Below, piece after piece: positions 1 to 64,000 of a stretch of 64,000 bases of DNA. Source of the stretch: Octopus vulgaris (lineage: Eukaryota); contig OX597815.1 of NCBI GenBank assembly GCA_951406725.2, positions 111,476,001 to 111,540,000 of the forward strand, written 5' to 3'. Numbering within the stretch: position 1 is the stretch's first letter; each line of letters opens with the position of its first letter. The position numbers and the translations under genes were made by a program. The notes under the pieces were generated by a model. The model saw only the letters and a list, made by a program, of their open reading frames with translations, did not search any database and had not been told where the DNA came from.

Positions 1-975
1 CATAGCTAGATTGGCCTTCATAGTGGCAAGACGGGATAAACATCCATCTATGATTCATCCACTAATACTGTATCGCCTCATGAAAGGAATTAATGATGAT
101 CAACCGGATGCACGCGGATGCTGCAGACTATATTGTAATCATCCCAAGGAAACGGAGTCTGATGTTAAAGTCATGTGATTTGTGGAAATGCGCGTAGTTA
201 TTCGTTAAATATTGATAAATTCCACCCGATAATTTTTTTGTTATATATATATATATATATTCTGTCTGTGGGTGTGTTTGTAGAGTTCTTAGCTAATGTC
301 TACATCATATTATCGATTTTGCTTAAAATGGACACGCGAGTAGAACCCATGTCTGGAAGCCTCATGGCATATTCACATTGTTGAAAAAATCGATAATAGA
401 GCCCCTTGATAGGATCTAATGTATTGCATTTTAACAGCCAAGGGAAATAACCCATTCATTTTCCTACATTTTTTGGTATGAATCAAATTGAGTGTGCTTA
501 TTTCTTAGTATTTTAACTGTTAGAGTTATTTTCACAATTTATCCAGTACAACCCATAAAGAAGTAAATAGTATCTTCCTAAACAATAGATCCACCTATTT
601 CTGTTAGTGCCTTATTCACGACTATACCAACACAGGCGTCGCAGAAGGATATATTCTCTATTTAGTATTTCCTCCTAAGTTCTATATACTCTGAGAACAT
701 ATTAAACACTTGGTGGGGGGCTACTTTATTTGAATTCTTACTATCGGGTACTAATTTCATGTTATTACATACGTGACTTCACAATTCGGGTATCAGTAAC
801 TTATTGGGAATTCCTAAAAGCAAGATCCTGTGTAAGACAGATCGATATTCTCTGTAAACGCAGAAACACCGTTTTAAGGGCTATATTATACATCCGCATA
901 ATATAGCCGCTCTATTGACAGATTTTCAATTCCATTTATTTCCTGACTTACGGATTCTTAGCGGACTTAAACACA

Positions 976-1009
<34 letters not shown>

Positions 1010-1049
1010 GATAAATCTCAGAGCGAGTTATAAACAGTAGCGGTAACAC

Positions 1050-1379
1050 AACGTGATGCATATATGCCATTTGAATATGGCTAACCCAACAGGGTGGATG
1101 CTACTGTAGTTTGTAGCCCCAGGAAGACACCTCCTCCCGCTGGCTATAGACACACTATCTGTGTCCTGTCAGTATTTGTGAAGGGGAGTCATCCTCCCCG
1201 TCTTCAGCACATGATACACACGTACCCGAAGACGGGGAGGATGACTCCCCTTCACAAATACTGACAGGTCACATAGTGCGTCTATAGCCAGCGGGAGGAG
1301 GTGTCTTCCTGGGGCTACAAACTACAGTAGCATCCACCCTTTTGGGTTGGCCATATTCAAATGGCATATATGCATCACG

Positions 1380-1381
<2 letters not shown>
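1050..1381. repeat. Long fold-back (about 155-bp arms, about 22-nt loop) between (TA)n tracts; fragment of a hammerhead-bearing repeat family
   Basis: 1050-1205 is the near-perfect reverse complement of 1228-1381. The arm sequence is homologous to 41700-41830, which lies just downstream of a degenerate hammerhead. Confidence 0.9.
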
Positions 1382-1454
<73 letters not shown>

Positions 1455-2859
1455 CAGTTGTGGCCAAAGTGTTCAGAACGGCATTGTTTTCGTCAGAAAA
1501 GTAGTTATAATTTTTTATCAAACTTGTTATATATTCTATAATTTTCACAGACAATAAATACGATATTATTTGTTATTGCCTGCGATTTTGGTGTAATTTG
1601 ATAGGATAATACAAAAGTTATGGATGATGTAGTGATTTACTGCAAAACCCATGGCGGCCAAAATGCTCAGAACGGTTGCTTTTACTCCGTGTTTTAGTAT
1701 ATTTAACCGGCGAAATCTAATATTTTGAATTTGTTTACGTGACGGTTCGTTTACTAAACATTACTAGGAATATTTGCAGTGTACTTTGTTAATATAATGC
1801 CACTTACTCCGTTACCAATTCGTCAGCAGATTATTAAGCTTCGAAGGAAGGATAATTTAAGTATTGGATCTATTGTAAAGATTGTTAACGAGTCAAAAAG
1901 TGTTGTACACGGTATTCTTAAGGTCTACGACGATTGTGGTTCGTGTGAATCAAGAAAGTTTACAGGTAGGCCAAGAAAAACGACCAAGAGAGAAGATCGT
2001 GCTATGGTAAAGTTGGTTAAAAAGGACAGATTTAAAACTGCTGCTGCTGTTTCTCGGAAAATGAGCATTGTATTGAAGAAAAGTAGGTGAAAAATTGTCG
2101 CCTAAATGTCTTAAGACTAGTGTTGAATTCGGTGGAGGAATTGTCATGGTTTGGGGGATGATATCTGGAGATGGTGTGGGCCCTTTGGTGCGATTATATG
2201 GAAAGGTAAATGCAGGAGTTTATAAACAACTTGTAAACGATCATGTCTTGCCTGTGCTGAGAAATTCAACTAAGCGACCATCCATATTCATGCAGGACAA
2301 TGCCCCATGTCACAAGGCTAAGGTGGTCATGAACTTCCTTAAGGCTGAAAAGGTTATTGTTATGGATTGGCCTGCTCAAAGCCCAGATCTCAATCCTATT
2401 GTAAATGTATGAAATATTCTAGGAGAACGTTCGAAAGCCAGAAATCCTAAAACAACTGAGCAATTATGGAATGCCCTTCAGGAAGAATGGAATAAGATCA
2501 CCCAGCAATAAATTGAAAATTTAATTTCCTCATGCAGTCAAAGATGTCAGAGTGTGATTGAAGCTAAAGGGCTTCACACTAAATATGAAATAATTCCAGT
2601 ATTCTCCGTCATCTTTGATTATTTTGTTATTTTTTCAACCGTTCTGATCATTTTGGCCGCCATGGGTTTTGCAGTAAATCACTAAATCATCCATAACTTT
2701 TGTATTATCCTCTCAAATTACACCAAAATATTAGACAATAACAATTGATATTGTATTTATTGTCTATGAAAATTATAGCATATAAAACTACTTTGATAAA
2801 AACGTATACTTGCTTTTCTGACGGAAACAATGCCGTTCTGAACAATTTGGCCGCAACTG
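1455..2859 (+). mobile_element. Tc1-family (DD34E) DNA transposon with long IR-DR type TIRs, internally deleted and inactive
   Basis: Termini CAGTTGTGGCCAAA...TTTGGCCGCAACTG, flanked by TA. TIRs of about 220 bp (1455-1678 / 2636-2859) each carry two copies of a GGCCAAA-N-TGYTCAGAACGG motif. Confidence 0.92.
1797..2590 (+). pseudogene. Tc1 transposase remnant
   Basis: N-terminal HTH plus GRPRKT (ORF 1779-2090); VMVWG, FMQDNAPCH and WPAQSPDLNPI motifs (ORF 2095-2412). The first catalytic D region is deleted, the catalytic E is replaced by V, and there are in-frame stops. Confidence 0.9.
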
Positions 2860-2898
2860 TATATATATATATATATATATGTGTGTGTGGGGGGGGTG

Positions 2899-2954
<56 letters not shown>

Positions 2955-3112
2955 TTACACACACACACCCACACACATATATATATATATATAAAATTCA
3001 CTGAACCGATTTCATTTGTAGACACAAGTTAAATATAAGGTATAATAGACATTGGTATAAAGATTTATAAATATATATGTAGTCAAAATAAGTAACAGGA
3101 TATCAGGAGATG

Positions 3113-3199
3113 ATGCAGTACGACGTTTCAAGCATCTCCATTTAATTGAACAAGGAAATCCTTACATCAATTTAAATGCAGGGATATCTTCAGTTACAT
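3113..3199 (-). ncRNA. Type I hammerhead ribozyme-like motif (partly degenerate); homologue of 34492-34579
   Basis: Minus strand reads atgtaa CTGAAGA [long stem II] GAAA cgtcg TA ctgcat. Stem I has one mismatch next to the core. Confidence 0.6.
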
Positions 3200-3329
3200 A
3201 AATAAATAGATTTTTTTTAATCAGTTGGACATATAAATATAATTTTACTCAAATTCCCTAATACAGCAAGAAGAGGGAAAATATATATAGGTATGTACTT
3301 ATGTATGTAACATATGTATGTAAGCATAT

Positions 3330-3520
<191 letters not shown>

Positions 3521-4427
3521 TGGATGAAGAATATATTTCGAAAGTAACAGCAGTTTACTTGATTAAATCACAATACAATTAGTCAGATCTCCGATATGCT
3601 TCGACCGAAAAAGCAGTAATTTTGTTTAACCCGTATATCGAAATTGAAACATCTGTCTTAAATGTAAAACTGGACTAATGGTAAACAGCCGTCTGCATCT
3701 ATAATTACAAGTTCAGTATGGAACATGTCACTCCACTAATATAAACTCGTGGGAATTATTTGAAAGAGATTACGCTATTATTTCTGGGAGGTCGATGCGA
3801 CATATTCCTCTCAAATTAATCGAAGCCACTCTAGTACATAAACATAAACAGTTTTACACCAAACCACAAATATAATGCTAAAGTGAAATAACTGACAAAT
3901 GAATATTATACTAAGTTAACGTCACGGAATTTATTTCATGTAGGAATGCGTTCTATGAAAAGGAAAGATGAAAGTAAAAAAAAATCAAGGCAATAAAATG
4001 TAAGTTTAGAAAGACACTGCGTACAGAATTGTAATATATATTTAACGGTATATATTTTCTTTCCCAAATGAGTGCGGTGTTGTTGGCACAAAGAAACTAA
4101 TTCGGATAGTTCGTTTGAATTAATACGATTTACGTTTATATACACAAAATATTGGGAAAGTCTTTGTGAAAATGTGAAAATTACAACTATGATTCCTGCC
4201 TTGAATTAACAGATAAATTGAAGCGGGTGAAGAGCGAGCACGTACGGGAATATATGCCCGCGCGTGTGCATATGAGTGCGTGTGTGTCCGTGCGTGTATA
4301 TAATGTAAATATGTAGGCATATGTAACTATACACAATGTAAAGATAAAATAGATATCAGTACAACATAAATGCATGCTTGGTTGAAAGATTGAGGAAGTA
4401 AAGAATATTAATATCATCCTATACAGA

Positions 4428-4517
4428 AGGCGGCGAGCTAGCAGAATCATCACCATGCCGGGTAACATGCTTAGCGGCATTTCGTCCGTCTTGACATTTT
4501 GAGTTCCAATTCCGCCA
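4428..4517 (+). mobile_element. tRNA-derived SINE family A, 5' fragment
   Basis: GGCGGCGAGCTRGCAGAATC head and GAGTTCMAATTCCGCC B-box; same family as 12883, 19752 and 20248. Confidence 0.8.
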
Positions 4518-4529
4518 GTGTCTATCTAT

Positions 4530-5080
4530 CTATCCGCTCAGTCGAAGTCGACTCTCGGTTACTTCGTGTATAAGTGTTCTCTAGCCAGTTCTATCCTGGG
4601 TCACTTCTTTCAGATTGGCTATGGCCATTCTCGTGTCACGTTCAATAGTGTCAAGCCAGCGGTTTCTTGGTCGGCATCTTCCTCTTTGGCCACTGACCAT
4701 TCCGAGAATGTCCTTCTCCAGGGATTTTCTCCGCATATTATGACCAAAATATGCCAATCTATGCTTGGTGATCCTAGCTTCTAGCGACACTTTCAGCTTG
4801 ATCTGTTTAAGAACTTCTCCATTGGTGAGCCTCGCTGTCCATGGAATCCGCAAAAGTGTTCTCCAACACCAAAGTTCGAATGCATTAATTCTCTTCTGAT
4901 CATCTTTCTTTAGTTTCCAGGTCTCGCATCCATATGTTGCTATTTGGAAGACGATTGCATTCCCCAATCTGCATTTGGTAGCGAGGCTGATATCTCTACT
5001 CTTCCAGATCTTGCTTATACTGACCATTGCGTCTCTGCCTAGTACTATCCGCCGGTGTAGACTTTGTATTTCATCCTTTC
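4530..5080 (-). mobile_element. RTE-clade (BovB-like) LINE, 3' fragment
   Basis: ORF 4581-5180 has ATYGCETW, INAFELWCWRTLLRIPWTAR, LAYFGH and GQRGRCRPRNRWLD. The BovB-like 3' end runs into a (GATA) tail. Confidence 0.9.
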
Positions 5081-5983
5081 GGAGTTGATAAAACAAGTAC
5101 CATTTGAACACTGTTGGTCTGTTTAATCGAATTGCGCACTCCCATGAAAATGTTGGTCTTGTGCACAAATTTGGAATCAATACTATGCTATACGGAACTC
5201 CTAATTTTCATTTTTATTACACTACGAGAATCCAAAGCATTTCATTCCATTATTGGCAGGTACTACAATTCCTTGAATAAATGGACGATATATAATATCA
5301 GTCATCATTTCTACGCAACAGGGAAATCTTATTAAGTGCTGTAAAAGAAACGCGCTAATATTATTCAAAAGCAAAACTTACCTTACTTATTGCTGAATAC
5401 AAACACATACAGAGACATACACATTTACATACACATACAAACATAGCAAATTTAAATATTCCTCTGTACTGTGGACTAACAAAACAAACTGATGAACATA
5501 CATAATCCCTTCTCGAAACATTAGTTTCTCTTCAGGACTTCTGTGTCATTTGACCAAACCCATAGAAACATGTAACCAATTTTTTCGTATACACTTGAGA
5601 AATATAGACGTAACGAATACAGGGACGAATACAGGGACATAAATGCAGATATACATACGTTTATATTTATGCACACACACATACACACATGCATATAGAT
5701 ATATATATATAAAGACAATTATGCTGATGAAGAAATTAAATATAACTGATTGGGTTGGATATACTATGTGTGTGTATGTGTGAGTATGTGTGTGTGCGTG
5801 TGTGTGCGTGTGTGTGCGTGTTCGTGTGTGTTTAAACATACAGAAAAGAAAGACTGAATATTTTCAGATAAATGCATATGTAAGTATAAATATATAGATA
5901 TTTATAAATGAATAGAACAAAAATACACAGATAGAGAGACAGACAGACACACAGACAAACAGATAGAAAGACAAAGAGAGAGA

Positions 5984-6024
<41 letters not shown>

Positions 6025-7878
6025 TTTTACAGGATAAAATATCGTTTCTCAGACATTCCTGTCAAGGATATTTGACATTGCAGTGAGTAGATAATATGCG
6101 TATCGCTGACTGAATACGAAATTCATGAGATATGACTGCTTTCATACTCAAACGAAAATAGAGCATTAGTAAGCTATATACGCAGCCTGATTCTGCATGT
6201 TAGCAGTGTGTCTTATGTAAAAACAGGTACTTAATATACTGAAAAGGATTAAAAGATAAAGGAATATATAATATATGATCGAATATGTTTGTGATGTTAG
6301 GTAGTTTCTGTATCTGATTAATAAAAATACCGAGAAGTTATATCATCAATTCAGAAATACATGCTGCCTGAATTTACATAGTGCAGCAGTACAAACTTAC
6401 TAACTATAAAATGATATTTGAGAAATATGTAAAAATTGGAATTGTTTGTTTAAGAATTATAATTTTAATAAGACGCAAGTGTGAATTTCTAAGCATGCAT
6501 CTCTTATATTGTCTGAGGTTCGCCTTAATATGACAAACTTATAGATATCAGATATCAAGTGCCGAAACCCCTCCAGATTCTACGTGTACTTCTTGGTAGT
6601 TGAACGACAAACTCTTGCATTCCTTGAAACATAGTAAATCTCGGTGCAAATTAAACTGGTCGGTTACATCAGGCTACAATGGACCACTCTGAGAGTCTGT
6701 GAAACCATAGGTACTGTGTCCTTTACGGTGTAAACATATATAAGTATAAAATATATATAAAATATATGTATGTGTAATTATGTATTTGGACACAAACGCG
6801 TGCACACACATACATATATCCATATGCACACAGTCAAATATTTAAAGCATATACGACGTTTTATATATCTTTATGGGTCTATATGTGCATATTGTATATA
6901 GTTATATTTGACCCCTTTCATATATATAAGCAAAACAAGGACTACGAACGTTTCAAGCTTGATACAAAATTTGTAACATCAGGCTCTATTACCCTTAAGT
7001 TGTGGAGATGAGTTAATGCGCTATCAAAAATTATAAAACTAGCCGCAGCTTCAATGACAAGTTGGAGAAATAAAAAAAGAAACAGCACAATCAGAATCAA
7101 ATGACCAATGGAAGTATCAGTTAGTGTATGTCGCCCTAAAGGGAAATAAAGTGATTCTGTCAGATATTAAAGCATCATTATCAGAATATGCTTCCATTAC
7201 TAGCATTCAATGTAAATTAGTAATGTGAAATAGCATATGGAGAGGGTAATGCTTTTCCTTTAATGTATTTGAAGTCTTTCGGTGAATTGCTTTAAACTGT
7301 CGGATATTTCTTCAGATTCCATATTAAATAATGAATTACATTAAGAAACAGATATAAAAAGAAAATACAGTATTGATATGTAAACGGCATTTAAATATGA
7401 GGATTGTCGAGAAATAATGAGCTCCATAGAAGCGAAACAATTATTCTGCCGTTACTTATATTTTCAATAAGAATATGGATTAAAAATAGGCAAAGTTTTA
7501 TTCAGTGGGCTTTCAAATTCATATAGACAGCGGGAAATAACTAAGTAATTTTAAAAGCCAATAAGTCTAATTTGTTACTATTTCTGACTTCTGCTGACTT
7601 CATGCCTGAATTAAGAGCAAACAATGCATACACAGGAGCTGAAGACAATTATATGCTGTAAATCTGAGGAGACTAGACGGTCTGTTTTTCCAGTTAAATG
7701 AAATTTATTTCGGTTGTCGAAATTGTTTCAAAATCCATTTGTTTCAATTTGCAGTTCAATCACTCAACAGTAATGCTCACCTAATGGTTCGAATTCATTT
7801 TGCTTCTGAAGTCTTTGTGAATTCATGTGCCTTAAGCTACAGTATTAGCTATATTCCACACACACTCACACACATATG

Positions 7879-8481
7879 TTATTAAGCAAGAACATGGAGA
7901 GACTTAATGGATAAACTTTATTTATTAATTAATTAACATTGCCTACAATTGTTTCAATTCACACTCAATTGAAGATTATTAGTTGAATATCATCAGAGCG
8001 AAAGGACATTAAGGAAGTTACATATTGACCAATTGAAACATTTTAACAGACTAAGTAGATGAGAGTATGTTTAGTTATTTGCGTTTGAGAGTCTGTTAAT
8101 ATTTTTCTTAAAATATAAAACAAATATATATAAAACTATTAAAATATGTAATATGCACATAAAAAATAAAAAAAATAATATGAGCGAAATTAATCAATAT
8201 ATATTAATAAAAGATTAACAAAAGTTAATAAAATTAAATTAATAAAAATTGATCAGATATTATATACAAACATAAAATAATAATAAATAATGATAAAGGG
8301 TAATAAATTTAACAAAATAAATAAACTATTAATATTAAAATAAAGGAAATAAAATGAAAACAACAATATATTCAAAATGCGAATAAAATAAAGTGCAAAA
8401 TATATAATACAAATTACTAAAAGAACATGTGGGTCAGATACAGAATGATAAATAAATATCATATTTATAAATATAATAATA

Positions 8482-8517
<36 letters not shown>

Positions 8518-8520
8518 GTA

Positions 8521-8557
<37 letters not shown>

Positions 8558-8800
8558 TAATAATTTAATAATTTTAATATTTTTTATTTTATATTTTGAG
8601 AAGTTTATTACGCACATACACTCATACAAATAAACATACTCTCGTCTACTTATATTTAATATCCTTTCGCCTTGATGATATTCCACTCAAAATCAATTGA
8701 GTTTGAATTGAAACAATTGAGTGCGACTTCAAGCAATGTTAAGTAATTAATAAATTTATTTTTATCCATTAAATCTCTCCATTTTCCTGCTTAATAATAT
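7879..8800. repeat. Decayed fold-back element with hammerhead motifs in both arms
   Basis: 7879-8075 is inverted relative to 8631-8800. Minus-strand motif at 7941-7999: gct CTGATGA...GAAA caattg TA ggc. The plus-strand copy at 8669-8719 is disrupted. Confidence 0.7.
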
Positions 8801-8916
8801 TTGATACTTAATATATTTAATATATTTATTGAAGAGGTATCTCTTTACAGTATAATATATTAAACCAGTGTAACTTGGACGGAACAATCTCTATAAGAGG
8901 TTTATATCCTCAAATT

Positions 8917-9018
<102 letters not shown>

Positions 9019-9069
9019 GCTTTCGGTGCGAATGTTTTTTATACAGAGCAGTTTTTACAATAATACTAG

Positions 9070-9420
9070 TATTTTTATACAACCTTACAGCTTATGGCGA
9101 TCACAGTGCAATGACTAAGGACTATAGTCTAATAAAGAGGCATATAAATCATCGGCAGAATAACAAAAGCTTTCCTATCCGCATGTGAGTCGAACCAACA
9201 TCCCCTTGTTAAAGCGACTAAGTGTGTTACCTTTACATGAAATATTATAGTTCTTAAATTTGACAGAAGGTGGGAGGCTGAATCGCTGGTATAAATGTTC
9301 AACTCACGCGCGGATATGTAACCTTCTTTTCCCTGTCGAAGAGTTATATTCTCCTTTTATTAGACTGTTTTCCTTAGTCATTGCACGGTGATCACCATAA
9401 GATCTAAGCTTATATAAAAA
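9070..9420. repeat. Imperfect fold-back between microsatellites
   Basis: ttttatacaaccttacagcttatggcgatcacagtgcaatgactaagg is inverted as ccttagtcattgcacggtgatcaccataagatctaagcttatataaaa. Inner arms: tatccgcatgtgagtcgaac / gttcaactcacgcgcggata. Confidence 0.8.
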
Positions 9421-9565
9421 TACCATATATATATAAACATTTAAGTATTGGCTATGTTCCAATAAGTTAACCAATGAAGCTACATTTGGCTACCTTGCAG
9501 TTATTACCCAGGATCTTTCATATATATTGAACACTCACACACAAACACACACACACACTCACACT

Positions 9566-9656
<91 letters not shown>

Positions 9657-9815
9657 ACCGCGAGTGTACCGTTGGCGATTTTTTTCCTCTGTCTTCCCTT
9701 CTCTGGATCTTTCCTTCTTTTCTGAACGTCCAATATTACTATATTTGCTCCACGTCCTCGCGTTGTTGTGTTATTTTGTGCTTTCTTGTTTGGATTAACT
9801 TTATATATATATACA

Positions 9816-9863
<48 letters not shown>

Positions 9864-9928
9864 TATACATGCATATATATGCATATATATATGTTTACAC
9901 AAACACACACACAGACACACAAACACAC

Positions 9929-9990
<62 letters not shown>

Positions 9991-10150
9991 TAAATATTAG
10001 GGAATAAATCCAAATTTACAGGGAAAAAATCAGATTTAGGATTAAATCCAATTTTATAGTAAAATATTATAAAATATTATTAGAGACAAAACCACTATTT
10101 TGCAAAACAAACAAGGAAAGACTTAATCAATACATAAAATTTTAATAAAT

Positions 10151-10198
<48 letters not shown>

Positions 10199-12194
10199 CA
10201 GAAATTTAACAAAAGACAAATAAATCAGAAGCAATATCAGGAACTTCTGTCTCACTCTTGTGTTTGTGTGTGCGTCTGTGCGTGTGTGTGTGTGTGTGTC
10301 TGTGCATGTGTGCTTGTGAGCGCGCTTATATTTGATTAATTAAAAAATAATCTACAACAGCTAACAAATTATATGATTTTTAACTCAAATTATATAATCT
10401 TCCACTGATTGAATTGTCATTTGAGTAATGGATTCAGTGCATTACCCATGATGATATGAACTGGCAAACCTTAAATACGATATCCGCTTCAAGTATTTTG
10501 TATCAACCAGCTGCATTTCTAATAATACCAAAAACATCGATATATGTATAAATTTGCTTCATAAGTGATAATATCAAGTCTCTCATCTTCAGTTAGTGTA
10601 CGTTGCAAGAAATATTTTTTAAAAAGAGATTAATTTGAAATTGATCATGAAAAAAACGTTTTTCTCACTTCAATGGTAAAACTGAGAATTTTTCATAAGC
10701 CAAGAGGAAAGCTCTAAATCTTATTTGGAGAATTGAATATAAAAGTCTGTACTACCTCTTAGTGGCGCCAACATTTTCTGTGATATTGATAATGCTTAGA
10801 AGCTATAATGTGTGTTTTCTTACTTTTACATTATTATTTTTTCATCTACGGCTATATTATAAAAATTGAAAATAAAACATATACTTACTTTCTCCTCTGT
10901 CGGTTTAGAAAATTGTGAAAATATAAATATTGCTATGCATGCATTATACATTGTTCGATAGTTCAACTAGAAGTAGATATTGTCATTTGTGCGAGTGCAT
11001 ATTTGATTAAAAATTTTATATATATAATTGTTGAAATAAAGATCGATCTTTATTTCATACATTGCTCATATTTTTCCAAGTAAAATATTTCTCATGCCAT
11101 TCTTTCTTTGTTCTCCAGATCTTCACTTTCGTATTAAGCTTTAATTTAATTTTCGCTTTCTGCCTCTAAAAACCTAATTTTTTTTCTTTAATCTGTTTTA
11201 CACGATCCCCTTATACATTTCTTTGTGATATATATTTTAATATTTTTCTTCTCATGTGCACAAGTCATATTGCCGTTTAAATATTAAAGAATACCTCAAA
11301 CTTTCAGATGTTCGGTTCAACATATTTAATTGAAACTCAACTTCCATGAAATTGCTTTTATATTCCACGAAACCCCTATATTAATGAATTGTTCAGGCTA
11401 ACCGACAATATGTGATTTTAACTGGGATCTTTACTAATATTTCGAGTTTATATACAGATGTGACATCCTCGTATAACGATATATCTTTTATCCCTAATAA
11501 CAACTCCTTTATTGGTAAAAATTATAACATACATTTAGCAAAAACAGATCAACTCCTAATTGCATTCTCAATAGAAATACTGCCGAGGTCAACATTGCGT
11601 TTCATCTCTCTGTGATTGGAAGTATACAAAGTGTACTTCAGGTGAAGTTCTTGTGTCGATAGCTTCAACTCATTGACTATACTGAAGTTGGTCGCCTTCG
11701 ACTGTAATCAGAAGTCTTTATATAGATAACCCGTTTGGTCATCAATAATTCAAGGTACTGGGAAAGTCTGAGTTTTGTTTCACAGTTTTTTTTTCCAGGA
11801 TATTTCGCATGCTTTCAACAAATGTGACATCGAAGCCAAACGTAAACGACTCCTTTCCCCAGAAAAGGAAAGATTTGGATGCTATTTTTGCACGCCCTGC
11901 TCCCTCGTAACAGGTATTTCGGGTCCTTTATTGCAAATAACTGTTACGTGGTAGCAGGGTGAGCTAGAAACAACAGCCAAATCTTTGGAGGTGAGATACG
12001 TTGAATGCACTCGAAAGAAACCTATGGTAAAAATACTATTTCACACCGAGGTTACGAACGGGTCTTTTACGAAATATTTACCGTATTTTTAAACTCATTT
12101 TCACTTAAAAATATGTTGCCCATCTTGTGTCTAATGAAAAGTTTAACGTTTCTTGAATAACCACTTGTCCGATTTATGCGAAACTTGTTTTATT

Positions 12195-12371
12195 CCGTCG
12201 GGTAAAATTCTTAGCTAACATTTCGTACATTTTTACATTCTGAGTTGAAATTCCGTCGAGGTCGACATAACCTTTCATTCGATAAATTAAGTACCATTGA
12301 AATACAAGAGTTCTTGTAATTGACTAGTCCACTACCCTCGAATTTCAGGCCTTGTACTTTTAGTAGAAATG

Positions 12372-12372
<1 letters not shown>
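12195..12372 (+). mobile_element. SINE family A, decayed
   Basis: ctgagttgaaattccgtcgaggtcgac...ataaattaagtacc matches the other family A copies. Confidence 0.7.
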
Positions 12373-12409
<37 letters not shown>

Positions 12410-12467
12410 GAGCATTAGATTAGCAAGCGGTAGAATATAAGACATTAATATTCAACATTTCATTCTT

Positions 12468-12855
12468 TCTTTTAGTCTTTTACACGTTCCAGTCATTTGA
12501 CAGATGCACCAACTTAAAAGGTTTTAGTCGAAGACATCAACCCAGGACACATACTTTGTAAGTCTAGTACTTATTCTGTCGTCTTCCTTTTGCCGATCCG
12601 CTAAGTCTCGGCGATATAAACATACCAACATCGGCTGTCAAGCGTTGGCGGGGACAGACACTGAAACACACACGCATAAATATATATATACACATACGAC
12701 GGACTTCGTTCAGTTTCTGTCAGCCAAATCCACTCACACGGCTTTGGTTGGCCTGAGGATATAGTGGAAAAGATTTGTCCAAAGTGACATGTAGTGCGAC
12801 TAAGCACGAAACCATGTCGTTAGGAAGCAAGCTTGTTACAACACAGTCACACCTA
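12468..12855 (-). mobile_element. tRNA-derived SINE family B
   Basis: Reverse complement of the family at 18966-19338 and 34921-35283. Confidence 0.85.
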
Positions 12856-12882
12856 TATGTTAACAATATTTATTTATGTTTC

Positions 12883-13217
12883 AAGGCGGCGAGCTGGCAG
12901 AATCGTTAGCACATCGGGCGAAATGCTTAACGCTATTTCGTCTGCCGCTACGTTCTGAGTTCAAATTCCACCGAGGTCGACTTTGCCTTTCATACTTTCG
13001 TGGTAGATTAAATACGTACCAGTTACACACTGGGGTCGATATAATCGACTTAATCCGTTTGTTTATCCTTGTTTGTCCTATCTGTGTTTAGCCCCTTGTT
13101 CAAATTCCGCCGAGGTCGACTTTGCCTTTCATCCTTTCGGCGTCGATAAATTAAGTACCAATTGCGTACTGGGCTCGATCTAATCGACTGGCCCTCTCCC
13201 ACCAAATTTCGGGCTTT
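12883..13217 (+). mobile_element. SINE family A (one near-full copy plus a tandem partial copy)
   Basis: A-box/B-box head. The segment ttcaaattccgccgaggtcgactttgcctttcat is duplicated at about 12960 and 13099. Confidence 0.88.
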
Positions 13218-14006
13218 TTATAATTCCGGCAGTATTGGTCTTGTTTGCCTCAGCTCTTCAGAGACTTAAAATTACGATTTGGGAATAGACAAGCTTGTTC
13301 TTCATATATGATGATGCAACAATTTTGTTTTCATCTAATAACACTATAAAGTATTTTAACGCTGTAGCAACTTTCAATTACCTTGCGCAATCAGAATTTG
13401 ATATTGCTCGAGAATTGTGGAGGTACACATTTCATTAAACAATGTTCATCAAGGATTACTTTCTGCATCAAAAATATCCTCATCAACAAACGTAATAATG
13501 GATATTGCAAATTAAAATACATATCATTGCATCAATATAACTTTCAAAGAAACAAGTGCGAAAAGATGCCATTATATAAAGTTTATCAATTTTGGAAAAT
13601 TTTATACAACGACACTAACAAACTGTGATATCGAAATACATTCAATGTCATATTTAGAAATGCGATAGTACCGTCATCGCAATTTTTATTGAAGTCCATC
13701 GAAGTGCAAACAATATTTTTAAGCTATATTATAGAATTTATGATGGAGATTGAATATTTGAAACTGTTGAATTTCCCAAGATTTGAATTGCATCTTATGC
13801 AGGTGTACGAAAGACGCATAGCAATTCTCGAACATGGCTCATTTCCTTTGTGTCGTGTGCACATACACCCACACTGACAATCTTTAACTTTATAGAAGTA
13901 ATGTCATCTAGTTAGGATTAATAAGACATCTCTAAAACAAGTCTTACAGAAAACAATGTCTAGAACGAAATAGTCACCAATATTTTTTTGGGATGCTAAT
14001 TAAAAA

Positions 14007-14078
<72 letters not shown>

Positions 14079-14198
14079 TGTATGTATGTATGTATGTATG
14101 TATGTATGTATGTATTTATATGTATATATGTATATAGACATGTATATGTTTGTATAAGTGTATATATCTATATCTCTATCTATCTATCTATCTATCTA

Positions 14199-14245
<47 letters not shown>

Positions 14246-14950
14246 TCATGAATATCGCATACTTACCATTACAGTTATTGTAACTATGTTTCTACTAAAA
14301 TTACGATTCACAAGCAATAAGAAAAATATGCTACAGAAATTTGCTGAGTATATGATATTGATAGATGAGATATGTTTAGTGAAATGGCACTATAGCGAAA
14401 AAAAATGTAAAAATAATTTCTTAGAAACTTGGAGATTTTGGTAGATTAAGAGATTAGAATATATATTAAATGAAAGAAAATTATTTTCAGTAAATCAAAA
14501 CAAAATATATTAAGGTCATGTGTCATGGAATATTTTCAAAGTATTTTTCGACACAATTTAAACACAGATATGCACACCAACTGCATATGCATGTATGTAT
14601 GCATGTGTGTGTATGTGTGTGTGGGGGGAGGGATACGAATTGGATTCAAAATATATGTGACGTTATTTCCTCCCATAAATTCTAATGCGGTGTCGGCAAA
14701 ATCATATGAGTGAGAAGTGACTCCAAACACCTGTGCATGTGTAAAAACGGAAATGTGACGAGCACGCACTATACCCGTCTCTAGGTGTAACAGTCGGAAA
14801 CTGACGAGGCCTATTGCCGCGACAATATTAATGCATCAGCAGGAAGGGCAGTATCCAAAGGATTTTGCCTACGCAGCATTTGTTTTCTCGCGGGAAAAAT
14901 TTGAACAGATAATTTTGAACGCACCACGTTATATACATTTGTTTGTACAC

Positions 14951-15014
<64 letters not shown>

Positions 15015-15559
15015 CCACATACATATACACACGAGGGGTGCTGGTACCAAACTTCCGAGTTCTTTTACAGAGATTAGAAAAACAGCAGGACCACTGCTAT
15101 TAGTGTGTGAATATGAGAGGGGAATATTTACCAATACTCGTGTAGGAATTTGAATATATATGCATACATGTATGACTGTACACTGATCCAGATGTGTGCT
15201 TACCTACATATAGTCAGACAGATAGGTGGACAGACAGACAGATAGATAGAGAGATAGATAGATAGTTGAAGAGAGAGTGAGCCAGACAGACAGACTGACG
15301 AGTCACTGAGTGAGTGAGTGAGTGAGTGGCAGCACACAGACAGATTAATCGATAAACAAAATGAGATTAGTTCATTCTGTCCTGTCGAGATGGAAGGTAA
15401 ATCGCATACAGTATTGCTTAAAATTATATTATCAGTTTTTATATTCATGTTTAAAGGATTTGGATAAGCTAACTTTTGCTGAACTAGTTGTAGTCTGAGA
15501 AAAAAAACTATCATACCAGTTAATCCGTTCTTTCAATTTGTCGATCGATGGTGTGCAGT

Positions 15560-16540
15560 GATGCCTTACACTAAATGAACGATGAGATAATCTCTTGTGT
15601 TGAGGTGTATCAGCTGTTCATTCTTGTAATAAGTTTCTAATGTGGTCCTGAAAGCGATCGGCTCGCTTCCTCTATATAAACAGCGTTGAAACGTTTACAT
15701 AAAATGCAGTATGAGGTCAGACGATGCGCAACCGAATTTCTAGGTACAATGATGTATCTTCGACCCTGTGATGCTTGTAGGAGCAGGTTAACGATATCGA
15801 GGACGGCATTTAAATGTACCAGGTTATGTTCGGCTGGGTACTGTGATGATTCTTACTTGGCGTCCGAGGTCCCTATGTTTTTGAAGTCGAGTAGAGTTAG
15901 TATGGGAAATATTGAAATAGTTGAGCAGTCTGAATGTAGAATTCCAAAGTTGTGGATTAGTATATATTTTAATTGAAGGACAGACGGTTGGACACTGAGA
16001 GAACAGAATTCGCTGTGAAGGTGTGTGTGTGAAGAAGGTATGAGAGCGGCGCACAGTCGAGGGTTTGGGCCCAAATATGAGTATGCCATCGAATTGCATT
16101 TTTCCCTTTGAGATTCTAAATAAAATTTAATGCTGCAGAACTGGCCGGCGAAGTCGAGATTATTGAGTGAGTGGTAAGGTAGATTTAATGTTTAGAGTGA
16201 AAAGAGTATTGGAGATAAAATAAGAGCCAGTAGGATTGTGATATAGATATCACGAAAATTAATGGAAGGATCGGATACAGTGGAAGCAAATTCTAAATGA
16301 GGCTGAAAGGAGTTAACGAAAGAGATGTAAGTACTGAGCTATCGACTGATGAGGCAGGTAGTGCCGAAGCAGTCGTCAATATGACGTCCATAAAACATTG
16401 GGCAAAAGTTTTCTCTACGACGTATCCTACAAAAATGATTGCATAATTGGCAAATTAGGCTCATTCTTGTTTCCATTGTGTCCTTGTTGAGCGTGCAGGG
16501 GACCTTGGCCTACGAAGTGTTTGAGTAGTGAAAGCCTTCG
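15560..16540 (-). mobile_element. Highly decayed L2/CR1-group LINE fragment
   Basis: Broken minus-strand frames resemble the RT C-terminal region of LINEs; many stops. Confidence 0.4.
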
Positions 16541-16575
16541 TTGAGGGGGAAAGACTCTATGTGTGCGTATGTATA

Positions 16576-16782
16576 CAGGGTGGCCTAAAAGTAAGTTTAA
16601 AATTATTCAACTATATCGCATTCATATATAATCGTTTAGATGCTAATTATAAAAACATATAAAACAATTATTGTATGCTAATTAAGTTAATTGTAAGACA
16701 GAAATCTAAAAGTAATAAAATGTTTTAAAAGAAATTTAAAGTGCCTCCGTGATAAGTGTAAACCTATTTTTGGGCCATTCCT
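16576..16782. mobile_element. Short Tc1/mariner-type MITE
   Basis: TA-CAGGGTGGCCTAAAAGTAAGTTTA ... TAAACCTATTTTTGGGCCATTCCT-TA imperfect TIRs. Confidence 0.55.
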
Positions 16783-16827
<45 letters not shown>

Positions 16828-17799
16828 ATACGTGAATGTAATTTATGCACGTCCACAAATTAGCATGCATATCGTTACAATTTTGGGAGGACATTCGTCA
16901 CCCCCTTAGCTCTATTTTCGTCTAATTATTTTTCCCGAGGCTCTCGCGGGTAGCGGTAAAAATCGATTTTCAACCTTAACTTTTACCAATTTTGGAGCTT
17001 GTTAACATGACTTATTTCCCTTCTTGCCATAGCGAAGTGAAAATATGTGTGTGTGTGTGTGTGTGTGAGGGAGAGAGAAGTTGTGTGTTGATGTATGTGT
17101 GTGTGTGTGAGGGAGACGGAAAGTGACAGCGTTCACCAAAAATAAAAATTTATTTTTTTTTAAACACGAGATATAGTATTCAAATTTAGGTTGTTTTTGA
17201 AAGGCAATATATTTTATAATCAGATTATATATACTTTCTCACACAACGATAAAACTATATTTATTTAAAATCATTTATTTATTTTAAATCGTTCATCTTT
17301 CTCCCCCTCTCTCACACATACACATTACTTTGGGCGCTAAAGAGTTTTGTTTTGATATTACGCCGAGGAAACACGTGTTTTGTTGAGAATCCATTCATTT
17401 AACAACATAGAAACAAAGATGTAGGTAACAATTTGTCAGTGAATTACAATATACATGGATAAAATTTACGAGGCTCCACCACACTCCACTCCGATTCTTG
17501 GACCACAAAAAGGGCTTTGTAGCATATTAGGAGCCCAGGGTAGTTGATTCCACGCAAAATATAGGATCTTTTATTCTTATGGAAAACCGTGCGAGTGTTA
17601 TCCAAAAATTTGCCTGGAGTTTTTCATGGTAAATTTTAGGTTTAAAAGAAAATGTTTTCCATATTCTTAATCGTATTTTTCCACGTACATTGAAAAATAG
17701 ATGTTGAAAAGATAAATGGGTATGGGGTTGGAATTTCCGATGTTTCCACCACACCACACCACACAACACCCCGTTTTTCGGACCACAAAAAGGGTTTGT

Positions 17800-18125
17800 A
17801 GTAACACATTGTCAATTGCCCTATCGTGTTTCTCAACTCATTGGAGCCAGGCTAAGGGTTGGATGCCCAATTATGCTAATCAGAAACTTACTTCCGCCTA
17901 AACAGTTCAAAGGGACCCGCTTAGTAATCAGTTCCCTGACGCCCCACTTGATTGAGGCCACCATTGTTACAGGGTGCGGGAGGGGTGAAAATGTTTTCAT
18001 TTCAAGGATGCAGCTTTATCCCTCGGGGACAGACATGCCGTTTAACTTCCGCAGATCGCTGTTCCCGGTGAGAGCATGCTTCGCTATGTCCATCAACAAA
18101 TCCCAAGGCCAAACACTAGCGGTGG
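17800..18125 (+). pseudogene. Helitron PIF1-like helicase C-terminal fragment
   Basis: LRVGCPIMLIRNL, GTRLVI and FPVRACFAMSINKSQGQTL motifs. Confidence 0.88.
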
Positions 18126-18639
18126 CATTTGGGGATTTCCTTTCAATCAGGATAAAAAATTGATAAACCGATTCCTTGTAGGATTTCCCACTAAAATTGG
18201 CTACACTCCATTGTCAAGCATAACTTTTGCCAATTTCCACACATTTTGCTCAAAATTGATACCAGCTTTACTTAGGATTCATGGGATCTCTGAATTCTTT
18301 AAGTTCTAAAAAAAAAAAAACAATCGATGAGTGGAAATTCATCGCCTGAAAATTACTCTATTTCTATGTGTATATGTATATATATTTTGTATATCAAACT
18401 CAAGCAATTTTATTTGCTTATTTGCATCATTTTCTCTCTCTCCCTTCCTTTCTTTCTTTCTCGTCGTGATATGTATATAAGTCACAATACAATTTAAAAT
18501 ACTTCGCAAGTATACATGATAGAATTGATCTATAAAAAGGATGAGAAAAAAGAATGACTTTTGTTTCTTTTATTCCTCCTGTTAATTTTCAACATGTTCA
18601 CCGTTATTAATACAAAAAGAAAAGCAATTCTACATTTCT

Positions 18640-18965
18640 TAGAAAACATTTTCCAGGTGATTTTCGTTAACACCTTCAATCAGATCAGATATCTTTCATT
18701 TCAAGTCTTCTAAAGTTCAAGATTCAGTTGAATAAAAACTGCTTTCCATATGTCCCCATAAAAGGAAATCTAATGGAGTCAAATCGGGTGAACGTGGCGG
18801 GTAAAATAATATTCACCCACTTTCAATCCATCTGTTAAGGAAGTTCTCATTTAGAAATTTTCTTACTTGCAGAACAAAGAGACAAGATGGGCCATCGTGT
18901 TGAAAAACTTTATTCTCTATCAGCTTTAATTGTTCAAGCTTAGAAATAAAGTAGTTTTGTAGAGT
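18640..18965 (-). pseudogene. Tc1/mariner transposase fragment (DD41D/rosa-like)
   Basis: Minus strand encodes FQHDG...PPRSPDLTPLDFLLWGHM. Confidence 0.7.
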
Positions 18966-19087
18966 TCACATGGTTCCAGGTTCAGTCCCACTGCGTGGCA
19001 CCTTGGGCAAGTGTCTTCTACTATAGCCTCGGGCCGACCAAAACCTTGTGAGTGGATTTGGTAGACGGAAACTGAAAGACGACCATC

Positions 19088-19128
<41 letters not shown>

Positions 19129-19338
19129 TGTGTGTGTTTGTGTGTCTGTGTTTGTCCCCCTAGCATTGCTTGACAGCCGATGCTGGTGTGTTTATGTCCC
19201 CGTTACTTAGCAGTTCGGCAAAAGAGACCGATAGAATAAGTACTGGGCTTACAAAAGAATAAGTCCCGAGTTGCTCGATTAAAGGCAGTGCTCCAGCATG
19301 GCCGCAGTCAAATGACTGAAACAAGTAAAAGAGTAAAA
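18966..19338 (+). mobile_element. SINE family B with internal (TA)n/(TG)n
   Basis: GGTTCAGTCCC B-box, gcaccttgggcaagtg core, and 3' tail gctccagcatggccgcagtcaaatgactgaaac. Confidence 0.9.
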
Positions 19339-19751
19339 AATATATATATATGCATACACACATACACATACTTACACATACACATACACACACATATATA
19401 GGGGTTTTTGAATATTTAGCTTTGTAAATATATGTATGTATATACTGAATAAGCATATACTTATTTCGATGCTGAAATTTCACCTGCTAATATCTGACAC
19501 TGAATGATTACTGAATACAGATCTACCTAATGTAAGCGAAATGTATTATAGGAATTAGGATGCAGATGACTCATAGTTATACATTCAAATTTGCTATGTA
19601 AATAGACAAAGTAGTTAAGCGACAATTTTCCCACTGGAACACTGTTAACTAAAACTTGGAGTTAGCTAAAACTCTGAGTTAACTAAACTAAATCTGAGTT
19701 AATTTAGCTCAGAACTGCGTGTTCGATGGCAATATTTTATGTCCATGCAAA

Positions 19752-20064
19752 AGCGGCGTTCTAGCAGAATTCTTAGCACGGCGAGCATAATGCGTAGCGG
19801 CATTTCGTCCGTTTTAACGTTCTGAGTTCAAATTCCGATGATGCCGACTTTGCCTTTCATCCCTTCTGGGTTGATTAAATGTGTCTTAGTTGAACACTGG
19901 AGTCGATCTAATTGACTTACCCATTCCCTTAAATTGCTGGCTTTGTTGCCAAAATTTGAAACTAACATTTTCTTTACACAATCCCCAATGAGAGACAGAG
20001 GGAGAGATAGAGAAAAAAAAAGAGGGTGGATGAGAGAGAAAATTCAGATAGAAGAAAGGGTGAA

Positions 20065-20101
<37 letters not shown>

Positions 20102-20415
20102 TGTGAAGATACATTTTGAGATTGAAACCAATACAACTAATAACTATTAATCAAAACGCATGAGAGATTTTCTTATTTGTACAGTAATCTAACTACTATC
20201 TAATTAAGTAACGAGCGAATGAACCAATTAACTAAATATCTAACTAACGGTGGCGAGCTGGCAGAAACGTTCAAATTCCGCCGAGGTCGACTTTAGCTTT
20301 TATCCTTTCGGGGTCGATTAAATAAGTACCAGTTACGCAGTGGGTCGATGTAATCGACTTAATCCGTTTGTCTGTCCTTGTTTGTCCCCTCTATGTTTAG
20401 CCCCTTGTGGGTAAT
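19752..20415 (+). mobile_element. Two SINE family A copies (19752-19965, 20248-20415)
   Basis: Homology to 12883-13100. Confidence 0.82.
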
Positions 20416-22800
20416 AAAAAAAAAAAATCTAACTAACCCATTGATAAATTGGATGGCAGTTGAACATGATACTGTGTAGTGCTTGCGTATGCGAGGTGTA
20501 TTTTTGTCGTCTGAAAGTAAAAACGTTCGATAGAATCAAAAGCAAAGGATGAAATAAGGATGTCATTTTAGGATTAACATTAGCGAGTTACAATAATGTA
20601 TTCATCTACTCATATTTACAGCAATATTATGTTTCCATCCAAGGTAATAGTCAATATTTTACTAAGAAGTCACGAAGTAGGATCGAATCTACAATCACGT
20701 ATTTTGGAATTCAGATATATACAAATACCCGTGACATTAGAAAATACTTTGCCCGAATATCAACGGGTTTATGTAAGAGTTGCAGATAATTGAAAGTTCC
20801 AGATGACTCTACAAGATATAATTGAGCACGAGCAGGTAGATAGTTTCTTATTGATTCCGGGATTCTAAAACAGCAGAGGACTTCATGAAAATTCCCCAAG
20901 CCTTCCTGGACAGCCAAGAATGAACGCATACGTTTGGGAGTTTGGAGATACCATGAAGAGAATGAGATGATAATTTTCTTAATAAAAATAAATGGGAACA
21001 TAAATATTTCAAAGACTTTTCTTTGAAAGACATTTTATACGTCTTAATTTAATAAAATTTTCAGCAGTCCAATGCATTCAACAGTTGTTTATAAATAATG
21101 TATTTTAAGTGTAATTAATAAAATAGCTCATTACATTTTCTTGCTGTATCTATATACAAAAAAATATAGTACAACATTTCTGAAATGGTTCGGTAATCTT
21201 ACCTCCGGCTTTATCACATATAAAGTACAGATTGCAGTTACTGTTTTTTCACATAACCACATAGCTAAATATTCAAAATAAAACATTACCGTAATAAAAA
21301 CTTAAATTTATGCATAACAAAAATTAATTATTACTTGCTTGCTTTTAAACACCTTCTAAATTTTATATCTCCAAATAAATGGTGAAAACATATGATAATG
21401 AATCCTAATGACCAACTAAAATACTAGCTGGTTATTTAGATAATTATGCTCAACATTCTTTGGTGAAGTTGTATTTTAGTGGACAACTGGAATCTTATGA
21501 CGTACGATGAAAAACCGAACCGAGAACTACTGAACTTTTATATTTAAGGTCTGTAATGTCCGGACACGGACACACACACACACGAACGCACACACACATA
21601 CACACACAATCACACACACAATCACACACACACACACAAGCATACTCATATATGCATGTATATATAAATATATATTCTATGCTGAAAATAGAAACGTAAA
21701 TTAATGCTAATCGTATACAAGAAATGATTTTAAATCACCCAAAGGAATGTCGAAAAATTAAAATAAAATTGATAGTATATTCTAAGATGGGCACATGTTC
21801 TTGTAATTCTGTGTTTGCAATGTCTGGACGTATGGACCTCAGTGTGTTTGTGTGTGAATGTATGTTCGTGATCGTGTGTGTGTTTCTGTCTGTGCGTACA
21901 TAAAAACAAATAGATGAAATCTTGATGAAAATAGATTAAATCTGTGAATGAATAAGAAAATAAAAATAATGAAATTAAATCATGAATAAATAGAAGATTG
22001 TGTTATTGGTGATCAACGTGCAAGCATAATAAAATAAGCAAAGATATATTTCGGACTATAGTATGCCTACCAGTTCACAAATATGGTTCATGACGTGTCT
22101 TTGCAAAATGTGGATAGGTACACCATACTATTTAGCTGCTTTTTAGTAATACGTTTTACGTTTGGCAGAGTATTCGCTCCGACCTTAAAGACTCCCAAAA
22201 TTCATACATCTAAAAGCAACAAAGAATAGAAATTATCTACTGTCATTCAGTAACCAATTTCACTATTCTTTTAATTATTCATAAATTCATTTCATTTTAA
22301 AAGAAATTTATCAAATACTTATTCATTACCATTACACATCTCTGTCTTTGTTCCTATGTCGCTCTCTCTCTCTCTATTTCTCTCTCTCTCTCTATTTCTC
22401 TCTCTCTCTATTTCTCTCTCTCTCTCTCTCATTCACACTCTCTGTCCACACGTTATCTACAAACACACTTACCCACTCATTTATATATGAAGTTTTTTAT
22501 ATATTCAAAAAGATGCAAGGCATTTTTGCATAGCTGCATGTCTTTCTCACTCAACTTTTGAAAATCAGAGAAATTTGTGAAACCGGTTAAATGTTCAGAG
22601 GTTTTAGAAAATAAAATATAAATGAGTCTCAGTTCATTTTCAATTATTTCCTATGTCTCTATCCGCGTGGGATAAAATAACATTGTTTTCAAAATATTCA
22701 AATATACATATACTTACACACACTAACACACGCACAGAACACAAACACACAAGCACACCCCATTTATACATGCATACACACACACACACACTCATATATA

Positions 22801-22838
<38 letters not shown>

Positions 22839-22841
<3 letters not shown>

Positions 22842-23818
22842 GGGTTGATGGTGGAGGATATCGACTCTTTAATTGTTTTTCTAAAATACACCATAAATGT
22901 TCAATGATATTAAGATCTGGGTACTGTGGTGGCCAGATAAGATGTTCAACTTCAATAGAATGTTCCTTGTGCCATTCAGTAACAATTTTTGCTGTGTGAA
23001 TTGGTGCATTAACATCCTGAACGATTGCGTTTCCCACCGGAAACAGTTCCGCAACCATAGGATGAATTTGGTCAGGTAGAATGCTTAAATAGTCTTGACT
23101 ATTAATTCTGCAATGAAGGGAAACCATTCGACCGGCGGATTTCCAAGATATAGCGCCGCAGATCATCTCAGATTTTCATCCATGTCTAACAGTCGGAAGA
23201 AGGCCGTCTGGGTCAAATGCTTCTATTGGCTGTCTCCACACGTATATTCAGCCGGTGGTCGGAAATATAGTAAAGGATGACTCGTCCGAGAAAATAACAT
23301 TCTTCCGCTGCTCTAGGGACCAATTTTGTAGGTTTTTTACTCCACTAAAAACGCTTCGCAACGTTTGTTTTGAAAGTAGTGGTTTTCTGATTGCAGCCCT
23401 CCCATGACATCCGGCATTGTGCAACTCCTGGCGAATATTTTTTGCGGAAACTCCATTTTCGAGGAGATCATCAAGCTTCGCAGTAATTTTGGGAGCTGTA
23501 CTTTCGTGATCTTTTCTAACAAGAGGTTTTTCCCTCTTTCTCAAAGGCTGTCATTATTTTCGAGACAATACTTCTTAATACACCAAATATTTCGGCTGAT
23601 TGACTTCTTTGAAAGTCCGATTGATGTGTCATTTTAATAAATTTTAATGACTTTTTTCTGATATTTAGAAAGAAACAGCAATTTTAGCAAAACATTTTAA
23701 GGAACACTAATAATTAATCAAAAAACATAAATATAAACAAGCTTTTGGCGGTTTAATAGATATTTCAAAATTATGATGCTATGATGCTAGGTACTTCTAT
23801 TATGTTGTCCAGCCCCTG
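22839..23818 (-). mobile_element. Tc1-family transposon, decayed; one TIR reduced to about 10 bp
   Basis: Ends TA-CAGGGGTTG and CAGCCCCTG-TA. Minus-strand motifs: VIFSDESSF, QDVNAPIH, WPPQYPDLNIIEHLW. Confidence 0.88.
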
Positions 23819-24279
23819 TATGCATATATGTGTGTATGTGGGTGTGTGTGTGTGTGTGCGTAAGCGTTTGTGTGCGTGCGTGCATTTAGATATATATATA
23901 TATATGGATGGAATAGAGCAATTCAGTTCAAATTCCTTGGTACTCTGAGCTTCAAGCGTGTGGCTAGTTTCCGGACATTGAATCTGAATTAGAGTGTGAT
24001 TGAAGGGAGTCAATGGCTACTACTGGACATAAGCCTACAATTGGTCGAGAAAAGTGTCGCAGTTCATGGTCGGGAGAAGAAGGGGTGAGTTAGAAGTATA
24101 TGTGTATATGTGTACATGTATATGCCCATATACCTGCTTGTATATATCCATACTTATACGTGTGTGCATGTGTGTGTGTATGTACATTCATAGCCTGTAC
24201 AGACACACACGCACATACACTCATAGACGCACAAACGCACACGCACATGCACGTATGCACGCGCGCAAACGTATACTCG

Positions 24280-24540
24280 CTCCACTTCCCTCTTGCAATT
24301 CATCTGGAGACTTTGTGACCTCCGAGACGAAAACATCTAGCATCAAGTGAACTTTTGTCGACAGGGTATCACCATATTTACCCAGTGCCCCTAATTGCCA
24401 ACTGTGCCTACGCGAAAGACTGCATATCATCCACCAACCCGCTGTACCAATCAACAAGTAATATCAGGTATCGTATCGCTGCCACCTGAGGAACACCTTT
24501 CTGGCAAATTTCAAGCTAGCCAACAACCTGGATATATCTC
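24280..24540 (+). pseudogene. Penelope-like GIY-YIG C-terminal remnant
   Basis: One frame reads ...SPYLPSAPNCQLCLRERLHII...INK...RCH, resembling the CxLCxxE...NK...C-H tail of some PLE endonucleases. Confidence 0.5.
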
Positions 24541-25080
24541 CTTAGTACTAGCCACCCTCAGCACCTCTTGCACCAAAGTCACCAACTAACCCCCATGAAT
24601 TGCATCGTAAATCACCAATCCCAACACTTCTTCATGTCTGTCTACCCACATATTCTCACCCCTTGTATATATGCGTGAGTGCACGAATGCATCTATTTAC
24701 CGTACGCTTACGTAGGGATGTGTATGCATTGGTGTACATGTATGCGAGAGCGCGCGCATAGAGGTGATTACTCGGGTGTGTTCATGTATGTACACGTTCA
24801 AACTTGTGTGCAGACACGCGTGCGCATGTGCGCGTATACTTATATACAAGGAGATAAAAGGGAGGACGCGTGTGTATATATGTGTATATGTATGTGCGTG
24901 TGTATGTGTGGACGTGTGTGTGTATACGTGTTCACGCATGCATGCATGTACGAGTGAGCGTTGGCGCGTGTGTGTGTGTGTGTGTGGCTGTGTGTGCACG
25001 CGCAGTTATATGAAGGTACATCTATGCACACATGCACACTCGTATATGTAGTGATGCATACACTCAGATATATGGACATT

Positions 25081-25407
25081 GTTATTTCTTGTTGTTGTAT
25101 ACGTAATTGTGTACCGTGTTTTCCGTTTTGTATGCCTGTTTTTTTTTTCTTGCTTCGTTGCTGTACATATTCGTTACCTTTCTAACAAAGGGTTCTAATG
25201 CTCAGACTTGCTCGGGACAACCAAATGGAATCATTTCAAGTGCAACTGTCCGATATGGTCGTGACTTCTGGTACTTGACTGATAAAAGAAAGCCAAGAAT
25301 GACCCGTCTTTTTTTTGCCTGTCCTTCTAATTGTTGTTTCTCTTGTCCGCCTTTGTGTCGTCTTTCTGTCCGAACGTTTTAACGTCCTCTTTTGCGTTTT
25401 TGTTCCA

Positions 25408-25440
<33 letters not shown>

Positions 25441-25486
25441 GTTTGTCTATTATCTATCTATATGTATGTATGTATGTATGTATGTA

Positions 25487-25562
<76 letters not shown>

Positions 25563-26328
25563 AATATATATGTAAATATATACAGTTTACATTTAAACAC
25601 ATAAGAGATGGCCATAATCGGAGATCTAAACCACTAGAAGAAGTAGTTAAGATCCAAACCAAAATTAGGTGTAATTTCGAAAGAGATTGGGAAATAAAAC
25701 ATTTACCATCTATTTCCTAGACCATGATTTCAGGTAATTTGCTAGAGTAAGCTCTCATCAGCAGGAATAATATCTAAGTCCGAGGCAATATACAACATGC
25801 CTCGTGCTCACATGTTAAAATTTTTCAAATCTACAGCGCAAGCACAGTCTTTTATCAGCAGCAATTAGACATAATGCCGATCTGTTTTAAAAATTAGCCA
25901 AAAGAATTATTACGTCTTGTGTCTATCACCCATGTTCCTGCCTTTAAGCTTTTACTTCATACACACCAACCCAATTTAAATCGCCCTCAGTCGAAAGACG
26001 CCTGTTGTTATTTCGTGTTGTATTCGTAATTGTGTACCATATTCACCGTTTTTTGTTTGTTTGTCTTTCGTCTTTGTTGCCATACACATTTGCTAGCTTT
26101 CATACAAAGGGGCCCAATGTTCTTAGCTTAGACTTTTTTAAGTACAACTAGATAGAAACGATCTCAAGTGTAACTGTCCGAAATGGTCATGTCTTCTGGT
26201 ACTTAACTGATGAAAGAAAGCTCAGAATGACCCGCCGTTTTTGGCTTGTCATTCTAATTGTTGTTTCTGTAGTCTGCCTTTGTGTCGTTTTTCTGTCGAG
26301 CGTTTAATGCCCTCTCGCATTTTGTTCC

Positions 26329-26331
<3 letters not shown>
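25081..26331 (+). repeat. Two diverged direct copies of a ~330-bp pLTR-like repeat (25081-25410, 26007-26331), each ending in a microsatellite
   Basis: Shared blocks: cgtaattgtgtacc, tcaagtgYaactgtccga, ttctggtacttRactgat, agaatgacccg, ttttgttccat. Confidence 0.75.
25714..25767 (-). ncRNA. Type I hammerhead motif (stem II degenerate)
   Basis: ttcctg CTGATGA gagcttactc...cct GAAA tcatgg TC taggaa; 6-bp stem I and a GUC triplet. Confidence 0.6.
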
Positions 26332-26389
<58 letters not shown>

Positions 26390-26711
26390 GATAGATACTC
26401 CCACATCTACCACCCCATTCTACTTCTCTCCCAGCCCGCGACCGATTTCCTGCTCACCGTGCAGCATTTTCCAAGTAATTGTTGTCGCTAAAATACTAAC
26501 ATCGAAATGCAACACTGCGTGTCCGTTCTCGATAAACGTCCAGTAGTAAACATTGACGCTCCTCAAACGAACTTTCATTTAGACAATAGCCGAAGATTAG
26601 GGACACGCTTGAAACCCAGAATACAAAGGAGTTTGAACCAAATTATTTTTATCCAATCATGTAACTCCCAATAAATATGCTTAGTGCCCACCTTTCATTT
26701 GTCTACTCACA

Positions 26712-26773
<62 letters not shown>

Positions 26774-26774
<1 letters not shown>

Positions 26775-29700
26775 GATATTTCGGTATCGTGTTTGCATTT
26801 AGTCCAGCAAATTACATTTATAACGGACCATGCTGATGATGGCTGCAGTTTTCCTTGCGGAAAATAACAGTTGAAACTAAGTTAGTACATGGGTAATTAT
26901 TTTATTTCGTATATTTTTCACTTGTTTATTGCTATGGTTTTGTGTTGAGTTTGATCTGAGAACATAATCTTTTGTGGAGAATGACGATTTGACGTCTATA
27001 TCTAGCATGTTGACTGTCCACTTTTCGTGTTCAGTCCTTAATTGGTATATATAAATATTTTAATCTTCGGATTCTTGTTTAATATGCTAGACCACTGGTC
27101 TTAATTGATAAATATCAATTTCTACCCTTAATTAATTTTATATAAATAAATGTTCTCTAACCGATAAATTAACTGCTGCTAATTATTAGCTGCAGGCTAG
27201 TTTTCTCGGGTCTCAACGCGCCAAAGTAAAGGCATTTGAAAGATATATTCAAATGTAATAGGCTGAACTCCATGCACGCGATATTTCGGTATCGTGTTTG
27301 CATTTAGTCCAGCAAATTACATTTATAACGGACCATGCTGATGATGGCTGCAGTTTTCCTTGCGGAAAATAACAGTTGAAACTAAGTTAGTACATGGGTA
27401 ATTATTTTATTTCGTATATTTTTCACTTGTTTATTGCTATGGTTTTGTGTTGAGTTTGATCTGAGAACATAATCTTTTGTGGAGAATGACGATTTGACGT
27501 CTATATCTAGCATGTTGACTGTCCACTTTTCGTGTTCAGTCCTTAATTGGTATATATAAATATTTTAATCTTCGGATTCTTTTTTAATATGCTAGACCAC
27601 TGGTCTTAATTGATAAATATCAATTTCTACCCTTAATTAATTTTATATAAATAAATGTTCTCTAACCGATAAATTAACTGCTGCTAATTATTAGCTGCAG
27701 GCTAGTTTTCTCGGGTCTCAACGCGCCAAAGTAAAGGCATTTGAAAGATATATTCAAATGTAATAGGCTGAACTCCATGCACGCGATATTTCGGTATCGT
27801 GTTTGCATTTAGTCCAGCAAATTACATTTATAACGGACCATGCTGATGATGGCTGCAGTTTTCCTTGCGGAAAATAACAGTTGAAACTAAGTTAGTACAT
27901 GGGTAATTATTTTATTTCGTATATTTTTCACTTGTTTATTGCTATGGTTTTGTGTTGAGTTTGATCTGAGAACATAATCTTTTGTGGAGAATGACGATTT
28001 GACGTCTATATCTAGCATGTTGACTGTCCACTTTTCGTGTTCAGTCCTTAATTGGTATATATAAATATTTTAATCTTCGGATTCTTTTTTAATATGCTAG
28101 ACCACTGGTCTTAATTGATAAATATCAATTTCTACCCTTAATTAATTTTATATAAATAAATGTTCTCTAACCGATAAATTAACTGCTGCTAATTATTAGC
28201 TGCAGGCTAGTTTTCTCGGGTCTCAACGCGCCAAAGTAAAGGCATTTGAAAGATATATTCAAATGTAATAGGCTGAACTCCATGCACGCGATATTTCGGT
28301 ATCGTGTTTGCATTTAGTCCAGCAAATTACATTTATAACGGACCATGCTGATGATGGCTGCAGTTTTCCTTGCGGAAAATAACAGTTGAAACTAAGTTAG
28401 TACATGGGTAATTATTTTATTTCGTATATTTTTCACTTGTTTATTGCTATGGTTTTGTGTTGAGTTTGATCTGAGAACATAATCTTTTGTGGAGAATGAC
28501 GATTTGACGTCTATATCTAGCATGTTGACTGTCCACTTTTCGTGTTCAGTCCTTAATTGGTATATATAAATATTTTAATCTTCGGATTCTTTTTTAATAT
28601 GCTAGACCACTGGTCTTAATTGATAAATATCAATTTCTACCCTTAATTAATTTTATATAAATAAATGTTCTCTAACCGATAAATTAACTGCTGCTAATTA
28701 TTAGCTGGAGGCTAGTTTTCTCGGGTCTCAACGCGCCAAAGTAAAGGCATTTGAAAGATATATTCAAATGTAATAGGCTGAACTCCATGCACGCGATATT
28801 TCGGTATCGTGTTTGCATTTAGTCCAGCAAATTACATTTATAACGGACCATGCTGATGATGGCTGCAGTTTTCCTTGCGGAAAATAACAGTTGAAACTAA
28901 GTTAGTACATGGGTAATTATTTTATTTCGTATATTTTTCACTTGTTTATTGCTATGGTTTTGTGTTGAGTTTGATCTGAGAACATAATCTTTTGTGGAGA
29001 ATGACGATTTGACGTCTATATCTAGCATGTTGACTGTCCACTTTTCGTGTTCAGTCCTTAATTGGTATATATAAATATTTTAATCTTCGGATTCTTGTTT
29101 AATATGCTAGACCACTGGTCTTAATTGATAAATATCAATTTCTACCCTTAATTAATTTTATATAAATAAATGTTCTCTAACCGATAAATTAACTGCTGCT
29201 AATTATTAGCTGCAGGCTAGTTTTCTCGGGTCTCAACGCGCCAAAGTAAAGGCATTTGAAAGATATATTCAAATGTAATAGGCTGAACTGAGTACGTAGA
29301 ATAAATGTCTTGCGCAAGCCACAATGCACGGCGGATATCGGTATCGTGTTTGCATTTAGTCCAGCAAATTACATTTATAACGGACCATGCTGATGATGGC
29401 TGCAGTTTTCCTTGCGGAAAATAACAGTTGAAACTAAGTTAGTACATGGGTAATTATTTTATTTCGTATATTTTTCACTTGTTTATTGCTATGGTTTTGT
29501 GTTGAGTTTGATCTGAGAACATAATCTTTTGTGGAGAATGACGATTTGACGTCTATATCTAGTGTGTTGACTGTCCACTTTTCGTGTTCAGTCCTTAATT
29601 GGTATATATAAATATTTTAATCTTCGGATTCTTTTTAATATGCTAGACCACTGGTCTTAATTGATAAATATCAATTTCTACCCTTAATTAATTTTATATA

Positions 29701-30103
29701 AATAAATGTTCTCTAACCGATAAATTAACTGCTGCTAATTATTAGCTGCAGGCTAGTTTTCTCGGGTCTCAACGCGCCAAAGTAAAGGCATTTGAAAGAT
29801 ATATCAAATGTAATAGGCTGAACTCCATGCACGCGATATTTCGGTATCGTGTTTGCATTTAGTCCAGCAAATTACATTTATAACGGACCATGCTGATGAT
29901 GGCTGCAGTTTTCCTTGCGGAAAATAACAGTTGAAACTAAGTTAGTACATGGGTAATTATTTTATTTCGTATATTTTTCACTTGTTTATTGCTATGGTTT
30001 TGTGTTGAGTTTGATCTGAGAACATAATCTTTTGTGGAGAATGACGATTTGACGTCTATATCTAGCATGTTGACTGTCCACTTTTCGTGTTCAGTCCTTA
30101 ATT

Positions 30104-30105
<2 letters not shown>
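26774..30105 (+). repeat. Head-to-tail array of a 505-bp hammerhead-containing unit (about 6.6 copies), retrozyme-like
   Basis: Unit starts at 26774, 27279, 27784, 28289, 28794, about 29331 and 29834. Copies are near-identical and non-coding; the array is flanked by (TA)n/(CA)n. Confidence 0.97.
26828..26892 (+). ncRNA. Type I hammerhead ribozyme (copy 1 of 7; others start at 27333, 27838, 28343, 28848, 29385, 29888)
   Basis: Stem I ccatg/catgg; core CTGATGA plus an extra T; stem II ggctg..ttttcc-ttgc-ggaaaa..cagtt; GAAA; stem III ctaa-g-ttag; GUA triplet. Predicted cleavage after 26887. Confidence 0.88.
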
Positions 30106-30150
<45 letters not shown>

Positions 30151-30462
30151 CTGGCTCTCCGTATGTTCGATGACGAGTGTTGGGGCTGTTCTTCCGATCA
30201 ACGGAAAACATTGCTCGTGAAATTAACCTACACTAGGCTGAGCACGCCATAGACACAGGTAGCCTTAATGCAGTTTTCATGGAGATTTAGTGTTACAAAA
30301 TATGAAAAAGCCGGTCCTTTGAATTACAATTACAACTCATTTTTGCCAGGTGATTTTACTGGAGCTACGTAGAATAAAATGTCTTGCGCAAGGCCACAAT
30401 GTGCCGGCGGGAATCGAACTAAGGACGTTACGATCTTGAGCAAATTACCATAACCACTAAGC
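30151..30462 (-). mobile_element. tRNA-derived SINE family C
   Basis: Minus strand has the A-box gcttagtggtt and B-box agttcgattccc, followed by gtggccttgcgcaagaca. Confidence 0.75.
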
Positions 30463-30603
30463 TATTTTATATACGGAGCGAAATGATAGAAGTAGTTATA
30501 CGTGTGACATTTTATCAGTATATATGAATATATTTCTTGAGGCACGTAATATCTTCCTCTATTTATTAAATATAACGCTTCAATGTTTGTTTGTGTGTGT
30601 GTG

Positions 30604-30644
<41 letters not shown>

Positions 30645-31559
30645 GTGTATGTGGTGTCAGTGTGTGTTTGAGTGTATGCATTCGATTCTGTTGGGGAGAG
30701 ATATAAACATCTTATTTACATAGAAGTAATACACTGTTTTTTATTGCTTGAACGAATTCTATTAATAGTTTCATAATGTATATATCCCTTGTAGACACCG
30801 ATGCCGCGAACTCTTAGCACATTTAGGGCCCTGAAAAAGACAAAATAAATGAGAGTAATATATATATATAGAAAGAGATTTTGTTAATATGCAGGCATAT
30901 CGCAAGCACTTACATAATGCGATTGCAGGCTTCATACTTATTACCGTTAAAATGCTAAATCGTTATCCATAAAAGCATAAATCTCCAGATATCTGCAGTT
31001 AGCTTTTTGAATATTTCCTGTTTAAATTAGCTTGTTTAATATCTTGATGATTTAATTCATTTGGGAACTACTATATTAGATATTAATATATCTTACATGT
31101 ATAATCTCTGTGTGTATGTGTTTATGTTTGTGAGTATGTGATATGTGTTTTCGTGTGAGCATAAATACATGCATGTATATGTATTTTGTATTGTCACCGA
31201 CTAATAAATTGGACAGCTACCTTGTGATACGGATAGTAAGCTAGAATGTATATTCATAAAATACAGAATACCAGAAAATATAAAATCAATGAATTACTGT
31301 AATTTGAATTAAAATCTATCGACAGCTGCTTTTTAATATAATCTGTAGTGAATGTAGGAGACCGCTCACCATGCGTAATTTTCTACAACAATTTTTACAT
31401 TACATGAATACTATTTACTCCATTTTTACTCCTTATTAATACTTGTACTTGTTCTTCATTGCAAGCAAGTAATGGGCTCCAAGCAGAGCATCATATCATG
31501 TTTAATTTAAGCATTTTGATCAACACACCACCTTATCTTTGTATGCTGTCCAACGGCGT

Positions 31560-32745
31560 CTTCATCGCGTGATACTACACTGGCGGATCACTTAAATTGC
31601 TCGGGATCTGGGTCGGTCCAAACCTTCAAATGGAGAAAAACTGGTATGAGATGACGAGCAGGGTGGTCACTCTCATCCAACTATGGACCGAGAGGAAGCT
31701 ACCTCTAAGAGGTCGGACTGAGGTGGCGAATGCGTACATCGCATCTGTCATCTACTACTGTCTGACCGTCGTGCCTTGCCTCGACCATACCATCAAGAAA
31801 ATTGAACGCATACCTTTCCGCTTTTTGCGGAGGGGAAGCGTTCCGATGGCTAGGCGATCCATTTGCTGTCATCATCCGCTAAATGCCGTGGTTGATGATG
31901 CGCAGACATCCGCTGAGACAGCGATATCGGCAGCGTTTCATAGACGGCGGTGAACAAGTGAGGTCGCCGTTTGTGAGACGCTCTTTTCCGCAGCTCGTCT
32001 TATTGACCGAACTGCAATCATGAATTAAGCAGAAACCGAGGATGGGCGAATGGCACCGTATGTGTCCCCATGCTGCCATGCAGCTCGGTTATCCGGGTTC
32101 AAACTGCTGTCATTTCAAGGCGTTCTATAGAGGACTAGTGGCGGGGAGGTGCGACGACGTTCTTGGGGAGACTCTGGGCGTCGACATGGAATACCTGACT
32201 CGCATCTTCAGGATCAGTTTCAGGCCAGGACCTGTGGCCTGTCAGTGCTATGAGGGAGCGTTGCCTGTTCGAGATAAGGTCTACAGACACGGGTCAAGAA
32301 ACACCGAACAAACTTGCTCTTGATGCAGTTAGAACGATGAAACCGTTCTGCCTGCACTCGTACAATGTTCAAATATTTTCTACATGTGGGCCTATGGATG
32401 AGTCCGGTTGTCAACCGAGTCTATCATAAACATTGCCTTGCCACCTTTCTTTAACGAGGAAGGCAAAGCAAATTTCAACGTACTGGTGGCTATGGCAAAG
32501 GAGTGTTTATGGTGGACTCATTTTAAAGGCTTAGAGACTAATACTTTCCTATCTGGCCAACCTGTTATCATCTGTTTCAAGTATTACTTGGAAAGACAGT
32601 TGAGAGTACAGAAGCTTGTTTTATTACCTTGTTGTCTCTTTGTGTTCACGTTCCAAAACGTTTCTGGTCCCGAATGATCGGGGGGAAATTCTATATTGTA
32701 TTGTCTCCTCTGTGTTCGGCTCTGCGTGGCTTAATAAAGAAATCA
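31560..32745 (+). mobile_element. L1/Tx1-clade LINE 3' fragment, decayed
   Basis: KLLGIW...WTERKLPLRGR...ANAYIAS..YY motif; degenerate CxxC...ET..C knuckle; AATAAA near 32733. Confidence 0.8.
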
Positions 32746-33297
32746 ATCCTTGTATCTAATATGCAATTATATTAGAAACTACTCTAATCTAAGTGCTACA
32801 TCGTCTACCACATGTAAAGTGCGTACATGGCAATCACAATATATTTTGAAAAGCACTACATGAACGTTGACATTTGTTGTAAAATATTGACGTTTTTCAT
32901 AGTGCAAAATTGATAGAAGCATCTAAAATTAAAGTAGATTTCTAAGATAAGTTTTTATTAACAAGATTCCAATAGGCATAAAATTTAGGAGAGATGATAC
33001 ATTTAGCAATGATCCAATATTATTGTGATTTAAGTTCCAACTTAATGTAAATCGGATGTTGTTTTACTCAGACAATAATAGTATACATTTCAATTCGTAT
33101 GTAATTATCACAACAGTGCTTTAGCTGTTAGACTCCATGTAATACAAACTTCTATAACCAGTAACGTTTTTCATTGCCGAACGATTATGATAAGACGAGA
33201 ATATACACAGACACTCACACACGTACACACACACAGATGCTCACACAAAGGCGCACACATACAGTCACATATACATGTATATGTATGCATATATACA

Positions 33298-34342
33298 TCT
33301 CTATCTATATAAAACTGAGAATGCGTGTTTGTCTGTCTGTATGTATGTCTGTCTGTTTCCCTAAAACTTGAGAACTACACAACCAATTTCATTCAAATTT
33401 TACACATGCCTCACTTGGGGTCCGGGGAGTATCATCGGCAACAAGAATTTTTAAACTTTTTACCTAGGGCGAGCCCACAGCAATATCATATCTTCTCCAC
33501 TATTTCAGTATTACGTGTTAAAAGTGAAACAAAAATATTTCTCTATTTTATGTCAGATACTTTCACTTTAACAATAAAAATAATAATAACAATTGAATTA
33601 TATGTAGTAAGTAATAATTAAAATCAAACTAAAGTATCATATAGTCGTAACATAACAAAAGTAAAAATAGCAATTGGCATAAAATTGCATCAATGAGTTG
33701 AACTTGAATAAGTGGTTTCACATGAATGGGAATTAATTAAAAATAAAATTAGCGTGCAGAAATGGAATAGTCCAGATGGATAATAAAAAATTAAATTAAA
33801 GAAAAGACTATTGTCTATAAAGTATACAATGTAGAGACAAAAGAAGATTTGAACACCTGGAGGAAAGCACCATCGAAAAGTGTCTTGGTGCGACTAGGAA
33901 AAATATCTAACCAGAGGCGGTAAATTCGCCACAATAGAAGCAAGGTTCGAGTCAACGGAGCGTGCAAGGGAGTACTCGACTCGAACTTGCAAAGTGGAAA
34001 TATTTTATTTTTACCTTTATATCTGGGACGTAGGACGTGCCGGATAAAAAATAAAAATGCCCCCCCTCTAGAAGTTGAGGTAGGCTGGATTGTAGCCACA
34101 CTTCTATACAAGAGAGAGGACAAGATACAATTGATCGAAATTGCAAGAGAGGGCCTTACAATTCCAGTCTGTTATATATTTTGAGTATTGTTATCACTAG
34201 CGATATCAAGATATAACTTTCTATTTTGTATTTTATGTGTAGATGTATATATATATAGATGTAATGTAATATGTACACATATATATACACATATATGCAT
34301 GCACTAGCACTTTGACCCGGCAACAACGGGTCATAATGCTAG
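33298..34342 (+). mobile_element. Non-autonomous Helitron
   Basis: 5' TC (TCTCTATCTATATAAAACTGAG), subterminal hairpin TGACCCG-gcaacaa-CGGGTCA and 3' CTAG, inserted between A and T. Confidence 0.85.
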
Positions 34343-34491
34343 TATATATATATATAATTATATGTATATATATATGCATACACATACATATACATATATA
34401 TATATATAATTATATGCATGTATATAGGCATACACATACATATATATGTGACTAAGTATTTGAGGAAAAAGTTTAATCTATTTATTTAATT

Positions 34492-34579
34492 GTGCAGCTG
34501 ATGATTGCCCTGCATTTAAATTGATGTAATAATTGCATTGTTCAATTAAATGAAGTCGCTTGAAACGGTCGTACTGCAT
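34492..34579 (+). ncRNA. Type I hammerhead ribozyme in a short insert between (TA)n tracts
   Basis: gtgcag CTGATGA [catttaaattga/tcaattaaatg stem II] GAAA cggtcg TA ctgcat; 6-bp stem I. Confidence 0.75.
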
Positions 34580-34618
34580 CACTTCTTGCTTATTTTGATT
34601 ATATATATATATATATAT

Positions 34619-34808
34619 AGGGGTAAAATATGAAAAATCAACGAAAATGCACATTGTAAATTAAAAAAAGGATTTTTTTATGAAATGTAACGACAAATAT
34701 ATATATTTAGATACACTGAAGTAGTAATAAAAGTCATTATTATGAGATGATTATAAAGTCAGAAAACGAAGCATACCATGGTTTCGTTGATTTTTCATAT
34801 TTTACCCT
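34619..34808. repeat. Short fold-back with ~28-bp terminal inverted arms
   Basis: gggtaaaatatgaaaaatcaacgaaa / tttcgttgatttttcatattttaccc. Confidence 0.8.
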
Positions 34809-34855
34809 TACATTTCCACGTGTATTCTATATTTTCTTTTTCAACATATTTCTAC

Positions 34856-34902
<47 letters not shown>

Positions 34903-34920
34903 TTATATATATATATACAA

Positions 34921-35283
34921 AGCGCAAGAGTGACTGTGTGGTAAGTAGCTTGCTTACCAACCACATGGTTCCGGGTTCAGCCCCTCTGCGTGGCACCTTG
35001 GGCAAGTGCCTTCTACTATAGCCTCGCGCCGACCAAAGCCTTGTGAGTGGAAGCTCGTCGAATATATGTATATATGTATGTGTGTGTATATGTTTGCCTC
35101 CCCCCCCCATCGCTTGACAAACGATGCTGGTGTCTTTACGTGCCTATAACTTAGTGGTTCGGCAAAAGAACGATAGAATAAGTACTAGGCTTTGAAAGAA
35201 TAAGTCCTGGGTTCGATTTGCTCGACTAAAGACGGTGCTCCAGCACGGCCACTGTTAAATGTCTCAGACAAGAGTAAAAGAGT
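34921..35283 (+). mobile_element. SINE family B, near full length
   Basis: tgactgtgtggtaag A-box, ggttcagcccc B-box, and the same core and tail as 18966. Confidence 0.88.
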
Positions 35284-35360
35284 ATATATATATATATGTA
35301 TTTGTATACGAATAGATAGATAAATATATGCGTATATACCATATAATGCACATACAAATA

Positions 35361-37208
35361 CCGGCTGAGCTCTTGGCTCTTCGTTCCCTCCAACGGCGCG
35401 CTGACATTATCATCAAACCGGCTGACAAGGGTGGAGCTGTAGTGGTGTGGCGCGCGGACCTCTATAGGGCCGAGGCTTTCCGCCAACTCAATGACACCTC
35501 CTTCTATTCCCCTCTGCCCTCTAACCCCACACGTAGCTACCAACAGACGGTATCCTCTACTGTCCAAGACCTCATCTCGTCCTCCCGTCTCCCCCGCACC
35601 GCATCCAACCTAATTGTGCGAACCCCACGTACCCCCACCATTTACTTCCTCCCCAAAATCCACAAACCCAACAACCCTGGCCGCCCCATCGTCTCCGCCT
35701 GTAACTGCCCCACGGAGCTCATCTCTAAATACCTCGACCGTGTCCTTGCCCCCCTAGTGGCATCTCTTCCCTCCCACATCCACGATACCAACCATGCTCT
35801 CCGGCTTTTCAACTCTTTCTCCTTTCCTCCCGGCTCCTCCAAAATCCTTTTTACTATGGACATCCAAAGCCTCTATACTGTTATCCCTCACCACGAAGGA
35901 CTGCAGGCCCTTCGACACTTTCTTGACCTCCGCTCTAACCCTGTACCTGACACCTCCACACTCATTCGTCTGGCCGAACTTGTCCTTACTCTGAACTGCT
36001 TCTCGTTCGCGGGCGAGTTCTACCATCAGGTCTCGGGAGTGGCCATGGGAACGCGAATGGGCCCCAACTATGCGAACCTGTTCGTTGGCTATGTTGAGGC
36101 CCAAATATTCTCTAATTTCACTGGTCCCACTCCTGAACTATATGGTCGTTATATTGACGACATTATCGGTGCCACCTCACTCTCCCGCGAACATCTAGAT
36201 TCCTTCCTCTCTTTCGTCCAATCTTTCCATCCAGCCCTCCACTTCACTTCCACTATCTCCAACACCTCTGTCTCCTTCCTCGACATTTCGGTTAGCATTC
36301 TTCACTCCACTCTTACCACCTCCATTCACTACAAACACACAGACTCACACTCATACCTCAACTTCTCTTCCTCCCACCCAGAACACACCAAGCTTTCCAT
36401 CCCCTATTCCCAATTCCTCCGTCTACGTAGGCTCTGTAGTGACGACCATGACTTTGAGACTCAGTCTCAACGTATGGCTCACCACTTCACCCTACGTGGA
36501 TACCCCCTCACCACTATCCACACCGCCCTTGCCAGAGCACGGTCCGTGGACCGTGTATCTGCTCTCTCTCCCCGAACCCGCCCTGTAGTCTCCCGCCTCC
36601 CTTTTCCCCTCACTTACCACCCCACGACCCTACGTCTCCAACGCACCATTCTTCGAGCTTTCCGTCATCTCCAGTCCGACCCGTCCACTTCACACCTCTT
36701 CCCTAACCGACCCCTCCCCTCTTTCAAACGAGCCCACAACCTTCGAGACCTTTTGGTCCATAGCTCCTTCCCTGACCCTACCTCCCAACCCGGCTCGTTC
36801 CCCTGCTCCCGCCCACGTTGCCGCACTTGCCCTTACCTCTCCAACACCACCCGCCTCACTAGCACCCACCATCGACCCTATCCCATCATCCACTCCTTCA
36901 CCTGCACCTCCAGCAATATTATCTATTGCATCTCTTGCTCTCTCTGCAATTCCTTGTACATCGGACAAACGGGACGCCGCTTGGCTGACCGGTTCGCGGA
37001 ACACCTTCGTGACATCCACCTTGCGAACGACACACCGGTCTCACGCCATTTCCGCTCCACCGGTCACTCCTTGCAACACCTATCTGTGTTCGGTTTGTCC
37101 TTACACAGAGGCCATCCGGATTCCCGTTTGCGCCGTGAACAGGAATTAATCTTCTCTCTTCGCTCTTATACGCCATTTGGTCTCAACTCTCCCCCCCTCC
37201 TCATCTAA
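35361..37208 (+). CDS. Penelope-like retroelement (Neptune-type) RT + GIY-YIG endonuclease; 5'-truncated but uninterrupted
   Basis: RT motifs PADKGGAVVV, YFLPKIHKPNNPGRPIVS, MDIQSLYT, GVAMGTRMGP, RYIDD and FLDI; linker CSRPRCRTC; endonuclease NIIYCISC..C..LYIGQTGRRLADRFAEH...GLN. The ATG at 35328 lies in flanking microsatellite. Confidence 0.95.
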   Translation, partial: PAELLALRSLQRRADIIIKPADKGGAVVVWRADLYRAEAFRQLNDTSFYSPLPSNPTRSYQQTVSSTVQDLISSSRLPRTASNLIVRTPRTPTIYFLPKIHKPNNPGRPIVSACNCPTELISKYLDRVLAPLVASLPSHIHDTNHALRLFNSFSFPPGSSKILFTMDIQSLYTVIPHHEGLQALRHFLDLRSNPVPDTSTLIRLAELVLTLNCFSFAGEFYHQVSGVAMGTRMGPNYANLFVGYVEAQIFSNFTGPTPELYGRYIDDIIGATSLSREHLDSFLSFVQSFHPALHFTSTISNTSVSFLDISVSILHSTLTTSIHYKHTDSHSYLNFSSSHPEHTKLSIPYSQFLRLRRLCSDDHDFETQSQRMAHHFTLRGYPLTTIHTALARARSVDRVSALSPRTRPVVSRLPFPLTYHPTTLRLQRTILRAFRHLQSDPSTSHLFPNRPLPSFKRAHNLRDLLVHSSFPDPTSQPGSFPCSRPRCRTCPYLSNTTRLTSTHHRPYPIIHSFTCTSSNIIYCISCSLCNSLYIGQTGRRLADRFAEHLRDIHLANDTPVSRHFRSTGHSLQHLSVFGLSLHRGHPDSRLRREQELIFSLRSYTPFGLNSPPLLI

Positions 37209-38197
37209 CCCCCCTCTCCCCCCTCCTCGCCTATCCTTTCTCCCCCCGACCCCTACTTCTTCAGTCCTTCATCCTTTCACCCCTACTCCCCTTCCCTTCT
37301 TCCCTCTTTCTCCCTCCCTCTTCCCCTTCCCTCTGCTCCCTCACTCCCTCTCTCCCCTTCTCTCTCCCCTTCTCTCTCCCCCTCTCCCTCTTTCCTCCTT
37401 CATCCCCCTCATCCCCTTCCTTCTCCCCCATCCTCTCCTCTCCCCCTTCTCATCCCCCTCTTCTTCCCCTCCCCTTATCTCCCCCTCTTCTCCCCCCTCC
37501 CCCTCTTCTCCTCACTACACCACATGACTTTACACATCACATCACATATGATGTGCCATACTAATACACACACCAACTAATACATACTAATACGTACTAA
37601 TACATACTAGTACATACTAATACTTACACCAACCCTATACATACACACGTCCAGACCCCGCATACGCACTTATACTCTCTCTCTCACACACACACACACC
37701 TATACATACCAATACGTACTAATACATACTAATACATACTAATACATACACCAACCCCATACATACGCACGTCCAGACCAATCTTACGCACTAATACTCT
37801 CTCATACACACACACACACACACACCCTTATACATACTAATACATACACCAACCCTATACATACACACATCCAGACCCCTCCCACGCACTTTTAGCTGGT
37901 CCCTCAACCCATTTATCAACCCTATTATCTCCCCTTATTTCGCTCTCGCGTCTCATGTTTGATCTTTGACCTCTGGCCGAAATCAGATCGCCATGTTGAT
38001 TCGTTAGCTACTGCACGCATTTTTTTTCTCTCCTTCTTTCTGTGTTTTTCTCTCTCTGTGTATCTTTCTGTTGAAGAGCGTAGGCTCGAAACGTTAAAGA
38101 CTTGTTTTATTTATATTTCCTGAGCGCCATACTAATACAATTGTTCGTTTGTTTTCCACCTGCCTTCGTCTTTTGTTTATTTTCATAAAGCTTCCCG
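37209..38197 (+). mobile_element. 3' UTR/pLTR of the Penelope element: polypyrimidine tract, ~100-bp subrepeats, hammerhead-like terminal region, then (TA)n
   Basis: C/T-rich 37209-37520; repeated tacatactaatacatacaccaaccc..gtccagacc blocks at 37560-37890; a related terminal segment is repeated at 38245-38423. Confidence 0.8.
38063..38100 (+). ncRNA. Minimal hammerhead with variant core (second copy at 38296-38333)
   Basis: tcttt CTGTTGA-A gagc-gtag-gctc GAAA cg TT aaaga. Confidence 0.6.
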
Positions 38198-38426
38198 TTA
38201 TATATATATATATATATATATGTCTGTATGTATATATATATATGATAGATCGTTAGCCACTACACACCTTTTTTCTCTCCTTGTTTTTTCTGTGTCCCTT
38301 CTGTAGAAGAGCGTAGGCTCGAAGCGTAAAATACTTTTTCTATTCCTGAGCGTTATACTAATACATCTGTTTGTTTTATACACCACCTGTCTTCGTCTTT
38401 TGTTTTTTTCGTAAACTCTCCCTATA

Positions 38427-38462
<36 letters not shown>

Positions 38463-38517
38463 TGTATGTATGTATGTATGTATGTATATGCATTCCTACA
38501 CACAGTGAGAGAGTAAG

Positions 38518-38585
<68 letters not shown>

Positions 38586-38590
38586 GGATG

Positions 38591-38668
<78 letters not shown>

Positions 38669-41657
38669 AAGATAGATTGATTGATTAATTCAAATCAGTT
38701 GAAGTAACTTTTAATAACAGAAGAAATCCGTGGCAAAAACACTCTATAGATAATTGGTTTCTATTATCTTCTTACAACTAAGCCAGACGTTTTGAATCTG
38801 CCCTGCTTAGATAAGACCAGTAAATATGTAGGCGTGCGGCTGTAATGAGAAAAGAAGCAATATTTTAAGTGAATAATAATGATGAGTATAATAGGAAGAG
38901 ATCAGGTGAAAAATGTAATTGTTGATAGTGAATGTTTAATAAGTTTACAGAAATTTCGATAAGGCAGAATTTTCAAGAGTTTTCACTTTATACGATTGAA
39001 GGGAAAGTATGAGCGGACCTGCTAAAATTGCTAACAGGTTAAAGGTGGAGTAAGTTTTAAAATAGTGACTGGTTTTGGGATTTGACTGAAAATGGTTGTG
39101 TGAGGGATGAGACAGTTAAAGGGTGGTATTTATGGAGTAATAACAAGTGTAAAAGGTAGAAAGGAAGTGAAAAATGTGAGACATAGAAGTTAAAAGAGCT
39201 GAAAAAGATTGCTAGGAAGTAAAGGGGAGAAAGTTGGATAATGAAGAAAGAGGAGGGGACAAAAGCAGGGTAACGCGAGGATAATGATGATGAGGAAGAA
39301 TTCGATGAGGGTGAGGATAATGATGATGATGATTATAATGATGATGATGATGATGATGAGGATAAGGAGGTGGAGGAAGATGAATATTTCTAAGAATAAT
39401 ACGAAAGAGAAAATAGCTGTAGAAGGTAATGAAATTGAGGAGAGTTAATGTGAGGAAATAAAATATTTAAGGCTGGGAAAATGAAGAACACAATGGATTA
39501 TAGGGGTCATTGCGATCAGAAGAGATTTGAGAAACCGTTATAGCATTACAAAAATGTCAATTTTTGCCCTGAAGAGATTTTTACCTTTTAAATGCATAAA
39601 GTGCAAAACTATGAATGAAGGTAAGAAATTGAAACGTACATAGGCCTTATGAAATTGACTATTAAATAAATAAATCGTTAGTTTCTGTTTCCAAACTCTC
39701 CATTTTCCTTAATATTATATTATGAAAAATCTGCTCTCTTATATCGAATGGATAACAACATCTATAACAACTGAAACTTCATAAGTGCTAATGTTAATAC
39801 AAAAATATTAATGAATTCAGAGTCTGATTGTTTCGCTTAGAGTGTTTGTGTCCTCGCACGTGTTGGTAAAACATATAGAACATGAAATTTTAATTTCATA
39901 AAATTCTTGTCACATCTTATTTGAAAAAAATTGTTAAGGAAGTATGTGATATGATCATTTGGCTATGGGCAATATTGCATTGAAAACTGGGAATCAGCTA
40001 TATGTTTCGTGAGCTCAAAGTTGATTATTCCTGGTCGAAATAAATGAAAATTATCAAAGATAGAGGTTTTTTCATTATATATATGGCATTCACGGAGATA
40101 GAGATAAAGGGTAATGGAGAAATAGTTAATCAAAATAGGATATTAAACATATCTGAATATCAGAATTTACCATGAAATCCATTTTGCCCACGGATATATG
40201 CTGCGGTATTAAGAGATATAACCAAACATTTTTCGCTATTATCTCTATTCCATCAACACATAGTCTTCTTAAATTGATTTCTTTCCTTTGTGATGCTCAA
40301 TTGCGTCGATGTCGTCAGTACTTATACTACATTCATAATATATGTTTATGAACTACAATCTTCGAGATTATAATTAAATCTAAATTTCATATTACTGTTT
40401 TTGTTAATACTTTGAATTTAAACTTAAAGGCGTTCAAGTCACTTTTATCGCCATGTCTTTTCTTACAGTGTATCAGAGAATCAGTTGCCTAATATTTATT
40501 CCTGTTGTTGAAGATTTCGGGATATGGTCGCGGAGATAAAAAAATCTGGTGTTTCTAGTTGATCAATTTCTTATAGTCCAGATTTATTTTTATTTTCCGA
40601 AAGTGCGAAATATACGAATAGGCATCATTCGTATGCATATTTTTTTATGTAGGTCTTTTGTGTTCATATGCATACATATATTCCTAGTACTGATTACATG
40701 TTGAATAAGTGGTCGCGTTCAATGACTAAAATATTCCCTTATGGAAACTAAAAATTTACGACCTCATTTGGTGCACATCACTCTTCTCGTTCTTTCACTC
40801 TCTCAGCATATAGCGTGTATGTGCATGCGTGTGAGTGCACGCGAACACGCGTGCAGGTGTGTGTGTCTGCACAGTGGTGAACATACATCACAAACACTCG
40901 CACATATATGTGCAGAAAGAGAGAGAGAGAGAGAGAGAGAGAGTGATACAGACAGACAGAGGCAGAGAGAGAGACAAGGGAAAGAGGAAAATAGAGTTCT
41001 GAATTACTGTGTGATTCTCTTGTTCTGTAATCTCTTTGAAGGTGCATGCCCTACTGGTTTGGTTGTTGCAAGTATGATAGCATGATCATAGTACTGATTC
41101 CCGACTGAGCGATGTGTAGTATTCCTGATCAATAGATTTCATTTCACGTTACTCCCATCCAGTCAGGAATAAATAAGTAATCCTATGACAAACTGGCGCC
41201 CTGCTCACAGAAAATGAAGTGATCTTCGTCGTATATAAGCTTGAAACCTGATAGCCAGCCCTATAAGTGCCAGGATTTAAGGCAATAATTTCCAGGGGAT
41301 TTACTAATTACCCTCGTCTGCACATCTGTTGTTATTTACTGAAAAACTCCATTACTACATAACAAAACTTGTTACAATTTGGTCCTCTGTGCATATGATA
41401 TACGTAGCATTTTAACCTTTTAACAAGCAATTAATGACTTTCTGGTGTCTACTAAAGTTAGTACCATCATTAGGAAGGCATTAGGAAGAGATTAGGAAGA
41501 CATACTTATACATTAACCATAACTCATTCTCTCCATTATCAGACATGAGAGGAATAAAATCTTGAAGCCAGCACCTTCTACACTCAATTATCAAATAAAT
41601 TGCTTGAACAATATTTTCAATTAAATTCGCGTCTACTATATCACTAGCTGGTGATTG

Positions 41658-41704
41658 ACACACGCTGAGGATGGGTAACCAACCAGAAACTCAAGGCCGT
41701 GTGT
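41658..41704 (+). ncRNA. Degenerate type I hammerhead
   Basis: acacacg CTGAGGA tgg..cca GAAA ctcaag GC cgtgtgt: 7-bp stem I, but the cleavage triplet is GGC rather than NUH. Confidence 0.6.
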
Positions 41705-41916
41705 ATCACGTCAGACTAGAGATGGGAACGACGACCTCCCCTCGCAAATACTAATCGGACACAGAATGTGTGTCGTTATCCTGCTGGTAGAGATGCCTCC
41801 CTGGGGCTATAAATTCTTGTAACAATGCCCCGTACAGGGCGTCAATCTTGGTTGGTAATTATATGTAATGATTCCGAATTGTTACTGTTTACATCTCGCT
41901 TAGAAATTTAATATAA

Positions 41917-41973
<57 letters not shown>

Positions 41974-41975
<2 letters not shown>

Positions 41976-43120
41976 ATTTCTTCTGATTTAGATTTGAAAA
42001 TACTAAGAATCAAACATACCCGTCCGATATCTGTAACATCGGACAAACCATGCCAGACACCCAGTACTAGCGAATCCAAAAATACGAATGAGATCTATTA
42101 TTCTCCCTGTCCACCCACGTGAGTCATAGAGCATTACATTTCTACAGAGGTAAAAACTGCAGTTCAAATTCTTAGAGATAAAGCATTATATTGTCATCAT
42201 AAAGTGGGGTAGAATTAATTAATTGTTAATAAATTCTACCAAGCAGTATTCGGTATGTAAAGCCCATTTACGGTATATTTGAAGTATTAACTTATAAAAA
42301 TATGGTAAAGTAAAAAAATTCACTTTACCACATACCGAACTTTTCAGAAATAGCAGCCAAAAATTTGGCTATTTCTTCAACTGCAAATAAAAGTCTCCAG
42401 ACAATGCATACTCAGAAAATAACTCACATAGGTATAAGGGAAAAAACAATGAAAGATCACATCCATATACGATACCCGAGGACAGTCTGTTTCTGGATTT
42501 GTGGGTAAAACGCCACTTTTCCTTCATCAGCTCAGAGCAGTATTCGGTATGTATACCGAATACTGCTTGGTAGAATTTATTAACAATTAATTAATACCGA
42601 ATACTGCTTGGTAGAATTTATTAACAATTAATTAATTCTACCCCCCTTTATGATGACAATATAATGCTTTATCTCCAAGAATTTGAACTGCAGTTTTTAC
42701 CTCTGTAGAAATGTAATGCTCTATGATTCACGTGGGTGGACAGGGAGAATAATAGATCTCATTCGTATTTTTGGATTCGCTAGTACTGGGTGTCTGGCAT
42801 GGTTTGTCCGATGTTACAGATATCGGACGGGTATGTTTGATTCTTAGTATTTTCAAATCTAAATCAGAAGAAATCTCTGAGCTGATGAAGGAAAAGTGGC
42901 GTTTTACCCACAAATCCAGAAACAGACTGTCCTCGGGTATCGTATATGGATGTGATCTTTCATTGTTTTTTCCCTTATACCTATGTGAGTTATTTTCTGA
43001 GTATGCATTGTCTGGAGACTTTTATTTGCAGTTGAAGAAATAACCAAATTTTTGGCTGCTATTTCTGAAAAGTTCGGTGTGTGGTAAAGTGAATTTTTTT
43101 ACTTTACCATATTTTTATAA

Positions 43121-43121
<1 letters not shown>
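41974..43121. mobile_element. Inverted pair of circularly permuted ~562-nt hammerhead monomers in (TA)n
   Basis: Minus monomer 41974-42535. The plus copy (42554-43121) has the same sequence opened at a different point. Confidence 0.9.
42877..42936 (+). ncRNA. Type I hammerhead ribozyme (identical minus-strand copy at 42476-42535)
   Basis: ctgag CTGATGA a-gga-aaa-gtgg..ccac-aaa-tcc-a GAAA cag-a-ctg TC ctcgg; GUC triplet, predicted cleavage after 42931. Confidence 0.88.
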
Positions 43122-43190
<69 letters not shown>

Positions 43191-43284
43191 GTATATACAT
43201 ATGTATATACATATATACATACATAAATATATATATCTATACACACATACACACATACACACACACATACTAATATATGCCTGT

Positions 43285-43790
43285 ATTGTTAAGGGCATGA
43301 TTGATTTCCATTACTGGGATCACCTTAAAACGTTGAAACTCTATTATCTCCACCACCGCCGCGAGCGATTCATCATTTGCACGATGTGGATAATATACCG
43401 CCAGTATTTCCCAAATGACCTCAACATTAGCTTTAAAATTCATCCAAGGATAGGTCCATGGGCCATAATTCCTTTACCCAATTCAAGATCATAAGACATA
43501 AATACACTGCAACACAATTTGTTTTCCTGAACAGACCTATTTAACATTGTCCCCCAAAAAGATCAAACGGAAAAGGATCTGATATCTTTAATGGGAATCT
43601 GGGCAAATTTGTTCAAAGAATACCAGATAAGCCACCTAAACTTGGATACAACTCGTTCAACAAGAATTCTCTACTCGAATGGACGATGATACCTAAAAAA
43701 TTGAGATTTAGAAAAGGATTTAGATAATCCTATCAGGCCTGCATCAATCTTTGGTTGAAACATAACTAAGTTTTATCTAAGTAAGTTTTA
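43285..43790 (+). mobile_element. CR1/L2-group LINE 3' fragment
   Basis: YWDHLKTLKLYYLHHRRER motif. Confidence 0.75.
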
Positions 43791-44609
43791 TATATACAGA
43801 TATGCATGTGTATGTATACGCATATATATATATGTGTGTGTATGTATACGCGTATATATATGTATGTGTGTATCTGTGGGCATTTGTGTATGTGTGTTTG
43901 CGTATGTAATGAAAGACATACACACATATATGTATCTATTTCGCTGGTTTATCTAGAAAGATTATTAATTCAACGCCGGATTTCTGCTTTCGCTCAAACG
44001 TCCAAATTTTAACAAAAAAATACATACATGCATACATACACATATATACACACATACATGCATATACGTGTTTGTGTGTTCATATCTGCTTTGGGGAAAA
44101 GTTACCGTTCTATTCTCAATAAACGCAACATACACAGTCCTGGCACATGACAAGAATTTGGGCATTTTCCTGGAAATATAGAGATATTGATTGCGGTGTT
44201 TCTAGCTAATTAAGAAAATGTACTTTAATAGAGAAGAGTCCGTTGGATGTTAATCAAAATACCTCGCAGGAAATGGTCAAATACTGTAGAGATATCCGTT
44301 ATCACTGTTTGTATTATCGCGATTTTAGTTATAAATTCCCTGAAGTATTAATAAAATGATTTTAGAAAATGGTATTTAAAGTTCAACAGAACGTAATTAT
44401 AAATACCTACTTGCGTACATAGGAATAGAAATGTATATATTTCTTTCTTTCTCTCACTATCTCTATCTCCTTCTCGGTCTTTCTTCTATAGCTCTCAATC
44501 ACTCTCTGTTTATATATATACAGGCGCACATACAGAGATATATAGGGTGCGACAGGGATTTGAGGACAGTTTTGGTAAATAATAAGACAACAATCTTTCA
44601 GCATAAATA

Positions 44610-44890
44610 CATATGTATTTGAATAAACCTTTGTTCAATTAGTCTTGATAATAGTTTTTTAAGCAAAACCACCTTCAGCATCGATGACTGCTTCAATGCG
44701 AACCAAAGCCCGTAGCATGCTGACATTATATGCTCCTTATTCAGTGAAGCTATGTTATCATGATGATGACGATTAGTCTCCTCTTCAACAACACTCCACA
44801 CGTAGTTGTCCATGGGGTTCAAATCTGACCAGTGTGGAGGCCACATATTGGATGTAGCATAATTGTAAAGATTGTCTGACAACCATTATG
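44610..44890 (-). pseudogene. Tc1/mariner (DD37D/maT-like) transposase fragment
   Basis: NMWPPHWSDLNPMDNYVWSVVE. Confidence 0.75.
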
Positions 44891-45554
44891 GGGTGATATC
44901 TCTATATATAATATATATATATATATATATATCTATCATCATCAGTATGGCCACGACCTAAGGGCTAAACGTGTTGAAAAAACAGAATAAAAGAAAACAC
45001 CTCAACATAGAAGCATACAAATACACACATATACATTCATACATACACACACACACATATATATATATAATTAATGGCTACTTTCTCGTATACGATCAAA
45101 GGCCGTTGCTAGAGGGTATCATTGAAATGTGTCATTGATAATGCAATGAGTCCCTTGTATTAGCCTTCATCCTCGCCAAAGATTTATTCATTTTATTACA
45201 TAGCGCACTGATGTGCTGAGTGTTAGAAGGAACTGGTGCTATAGTATGAAATATTTTGACGTCTTTTTAATCCTCCAACTGAACGGCACATCTTTCCACA
45301 GGTTGCACATGCTCTGTTGTCAACAATAGCTGAAACATAATTTACAAAGAGTCTGTTGATGGGAAACCTGGTTGGCATAAGTAATGCTTTTCCTCCTAGA
45401 AATCACACACATAAAAATCAATATTGCTTCATTTTCTACTGGTTCATTCTAAGCTTTCACCTGACCTCCTCGTGCTTCATTCTCTGTCTTTCAAACTTCA
45501 AGTTAGTTACACACACACAAATACGTATATATATATATATATATATATATATAC

Positions 45555-46254
45555 CCGTAAATATTAGAGAGCCAACTTTGAATATGTTAACTCTAAGTGC
45601 TAGAAATAGACCCGACCGGTAAAAGTCGCCGACGATAATTCCACATAGAAATAGCACCACAGTCAACGCTATGAAATTAAATTACAACTAAATAATGGAT
45701 TAATGTTGTACAATTGTTTCTTCATTAACAAAATATGCAGACTACACTTACATAATTGTCTATGATTCGTCAGCAACATTTGTCAATATAATTGATCAGA
45801 CCCTTACAAGCGACGATTCTCCTATGGTCTGATGAATTACATTCGGGTTGTAGTTACAAATTTCCCACCGAAAGTAAATGCTAAGTGGAAGTGAATACCG
45901 CATGTAATATTTACTGCAGCATATCAAATCAATACATTCAATAATGAGGGTGAATAAAATTATAGATATTAATTTAATAATACCCTTATTTTAACACCAA
46001 GCGACCTAGCACAAAAAAACCGGGGATACAAATTCATATTTATCCGTAAATATTAGAGAGCCAACTTTGAATATGTTAACTCTAAATGCTAGAAATAGAC
46101 CCGACCGGTAATAGAGTTAACATATTCAAAGTTGGCTCTCTAATATTTACGGATAAATATGAATTTGTATCCCCGGTTTTTTTTGTGCTAGGTCACTTGG
46201 TGTTAAAATAAGGGTATTATTAAATTAATATCTATAATTTTATTCACCCTCATT

Positions 46255-46261
<7 letters not shown>
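45555..46261. mobile_element. 489-nt hammerhead unit (1.14 copies) plus an inverted ~150-bp fragment, in (TA)n
   Basis: Direct repeat 45555-45622 = 46044-46111; 46112-46261 is the reverse complement of 45936-46084. Confidence 0.88.
45703..45779 (-). ncRNA. Type I hammerhead ribozyme
   Basis: atgttg CTGACGA a-tcat-agac..gtct..atga-a GAAA caattg TA caacat; perfect 6-bp stem I and palindromic stem III. Confidence 0.85.
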
Positions 46262-46302
<41 letters not shown>

Positions 46303-46639
46303 TACATACATGCACACACACACACACACATACACACACAAACACATATATGGACATTTTCATGCGTGTATATACGAGCGTTTTCTTATGTATTCCACAT
46401 ACTGCTGTATGACATTACAATACTATTTACATCTGTCATCTAAAGGCCTCAACTCCTCCAGTTATGCAGTATATCAAAACAGGACATCTGGGACATTTCG
46501 GTTCACATTCTAGATCGCATTCAAGAATCGATGGGGCAAGAAATCATGTAAACAAATACATACAAACACAAATATACACACATATTCAAATATACGTAAG
46601 TTTATCTATCGCTTGTGTTTGTGCATTCATGCATATACC

Positions 46640-47005
46640 TACATACATACTGAGGCGATCTAGCGCCGCTACACAAAGAAGATTGACTCGGTGAAACAGA
46701 TGAGCTACTGGGAGAGTCTACAAGATTTGAAGCTCTATGCCTGGAAAGAAGGCGAGGAAGGTATGCAGTGATATACATACCGAAGATCCTGGAAGGTCTA
46801 ACTCCTAGTTGGGATTTAAATGCTATACGAACCAGCAAACTGGACGGCACCGCATAGTACCAAAGATACCACTTTCTTTACCTCAGCTAAGTACCTGGTA
46901 TTACAACATCTTGGCTTTCAGGAGTATAACTGTTTAACATCCTGCCAAGTAACCTACAAAATCTGCAAGTTGTAAAAGTGGAAACGTTTCAAAAGGCACC
47001 TGAAC
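46640..47005 (+). mobile_element. CR1/L2-group LINE 3' fragment
   Basis: SYWESLQDLKLY..(frameshift)..ERRRGRYAVIYIPKILEGL. Confidence 0.72.
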
Positions 47006-47023
47006 AATATATATATATATATA

Positions 47024-47086
47024 CTAGCTGAAGGTGACCCGCTCTACGCGCGGGTAAGAGTGTGGTATATATATATAAATGTATAC

Positions 47087-47124
<38 letters not shown>

Positions 47125-48750
47125 AATACAGATATATGCACTTTGTATATATAAAGATTATTATATATACATATTTATATATAGATACACAAACACATAT
47201 ATAAATTAACCCAATAAATATCTGATTCATAATATTTGTTGTCATGATTGAGTGGTGGTTGTGGCGATGATAATTCTCTCTATGAATGCAGACAGACGTG
47301 GAGAGTGAGAGTGTGTGAAAGCGCTGTGGAAGGCAGGGAGGGGGATAACGGACGCTGTGAAACGACGTTATAAAGAGAAAGTGAATGTAAGGGAGGTAGA
47401 CGCTGTGAAACGACGTTATAGATAGAAAGTGAAAGGAAGGGAGAAAAGTGAGTGAGTGATGGAGGAAGACAGATACATAAAAGAATGAGAGTGTTGGATG
47501 TTTTGTTTGTTGGACCAATGAATTAAGGTAGTATTGTTTTATTGTTTTAAAACGAAAGAGGCAATGTGTTTGTTTCAAAAATTGAAAAATCTGTTATAGT
47601 GAATGAAATTAGAATTCACACCCAGCTCAGTTTTGTAGAAAGAGTATCACGATGTGAACTCATGAGTTGGGAGTTTGACTGAGAGAGTTTATATGGTGAC
47701 ACATGCCAGTCCTTTCGACACCACCTAAACAATGGAATAGTGTATAAAATGTAATTAACAACTCATTCACTTTATGAATGTCTTATGTTAGCGAAGAAAC
47801 AATAACTTGACAAAACCGTTTAATGGAGACGTAGAAGGAATCGGAAAATGAGGAATAAAGAGAATGAGTTGGATCAAATGTTTGCAAACATCTGAACCCA
47901 ATGTTCTTTATGAACCATGTTCTTTTTAATGTCTTTATTTTCAAGAATGAAGAGATAATGAAGAGGTGCAAAATAAAAAATCAAGCAAAATTTCATGACT
48001 TACAATCAGTTTTCTTTTTTCAGAGCCTCCTGATAAACCACGTTCCTTGTGCGCTCATGATTACTAAGAATGAAGAGTTTATGTGGATTTCCAACTCGAG
48101 AACAGGCTACGTACAATTGACCATGACTGAAAACCGGTTGTGACAGGTTAATGCCTACAATGTCCAGTGATTGTCCCTGTGACTTGTTGATTGTCATCGC
48201 GAAGCATAGTTTTATTGGAAATTGAAAGCGTTTAAACTGAATGGGAACATCAGAGGGTGAAATACTCATTTTATGTATCATTTTGATTGTTCCTACAAAT
48301 GGTCCACTCAAAATTTCAGCAGTTATAACATGGCTTTGAATCCTCCTAATAACCATTCGGGTTCCATTGCATATTTCAGGCGTTTCCATATTTCTGAGCA
48401 CCATGATTGGAGCACCAACTTTCAAACACAAATGATGAGGTGGAAGTCCCGGAGGTGTTAGCTTGTTGAGTAGCTCGGGTGGATATTTGACTGCATCATT
48501 CTCATATTTATTTGTATCGATGGACATGAAAGAAACTATCTCACCAGGATTCATATCAAGTACTTGTTTATTTGTAGCCTCAGCGGTTGTATTATGAGGC
48601 GATAGAATAGCTCTTGCTCTTAGCCAATCGAGATCCTGGAAGTTGGTTTCGACGTCAGGTAAAACGGCTCTTATAAGTTCTTCTACATTTGGAACGAAAT
48701 TCCCAAAAGGCAACCGAATATGCTCATCATCAACGAAAGGCAAAACTCCA
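47024..48750 (-). mobile_element. Helitron 3' portion
   Basis: Minus strand ends ACCCGC-gcgtaga-GCGGGT..CTAG|T at 47024 and contains the helicase C-terminus. Confidence 0.88.
48006..48743 (-). pseudogene. Helitron RepHel PIF1-like helicase C-terminal fragment (open, 245 aa)
   Basis: RAILSPHN, PPGLPPHHLCLKVGAPIMVLRN, FPIKLCFAMTINKSQGQSL, VFSHGQLYVACSRV, TRNVVYQE. Confidence 0.93.
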
Positions 48751-49199
48751 TGAAATCATTCTAATTAAGCTTCTGATTGAATATTTTGTGGGTGAAATTT
48801 GAGAGACGGAAGTGTTGCGTATTCTAATGTTTTAAGCATGGTATGCAGAGAGAGGATAATATTAAACTAAGGGGTTTATATACGAGTAACAAAATAACCT
48901 GCAGGAGAAGCGGGTATGATTTACTGGATACATAAGCGATATTAATGAAGATAGTACGTTTAAAAACTACAGAAGTAAGCTACTGGTGAGATATAATTCA
49001 ATAAAAGGATATTAAAATTTGTTGTAATTACCCTGCAATTTTTTCAATCATTTGAAATGCGATCATGTTGGGACACTGTCTCGAGGGATTTAATCGGGCG
49101 AATCAACCTCAGTATTGTTACTAATTCTACTGGTTTCTCTTGCCGAGCCACTAAATCTACGTCAGCGTAAACAGAGACCGGTTGTCAAGTGTTGTGGAG

Positions 49200-51157
49200 A
49201 TAAATACAACTTTTCCTTTCTAATATTGCTGATGTAGATCTCACTTCTAACATCACCGTGCAGCCTTCCTTGATTAATAGTAGCTCAGTTTCCAGGAGTC
49301 ATTTTGGACTCGTTGTATCTTTTCATACGGTAATCTAGACCTGAAAGGGCTAAGTTTCTGTAAGAACCCGGGGGAACTTCAAATGGCATTGAGCCGATTT
49401 AAGCTACTTGCAATATCTGGATGAATAAGAAGAAATCCCAGGGTGGTTGACAAAACGATGGACGGTGTTGTGCCTGAAAGATATATCAAAGGGAAATACT
49501 GCTGACAATTAAGGTAAATTCGTTGCTTCCCATTAATGTGGATCAGAGTGTGCTTAGATTTGTTTGGAGCTGCGAGGAATGTACCGTGTTTCCTGAAGAG
49601 GAGTATGTTGGGATGGGAAACTGAGTTGACATCCTACGGCAAAAGATTGTGCACCCTCGGAATCAGGAGACGGGTTTTTCAGGGGGGTAGCTTATCTCCG
49701 TTGATTTTTGTTCTCTGCATGATCTCTCCTGGGATATCAGCTAGAGGGAAACTATCAAACAATCAACCACTTCCTCGTCATGCATAATTGGAAGCTGTGT
49801 GGCAAGGATGAAGCACAAGTGAGTTTCTTAGTGAACTCGGTCCACTGTTTTAATGCTAATATTACAATGGAATTCGGACTCAAGGAGAGTGGAGTAGACA
49901 AGGTACAGTCCCTAGGAAGGATAGAATTATCTAACTGAGGACTGATTAAACAAATCGAAAAAGAAGGCTGCAAATACCTTAGCATACTAGAGCAACTGAG
50001 GATGGAATATTTCCGAAGACTAAGTTTGGTGTTGCGCTCAAAATTCACCGGATGGAATAAAATTCAAGCGGTTAATACATGTGTGATAGCATCACTTTTA
50101 TATGGAGCTGGAGTTTTAAAATAGCAAAAGAGAGAAATGAAGAAAATGGATATCAATACAAGTAAAATGTTGAGAGAGAAGTTTGATCAGTTGGCAGGTA
50201 TGTATAGAAACAGAGGAAAACAGCTTAATGTGGTATGTATCAAATGTGGAATCACTGTTGCAACATGAAGAAGGCCAGAGTCATTGAACTGATAATTGTG
50301 TAAAGAAAGGAAAACTTAAACAGGAAAAGAACACAAAAAAGGAACATCATGGAAGGGGAAAACTTACTGTCAGTTCGCAAGAGATACGAACGTCAAGACA
50401 GATACAGAAGACCGGTGGCTACGGATAAGGATGATTAACCTGAAGATAGAGACAGAAGCACTTCTATGCGCAGCTCAAGAGCAAGCGTTAAGGACTAACT
50501 ATGTGAAGTTACAAAATGTGTGGTGAGAGGGGTGAAACGGTATGATACATCGTTAGAGAATGCAAGAAATTGGCAAAACGTTAATAGAAAAGACACCAAG
50601 ATAATTAGGCAAGAATGATCCATGGGAGCTCTGTGAAAATCACGACCTACAATGAGCAAAGAGGTGATATGAACAAACCTCAGACAGAGTTGCCGAGAAG
50701 GAAGATTGCAAAATCTTGTGGGAGGCAATGTTTCATTGCGATCACCTGAATAGATATCGGAAACCGGACATTGTCGTGGTGGAAACAAAAAAGCAGAGCA
50801 TGCATGATAATCGACATAGCACGTCCTGGTGACAACAGGATCAAAGAGAAAAATGAAAAAAAAAAAACAACTATGATGATTTGAAGTGAGAAATACGAAG
50901 GTTGGGATCAATGAAGAGAGTCAACGTGGGTACCAATAGTAATTGGCGCAGTTGGAAATATCAGCACTCAAATACCCACATGGCTCAATAAGATTGGCAC
51001 AAATGCAAAGGTCGATCACCTACAAAAATCAGCATTGTTTGGAGCTGCAAAAATATTTTGAATAACGACCAGTAAAGAAATGTCACCTTAGTCTGATGGC
51101 TGTGGATAGCTGACACTTTCCATCATACCCAGCAAAATAAGCTGTGAGTTTCAATCA

Positions 51158-51160
<3 letters not shown>
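49200..51160 (+). mobile_element. R4/Dong-like (REL endonuclease) non-LTR retrotransposon, decayed, ending in (TAA)n
   Basis: VFQGGSLSPLIF RT motif, AAQEQALRTNY, degenerate CCHC, PDIVVV; (TAA)n at 51160-51205. Confidence 0.8.
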
Positions 51161-51206
<46 letters not shown>

Positions 51207-51218
51207 TATACATATATG

Positions 51219-52054
51219 TGATGTGGTATCAGCACTTTTCCGGACTACTTGTGTAACACGCCAACAGATCGCAGCTCAAGACTGCTTGCTCAGTGAGAAC
51301 TAGCAGTGATTTTCGTGAGGCGGTGTTCCGAGTGACATCGCTGTGTTTACTTTGAAAGTTATGAAATTTGAGTTTTTTTGTGATCACGTATATGTTGGTA
51401 GAAAGGTCCTGCGTGAAATCTTGAGTTATACTTGGGAAGCCTGTTACAGAGATATCCAGCGTGCTTGGCGATATGTTAATGTATCATATGTAATGTTTCG
51501 AGTGGCACGGACGCTTTGAAAGCAGAAAAGTTACACTGAAGGACGATGAGCAGTCTGGAAGACCTTCGATGAGCGTCATTCCAGGAAATATGGCGAAATT
51601 TCATCAGAGGACAATGACCGATGTTTGAGAGGCATTCAGTGAAATCGCATGTATCTGAGGTGCGTGAACTCTGGGATTCTCCACGACGAAAAAACACCCT
51701 GTCATCGAGTTCTCCTCACTCGTGAGTTTATCGTTAACAACAATATGGTATCGCTTGCGTACCCGCCCTATTCACCAGATCTAGCACCTGCAGACTTCTA
51801 TCTCTTCCCCAAAAGGAAAATGTTACTCAAAGGTTGCCGTTATAACACCGTTGTCGATATCAAAATCAAATCACAGAAGGTCTTTTTACAGAAAATGACG
51901 TCCAGGCCGGATTCCAAAACTGTCAGGAAAGTTGGTTGGGATCATTGTATTCCTGTGCATGGTGACTACTTCGAGTGAAATATTGTTAAAATTCAGGTAA
52001 AAAAGTTAGTCGTTATTAAACATAACTTGACCGGGAATGTTTTGATACTATCTC

Positions 52055-52055
<1 letters not shown>
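51219..52055 (+). mobile_element. mariner (DD34D) transposon, internally deleted
   Basis: ILHDEKTPCH and YPPYSPDLAPADFYLF motifs; imperfect TIRs gtggtatcagcacttttccgg / ccgggaatgttttgatactat. Confidence 0.85.
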
Positions 52056-52149
<94 letters not shown>

Positions 52150-52713
52150 GCAGAATGTATGTACAGCTAGACTCCACTTAGTTACTATCAACCAAATTTA
52201 TTCACAAGGCATTGGTGAACCTGGTGGTATAGCAGAAGACAATTGCCCAAAACACAAAACTGCGTGGTCCGAAAGCAAACTTCTTAATGCATACACCTAC
52301 AAGTAATATCTAAAGTTACTGGCTATGACGATATTAATGACGTTTAAAACCTATGGTTATAATATCACACAGATACAGTACAAAGACGACTGTACATTGT
52401 TTGGGGGATAATGTCACTGTAGTTAGTATATATACCTAGAGAAATTTGAAAGTGCGGTAATTAGCTTAGTCAGTCAAGGAACAGTAATAGTTGGTGCGGA
52501 CGCGGGGTTGTTTTAAGCAAGTGGAAAATGCAGGGACAAGTTTGCTGAAAGAAATGTATACACATCATTTTCTGCATATATCTTTGCTATTGTGTATGTA
52601 TAAATATGACAATATACATGTGTAAGTGTTTGTACTTGCATGTGTAAACATGCATGAATATAAATAAATATACATATACAATTATATAGATGTTTATATA
52701 CACACCTGCCCAC

Positions 52714-52798
<85 letters not shown>

Positions 52799-55700
52799 CA
52801 GATAGATAGATAGATATGCAGTTGTATATACTACGAATTAAAAAAAAGATATTTGTGAAACTAATAAGTTTTAACTTACAACAATTTTCTTTATATATGG
52901 ATTCTTCTTGCAATAATATTTACTTATATTTTTTGTAACGCTTGTCTGCATTTGAATATTTTTCAGGATTCCATTATGTGGGAATCTTTGGATTGTGTGC
53001 TTATTGATAATTTTTATTTTGTCTTTTCACACAATACTTTCATAATTTTTTTCTTTAAATATTTACTTGTAATTCTGCATCGATTTCCTACACAGAAAGG
53101 GAAACAAATCTGACAGAAATATATTTAGAGAAGACAGCATTTTTGTTTTGTGTTTTAATGATTTGATGAAAACATTTCTGTTTATCTCAATATACGAGCA
53201 TGGCCTTGGAGAACACATTGATTTTAAATCCAGCAACCATAGGGAACACTTCAAAGGAGCATGAACTGAAAAGAAATATCTGATACCATAACGAAAATAT
53301 GAGAAAAGTGAACCTTTCTTTGATATAATAAGTCATAATTACTTTCATTCATATGGGTTTTTACCGGTTAGTCCTTATCATTTCCGACATTTGATGCATT
53401 CAAATATCGCAGCAATGTTTTGGGAGCAGGGAGATTAATTGTAGATTATTTGAAGCAATATCATTGAATCCTGTACAAATTCTTTATGGGACTTCACAAG
53501 CACAAAATTTCACTCAACCTTAGAGAATATATGATGATTTCTCGAAAGCATTTCTACTGATATGTTAATGACTGTACCATATTTGTGTGTGCGTGTGTTT
53601 TGTTGATCCTCAGCACTTATTGTGCAATGGTTGAGGATCTCTGCCTAGTTGACGAGAGACTTTTGCAAACTAGCCTGCCGACACAGCCGTATTATGTACC
53701 GTTCTCATACCACTTGAAAGATGAAGTTGCTTTACTCGGAATAAAGTTTCCTCACAGACGTTTTTGACACAACCCTTCACCTCACAGTAGGCTTTAATTA
53801 TCTCAGAGCACGATCGTGATTCCACTTTTGGTGTCAGCGTGTTTCAAATGAGATATCAGGTGGGATTTAAAGCCAATCTTGTGAGACAGTGTTTTCAAAC
53901 CATATTAGGTAGCTTTCCATGTTGCGAGACAACTTTCTGACCTGATCCTCTGCCAATATAGCAGAGTGGACGGCTTTTGAATGCAAATTTGAGCGGAAGC
54001 ATAATAAAAGAGTGCTCATTTCTGCAATGCCGCAGCAATTTCAAATAAGAACACAGCAATAGTAATATGCTTCAGTAATTCTGAAAACTAGTTGTAAACG
54101 ACCCCCAACTGTTGCTCATGTAAGACATTATTGTTTAATACAAAATTTCCTGGAAATTTATTTATAAATTAAATTCTTCTCCGAGTGTTCAATGATCTGC
54201 TGTTTAATGCAATGTATTACATATCTGTACAGCATTTCATTATTTAATATATAATAATATATAACTAACTAGAGAATATTAGTTCACAACAAAAGATAAG
54301 TAGAAGTGAAAACAAATGTTATCTCAAATGAAAGCTGTTTAACTACTGCTGAATATATATGAAATTCTTTACTTTTTCAAATAATTTTAAGATATGAAAT
54401 GCAGACCAGATTGTTCCTAAGTGAAATATCCATGGAAGCAACCTCATTCTGATAACATATGAAAATCAGATTAGCCAGTAAATACCCACCCCTTCAAATA
54501 CATGCAATAGGGAAACATTAAGAATTGCAAGGAATTTCAATTTATATACTTCGTCTACTCGACAATTCTAACTACACGTGCTAGAATATGAAGATACAAA
54601 ATATTTTAATTTCACCAACAGGGTCATAAAGATAGAATGGGAGCTTCCAGCCCTTGAAGTGTTCTATGTAAAATTGACAATAACCCAAACAGGATTCTTT
54701 AATATGCAGTACAACGTCTGGTGGATATACTGATTGACATACCGATACTGTCAGTTTTTTTTTGTTCCAATGCTAAATTCTCCAAGCATAAAAACAAAAT
54801 ATTGTGCTCCAGTTCCATCGCCTTTATTTACACTTTTTAAAAATATTTCCTTCTCAATAGTTCTACCATGAATGTTCTAAACATGCTAGAGTGAAACATC
54901 TGGCTTTGACATTATTGTCTTACTGCATACACTTGTAATATTCTAAATATTCCTAAGTCAATGATATATTGATACCGCTACATACATGCGTTTAAGCAAA
55001 ACTGATTATTAACGCCATAATTGACAAGCTGATCAATCTCCAAATGATTGGACTATTATTTTCGTATACAAAGCCGAGGTCGAAATACTTGATCAATAAC
55101 TGGTGAAGCAATTGCAATAGTAATTCTTATATGCTGAGAGTTTTCCACAAGCAATATACAGAACATGCATTCCTTCCCAGTTTCACCCAGCACAGCAAGA
55201 AAATAAATTCTAGCTTCTCGTTGCCGAAAGCTTTAAGAATAACAAAAATAATCCGCCGTCTTCATTGCCGTGAATTTGGTTGTGTTAGCATTTCGATAGG
55301 AACATGCGTCAATATTGTATGATGTCGTTCTCAATCTTTCTTTTGGTTTATCATTGTATTCAGTATGTTTAGGTAGAGGGACGGTATATTTTAAAATTCT
55401 TTAAGTTCATATCCTAGAACGTCTTCTCAATTTCAGCGAAGTCAGTATTGTAGACTTTATGTGTGTATCCTATCTCGATGTTGGGATTTCACAGGATCTT
55501 AACAGCAGAGCAGATAGAAGTGTAAGGCACTTTTCGGTTTGAATTCCAGATGCTGTCGATATTCATGCATCCAACTGAGCCAGACTCTGCAACAAACCAA
55601 TTCTAATGCATGCCAATTTGTGGGTGGTGCAAATTTCACCAAAGAGTGAAACGAATCGAATGGAACATCTGCAAGAAGGAGATGAGGCTGATGGGTGAAG

Positions 55701-56874
55701 GTAAAAATTTATCTTTCAACAGATTTCCTCTTTATACTGGCAGCAGGTAGGTATAAATTAATATGTATATTCACATGAATAATGCCTACCGCATACACTT
55801 AGAACAGCATAAGTACGAAAACTCTGATCAGCTACCCGCATAATTTCAGTTTTATAAACATATTTTATATACATAATGTTATTCTAATAGAATTATTCTA
55901 TTATTAGTCTGTGTAGTCTTCGAAGCTATATAAAAAGTTTGAAGATGAAAGAAATCGCAGGTTCGAATTCATTAACTCAAAACCGAAGCAGTTAAATAAT
56001 GAATACGTAATGTATATTTCGCATCAACTTCTCATGATCGCTAACATATACATTAAAATGAAGAAAGATTATCGGCGATTTATCACACGGAACACCATGG
56101 ATATTATAATTGTTTTAATTAAAACCACTATAAAATTTAATTCCTTTAGAGACTGAAGATATAAAATCAGAAGAATAAGGGACATACTACGTATAAATGT
56201 GTTTTGTTGTATTCCAAATTCATGCAATGTGTGCTCTGACAGAAACCAAAGGAAATACGAACCTGTATTGCAAAGAAATATAACTGAGTCGTTACCATTA
56301 ATTTACATTGTGTTATAACTAATGGCGGATCAATAGAAATAAAATATATGAAGAAAATATGAATACAGTGCAAAGTATTGTGGAATACAGAAATGAAATA
56401 ATAACAGTGCAATATATGGATGGAGGTAGACCATTAATAATTTGGTTACAATTAGTAGAACGAAATCATGTCTTTTGGACCAATCAGCTTAAATCAAAAA
56501 TCGATGCACGTTCTTGTCAATCCTATGGTGTAGCCTACTAACTATTAAGTAATCGGATTTCTATCAGTTTAGCCATATACATAAATGTATTTGTGTATGT
56601 ATCTGTATATTACATATAAATGTATGTTTACGTGTTATATGCATGCAAATCCATACATACATGCATACGTATATACACACACAGGCACACATACACACAT
56701 ACATACATACCTATACGTATATGATTATATATGTGTATTCTTGCGTGAGTCCGTATGTATTGGTATTGATATCAATAAATATATATTTATGGATAGACAG
56801 ATGGATAAATATGCAGGTACCCAATTGGTTTGACAGACAGACAGGTAGAGAGACAGGCACACATACAGTCAGTC

Positions 56875-56997
<123 letters not shown>

Positions 56998-57011
56998 AAG
57001 AAAGATAGATT

Positions 57012-57093
<82 letters not shown>

Positions 57094-58022
57094 AGAGATT
57101 CGTTTCCTTTCTGTAAGTGAATATATAGGTTAGTGTGGTTCAGAGATGAATTATATAGCCAGTGGAAATAATCTGCAAATTAGTTGATGATGTGACTAAG
57201 CAGAAAGTAGAAAAAGATGTAAAAGGGAAAGAGTGAAAGGAGTTAAAATTATCTAATAATGAGAACAATTATTTATGAAATAAATTGAGTGCTAGCGGCA
57301 GAACTATATTATTTCGTGATCATCATCTGAACTTGGATTAATTATACAGACCTATACATGCAAACTTCGATCTCATAACGACATATAGGAAAGGAATATA
57401 TGACTCAGATGTTAATGAGCTGATGTGATGAGAGCAGCTGTTATCGGTGTATAAGCTATTATATGAACAGTGGCGAACTGTGATTGGTTGTATATTCTTC
57501 TTAGATATGAATTGTGTGTAAGCATTGCGATGAATTTCTAGACATCAACAAATCCGCTTTGTAGGAGTTTACAACAGACAAATGTGTCAGCGAAATCTCT
57601 ATCTCAAAACACCCACGTTTTATGAAAATAAAAGTTCCGTTAATTAATGTTCTAGATACGTAAAAGATGGTAACATTGCTCGAATAGTTCGATAACTGAT
57701 CTGCTCAATTAAAGCTCACATCTGTCTAATTATAACAGTATCCAACAACCCTCACGTCAAGATATTATCTCTTGTGTGTCTGCTTCTACAGGTACTATTT
57801 GTTCATTAGAATATTTATGCGTTGCCTTTAGACACAAGTCTACCAGATTACAGTTCTATATCTAAGAGATGAGGGATTATGTACAGTATTCACATTTGAA
57901 GATATTTGTCCTCATCTTGTTTGTTGTTAACACAACGTTTCGGCAGATATACCCTCTTGCCTTAATCAGGTGTGTTGGGGGAAATTTCGAACCTGGGTTC
58001 TCATTCCTAGGTTATTTTTCCA

Positions 58023-58110
<88 letters not shown>

Positions 58111-58111
<1 letters not shown>

Positions 58112-58735
58112 TGTAGTCTTATTTTAATAACGTGCTCTCGCTTCACTACAGAGCGCAGATCTGCTTGTCTTGGGTATGTGCAGTGGTTTGCTGTGATGCT
58201 CTTATTGCTGTATTGATGCTTTTATTGCTGTGATGCTCTTATTACTGTATTGAAAATGTTCTGAATAGGATGTGTGTAGTGCCCAGTAGTGCAATTTTCT
58301 GTATGTTGTATATATTTGTAAGTCCTGGTGTTTTTGTTATGTATTTTTCTGAATATTTTTTATAGTACCTAATGCGTCCACTATGATAGCAATTGTTTCT
58401 GTTTTTAGATTCCACATTCTAGTTACCTCTATTTCTACGTCTTTGTATTTTGAAAGTTTCTCCATTTCTTTTAGAGAAACGTTGTCATCTGTTGATGTTG
58501 ATACATCAATTAGAAAGCATTTCTTTTCTTCCTGATCTCTAACAACTATATCTGGCATTTTGATCTTATTCCTCTATCTGTGTGTATTGGCACATCTCAG
58601 AGAATGGTTGCTTTCTCGTTTTCTTTGACATTTTCTGGCGTGTGACTATACCATCTTTTTTCTGTTGTTATTCCATAGTGCTGGGGTAGCTTCCATTGAA
58701 TGTAGGTCCAAACCCTGTTGTGTCTCTGAATATAT
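58111..58735 (-). mobile_element. R4/Dong-like 3' fragment inserted in (TAA)n
   Basis: PDIVVRDQEEKKCFLIDVS...KLSKYKDVEIEVTRMW...IIVDALG. Confidence 0.85.
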
Positions 58736-58902
58736 TCCTTCTTCTTCTTCTTCTTCTTCTTCTTCTTCTTCTTCTTCTTCTTCTTCTTTTTCTTCTTTGT
58801 CTTCTTCTTCTTCTTCTTCTTCTTCTCTTCTCCTACTCCTCCTCCTTCTTCTTCTTCTTTTTCTTCTTCTTCTCCCGCCTCCTCCTCCTCCTTCTTCTTC
58901 GC

Positions 58903-58950
<48 letters not shown>

Positions 58951-59050
58951 CTCACTGCCTGGAGACGAACTCGGAATCTTGGAGTTAGTAACCCTCGCCC
59001 CTAACCACTACGGCACATGGCGTAGTAGTGTAGTGGTTAAGAGCGGCCAT

Positions 59051-59123
59051 GGGCATATGGCGTAGTGGTTAAGAGCGCGGGCTACTAACCCTAAGATTCC
59101 GAGTTCGATTCTAGACAGTGACC
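59051..59123 (+). ncRNA. tRNA-derived Pol III head (not a functional tRNA); inverted copy at 58946-59020
   Basis: A-box TGGCGTAGTGG, B-box GAGTTCGATTC, anticodon-loop-like CTACTAA; imperfect acceptor and T stems. Confidence 0.75.
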
Positions 59124-59168
59124 TGAATACTACTACTACTACTACTACTGATGATGATGATGATGATG

Positions 59169-59238
<70 letters not shown>

Positions 59239-59252
59239 TAATAATAATAATA

Positions 59253-59820
59253 AGTCATTATATAATCAAAACCGCTGACAAATGGTATAAACACCATCCT
59301 GAAGCCGTGACTGAAGGTGAAAATGTATCGATTCTATAGGACTTCCCTGTACATAACGACAAAGCTATAAAATCTAATAAACCGGATATTATTATAAAAT
59401 ATCAGACAAAAAAGATGTGTTTATTAATTGACATGATTATTCCTTGCTATCACAATGTAGACTTGCTAATAAAAATTGAAAAAATGTGGCATCTTAAGGC
59501 GACTACAGTACCAGTGATTGTAGGATCTCTGGGAATGATAAAAAAGGTACTGAAACCTATTTGAAAATGATACTAGGCTTACCATTCCTACAGGAAGTGC
59601 AAAATCTCGTGTTAACTGAAACGGCTCGTGTACTGAGAACATTATAGCTGTGAAAACAATATCCATTCATGAATTTATTTATTTATTATTATTTTTTTAA
59701 ATACATATTTTATCGGTGAATTAGCGTGTGTAATCCGGGAGTACATACAATGAGCTTCTCTGCCCAAGGTGTACGGAAAACACTTGGCGAGAAAGGGAAG
59801 AAAATTTGAAGAAAAAAGGA
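59253..59820 (+). mobile_element. Second, different R4/Dong-like 3' fragment inserted in (TAA)n
   Basis: KWYKHHPEAV, NKPDIII..KKMCLLIDM and VPVIVGSLG motifs. Confidence 0.8.
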
Positions 59821-60683
59821 AATAATAATAATAATAACATCGAAAAAAAACCTTAGGAAAGAGAACCCAGTTTCGAAATTTCCCCAATGCACCTGATAAA
59901 GCCTGGAGGGTATATCAGCCGCAACATTGTGTTAACAACAAACAAGATGAGGACAAATATCCGTTAAATGTAGATATTGTAAATAATGTCTACCAGATTA
60001 GCTCTATGGAATTAAATAACATACTACTTTTAAATACTCTTTAGTGACAATGAAAACGTTAAGTTTTCATTTTCATGAATGGGTGGTAGGAATAAAACCA
60101 ATGACGGTAATTTCACCTTTCGGTAGCATAATACCAACCAACACATACGCACAAAAACACAATCACATACGCACATTTAATTAATTTGCTAAGAAGTACG
60201 CTTAATCGTCATTAATTACAGATTTTTATAATTCATTTATCCGTGATAAAAATAGGAAAGTTTACATGTGTATTAGAGTCAGTTTCTTTTAAAACATAAT
60301 ACAAAGGGGAGTGTTGCGGTCACTGATATATATTATGATTATAGATGGATGTGGGCTTGCTTATTCGCAAGTGCATGGGTATGTGGATGCGCTGTATATT
60401 TGTATGTTTGTTTGATACAAAATTTTATCTTTTACTCGTTTTATTTATTAGAATCTGGCCATGCTGGGGCACCACATTGAAGAATTTTAGTCGATTGAAT
60501 CAATGGCAGTACTGTTTGTCTTAAGGCTAATGCTTATTTTATTGATAAATTTTGCCATGCCGCTAACTTACCGGTACGAAAACACACCAACACCGGTTAT
60601 CAAACGGCGTAGGGTACAAACACAGACACAGAGAAGTATATACATACACAAACACAGACACACAGAAGCACATACATACATTC

Positions 60684-60743
<60 letters not shown>

Positions 60744-60811
60744 TTTTATATTCTATGTAGTTTCAGCTCACGAGCTGTGGCCATGCTGGGGCATCGCCAT
60801 ATATATATATT

Positions 60812-61629
60812 TAATTTACAAGGGCAGAAGAAAAATTCTAATGCCAAAAATGCCGAAACAAAAAATTGTCGATAACCATTATAATTTAAGCGTCTCGAAA
60901 CAAACCGATAGAAATCTCTAAAGAATTCGTTATTACCGTATTGGTCCAAATTCGGGGTTAATTCATAAGAAAATTTGCCCCTCTTCAGCGGCAAATACGC
61001 GAGATATAAGTGAAATACTTACTCATGCCCATGGAAAGAGCAAGCACCAAGTCCTGAGCAGACCTAAGTACCCCAAATATATCCAAAATAGAAAAATCTT
61101 CGGCATATCTCGAGACACGTGTGATTGGGACTAGGAACTTTCACAGAGTGATAGAATCCGGAAGTGAACACTATTCAATTTATAATTAATGTAGGATAAA
61201 ACTTTTTTCGGTAAAAATTTTTATCAATGGCCAGCATATCAAAAAATACCTTTAAAGGTTAAACTTATAAATAATTTACAAGATAAGGGCTGAAGAAAAA
61301 TTCTAATGCCAAATATGCCGAAACAAAAAATTGTCGATAACCATTATAATTTACGCGTATTTGCCGCTGAAGAGGGGAAAATTTTCTTATGAATTAACCC
61401 TGAAATTGGCCCAATACGGTAATAACGAATTTTTTTAGAGAATTCTATCGGTTTCTTTCGAGACGCATAAATTATAATGGTTATCGACATTTTTTTGTTT
61501 CGGCATATTTGGCATTAGAATTTTTCTTCTGCCCTTATCTTGTAAATTATTTATAAATTTAACCTTTAAAGGTACTTTTTTGATATGTTGGCCATTGATA
61601 AAAATTTTTTCCCGAAAAAACTTTTATTC

Positions 61630-61636
<7 letters not shown>
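60812..61636. mobile_element. 465-nt hammerhead unit (about 1.17 copies) plus an inverted permuted fragment, in (TA)n
   Basis: Direct repeat 60812-60888 = 61272-61353. 61353-61636 is the reverse complement of the unit and reads through the monomer junction. Confidence 0.88.
61363..61420 (+). ncRNA. Type I hammerhead ribozyme (minus-strand copy at 60935-60992 with GAAA->GAAT)
   Basis: gccg CTGAAGA gggg..ccct GAAA ttgg-c-ccaa TA cggt; AUA triplet. Confidence 0.85.
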
Positions 61637-61689
<53 letters not shown>

Positions 61690-61754
61690 TATATAATACA
61701 CACACACATAATACACACGCACAAACAAAGACACACAAACATATATTATATATG

Positions 61755-61905
61755 GTTGGCCTCTTTGACTTTCCGCCTACCAAATCTACTCACAAGGATT
61801 TGGTCGGCCCTGGGCTATAGTAGAAGATCCTTCCACAAGGTGCCATGCAGTGGGACTAAACCCGGAAGCATGTGGTTGGGAAGCATTTTTCTTTCGACAC
61901 AGCCA
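61755..61905 (-). mobile_element. SINE family B 5' part (other partial minus-strand copies at 49055-49195, 52170-52280, 60430-60630)
   Basis: Reverse complement of the 18966/34921 family. Confidence 0.75.
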
Positions 61906-62129
61906 TCATTTTATGTATGTATGCATATATGTCTCTTCTATTTTTTAATTATTACAAATCTTCCGCAGAAGAGGGTGCCGGATTCTAACAAAGATACAAG
62001 GCTCCGTCTCTGGAATGTAGTTAACATAGACAACTTCACATTTGGAACTTGAGAAAAGTTTTGCATATTTCTACTGTTCCACTCACAGATTTCACTTGTA
62101 ATGTACGAATCAGCCGGTTGATTTTTCAT

Positions 62130-62290
62130 TCTGAAAATCCCAATTCATCCTAATTCACCATTAAGCATTTACTAACGAAACCTAGTGCTCCAATTATTGT
62201 TGGTATGAATATGAATTCATAGTCTGGATATAGAAGCTGGAGGTTTCGCAGCAGTTGTCCATAGATATACTCTTTTTCTTTGATTATACA
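62130..62290 (-). mobile_element. REL-type (R4/Dong-like) LINE 3' fragment
   Basis: KEKEYIYGQLLRNLQLLYPDYEFIFIPTIIGALG. Confidence 0.7.
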
Positions 62291-64000
62291 CTGCATACAA
62301 TCTTTTAAATATGCATTATAGTCTGAATTCATTCTGACAAATTAACATAAGGAAACAATGTAATTATTTTGGTTTCTAGTACCGATATAAATATTTTATA
62401 AACACTAAAAATGGCTTATTTTTTACGTTGGAAATCTATATGATCATCTGTATTTGAGGAGAGCAGTCTCTTTCAAATTAATGTAATGTTTTAATTCATC
62501 GATTGAATGGAGCCGCTTGAAATGGCCGTAATACAATGATACCTGGACATACTTGTTACTTATTTGAATTATGTTCACCTAAATTCCAGGTGCACGGAAT
62601 ATACCGGACTGGCTTCGTTCCACACTTTAAGTAGCTAATTGAACTGAATCTTAATTATATATATCTGTATATGTATATGTATATTCATACATGTACGCAT
62701 ACATATACTCAACCATACGAATATATATATACATGCACACACATCCACACAGACACACAAACATACGCACGCACGCACACATACACACACACACACACAT
62801 ATACATTCTTTAAATTTTTGTTTCAGATTTAAAGGTGTGGTCTTACATATATATCTTGTATATAAATGCTAGTGTGGTTATGTGTGTATATTTCAACCAA
62901 GAAGGCTCTGAAACGATGCATTCGCAAACAATTTTGAAATCTGCGTTACAAAGACAGTAAATATATGTTTACTATGTATGTATATCATGTATGCACAAAC
63001 TCAATATTTTTTATATAATAAATTTCTTTTATTCATCGAAATATATCCAATTCATTTTCACATGTATCTAAACGTTCTTGATTTATAGAAAGCAGATTTT
63101 GAACATTTTGCTATTCTCATACACTGTCTCTGAGTAATGTAGCTGTTCATATTTTTTTGTAACAGCATTTTGTATTCTTTTTCTTGCCATGGAAATGAAA
63201 CGTGTTAGAGAAGAGAAAATTTATTCTTATCAGCGAACGATATAACTAATAAAATGTATACGGATTTATAGACATATATTCAAATAGTCATAGACTGATA
63301 CATTTGAATACGTTTAACATTACTGGGCAAAGAAACATGGAACAGCTTCATTTTTTTTACTTTGAAGCCTTACTCAAATTTGTCTGGCTTCTTTCATCCA
63401 CGAATGTAACGTTATTTTTCCATTCTTTCTTTCCTTATTTTTGTTTCTTTATTGTTCATTCTTATAATCCTTTTACATCTCATTATATTATCATCTATAT
63501 GTTTCAAGTCATCTCAACAGTAACCATGCATTGATAGTATGTGCTGCAACTAATTACTTTGCACTTCAATTCATTTCGAAAGAGGATACAGATTCCAAGC
63601 TCACGATATTTACCTATAAAATATAAGCTTACATTGCTTATTTTCTTCAGAGAAAATAACATATTCCTGTAGAACAGAAATGATATAGAAACCCTAAAAA
63701 GCATGAGTAGGTGTGATGGAGACAGTGACTATTAGCATACAAAGAAGTTTGCAGTGAATATAGTGACACATATGTACATGAATGTATGTTCTTTGGTGCA
63801 TCTTTTATGTGTGTGTGTATGAGTGTGTGTGTGTGAGTGAGTGTGTGCGCGAGCGTGTATGTGTGTGTATGTGTACAGCTGTAACAGCTCTAAACAGTTC
63901 TGAGGAGTAAACGGACATTAGGTTTATTAAAATAGGTTTGTGACGGAGAGAACATTTCTCTAAACTAGTAAAAGGTGTGAAAAGCAGACTCCACAACACG

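Follow-up and report, generated by a model that had tools for sequence, protein, structure and literature searches.

The locus described here, a young copy of a non-coding repeat of 562 bases, lies as two back-to-back arms inside a TA microsatellite. Positions are those of the window, by which we mean the whole 64,000-nucleotide stretch of DNA analysed, and positions within the unit are counted from the predicted hammerhead cut, with position 1 at window position 42932. The features of the locus are listed below, with the basis for each in brackets.

41919–41973, no strand: (TA)n target microsatellite, left side (sequence)
41974–42535, minus strand: left arm, one full 562-nt unit, unit 508–562 followed by 1–507 (doubled-unit alignment, end mapping)
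42475–42537, minus strand: left-arm type I hammerhead motif, with the predicted cut falling between 42481 and 42480 (identical to the right-arm motif)
42249–42356, minus strand: family-wide core, comprising the CTGCTATTTCT motif and the helix TTCGGTATG/CATACCGAA around the putative main priming site at 186–212 (pattern matches, kept helix)
42536–42553, minus strand: 18-nt putative template-switch piece, unit 222–239, forming the left half of the junction hairpin (exact match)
42553–42593, plus strand: 41-nt duplication of unit 225–265, a stretch apparently copied twice (exact duplicate)
42594–43123, plus strand: right arm, 530 nt, unit 225–562 followed by 1–192, its outer end at the family's putative main priming site (alignment)
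42876–42937, plus strand: type I hammerhead motif of the right arm, predicted cut after GTC at 42931 (sequence, sister families)
43124–43178, no strand: (TA)n target microsatellite, right side (sequence)

Read as its reverse complement, from 42535 to 41974, the left arm is exactly 562 nt long, starting CTGAG-CTGATGA and finishing AGAAGAAATCT. This bears out the original prediction of a minus-strand monomer of about 562 nt with these ends, and the ends are also contiguous in the plus-strand copy, as had been claimed, with AGAAATCT meeting CTGAG at 42876/42877 in the doubled-unit alignment. The right arm had been taken for an inverted copy of the same monomer. It is indeed permuted and 98.5% identical to the doubled left-arm unit over 538 columns (7 mismatches and 1 gap, ragged ends counted), but it is not a full unit, holding 530 of the 562 nt and lacking 193–224. 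The similarity of the arms greatly exceeds what chance would give (blastn E 0.0 to 1e-126), the two arms differing at 5 of 508 trimmed positions, and the left-arm match reaches 564 nt, of which 2 nt (AG) are common to the junction piece. The outer end of the left arm, at unit position 507, is an atypical priming site, and that of the right arm is at 192. An ORF check found no coding frame of at least 120 aa within the element, which has no LTR and whose ends adjoin (TA)n.

A type I hammerhead motif is present in the unit and is predicted, from its sequence, to be self-cutting. In the right arm this motif (42876–42937) comprises stem I (TCTGAG/CTCGGG), CTGATGA, GAAA and then GTC, and the predicted cleavage site falls after 42931, where it had been placed. 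Stem III is short and near-palindromic (CAGACTG), and the base of stem II is an A-A mismatch, not the canonical G-C pair. No match was obtained for the window in Rfam at the gathering score, so the assignment rests on manual reading; in sister families the hammerhead core is kept and stems II and III are changed. A 70-nt cut folds into stems I and II only, with stem III not formed in the monomer, and folding 42860–42960 alone did not yield the hammerhead (z +0.91). Short palindromic stems III have been described as working in dimers (PMC4209133).

A DNA search for the family gave at least 102 matches, with 40 of 1016 candidates scored, and an exact 32-mer of the hammerhead motif matched the genome 160 times against 0 for a control. 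The analysis of ends covers the 71 loci behind the first 100 of these 160 matches, and 12 further loci from the DNA search were added for the allele and pairing tests. The family forms head-to-tail arrays with a 562-nt period, up to about 3.6 units long and dispersed on many chromosomes, and nearly all of its insertions lie within (TA)n or similar AT repeats. Among the matches listed, 38 of the 71 loci are inverted head-to-head and 33 are simple.

The original prediction implied that the ends of genomic copies, plotted around the unit, would be found at varying rather than fixed points. Only the inner ends behave in this way. For the 71 loci among the matches listed, the outer ends are clustered round the unit (Rayleigh p 8e-25, 109 ends) and largely fixed, with 62 of 109 at 186–212, 20 at 270–297 and 5 at 250–254, whereas the 109 inner ends are scattered near uniformly (Rayleigh p 0.085). 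Arms longer than 600 nt make up 32 of 109 among the matches listed. The arm lengths show no peak at one unit, those of 550–580 nt numbering 6 of 109 against 4.0 expected (p 0.25), and the exact monomer at the studied locus, which had been offered as a clue to its origin, is therefore not evidence by itself.

The outer ends are also paired. At 21 of 44 inverted loci both fall in the preferred classes, and 19 of these loci combine one end at 186–212 with one at 250–297, a class defined after seeing the data, the other two pairing two 186–212 ends (p 9e-5). In the remaining 23 inverted loci, the one studied here (192 and 507) among them, one or both ends are atypical. In sister family B, which has a 563-nt unit, both classes are paired in 17 of 19 inverted loci (17 of 17 with canonical ends) with no like-with-like pair, in a sample of 24 loci that were top matches and are biased toward long arrays. 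Inverted-arm arrays of the 563-nt family reach 8.9 + 3.8 units (L113 at G000:C6:6072000-6081900, L114, L116 and L117). The core pattern has 10,451 matches in the genome, in tandem and inverted units of about 550–620 nt, and these mark many related families that have in common the core motif, its enclosing helix and a pair of AT-rich ends.

These regularities bear on whether the inversion and permutation could have arisen at the DNA level after a simple insertion, by fold-back repair, recombination between tandem units or gene conversion between arms, or could reflect an assembly error. AT-rich palindromes are unstable, which speaks for a DNA-level origin, as do the hairpin at the junction and the near identity of the arms. 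However, 38 of 71 loci are inverted with the same polarity, their outer ends lie at (TA)n with the preferred ends paired, and the arms are differently permuted and not mirror images; nor would differences at 5 of 508 positions be expected of an assembly duplication. We consider an origin of this kind extremely unlikely.

It is also very unlikely that the templates were cleaved linear monomers, with the enzyme jumping end to end on the same or a sister molecule to build head-to-tail arrays. End-to-end jumping is known for some reverse transcriptases, and template jumps are visible at this and other junctions, both of which would favour this route. Against it, the expected C precedes all 175 copies of unit positions 1–23 in a collection unbiased with respect to the motif, another base being found in 0 of 175, which argues that cleaved linear monomers were not the usual template. 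Inner ends within 5 nt of the cut number 0 of 109, in a set that requires the motif and so under-samples such ends, and no haplotype switch occurs between laps. Six loci from the 175-copy list have ends at various places, and one fragment (L186) starts 2 nt from the cut site.

Variation within loci is informative about the number of templates involved. Successive laps differ at 63 of 13,411 positions (0.47%) and the two arms of a locus at 112 of 15,552 (0.72%), or 61 of 13,477 (0.45%) without L033, in which a short piece aligns badly; random pairs of loci are 2.08% apart. Where an allele occurs in at least three loci, it is fixed within the locus in 168 cases and mixed in 10, in counts that leave out the homopolymer at 274–278 and the L033 piece. 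At 12 of 57 loci all copies carry the same private alleles, 15 in total, 11 of them on both arms, and 86 private alleles are mixed; the studied locus has one private allele, at position 244, on both arms. Family B gives 51 fixed and 8 mixed alleles, with private alleles on 12/12 and 9/9 copies across both arms. These data suggest that both arms and all laps of a locus were likely copied from one template, and because they share one haplotype, private alleles included, a single circular monomer is the simplest explanation. RNA editing fixed in the template was considered and rejected, A>G accounting for 5 of 34 fixed private changes and 21 of 163 segregating ones (p 0.78). Candidates for a parent-daughter trace, in which an allele mixed in one array is fixed in others, exist and look like recurrent mutation.

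A further alternative, which we regard as possible but rather unlikely, retains the same element and double priming but takes as template an uncleaved linear multimer from a homogeneous array, with a minor role for the hammerhead and no circle. Arrays of 3–9 units exist, and such a template would explain why copies run through the cut site, why their ends are permuted and why arms can exceed one unit; moreover, hammerhead mutants of a Penelope-like element (PLE) still insert in vitro in the experiments described in PMC11167929. Two family B arrays (L114 and L117) show a two-unit duplication that followed insertion, so arrays can homogenise after insertion, and source arrays may be missing from the sample. 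However, mutations of individual source units would be expected in one daughter lap, and shared alleles are instead fixed in the ratio of 168 to 10 given above, while private alleles cover every copy on both arms. Twin priming on one linear RNA would also place the stop of one arm at the other's start, yet the two lie within 30 nt of each other in 9 of 88 cases, with 9.6 expected. The proposal that the template was circular or multimeric is supported genome-wide by the tandem arrays, the 32 of 109 arms above 600 nt, the scattered inner ends, the lack of any break at the cut in 175 copies and the single haplotype per locus. Between a circle and a linear multimer, we lean towards a circular template.

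Folded as a circle, the unit reaches −175.8 kcal/mol (z −7.7 against 30 shuffles), with long stems that would also form in a multimer. For L094, runs X4 and X6 (one study, guessed to be RNA) each gave a single closed contig of 597 nt, one unit with an overlap, which tandem DNA or multimeric RNA would equally yield. The X4 and X6 contigs have the same subfamily haplotype, with a 5–6 nt insertion near 276, which suggests one dominant source if these runs are RNA. In a fourth run, of unknown kind, the unit was broken into many pieces. Run X7 gave one depth-3 contig over window positions 42758–42927 with about a dozen A>G changes, such as hyper-editing of double-stranded RNA would give, although they may be error or another allele. 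Inverted loci would be predicted to make long hairpins.

The junction between the arms offers a more detailed view of how copying may have ended. The 41-nt direct duplication reported there is exact (42553–42593 repeats as 42594–42634), and the hairpin is real, with arms at 42536–42550 and 42553–42567 and a stability of −14.3 kcal/mol as DNA. The 18-nt piece is an antisense copy of unit 222–239, overlapping the left arm by 2 nt and the right side, where the 41-nt duplicate lies, by 1 nt; the AG shared with the left arm also corresponds to unit positions 506–507. It had been suggested that the reverse transcriptase switched template or snapped back at this point. Template switching is supported, but plain snap-back of the right cDNA fits less well, because the piece includes 222–224, which are missing from the right arm, and we read it as a probable jump of the left cDNA. 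Copying of the right arm appears to have ended at 225 twice, at the edge of a 9-bp helix (142–150/224–232) that is kept in 11 related units, with only 1 of its 9 pairs changed on both sides. That both cDNAs would end at 222–225 fits one shared template, albeit in a single case; inner ends of the two arms lie at most 40 nt apart at 10 of 44 loci (6.3 expected), which gives no clear signal. The inversion is best read as two separately primed arms and not as one strand turning back.

Inverted arms also arise in L1 twin priming, where both target strands prime, as we propose for the 562-nt family. The arms produced by L1 are adjacent, non-overlapping parts of one linear RNA, whereas those described here overlap in unit coordinates, and adjacency of the L1 type is at the chance level already given (9/88 vs 9.6 expected).

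The family shows the signature of PLE insertion, namely two internal start sites, an inverted 5'-truncated arm and an AT-rich target. A Penelope-like enzyme has been reported to cut and extend both strands of AT-rich DNA in vitro and to use two internal starts that delimit the genomic tail (PMC11167929), and inverted and tandem copies, tails and a (TA)n bias are described as PLE traits (PMC8557442). From this in vitro behaviour and these insertion traits, taken with the paired outer ends, we infer double target priming by a PLE enzyme. The element is very likely a retrozyme inserted by double priming of the PLE type, and the mobilising enzyme probably belongs to the Neptune clade. Taking the evidence as a whole, we think it probable that the locus is a single insertion of a non-autonomous retrozyme, made by a Penelope-type enzyme that primed on both target strands and copied one RNA, itself probably circular.

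Such an insertion might proceed as follows. An array would be transcribed, and its hammerheads, perhaps as dimers, would cut out monomers to be closed by a host ligase. The enzyme would bind the conserved structured domain (unit ~125–295) and nick both strands of a (TA)n run, with each nick priming a cDNA, usually one at 186–212 and one at 250–297. At the studied locus priming would have taken place at 192 for the right arm and at 507, an atypical site, for the left, both cDNAs then passing through the ligated cut site. The right cDNA would have halted at 225, slipped back by 41 nt and halted there once more, and the left cDNA would have jumped via the 2-nt overlap to 239 and copied to 222. 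The cDNA ends may then have been joined over 1 nt, with repair filling in the remainder. We are slightly inclined to go further and suggest that two Penelope-type enzymes produce each insertion of the family in a single reaction, running round one circular RNA from two fixed starts, and that the core motif denotes a large superfamily of 550–620-nt circles with a binding domain showing no detectable similarity to the PLE ends examined. If this is the case, the genome would preserve a record of the rolling-circle route long proposed for animal retrozymes and as yet unshown.

The family belongs to a known class, the metazoan non-LTR retrozymes, and does not represent a new system. Descriptions of animal non-LTR retrozymes and of their circles, together with the proposal that PLEs drive rolling-circle copying, are given in PMC7229834, PMC4209133 and 10.64898/2026.07.22.740005. 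As set out in the first and last of these, the class resembles our family in its tandem unit, which is non-coding and AT-rich and has one type I hammerhead, in a stem III that is short and near-palindromic, in a predicted circle that is highly self-paired and in coexisting with PLEs; the axolotl HHR_Amex2 is described with a mismatched stem II base, which the 562-nt unit has too. At 562 nt the unit is larger than the 170–400 nt given for the invertebrate retrozymes of 2020 (PMC7229834), but lies inside the 51–972 nt range of the 2026 preprint (10.64898/2026.07.22.740005). Set against the retrozyme descriptions available to us, (TA)n targeting, head-to-head arms and paired priming sites feature only in that of the 562-nt family, for which no pLTR homology was found and whose circle and cleavage are predicted from sequence. 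In the part of the literature covered, we saw neither paired start sites nor single-haplotype arms described for retrozymes. Two published findings count against our reading: of 9 Xenopus retrozyme dimers, only 1 is reported to be cleaved (10.64898/2026.07.22.740005), and uncleaved RNA is given as the main substrate of a PLE in vitro (PMC11167929).

The EN+ PLEs Neptune, Naiad and Poseidon, as described in PMC8557442, PMC11167929 and PMC4209133, are likewise similar in their partial tandems, inverted 5'-truncated copies and microsatellite targets, and in having two internal initiation sites, a tail at one end and a hammerhead in the repeat. Compared with those accounts, the 562-nt family has no ORF, its tail is ~60–100 nt instead of 30–40, and its unit is a free repeat and not the pLTR of any PLE examined. 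The PLE route to tandem and inverted insertions and the use of retrozyme circles as templates are stated to be open questions in PMC8557442, PMC7229834 and PMC11167929. The family makes testable predictions on these points, namely that each target strand makes use of one of two start sites, that an insertion has a single haplotype and that copying runs through the ribozyme junction. If the circles are confirmed, in vitro studies of a (TA)n-targeting enzyme would also gain a natural template of 562 nt.

Having no ORF with RT and GIY-YIG, the element is not itself an autonomous PLE. Two young Neptune-like families (20 and 29 loci, with 1.5 kb flanks and one 3' end of each in full) and the single locus of a third included no autonomous element sharing the unit sequence, and the 68 stretches (30 + 38) inspected around core-motif matches contained no linked PLE ORF. 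Three candidate partners were rejected: a PLE 4.3 kb from the core motif in L234 is a separate insertion, and neither the Neptune-like ORF at 35316–37208 of the window nor an AT-rich Neptune-like family with 781-aa frames has sequence in common with the unit. The genome does contain at least two young Neptune-like families with intact ORFs ending in (TA)n.

The ORF at 35316–37208 has an RT domain and a CX4CXXC linker, which is Neptune-type (PMC8557442), and its 3' side runs into (TA)n; among the copies of its family that were scored, 70 of 70 are 99–100% identical. Truncated at its 5' end, the surrounding sequence (35316–38200) is one copy of a Neptune-like PLE (RT, GIY-YIG) that is very young and high in copy number, many copies of which have longer open frames. 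Its 3' end has a minimal hammerhead-like motif (~38060–38100) and adjoins (TA)n, and a short related element follows at ~38225–38425. Further Neptune-like families with 781–785 aa frames ending in (TA)n are represented by L193, L259, L260 and L234; their 3' motifs are hammerhead-like, and the 3' region has CCAAT/TGACGT-rich repeats. Elsewhere in the window, fragments resembling, by eye, remnants of RTE/L1-type LINEs and Tc1-type transposases lie at 4581–5207 (minus), 31573–31953 (plus) and 22804–23175 (minus), the one of these fragments searched having no match in Pfam. Pif1-type helicase fragments lie at 48006–48755 (minus; Pfam Pif1_2B) and 17708–18163 (plus), and are likely Helitron remnants.
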